Shown: one piece after another, positions 1-11,090 of the stretch
How positions within the stretch are numbered: the stretch's first letter is position 1
How the letters are laid out: every line of letters begins with the position of its first letter
Assembly (NCBI GenBank): GCA_950072105.1
Contig: CATMOE010000089.1
Span: 1-11,090, forward strand
Direction: 5' to 3'
Source: an uncultured Dehalococcoidia bacterium
GTDB taxonomy: Bacteria > Chloroflexota > Dehalococcoidia > Lucifugimonadales > UBA3495
DNA length: 11,090 nt
Notes under the pieces: model-generated
Databases searched by the model: none
Told to the model about the DNA's origin: nothing
The model's input: only the letters and a program-made list of their open reading frames with translations
Made by a program: the position numbers and the translations under genes

Positions 1-182
1 GAGTTGAACAGTTTTATCTTGGTGCCGGGCTGCACTTCCAGCAACGTGCACGACAGGGCTTCTCCATCGGGTATGGGAGCGCTCACCGAGCTTAGGTCGT
101 AGGTTTGAGATAGGTCGCTGGAAAGTTTGCCGATATAATGCTGAGTGGCTTCCGCACCCTCATAAAAACGAATTATTCCCAT
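1..182 (-). CDS. Hypothetical protein, 5' portion only (runs off the left edge); possibly a beta/gamma-crystallin-like beta-rich domain
   Basis: Not in the ORF track. Minus-strand ATG at 182-180, with a strong RBS (AGGAGGT, complement of acctcct at 190-196). Open frame to the window edge: MGIIRFYEGAEATQHYIGKLSSDLSQTYDLSSVSAPIPDGEALSCTLLEVQPGTKIKLFNS. Confidence 0.75.
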   Translation of the reverse strand, partial: MGIIRFYEGAEATQHYIGKLSSDLSQTYDLSSVSAPIPDGEALSCTLLEVQPGTKIKLFN

Positions 183-286
183 TTCTTTTACCTCCTGTAT
201 ATGTTTAAGAGCATTATGCCATGGGACAATATATCGACGTGCAAGAGCCTGAGATTGTCCAGTGATAAGGGATGGCCAGCGCCGCT

Positions 287-1480
287 CTACTCGTAGGGTT
301 GGAGCTTAACCTCGTGCAGGGCCGGGATGACCTCTTTACCGATGAGTTCGATTGAGCGCATCACGTCTTCATAAGGCATGTCGCCCTCGTTTCCGTAGCA
401 GATCAGGTAACCCGGCGCGACGGTGTCCAGGATCTCCGTCAACTTTTTGATCACGGTGTCCGGAGTGCCAACTGCAATGGCGCCGGCTTCCTGAAGTTCC
501 TCATATGTCCTTTCCCGCTGTCCCAACCTGACTCCCACTCCCGCCGGGATTTTCTTTATTACCTCGACTGCGGCGCGCGACCGGTATCCAGGAGGGTCGT
601 TGTGTTCCGAGGGACCTTTGAACCGGTGTTTGCCATGCCACATGTAAGTGCGCCCGATCTCTTGCGCTTTCTCGTCGGTGTCGGCGCAGAACACCATGAC
701 GTTGCCTCCGAAGTTCCCCGGCCCCGGTGTGTAGCCAGCCTCGCGGGCGGTCTCGATGTAGATCTGTTTAAGCCACTCCGTCTGGCCTCGAATGACCTGT
801 AGGTTCATATAGGGATAGCCGTGCTCGGCCGCCCAAATAACGCTCTCCGGGCTGCCGGTGCCGGGGAACCAGATGTCCGGATGGGGTTTTTGCATCGGCA
901 GCACCCAAGGGTTCACCACCCGGCGGTGGAAATGCTGTCCCTCGAATCGGAAGGGACCGGGGGTCGTCCAGCACTTGAGTATCAGGTCGTGGGCTTCTTC
1001 GAAACGGCTTCGGTTCTCCGTAGGGTCGATGCCTGCCTGTAACGTCTCGATGGAGCTGCCCCGCACGAAGCCTGAGATGATCCGGCCGCCGGAGTAGCAA
1101 TCCAGCATCGCGATCTCTTCGGCCATGCGCACCGGGTCGTTGATGGCGATGACGTTCCCCAAGATAGCTATTTTGACCCGCTTAGTTACTTTGGCGAGTA
1201 CGGCGGCGTCCAGATTAGCGGCGGGTTTCATGCACCAGTAGGCCGTGTGGTGCTCGTTAGTCATTATTCCGTCGAATCCTACCTCGTCGACCAGGGCGTA
1301 TTGTTCATGGTACTGGTTGTACAGAACATGGGCTTTTTCGGGGTCGAAATAGGAATTGGGGAACAAGAACCGCGTGGAGTCATACTTTTCCAGGTCTTCG
1401 TCTCTGACATAGGAGTTGGGATGCTCAGAGAACCAATAGACCTCAACCTTGTCGGTGGGCCGGGCTAGCTGGTCGACCAT
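287..1480 (-). CDS. LLM-class (luciferase-like) flavin-dependent oxidoreductase/monooxygenase
   Basis: 397 aa. Family motifs GFDGIMTNEHH, LAKVTKRVKIAILG, DPVRMAEEIAMLDCYSGGRIISGFVRG, PMQKPHPDIW, AVGTPDTV and SIELIGKEVIPAL. AAGGGGG RBS-like sequence upstream of the ATG. Confidence 0.93.
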   Translation of the reverse strand: MVDQLARPTDKVEVYWFSEHPNSYVRDEDLEKYDSTRFLFPNSYFDPEKAHVLYNQYHEQYALVDEVGFDGIMTNEHHTAYWCMKPAANLDAAVLAKVTKRVKIAILGNVIAINDPVRMAEEIAMLDCYSGGRIISGFVRGSSIETLQAGIDPTENRSRFEEAHDLILKCWTTPGPFRFEGQHFHRRVVNPWVLPMQKPHPDIWFPGTGSPESVIWAAEHGYPYMNLQVIRGQTEWLKQIYIETAREAGYTPGPGNFGGNVMVFCADTDEKAQEIGRTYMWHGKHRFKGPSEHNDPPGYRSRAAVEVIKKIPAGVGVRLGQRERTYEELQEAGAIAVGTPDTVIKKLTEILDTVAPGYLICYGNEGDMPYEDVMRSIELIGKEVIPALHEVKLQPYE

Positions 1481-1519
1481 AAGTGCCCCCTTTTGATCTC
1501 TACTCCCACGTGGCCTCCA

Positions 1520-1624
1520 CCGATTTTACACTGTCAGCGGCAACCATGCACCAGGCTCTCATATCCGTGTCAGGGCCAGCATTTTCGGTATGCCCCAGTC
1601 CGGTGCTGCGTGGTGTAAAATCGG
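1520..1624. promoter_or_regulatory. Divergent promoter region with a perfect 12-bp inverted repeat (CCGATTTTACAC / GTGTAAAATCGG); each copy carries a TAAAAT -10-like hexamer facing its own gene
   Basis: ccgattttacac at 1520-1531 is the exact reverse complement of gtgtaaaatcgg at 1613-1624. The pair lies between divergent starts at 1480 (-) and 1677 (+). No convincing -35 boxes were found. Confidence 0.5.
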
Positions 1625-1676
1625 GAGCGCCGGCATGGGTTGAAAATAGACGTTGCTGGAAGATGAGGAGACAGGC

Positions 1677-2570
1677 ATGCTTATCGAGCAGGTTTCGGGA
1701 GCGTTGGAACGCATCGTATCGTCTGATCAAGAAGTTGAGTGGTTGGGCAACGGTTACGGTGGTGGATCGGTGGCCGAAGGACCTCTTTGGTGGAAGGAAG
1801 GCGGATACCTCCTGTTCAGCGACATCGGCAACAATCAAAGGTTGAAGTGGGCGCCGGGGGAAGGTGCGACCGTCTTCCATGAGCCTACAAACAACGCCAA
1901 TGGGCTCACCCGCGACGTCCACGGGCGGCTGATTGCCTGCGAGCATGGCACGCGCCGGGTTACCCGCACGGAGCCCGACGGAAGCATCACTGTGGTGGCA
2001 AGCAACTATCAAGGCCGGCGGCTGAACCGGCCCAACGACGTGGTGGTAAAGTCAGATGGCAGCATCTATTTCACCGACCCTGGCGCTCCCGAACCGAACT
2101 TAGACCTTGATTATGCCGGGGTTTACCGGGTGTCCCCGGACCTGGGCGACCTGACCTTGCTGGTCAAGGACTTCGTCACCCCCAACGGCTTAGCCTTCTC
2201 GCCGGACGAAAACATCCTTTACATAAACGATTCGCGCCGGGGGCACATCCGTGCGTTCGACATGCAGCCCAACGGAACTCTGGCCATCGCTAGTGACCGG
2301 GTATTCGCCGATCTGAGAGGAGAACGGTCCGGTGTGCCCGATGGCATGAAAGTGGATGTGGAAGGAAACGTATACTGCGGAGGCTCCGGCGGTATCTGGA
2401 TCTTCGATTCCGCAGGCAATCACTTGGGAATCATCGCCCATGGGGAGCCGGCCACGACCAATATCGCCTGGGGCGATGACGATTGGAAGACCCTGTACAT
2501 CACTACTCGTGACAGCTTGGGTAGAATACCGCTGAAGATAGCCGGTATCCCGGTGCCATCGGGAAAATAA
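1677..2570 (+). CDS. SMP-30/gluconolactonase/LRE family protein (six-bladed beta-propeller lactonase)
   Basis: Motifs AEGPLW, LLFSDI, NGLTRD..GRLIACEH, LNRPNDVVVKSDGSIYFTDP, PNGLAFSPDE and PDGMKVDVEGNVY. Start moved from TTG 1653 to ATG 1677, which follows a GAGGAG RBS at 1665-1670. Confidence 0.93.
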   Translation: MLIEQVSGALERIVSSDQEVEWLGNGYGGGSVAEGPLWWKEGGYLLFSDIGNNQRLKWAPGEGATVFHEPTNNANGLTRDVHGRLIACEHGTRRVTRTEPDGSITVVASNYQGRRLNRPNDVVVKSDGSIYFTDPGAPEPNLDLDYAGVYRVSPDLGDLTLLVKDFVTPNGLAFSPDENILYINDSRRGHIRAFDMQPNGTLAIASDRVFADLRGERSGVPDGMKVDVEGNVYCGGSGGIWIFDSAGNHLGIIAHGEPATTNIAWGDDDWKTLYITTRDSLGRIPLKIAGIPVPSGK

Positions 2571-2592
2571 TCTCGCCGAGGATCGACTGAAT

Positions 2593-3885
2593 ATGCGAAT
2601 CTTGCTGATCGCCACAAACCGGCACCAGAGATTGATGAGCCGCATGAATGCCTATCCGGCGCCCATCGGGCTGGCTTACATCGCCGGATATCTGGACCCG
2701 GACCGGCACGACGTTAAGATACTGGACCTGATGTTTTCCGAGGACTATCTCGAGGAAACCGGGAGAACGGTTCGGGAGTTCCAACCCGATCTTATCGGCA
2801 TCTCTCTGCGGAACCTGGACAACGTCAGCTACATGGACCCTCAGTGGGCGCTGCCGGGCACGAAAGAAGTTATCGATAAGATTCGCTCAATCACCGAAGC
2901 TCCCATCGTGTGTGGTGGTCCGGGTTTCAGCCTGCTTCCAGAGGCATGTTTCGATTATCTGGGACTTGACTTGGGAGTGGCTGGTGACGGGGGTGAGAGC
3001 TTTGCCCAACTGGCCGACGCCATGGAAAGCGGTGAGACCTATCACAACATGCCCGGGCTGGTTTACCGGGATGATACCGGCTCCATCGTGCGGAAAGGAT
3101 TGGCTTACTCTGAGTTCTCCAAACCACCGCTGTTGGACCAACTTGATATGGCCCGGTACGAGAAGGCGGGATTCGGCATCGGCGTGGTGACCAAGCTGGG
3201 CAACTCCTTCTCCAACTCGATAATCGCCGAGAACGATACGGCCGCCTGGCGGGTGCTGCGTCCAATCGAAGAGGTTATCGATGATGTTCGGGACTTGCAA
3301 GACCGCTTCGGACTGCGCAAGATATTTTTCATCGATTCGGGATTCAACGTCCCTCTGCCTTACGCCAAAGCATTGTGCCGTTCCATCATAGATGCCGACC
3401 TAAAAGTCCACTGGAACAGCTACCTGGCTCCGGTGCCCGAATCCTGCGACGACGAGGTGTTGGAGCTGATGCGAGAAGCCGGTTCCGGCCTGGTGATTGT
3501 GACCAACAAAGCCAGAGAAGACACCGAGCGGGTGAGTCTGGAAAGCCGCTTGGCTCCCCTCCGGGAGGTGTGCCAGCGCTGCGACAAAGTCGGGATAAAC
3601 TACACCGTTTCCCAAACATTCGGCGAGCCAGGAGAGACGCGGGAGACGGTGGATGCGAAACTCAACTTCCTGAGTGAGATCGAGCCGGCCCTGGCCAATC
3701 TACGGGTGGGGGTTAGGATCAGGCCTGACACTCCGACGGCGGATGCCGCCATCAAAGAAGGCATCATCAGCAGCGAGAACGATCTGATTCGTCCCTCTTT
3801 CTACATAGCGGAACCGGTCAGAGACTGGATAGTCGATCGGCTCAAGGCTGAGGCCGAGGCTAATCCCCGCTGGAATGTGGTATAG
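2593..3885 (+). CDS. Cobalamin (B12)-binding domain plus radical-SAM-like barrel protein lacking the CxxxCxxC motif
   Basis: 430 aa. N-terminal B12-binding pattern (PIGLAYIAGYL, VKILDLMF, PDLIGISLRNLDN, IVCGGPGFS, GVAGDGGE). Barrel motifs RPIEEVIDDV, IFFIDSGFN and FGEPGETRETV. The expected TKRGCxxxCxYC reads TKLGNSFSNSII. Confidence 0.85.
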   Translation: MRILLIATNRHQRLMSRMNAYPAPIGLAYIAGYLDPDRHDVKILDLMFSEDYLEETGRTVREFQPDLIGISLRNLDNVSYMDPQWALPGTKEVIDKIRSITEAPIVCGGPGFSLLPEACFDYLGLDLGVAGDGGESFAQLADAMESGETYHNMPGLVYRDDTGSIVRKGLAYSEFSKPPLLDQLDMARYEKAGFGIGVVTKLGNSFSNSIIAENDTAAWRVLRPIEEVIDDVRDLQDRFGLRKIFFIDSGFNVPLPYAKALCRSIIDADLKVHWNSYLAPVPESCDDEVLELMREAGSGLVIVTNKAREDTERVSLESRLAPLREVCQRCDKVGINYTVSQTFGEPGETRETVDAKLNFLSEIEPALANLRVGVRIRPDTPTADAAIKEGIISSENDLIRPSFYIAEPVRDWIVDRLKAEAEANPRWNVV

Positions 3886-3933
3886 GGATAGGTAGGCGGC
3901 CAGAGATTATTTTGACAAAAGATGGAGAGTGTT

Positions 3934-4491
3934 ATGGCTCGAGTACCGAACGTGACCAGAGAGAGCATTCCGGAAAACCAGAGGGCCAGCTTTGACGAGA
4001 TTGTACAAGAGCGGGGCGAGATACCAACGGGCGGCCCCGGCTCCGTCATGTTGAACGCGCCGGAGGTGGCCAAACGGGCATTGGGTCTGGCATTGTTCCT
4101 GCGCACCGAGACATCGTTGGAGCCTCGAATCCGGGAACTGGGCATGCTGGTAGCGGCAAGGGAGAACGACTGCCAGTTCATCTGGAATGCCCACGCCCCT
4201 TCTGCTCGCCGGGCCGGTCTGCGGGACGACATCATCGACGCCTTGCGCGACAAGAAAGCGCTTCCCAACTTGGCGGCAGACGAATCCGCCGTGGTGGAGT
4301 ACGGAAGGGAGTTCTTCCGCACCCGCCGTGTCAGCCAGGCTAACTTCGATGCCGCTTTGGCCCAATTCGGGGTCCTGGGACTGACCGAACTTACCAACCT
4401 CTTGGGCTGCTACGCCATGCTGGCCTTCAACGTCAACGCCTTTGGGGTTGAGCTGCCGGCGGAGCGCACTGAGGACGCTCTGCCTATCTAG
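3934..4491 (+). CDS. Carboxymuconolactone decarboxylase / AhpD-like family protein
   Basis: Motifs GPGSVMLNAPE, SLEPRIRELGMLVAARENDCQFIWNAH..ARRAGL and ELTNLLGCYAMLA. ATG 3934 is preferred over 3922 because GGAG at 3924-3927 is correctly spaced for it. Confidence 0.85.
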   Translation: MARVPNVTRESIPENQRASFDEIVQERGEIPTGGPGSVMLNAPEVAKRALGLALFLRTETSLEPRIRELGMLVAARENDCQFIWNAHAPSARRAGLRDDIIDALRDKKALPNLAADESAVVEYGREFFRTRRVSQANFDAALAQFGVLGLTELTNLLGCYAMLAFNVNAFGVELPAERTEDALPI

Positions 4492-4530
4492 TCCGCGACC
4501 CGAACCGTCATCCTGGCTGAGCCATTTGCG

Positions 4531-4541
4531 TGTGGTAGTAT
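4531..4541 (+). promoter_or_regulatory. Candidate extended -10 promoter (TGTGG-TAGTAT) for the NHL/PAL-like gene
   Basis: TRTGn plus TAnnAT pattern in a 125-bp intergenic gap, about 75 nt upstream of ATG 4617. No transcript data. Confidence 0.3.
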
Positions 4542-4616
4542 TAGCCCGTTCAAGGCTTGGGCACATTGCCAAACTTTCTCAAGAGACACGAAAATCCACG
4601 ACGGAGGCCAAAGAGT

Positions 4617-5498
4617 ATGACGACCGTAGGCACGGGAAAATTCACCTACACATTGATTCAAGACTGGGGCAAACTGCCCGCGGGACAGTCCTTCGGCACC
4701 GTCAGCGCCATCGCCACCGACTCCCAGGACCGGGTTTACGCCTTCCAACGGGCCGAGCCGCCGGTGCTGGTTTTTGACCGGGACGGCAACTATCTAAGCT
4801 CTTGGGGCAATGGGAATTTCGTGAATCCTCACGGTCTGTTCATCAAAGACGACATCGTGTACGTCACCGACCGGGAAGGCTCCACGGCGATGAAATACAC
4901 CCTGGATGGCAAGCCCCTGCAGGTGATCGGGAAGCACGGGGTGGTTTCCGACACGGGCTGCGAGGTTTCAGGAGAGGTTGTTCCCCGGTCCGCCGGCCCG
5001 TTCAACTTCATAACGGAGATGGTCCCCCACCCTTCCGGAGACCTCTACATCTCCGACGGGTACCGCAACGCCAGGGTCCATAGATTTACCGCTGACGGCA
5101 AACTGGTTTCGTCCTGGGGTGAACCGGGTAAGGGCGGGGCCAATCAGTTCCACCTGCCCCACAGCCTGGTAGTTGGGCAGGACGGCCGGATCTACCTGTG
5201 CGACCGGGAGAACAGCCGGATCCAGGTGTTCTCGGCCGAGGGTGAATACATCACTATGTGGACCGACATGAACCGCCCCTTGGACATTTCCCAGGATAGC
5301 GAGGGCAACTTTGTCATCAGCGAGCGGCCGGAGGGAGACAAGCCTCCCCAGATCAGCGTTTTGGATGGGGAAGGCAAAGTGCTGGCCCGCTGGCCGTCCC
5401 GCTCCGCCCACGGATCTTGGGTCGACGCCCACGGTGACATCTATTTGGCCCTGACCTCGGAGAAAAGCATCGACAAATACGTTCGCCAGGGGAATTGA
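4617..5498 (+). CDS. Peptidyl-alpha-hydroxyglycine alpha-amidating lyase (PAL)-like NHL-repeat protein
   Basis: 293 aa from ATG 4617 (GGAGG RBS at 4603-4607). NHL/PAL motifs DSQDRVYAFQR, PVLVFDRDGNYLSSWG, PHGL, LYISDGYRNARVHRF, QFHLPHSL, DRENSRIQVF and AHGSWVDAHGDIY. No signal peptide evident. Confidence 0.88.
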   Translation: MTTVGTGKFTYTLIQDWGKLPAGQSFGTVSAIATDSQDRVYAFQRAEPPVLVFDRDGNYLSSWGNGNFVNPHGLFIKDDIVYVTDREGSTAMKYTLDGKPLQVIGKHGVVSDTGCEVSGEVVPRSAGPFNFITEMVPHPSGDLYISDGYRNARVHRFTADGKLVSSWGEPGKGGANQFHLPHSLVVGQDGRIYLCDRENSRIQVFSAEGEYITMWTDMNRPLDISQDSEGNFVISERPEGDKPPQISVLDGEGKVLARWPSRSAHGSWVDAHGDIYLALTSEKSIDKYVRQGN

Positions 5499-5583
5499 TC
5501 AACATACTAAAACTCAGCCCGTTTCTCTTTGGGCCAATGTTATTCCTCCGAAAATAGAGTTGCCAACCTTCGGCCGCACACTT

Positions 5584-5726
5584 TGTCATTCCGACACCAG
5601 CCCTTCGGCGGAAGGGCGGCGAGGCTCCGACTTCGTCGCGAGTCCCCGGCGGAGTCGGGAAATCTCAGGTGATAGCTACAACCAGGCATGGGATTCCTCT
5701 CCTTCCGCCGAAGGATCGGAATGTCA
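5584..5726. repeat. Nested palindromic REP/MITE-like element (TGTCATTCCGA...TCGGAATGTCA)
   Basis: Terminal inverted repeat at 5584-5594 / 5716-5726 (10 of 11 match). Perfect internal 14-bp inverted repeat CCTTCGGCGGAAGG at 5602-5615 / 5701-5714, each copy itself a hairpin. Further stems at 5627-5635 / 5650-5658 and AATCTCA / TGGGATT at 5661-5667 / 5689-5695. Confidence 0.75.
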
Positions 5727-5766
5727 TTTTCAATTTAGAGTTGACTTGGTACAGGGAGGCACGACC

Positions 5767-6783
5767 ATGCCGTTTGGGGATAATGATTGGCTCGCTTTAA
5801 CCCAAGAACACACCTTGGGGCCGGAACTCCCTATCTGCGACCCCCATCATCACTTCTGGGACCTCCGGCCACAAAGCATTCCCTACCAACGGTACCTTCT
5901 CCATGAACTGAATGCCGATATCTACAGCGGACATAATGTACGGTCCACCGCGTTCGTCGAGGCTAGGTCCATGTACCGTTCCGGCGGCCCGGAGGAGTTG
6001 CGTCCGGTCGGCGAAGTAGAATTCGTCCAGGGTCTGGCCGCTGCCAGTAACAGTGGGGTTTACGGACCCAGCAGGGCCGCGGCGGCCATCGTCGGTCACG
6101 CCGACCTTAAGTTGGGCGCCAAAGTGGAAGCTGTTCTAGAAGCGTTACAAGCGGCCAGCCCCAATCGCTTTAAGGGCATACGGCACAACGTGACCTGGAA
6201 CACCGACCCCTCTTGGGACAACCGGGAAACCGAGGGCATCCTGGCCAATATCACGTTTCGGGAGGGGGCAAAGGTGTTGGCGGATAGGGGATTGTCTTTA
6301 GACATGATGCAGGCGTTCCCTCAAATGCCGGAGATAGCGGATTTTGCCAAAGCCGTGCCCGAACTGACGATCATACTTAACCACATCGGCGGTCTCAGCC
6401 GGTCGGGCATCTATGCCAATAAGGACGACGAGGTGATACCCGTCTGGCGGGAGGGCATCGCCGCAGTGGCGGCCTGTCCGAATGTCGTGGTCAAGCTGGG
6501 CGGCCTGGGTATGCCCCGAATCGGCTTCGGCTGGCACGCGCGGGAAGTCCCCATCGGCTCGCAAGAGTTGGCTGAGGCCATGTCCCCTTGGCTGACCTAC
6601 TGCATCGAACAATTTGGGCCGGACCGGTGCATGTTCGAGAGCAACTTCCCGCCCGATAAGGTGTCCTTCTCTTACAACGTGATGTACAACGCCTTCAAGA
6701 TAATGTCTGGCAGCTACTCGTCGACGGAGCGAGCCGCCATGCTTCACGACACCGCCGTCCGCGTATACCGGATAGACGTATAA
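5767..6783 (+). CDS. Amidohydrolase_2 family metal-dependent hydrolase (COG3618-like, lactonase-type)
   Basis: 338 aa from ATG 5767 (GGGAGG RBS at 5754-5759). Motifs PICDPHHHFW, FKGIRH, IILNHIGG, PNVVVKLGG and FGPDRCMFESNFP. The ORF-track extension to 5560 merely reads through the palindromic repeat. Confidence 0.9.
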   Translation: MPFGDNDWLALTQEHTLGPELPICDPHHHFWDLRPQSIPYQRYLLHELNADIYSGHNVRSTAFVEARSMYRSGGPEELRPVGEVEFVQGLAAASNSGVYGPSRAAAAIVGHADLKLGAKVEAVLEALQAASPNRFKGIRHNVTWNTDPSWDNRETEGILANITFREGAKVLADRGLSLDMMQAFPQMPEIADFAKAVPELTIILNHIGGLSRSGIYANKDDEVIPVWREGIAAVAACPNVVVKLGGLGMPRIGFGWHAREVPIGSQELAEAMSPWLTYCIEQFGPDRCMFESNFPPDKVSFSYNVMYNAFKIMSGSYSSTERAAMLHDTAVRVYRIDV

Positions 6784-6883
6784 TACGAGACGCTGGCCCC
6801 AGGCTTGTTCTTACTAACCGCGTTAGCTGTTGTGATGGAACCTGGGCAGGTATTCTGTTAAATATTCAGGAGGATTTATTCCA

Positions 6884-8554
6884 ATGCCCCAAACAATGAC
6901 CGGAAAACAAGCTCTGCTGGAAATGCTGAAAGCAGAAGGCGTGGAATACATCTTTGGCAATCCAGGGACGAGCGAAGGTCCGATCATAGATATGCTGGGA
7001 GATTATCCGGAGTTTAAATACATCCTCGCCTTGCAGGAGAGCGTCGCCGTCGGCATGGGAGAGTCCTATGCCAGGGCCACGGGAACCGCGTCCTTCGTCA
7101 GTCTTCACGTGGATAGCGGGCTGGCCAACGGAATCTGCCTCATGTTGGACGCCTTGAATACCGGAACTCCAATGGTTATAACGTCGGCCAATTACGACGC
7201 CCGCAAGATCAATGAAACGAAGACGGATCTAGCCGAACTCGTGCGGCCGGTTACCAAGTGGGCGGTGGAACTGACCCTTCCCGACCAGATTCCCAGCGCC
7301 ATTAGACGGGCGTTTAACGAAGCCAATAGTCATCCCAAGGGACCGGTTTACGTTGGTTTCACCTCCAACGCCCTTGAGGCCTCCGCGGAAATGAATATCG
7401 TACCCTCAAGCAAGATAGACGACGCAGTACGGCCAAGTTTGAAGGGGATCCATACAGCGGCGTCGCTGTTAGCCGCTTCTAAGAAACCCATGATGATCGT
7501 GGGAGACCGGGTTTCCGACGACGGCGCGGTGGACCAAGCCGTGGAGTTGGCCGAACTGCTTGGCCTCCCGGTATACCAGTCCCGGGGCGCCGAAGTCGCG
7601 TTTCCCACAACCCATCCTCAATTCATGGGAAACCATTCTTTAAGAGTTCCCGCGGATAGAGAAACTTTGCAACAAGCGGACGTGGTTCTGGCCATCGGGA
7701 TGGATACCTTCGACGAATTATTTTACTGGGGAGACGTGATACTTGGTTCGGCCGCAAAGTTGATCCACATCGACCCGGTCCACGGGCGGGTGGGTAGGTC
7801 GGAGCCCACCGATGTGGGCATCATTTCCCATTGTGGATTGGCTATCGAGGAACTGATCGGTTCGTTGAAGACTCGGCTTACGCCGGCCAACGAGGATGAG
7901 ATTAAGACTCGCGCTCAAACAGTTGTCAGCGAAGCCGTAGCGAAGAGGAGAGCCTTCGACGCGTCGGTGTCGGGGAAGTGGGACAGCCGTCCCATGACCC
8001 CAGCTAGGATGATGGATGAATTAGCCAAGGCGATACCTTCGAACGCCATAGTGGTGGATGACGCGATCAGCAACAGGGCTGCGTTGCGTCATTATTTCCA
8101 AGCGGCCAAGCGGGGCGATCTTGTAGGAGTGAGAGGACAGGCCATAGGCGGCGGGATCGGCGCTACCATGGGCACGCAATGCGCCTACCCCGACAGGCCG
8201 GTCTTTGGGATCATCGGCGACGGCAGCGCCATGATGACTATACAAGGCCTGTGGACGGCGGCGAACGACAACATCCCCTGCATCTTCGTGATCTGCAACA
8301 ACGGAATGTACCGGGTGTTGAAGGTCAACTTTAATGTCTATCAACGGGACATTCTCCAACTGTCCGAACCGGCCGGCAGCCAACTTTTGTATTCGGATTT
8401 CCCGACTCCCTTCGACATAGCGGCGATAGGCCGGAGCATGGGGGTCCACGGCGAGAGAATAGTGGAGCCGGAAGAGATCGCGCCAGCCGTCGCCAGGGCG
8501 GTTGCCTCGGGCAAACCAGCCGTGCTGGACATCGTCATCGATGGGTCTCTTTAA
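6884..8554 (+). CDS. Thiamine-diphosphate-dependent enzyme, benzoylformate decarboxylase (MdlC)-like subfamily; substrate unknown
   Basis: 556 aa. GVEYIFGNPGTSE, the cofactor-activating Glu in ALQESVAVGM, SLHVDSGLAN, PKGPVYV and the ThDP motif GDGSAMM...ICNNGMY. AGGAGG RBS at 6868-6873. Confidence 0.9.
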   Translation: MPQTMTGKQALLEMLKAEGVEYIFGNPGTSEGPIIDMLGDYPEFKYILALQESVAVGMGESYARATGTASFVSLHVDSGLANGICLMLDALNTGTPMVITSANYDARKINETKTDLAELVRPVTKWAVELTLPDQIPSAIRRAFNEANSHPKGPVYVGFTSNALEASAEMNIVPSSKIDDAVRPSLKGIHTAASLLAASKKPMMIVGDRVSDDGAVDQAVELAELLGLPVYQSRGAEVAFPTTHPQFMGNHSLRVPADRETLQQADVVLAIGMDTFDELFYWGDVILGSAAKLIHIDPVHGRVGRSEPTDVGIISHCGLAIEELIGSLKTRLTPANEDEIKTRAQTVVSEAVAKRRAFDASVSGKWDSRPMTPARMMDELAKAIPSNAIVVDDAISNRAALRHYFQAAKRGDLVGVRGQAIGGGIGATMGTQCAYPDRPVFGIIGDGSAMMTIQGLWTAANDNIPCIFVICNNGMYRVLKVNFNVYQRDILQLSEPAGSQLLYSDFPTPFDIAAIGRSMGVHGERIVEPEEIAPAVARAVASGKPAVLDIVIDGSL

Positions 8555-8575
8555 GTCGAAAACGGAGCGATGCTC

Positions 8576-10843
8576 ATGGCGACGATAACACTGGCATACG
8601 GGGCCAGGTTGGAGATCGCGGATGTGCTGTACGAGTTCGTCCGGGATGAGGCCGTCAACGGCACGGCTTGGACGGCGGACCAGTTGTTCGAAGTCCTGGG
8701 TGAGTTGGTCCAGGAATTCGGCCCCAGAAACCAGGAATTGTTGGCCAAGCGGATAAGCCGCCAGGAACAGATCGACCACTACTACATATCCAAGAGGAAC
8801 GGCGGTTGGGAGCCTACTCAAGCATCCGCCGGCCAGGACGCCGCGGACTTTGAGCAGTTCCTGGTGGACATCGGATATCTGGAGCCGGAAAGTTCCACCG
8901 AATTCAGCATGACGACCCCCCAGCTTGACGCCGATATGGATCAGAACGGCCCCGAGTTGGTCACACCCGTGAACAACGCTAGTATGGCGGTGGGGGGCGC
9001 AAACGCCCGGTGGGGCAGCCTCTACGACGCCTACTTCCTCAGTGATATCCATCCGGAGGTCGGCCGGGAGGAAAGCCGGACGGCGCGTCTGCGCATGGTA
9101 GTGGAGGAAACGACTGAGTTTCTGGACGCTCACGTTGCGCAATGGACGAACGGCGTGGGCTTCAAGGATATCGTTTCCTACTCGGTACACCTTAACCCCC
9201 AAGGGACTTACGAGGTTATTGGTCATACCGGCGAGGGAGCCGAGGTTGGGTTAGACAACACCGCCGTCTTCGTTGGATTCAACAAAGACGGCGAGAATCT
9301 GACGGACTTCTTTCTGGAAGACAACGGATTGAAGTTGCAATTTCAGCTTTATGGCGGCGGGCGGGTTAACGAAGAGAACGGCCAGTTCAGAGACCTCTTT
9401 GTCGAATCGGCCATCACCAACATCGTCGACTTTGAGGACGCCGTCGCCATCGTCGACGCGGACGACACGGTATCCGCTCTGAGAAACTACCTGGGCCTGA
9501 TCAAAGGCGACCTTCGCGCCTACGGTTCCAGGGGCAACTTGAAGACCATGAACTCGGATATCACCTCCTTGGATGTGAACGGCTCCAGCCAGGCATTCAA
9601 GGGAACGAGCTTGATGTCCGTGCGCAACGTGTCGCTGCACATGTATACGCCCATGGTAACCGTCGACGGCCAGCAGATACCCGAAAGGATCCTTGGAGTT
9701 TTGTTGACCACATTCATCGCCGCTTCCCACGATAAAGGCTCCAGCGGGGAAGTCGCCGAGGCGGACGGTGGACCGATCCCCATCCGAGGCCCCAACAGTA
9801 AAAAGGGCTACATCTACCAGGTGACCCCCAAGCTACAATCGTCGGAGGAAGTGGCCGAGCAGGTAAGGTTCTTTGAAGCCATCGAGAACAAGCTGGGTCT
9901 GGCGAATAACTCCATCCTCATCGGCATCATGAATGAAGAGCTGGGGATGACTCTCCAACTGGCCCAAGCCCTAAGGGCCGCCCAAAGCAGGACCTTCTTC
10001 ACCAATACCGGTTTCCTGGACCGGACTGGTTCCCAGATACGGACCCAGACGCAGGCGGGGCCGGTTGATCTTAGGGACGACCTCACACAAGAATTGTTTA
10101 ACACCAGCTATGAGCTTCATAACGTGGATGTAAGCATCCATGCCGGAGTCCATAGGCACGGGAAGATCGGCAAGGGGATGCAGGTCAGGAACCGGGCCAT
10201 GGCGGAAATGATGGAGAGGAAGATAGCCCATCCCAGGACCGGCGGTAATACGGCCTGGGTCCCCGCGCCCTACCCCAGCGACCTCCATTCCATGCATTAC
10301 CACATGGTCGATGTGGACCAAGTCCAAAGGGTCATGGAAGATTCACCTTCGCCGGGCATCATGCGTAGGGAACTATTGACCTTCCCTGTCTTGGATAGCG
10401 GCAAACTGGCCGAGCCTGGGGTAAAACAGTCTCTTTTACTAGGTTATACCCATAGCATGGTCGCCTACGTGGAGCCATGGGTCCATCGGGGCATCGGGTG
10501 CAGCGGTGTGCCCAACTTCGACCAGATCGAGGAGATGAAAGACCGGGCCACCGAGAGGATCGACGGCGCGATAATCGCCAACTGGAAACTGCATGGCGTG
10601 GTAGATCAGCAGGAGATCGAAGATGCGGTGAGAAAGGCGGCGGAAGTCGTGGATCAGCAAAACGCTAAGCAGCCTGGCTACGTCCCGATGACGGACACCC
10701 AGGAAAAACGGGACGCCTTGTTGGAAGAACCGGCCATCGCCGCCGTGTTGCAGATCATCGACGACGCCCTCTCCTCTCCCAGCGCTTACGTAGAACCCGC
10801 GTTGTTTAGGAACCGCATGGCGGTAAAAGGTGGTGGGGGATAG
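8576..10843 (+). CDS. glcB: Malate synthase G-like protein (divergent)
   Basis: ~755 aa. MSG motifs ANARWGSLYDA, ESAITNIVDFEDAVA, VRNV, NTGFLDRTG, IGKGM, NTAWVP...LHSMHYH, WVHRGIGCSGVP and DRATERI. ATG 8576 is preferred over 8570 for spacing from GGAG at 8564-8567. Confidence 0.85.
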   Translation: MATITLAYGARLEIADVLYEFVRDEAVNGTAWTADQLFEVLGELVQEFGPRNQELLAKRISRQEQIDHYYISKRNGGWEPTQASAGQDAADFEQFLVDIGYLEPESSTEFSMTTPQLDADMDQNGPELVTPVNNASMAVGGANARWGSLYDAYFLSDIHPEVGREESRTARLRMVVEETTEFLDAHVAQWTNGVGFKDIVSYSVHLNPQGTYEVIGHTGEGAEVGLDNTAVFVGFNKDGENLTDFFLEDNGLKLQFQLYGGGRVNEENGQFRDLFVESAITNIVDFEDAVAIVDADDTVSALRNYLGLIKGDLRAYGSRGNLKTMNSDITSLDVNGSSQAFKGTSLMSVRNVSLHMYTPMVTVDGQQIPERILGVLLTTFIAASHDKGSSGEVAEADGGPIPIRGPNSKKGYIYQVTPKLQSSEEVAEQVRFFEAIENKLGLANNSILIGIMNEELGMTLQLAQALRAAQSRTFFTNTGFLDRTGSQIRTQTQAGPVDLRDDLTQELFNTSYELHNVDVSIHAGVHRHGKIGKGMQVRNRAMAEMMERKIAHPRTGGNTAWVPAPYPSDLHSMHYHMVDVDQVQRVMEDSPSPGIMRRELLTFPVLDSGKLAEPGVKQSLLLGYTHSMVAYVEPWVHRGIGCSGVPNFDQIEEMKDRATERIDGAIIANWKLHGVVDQQEIEDAVRKAAEVVDQQNAKQPGYVPMTDTQEKRDALLEEPAIAAVLQIIDDALSSPSAYVEPALFRNRMAVKGGGG

Positions 10844-11037
10844 CCGGGGTGCAAGAGCGGACGGCACAGTCCCAAACTCGAAAAGAAACCGAGGCCCGTA
10901 TCCAAAGAGGGCTGGTCACTAGGTAGGGGCTTTACGTAGTCCTTATTACCTACAGCGAAATCAGTATATCGAGGGAAGTGATTCGCGGATCATCGTGGCA
11001 TTCCTTTTAGTGGAATCCTAACTGGCAGGAGGACGAG

Positions 11038-11090
11038 ATGGATGCCCATTACCCAGTTTCTCTTGAGGGTGAATTGGACCCCAACCTTAG
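11038..11090 (+). CDS. N-terminus of a probable DUF4389-family membrane protein (partial, runs off the right edge)
   Basis: AGGAGG RBS at 11027-11032, then ATG 11038: MDAHYPVSLEGELDPNL. This resembles the YPVxLxGELDPxLSRWLW start that I recall for DUF4389 proteins. Only 17 codons are visible. Confidence 0.55.
   Translation, partial: MDAHYPVSLEGELDPNL

Follow-up and report, generated by a model that had tools for sequence, protein, structure and literature searches.

The window, that is the whole stretch of 11,090 nucleotides analysed here, carries at 2593..3885 an open reading frame of 430 amino acids, P0001, encoding a cluster-less protein of the B12-binding/radical-SAM fold; as described in the initial annotation, it is full length, with no stop and no frameshift. 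This and all other window features described below lie on the forward strand. A gene for an SMP-30/gluconolactonase-like beta-propeller (1653..2570) ends 22 bp upstream, a CMD/AhpD-like gene (3922..4491) starts 36 bp downstream, and a gene for an NHL-repeat beta-propeller (4557..5498) follows. P0001 aligns over its full length with TsrM-type B12/radical-SAM proteins: the closest PDB sequence found by phmmer is TsrM (6wte, E 1.3e-29), and TsrM is also the first Foldseek match of the AF2 model (pLDDT 92.2), with E 1.8e-28 and TM 0.76-0.80, further matches being AprD4, OxsB, MgmA, CysS, TokK, MiaB and HydE. According to the model and these matches, P0001 has the partial (beta/alpha)6 TIM-barrel fold of the radical SAM superfamily. 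The profile searches proposed earlier gave a score above the cut-off for PF02310 (aa 23-140, 2659..3012; 66.3 bits, cut-off 32.1), the cobalamin-binding Rossmann domain, whose coordinates were the same in the genome search, and scores below the cut-offs for PF04055 Radical_SAM (22.3 bits, cut-off 29.5; the match begins beyond the former Cys loop, at aa 222) and for TIGR04072, the best NCBIfam match (aa 2-418; 212.7 bits, cut-off 360). Neither TIGR04428 (TsrM; 140 bits versus 500, so that the equivalog score is not reached) nor TIGR04385 (BzaD; aa 2-410, 129 bits, cut-off 450) fits better, and among 42 diverse family members PF02310 is matched by all and PF04055 by 25 at E<=0.001. P0001 belongs to a monophyletic branch that arose from the class-B (B12-binding) radical-SAM proteins of the TsrM-like kind, and is itself probably not a radical-SAM enzyme. 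Current annotations of these proteins are limited to 'B12-binding domain protein', 'radical SAM protein' or 'YgiQ', and their names in the ESM Atlas are generic.

The CX3CX2C motif of the PF04055 superfamily is absent from P0001. In the phmmer alignment TKLGNSFSNSII stands column for column against TsrM TKNGCAYRCSHC, with N204, N208 and I211 at the places of Cys227, Cys231 and Cys234, exactly the three replacements proposed initially, and the Tyr preceding the third of these cysteines has likewise been lost. The coordinates 3190-3225 given for this loop are those of a segment starting at T200; with V199 included, the segment V199-TKLGNSFSNSII-211 occupies 3187-3225, and the former Cys loop as a whole aa 199-218 (3187..3246). 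Among the 120 closest homologues (58-97% identical), no sequence carries a Cys at even one of these positions, while 124/130 full-length representatives of 50%-identity clusters have CX3CX2C at the same place, and therefore the absence of the cysteines goes beyond chance. Within the AF2 model, pLDDT falls below 50 only at residues 208-212 of this loop; the loop retains motifs specific to particular groups of paralogues.

The replacements continue into the SAM site. The ribose segment AGSGLVIVTNKARED (aa 296-310) is degenerate, and in the region of the former ribose motif and alpha4a (aa 299-320, 3487..3552; pLDDT 71-80) both the SAM-contacting acid and the Lys have disappeared: position 306 is Asp or Glu in 118 of the 124 Cys-bearing relatives, Val, Ile, Ala or Leu in the Cys-less clade and Lys in the window copy, and position 316 in alpha4a is Lys in 111 of these relatives and Leu, Ile, Met or Val in the clade. 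In the altered 'GE' motif G131-D-G-G134-E135 (2983..2997) the relatives' conserved Glu is a Gly (position 134: Glu in 114/124 Cys-bearing relatives, Gly in 38/42 Cys-less sequences). At the 'GGE' motif position, D248-S-G250-F-N252 (3334..3348; residue correspondence counted from the TsrM alignment), G250 takes the place of TsrM Glu273, D248, F251 and N252 being kept in both groups. The strand-5 segment F343-G-E-P-G-E-T349 (3619..3639) has G344, P346, G347 and E348 in common with the Cys-bearing proteins and differs at position 345 (Glu in 37/42 Cys-less sequences, Gly in 99/124 relatives), and in the beta6 motif G373-V-R375-I-R-P378 (3709..3726) R375, the equivalent of TsrM Arg412, is Arg in 39/42 and 122/124 sequences, respectively. 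Positions Y210, the aromatic residue of the Cys loop, and L342, the aliphatic residue of strand 5, are altered in the Cys-less clade too. As a set, the ribose acid, the alpha4a Lys, the strand-5 aliphatic and the Cys-loop aromatic residues are replaced, whereas D248/F251/N252 and R375 are retained, and the remodelled half-barrel has clade-specific residues of its own (Asp/Asn204, Trp219, Lys243, Gln341, Glu345, Lys356, Arg371). The initial annotation had located the degeneracy in the cysteines and the ribose segment; this holds for both, and the Cys-loop aromatic residue, the alpha4a Lys and the GE Glu have to be added. The B12 domain, FFIDSGFN (aa 245-252), FGEPGET (aa 343-349) and CQRC (aa 327-330) are present just as it described them. 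Judging by the sequences, the clade has discarded the site of the [4Fe-4S] cluster and the greater part of that for SAM, while the cobalamin site has been retained.

The remaining cysteines deserve separate consideration, since the CQRC pair had been proposed as a source of alternative metal ligands. C327-Q-R-C330 (3571..3582) lies in helix 316-333; C327 is found in 82/97 and C330 in 95/97 rows of the alignment, and six to seven Cys positions, C327-x-x-C330 among them, are kept in 75-100% of the Cys-less clade. Such conservation is what might be expected if the protein were a radical-SAM enzyme after all, holding its [4Fe-4S] cluster by C262, C285, C327, C330 or others. Yet C262, C298 and C330 are frequent in Cys-bearing relatives too, C330 aligns with TsrM Cys367, C107, C119 and C285 stand at aliphatic positions of the relatives, and in the AF2 model the conserved cysteines are spread over different helices and strands of the two domains. 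In the accessible parts of PMC8992657 and PMC9204698 only the CX3CX2C cysteines and Glu273 are named as ligands of the TsrM cluster, and Cys367 is not. As the SAM contacts are lost as well, we consider cluster binding by these cysteines hardly conceivable; there is no sign of a cluster site at CQRC, which, with C330 at the TsrM Cys367 position and most of the other conserved cysteines replacing aliphatic residues of the relatives, is unlikely to supply metal ligands.

The cobalamin half is in a quite different state. The downstream cobalamin motif G69-I-S-L-R73-N74-L-D76-N77 (2797..2823), part of PDLIGISLRNLDN at aa 65-77, contains R73, the equivalent of TsrM Arg69, which is invariant in 144/144 sequences, in 97/97 rows of a second alignment and in 124/124 Cys-bearing relatives. 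As stated in the accessible text of PMC8992657, Arg69 of TsrM sits beneath the cobalt and is credited with promoting nucleophilic attack on methylcobalamin. A further motif of base-off cobalamin binding, the 'GG' named in the part of PMC9204698 accessible to us, is represented by Gly108-Gly109 (2914..2919), invariant in 42/42 Cys-less and 124/124 Cys-bearing sequences; G131 is invariant, and N74, D76, S113 and P116 are almost so. P0001 thus possesses what characterizes class B, an N-terminal B12 Rossmann domain with the GG and the downstream Cbl motifs. The D-x-H-x-x-G of MetH-type His-on domains was not found in the P0001 sequence, read directly. After strand 1, where B12 domains have their 'His loop', there is a clade-specific insertion of eight residues, R10-H11-x-R13-L-M-S-R17 (2620..2643), which corresponds to a gap in 113-124 of the 124 Cys-bearing relatives and has H11 in 89/97 Cys-less rows. 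The cobalamin site is probably of the Arg-blocked type (R73), cobalamin binding being predicted from these motifs. With two of the three ligand sites degenerate and the third known from its motifs, P0001 could in principle be a cofactor-less pseudoenzyme, that is a structural or regulatory partner which has kept the fold and binds neither a cluster, nor SAM, nor cobalamin. We regard this as improbable: every named class of cobalamin-binding residues is invariant or almost so despite long divergence, and a pseudoenzyme would leave the link to cobalamin riboswitches and btuFCD, discussed below, without explanation.

The Cys-less proteins form one clade (26 rows, SH-aLRT 99) with the Cys-bearing P0125 as its sister, and the sole other Cys-deficient row is P0136. 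For three unsaturated ortholog pairs dN/dS was 0.108, 0.064 and 0.072, as compared to 0.05-0.18 for five neighbouring genes. That the copy might be a decaying gene, the outcome that would have spoken against the initial annotation, is ruled out, because the loss of the cysteines is fixed across the clade, including all 120 closest homologues, and dN/dS is low (0.06-0.11), as for a gene under purifying selection. The family occurs in 34/35 other genomes of the host family (SAR202-type Dehalococcoidia), most of them having 1-4 paralogues, and was found at E<=1e-40 in none of 24 genomes from other families of the order; a class-wide sample of 200 genomes searched at E<=1e-60 yielded the host genome only, which says little as the sample was drawn evenly. 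Metatranscriptome contigs from four runs cover the gene and the whole window at similar depth, one of them spanning the junction of the SMP-30-like gene and P0001, which indicates presence in RNA libraries only and may be due to DNA carry-over. The host has about 12 ordinary radical-SAM proteins, so that it is the P0001 family in particular which has lost the cluster.

As to the gene neighbourhood, the initial annotation attached weight to a catabolic cluster. A tblastn survey of eight window proteins over 20 loci showed that the window synteny is kept only in two genomes of the same genus (G201 and G202, where the CMD/AhpD-like gene adjoins the P0001 orthologue) and is gone at 82% identity, so that this argument has been dropped. 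Individual neighbours do recur: CMD and NHL genes are found near other paralogues, the window NHL gene is about 31% identical to one downstream of a riboswitch-BluB-like unit (genome G000, contig C76), and the protein cluster of the SMP-30-like gene (c24) is also represented beside the riboswitch- and btu-linked copies. Otherwise the contexts of the paralogues are varied and catabolic-looking, with CoA-transferase/thiolase-like/DUF35 genes, P450s, amidohydrolases and LLM monooxygenases. In 12-13 loci two family-III CoA-transferase genes precede the core paralogue and thiolase-like and DUF35 genes follow it. In one genome (G204) a family member is fused in frame with a thiolase-like gene; this fusion was set aside as support, being a single deletion-fusion in which the last ~50 residues of the family protein are missing. 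No fused or longer homologues were detected at E<=1e-40, in a search that is a weak one.

Such neighbours of the core paralogue, the fusion, the two adenosyltransferases of the host and the family-specific loss of the cluster would be in line with a radical enzyme dependent on AdoCbl, which by itself would stand in for [4Fe-4S] and SAM as the source of the 5'-deoxyadenosyl radical, an oxygen-tolerant catalyst of, for example, carbon-skeleton rearrangement of CoA esters in aerobic SAR202. We find this very doubtful. It is precisely the adenosine-contacting parts (ribose acid, Cys-loop aromatic, strand-5 aliphatic) that are lost; the thiolase neighbourhood is a conserved backbone with variable inserts, and its one fusion is truncated; the failure to find longer homologues, though weak evidence, points the same way, as does the OFF logic of the riboswitches considered below. 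Moreover, known AdoCbl enzymes are His-on or DMB-on and not Arg-blocked.

Another association of the family was found outside the window. Of 76 loci in which the gene was called, six have it in an operon with BtuF-, BtuC- and BtuD-like genes, for which NF007081 (301.6 bits) and NF007082 (259.7 bits) are the best matches, yet below their cut-offs. A cobalamin riboswitch (Rfam RF00174, 73.7-113.5 bits) is present upstream in all six. These loci show two gene orders, some stop and start codons overlap, and four of the six are closely related to each other. At one btu-linked locus, L100, the order is a promoter-like site (11/12), the aptamer, a 10-bp terminator-like hairpin with a T-run, and the ATG. 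The six btu-linked copies are basal branches of a 29-row clade (SH-aLRT 99) that contains the window copy, and in 4/4 such genomes searched the btu-linked copy was the only family member found. In the window itself there is neither an Rfam match nor any btu gene, and P0001 as such does not belong to a recognizable cobalamin regulon; the Rfam scan found no riboswitch at 22 other non-btu loci either, and none was adjacent to a family member in 35 genomes of the family when coordinates were compared by eye across 60 relatives. The host makes use of B12: a MetH-like ORF and adenosyltransferases of the PduO and CobO types are present, and its late cob genes are riboswitch-controlled; CbiJ (PF02571), sought in order to tell B12 producers from salvagers, gave no match in five genomes, the host included.

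We propose, at about an even level of confidence, that P0001 is a corrinoid-binding protein of the cytoplasm which uses neither a cluster nor SAM and serves to handle or process cobalamin. Its Rossmann domain would bind the corrinoid base-off/His-off with Arg73 beneath the cobalt, like in TsrM, and the remodelled half-barrel and the hydrophobic/aromatic former Cys loop would close off the upper side of the corrin, taking the position of the cluster and SAM. The protein may take cobalamin in the cytoplasm, hold it or alter its upper ligand or redox state, and then pass it to an adenosyltransferase, MetH or mutases. This job might be analogous to that of CblC, since lower-ligand-free cobalt favours nucleophilic dealkylation. 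As the operon layout shows, in the sister lineage the gene is co-transcribed with a BtuFCD-type importer behind a cobalamin riboswitch, the window copy being presumably a paralogue that departed from the btu operon and now stands with propeller, AhpD-like and oxidative genes. Among the options listed in the initial annotation, 'B12 carrier or sensor' fits best, because sister copies are located in riboswitch-controlled btuFCD operons. Several observations count against a handling role: the window copy lacks a riboswitch and btu genes, and btu-linked loci, four of them closely related, make up just 6/76; 1-4 paralogues in varied contexts would suit a multi-substrate enzyme better than a single chaperone; and the group-specific motifs of the former Cys loop are such as occur in a specificity loop.

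The main rival is a non-radical cobalamin-dependent methyltransferase or demethylase acting on catabolic substrates by TsrM-like Co(I)/methyl-Co(III) cycling, the paralogues serving different substrates. We rate it as tentative and rather unlikely, though several points speak for it: TsrM is the nearest solved relative and shares the Arg beneath the cobalt, the number of paralogues and their varied catabolic neighbourhoods would be accounted for, and so would the loop motifs and the new conserved polar residues in the barrel. However, the TsrM residues named in the accessible part of PMC9204698 as contacting SAM (Asp335, Lys346, Glu236, Lys240 and Glu273) are all replaced in P0001, which makes SAM an unlikely methyl donor; the SAM-to-cobalamin methyltransferase of the TsrM type suggested initially is thereby weakened, its contacts from the ribose motif (Asp), alpha4a (Lys), the Cys loop (Glu/Lys) and the GE motif (Glu) having been replaced. 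Among ~100 neighbour families scanned there was no pterin- or THF-binding methyltransferase, no corrinoid activase and no second methyltransferase. Besides, a B12 enzyme present as the sole copy behind a riboswitch and terminator together with an importer would be off when its cofactor is abundant, and outside two loops the family varies very little (mean column identity 61% among 42 diverse members). A broader reading, to which we give little credence, is that the family represents a new class of oxygen-tolerant B12-only enzymes with adenosyl- or methyl-cobalamin chemistry that multiplied in aerobic SAR202 against recalcitrant organic matter. Skeleton rearrangement or demethylation of CoA esters, alicyclic or aromatic acids may be mentioned as examples of such chemistry, and on this reading the copies in btu operons would be a matter of cofactor supply and not of function.

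In the accessible text of the open-access papers and preprints searched, including PMC12931638, PMC11214058, PMC8992657, PMC9204698 and PMC9600662, no description of a Cys-less family of the B12/radical-SAM fold was found. What defines class-B radical-SAM enzymes is a pair of cofactors, and TsrM, non-radical as it is, still requires its cluster for a reason not yet understood; a large clade maintained by selection after discarding the cluster is thus an experiment of nature on what the cluster does and shows what the cobalamin half alone can do. If the link to riboswitch-controlled import is functional, the family would perform an undescribed cytoplasmic step of B12 handling in bacteria that rank among the most abundant groups of the dark ocean, which, if true, bears on the marine B12 economy. 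Anyway, Cys-less family members should not be counted as radical-SAM enzymes.

Among the known systems, CblC/MMACHC-type processing proteins and corrinoid escorts resemble P0001 in the proposed job and the genomic tie to B12 import. CblC-type proteins receive imported cobalamin base-off in the cytoplasm and make it ready or pass it on; this likeness is a functional analogy only, as CblC has a flavin-reductase-like fold and no sequence or fold relation to P0001. BzaD (TIGR04385), the radical-SAM methyltransferase of B12 lower-ligand biosynthesis, shares with P0001 full-length similarity and a connection to corrinoid metabolism; it is a canonical cluster-bearing enzyme, and no bza genes were noticed next to any family member. 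The nearest Cys-bearing relatives, P0125, P0129 and P0131, belong to TIGR04072 ('lipid biosynthesis B12-binding/radical SAM protein') and an uncharacterised class-B clade; they are 33-39% identical to P0001, equal in length and share Arg73, but still have the CX3CX2C motif, the Tyr of the Cys loop, the acid of the ribose motif, the Lys of alpha4a and the Glu of the GE motif and are devoid of the His-loop insertion. TsrM (tryptophan 2-C-methyltransferase; PDB 6WTE/6WTF; TIGR04428) consists of the same two domains, the N-terminal cobalamin Rossmann domain and the partial TIM barrel, and of its 575 residues the match to P0001 spans 17-420. Both have the Arg under the cobalt (Arg69/Arg73), GG, D-S-x-F-N, the beta6 Arg and G-x-P-G-E-T. 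The accessible literature describes the [4Fe-4S] cluster of TsrM as functionally critical; Glu273 is named in PMC8992657 and PMC9204698 as its fourth ligand beside the CX3CX2C cysteines. TsrM and, by its sequence, P0001 are both non-radical by design, but TsrM keeps CX3CX2C, [4Fe-4S], Glu273, Asp335, Lys346 and Glu236, whereas in P0001 all of them have been replaced.

The uninterrupted ORF at 2593-3885 (+) encodes a protein of 430 residues, whose B12-binding domain scores 66.3 bits against a Pfam cut-off of 32.1; its Radical_SAM match is below the threshold (22.3 vs. 29.5 bits) and aligns from residue 222 onward only. The NCBIfam models TIGR04072 (212.7 bits, cut-off 360), TsrM (140 bits, cut-off 500) and BzaD (129 bits, cut-off 450) match it end-to-end, all under their cut-offs. 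TsrM is the sole strong sequence match among solved structures (E 1.3e-29), and in this alignment TKNGCAYRCSHC of TsrM pairs without gaps with TKLGNSFSNSII of the gene product, the cluster-cysteine positions being held by N204, N208 and I211. The initial annotation was thus right about the replacement of the cluster cysteines, and the other segments quoted in it were all located where it had placed them. In the AlphaFold2 model (pLDDT 92.2, pTM 0.91) only the former Cys loop has pLDDT <50; TsrM is again the top fold match (E 1.8e-28, TM 0.76-0.80), followed by AprD4, OxsB, MgmA, CysS and TokK.

None of the best 120 homologues (58-97% identity) has Cys at the three cluster positions. CX3CX2C occupies the cluster site in 124 of 130 full-length sequences, each representing a 50%-identity cluster; the six that lack it are the proteins P0122, P0123, P0124, P0127, P0128 and P0136, the last of which retains CxxxC only. 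A 106-row tree places every Cys-less row but P0136 in one clade of 26 (SH-aLRT 99), whose sister is the Cys-bearing P0125, and a second tree of 100 rows agrees. Three ortholog pairs have unsaturated dS, and in these the gene shows dN/dS of 0.108, 0.064 and 0.072 (0.05-0.18 for five neighbouring genes). These low ratios, the Cys-less homologues and the single Cys-less clade contradict the decaying copy considered as an alternative in the initial annotation: the family is a monophyletic branch of TsrM-like class-B radical-SAM proteins that is under selection, has no cluster site and is degenerate in the SAM site. It is present in 34 of the 35 other genomes of the GTDB family of the host, with 1-4 copies per genome (three in the host itself), and in none of 24 genomes from other families of the same order (E<=1e-40). 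The named records come from Dehalococcoidia/SAR202/Chloroflexota MAGs, apart from three that belong to Candidatus Entotheonella. The Entotheonella members (loci L136, L147 and L151; 54-56% identity) are nested in the tree among Dehalococcoidia sequences, beside one uncultured-bacterium MAG, and gene transfer between sponge-associated or marine lineages is possible. A look-alike cluster in the ESM Atlas is most frequent in Candidatus Methylomirabilota. Contigs from four marine metatranscriptome runs cover the gene, which attests to its presence in RNA libraries rather than to its transcription, and one of them spans the junction with the upstream gene without mismatches.

Residues were compared between 42 diverse Cys-less sequences and 124 Cys-bearing relatives, the roles of TsrM residues being taken from passages of PMC9204698, PMC8992657 and PMC12931638. 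In the Cys-less sequences the three cluster cysteines and Gly203 are gone, as are the Tyr preceding the third Cys (present in 108/124 relatives) and the strand-5 aliphatic residue at 342; Arg at position 202 is replaced by Leu, Glu134 of the GE motif (114/124) by Gly, and both the D/E of ribose-motif position 306 (118/124) and Lys316 of alpha4a (111/124) by aliphatic residues. Gly250 is the counterpart of TsrM Glu273. Invariant or nearly so are Arg73, Asn74 and Asp76, Gly108-Gly109, Ser113, Pro116, Gly131, Asp248, Phe251, Asn252, Gly344, Pro346, Gly347, Glu348 and Arg375 (TsrM Arg412). Arg73 corresponds to TsrM Arg69, placed under the cobalt in a passage of PMC8992657, and Gly-Gly is described in part of PMC9204698 as the base-off cobalamin motif. 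Judging by these residues, the cobalamin site of the family is intact; a cofactor-less pseudoenzyme, to which the loss of the cluster and SAM motifs might point, seems improbable. The clade has gained an 8-residue insertion in the 'His loop' (R10-H11-x-R13-LMS-R17, with His11 in 89 of 97 Cys-less rows), a second insertion at residues 167-175, and the specific residues Trp85, Cys119, Asp132, Trp219, Lys243, Gln341, Glu345, Lys356 and Arg371, and motifs specific to paralogue groups persist in the former Cys loop (e.g., G-D-F-Y-Y-P-T or D-D-x-F-S-H-S-M). As for the conserved cysteines C107, C119, C262, C285, C298, C327 and C330, each is found in 75-100% of the clade. Several are common to cluster-bearing relatives or stand for aliphatic residues, and in the model they are spread over different secondary-structure elements; we consider an alternative Fe-S site built from them very unlikely.

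Of the loci in which the family gene was called (76), six have it in an operon with Peripla_BP_2 (BtuF-like), FecCD and ABC ATPase genes. The best NCBIfam matches of the latter two, both under the equivalog cut-offs, are BtuC (301.6 bits) and 'corrinoid ABC transporter ATPase' (259.7 bits). In each case Rfam detects a same-strand cobalamin riboswitch upstream; five of these score 111.5-113.5 bits and the remaining one 73.7. The order is either riboswitch-gene-btuF-btuC-btuD or riboswitch-btuF-btuC-gene-btuD, and three loci show an overlap between the stop codon of the family gene and the btuF start. At one of them, L100, a promoter-like site (11/12), the aptamer (6691-6886), a 10-bp hairpin with a T-run (6929-6952) and the ATG at 7001 follow one another, and this leader has the predicted anatomy of a transcriptional OFF switch. 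The six genes are basal branches of a 29-row clade (SH-aLRT 99) holding the window copy, and in four such genomes searched the btu-linked copy is the sole family member found. The sister lineage belongs to a predicted B12-repressed import operon. The btu-linked loci contain in addition an LLM gene and an SGL-propeller gene from the cluster to which the propeller of the window belongs, which suggests that the window locus has descended from this type by rearrangement. Rfam found no riboswitch in the window, nor in the 22 further non-btu loci scanned. Peripla_BP_2 genes of the BtuF/FhuD type with one in-frame TGA each occur in four genomes, at 32262-33035 (contig C3) and 26038-26820 (C29) of the host G000 and in three further genomes (G260:C2:44727-45500, G261:C2:1054044-1054817, G262:C1:1328831-1329604); the TGA could be selenocysteine, other recoding or a conserved split.

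A protein whose production goes with that of the importer under B12 scarcity would more readily have a corrinoid-handling role than be a B12-consuming enzyme. We give about even chances to its acting on or with the corrinoid itself, either as a cytoplasmic acceptor/escort or in upper-ligand/redox processing before adenosylation. The corrinoid would be bound base-off with Arg73 below the cobalt, and the remodelled barrel would close over the upper corrin face. An AdoCbl radical enzyme is quite improbable. The host encodes PduO- and CobO-type adenosyltransferases, a MetH-like ORF, two small B12-domain ORFs and about 12 ordinary radical-SAM genes, so the loss of the cluster does not reflect a general inability to make Fe-S enzymes. 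Its four cobalamin riboswitches precede a BluB-like nitroreductase and two operons, one for a CobN-type chelatase and one comprising CbiA/CobO/CobT/CobS/CbiB; CbiJ was not found in the genome. At 6946-14276 of host contig C76 (L153) the riboswitch (122.7 bits) is followed by the BluB-like nitroreductase, DUF1800, DUF1501, an NHL propeller and a BNR protein. The riboswitch and BluB-like pair recurs in five other genomes, DUF1800/NHL(/CMD) blocks also adjoin some family members, and a link of the propeller and DUF1800/DUF1501 genes with corrinoid metabolism is possible.

In the window array an LLM monooxygenase (-) is followed by (+)-strand genes for an SGL propeller, the family protein, a CMD/AhpD-like protein, an NHL propeller, amidohydrolase_2, a TPP enzyme and malate synthase G; it is common only to two same-genus genomes and absent already at 82% identity. 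The TPP enzyme (within 6884-10843) is benzoylformate-decarboxylase-like (NF005485, 317 bits, under the cut-off), with malate synthase G (NF002999-type, 580.8 bits, above the cut-off) 15 bp 3' of it, which suggests a glyoxylate-ending route. At 5551-5920, the start of the amidohydrolase_2 ORF (5560..6783), contig depth in the four metatranscriptome runs is 4-8 times that of the rest of the window, with many contig joints and loose ends at 5584-5723 and replaced letters at 5624-5692; this short stretch seems to be common to many different contigs, as a repeat or a conserved leader/N-terminal segment. The core paralogue has the conserved backbone HerA, unknown gene, family gene, DUF7124, DUF1385, L21, FakA, DegV, with variable inserts including two family-III CoA-transferases, P450s, and thiolase-like and DUF35 genes. 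In 13 core-type loci, L042 among them, the core paralogue has a thiolase-like gene (Thiolase_C_1) and a DUF35/ChsH2-like OB-fold gene directly 3' of it and two divergent family-III CoA-transferase genes 5' of it, an arrangement that looks like a CoA-ester module. At L176:2001-4400 (G204:C3) one 799-aa frame fuses core-type family residues 1-~380 to a full thiolase-like protein, without the last ~50 residues of the family protein and the spacer; a search for further long forms at E<=1e-40 gave none, and a genuine fusion, a copy in decay and a mistake of assembly are all possible. Other paralogues adjoin GMC oxidoreductase/MOSC, peptidase C1/aminotransferase/SDR, gamma-glutamyltranspeptidase/LLM, aldolase-SDR/amidohydrolases, or LLM/AhpC-like/DUF1800/NHL/CMD genes. 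Multiple paralogues, such varied contexts and group-specific loops would suit the main rival explanation, a methyltransferase or demethylase that uses cobalamin for polar chemistry on catabolic substrates; we hold it possible but rather doubtful, as SAM contacts are lost, the riboswitch logic speaks against it, and the neighbours at the 41 + 81 loci surveyed include neither a corrinoid activase nor a pterin-binding or second methyltransferase.

As to known systems, we found no description of a Cys-less B12/radical-SAM-fold family in the accessible portions of open-access papers and preprints, and in a 2026 review the canonical CXXXCXXC motif is still what defines the group (PMC12931638). The gene product fails the defining radical-SAM features, namely the cluster motif, the SAM motifs and the Pfam threshold, and it falls short of every NCBIfam equivalog cut-off. 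It is best classified as a radical-SAM-fold protein with a B12-binding domain and not as a radical-SAM enzyme. By descent it belongs with the TsrM-like group, to which it is nearest.
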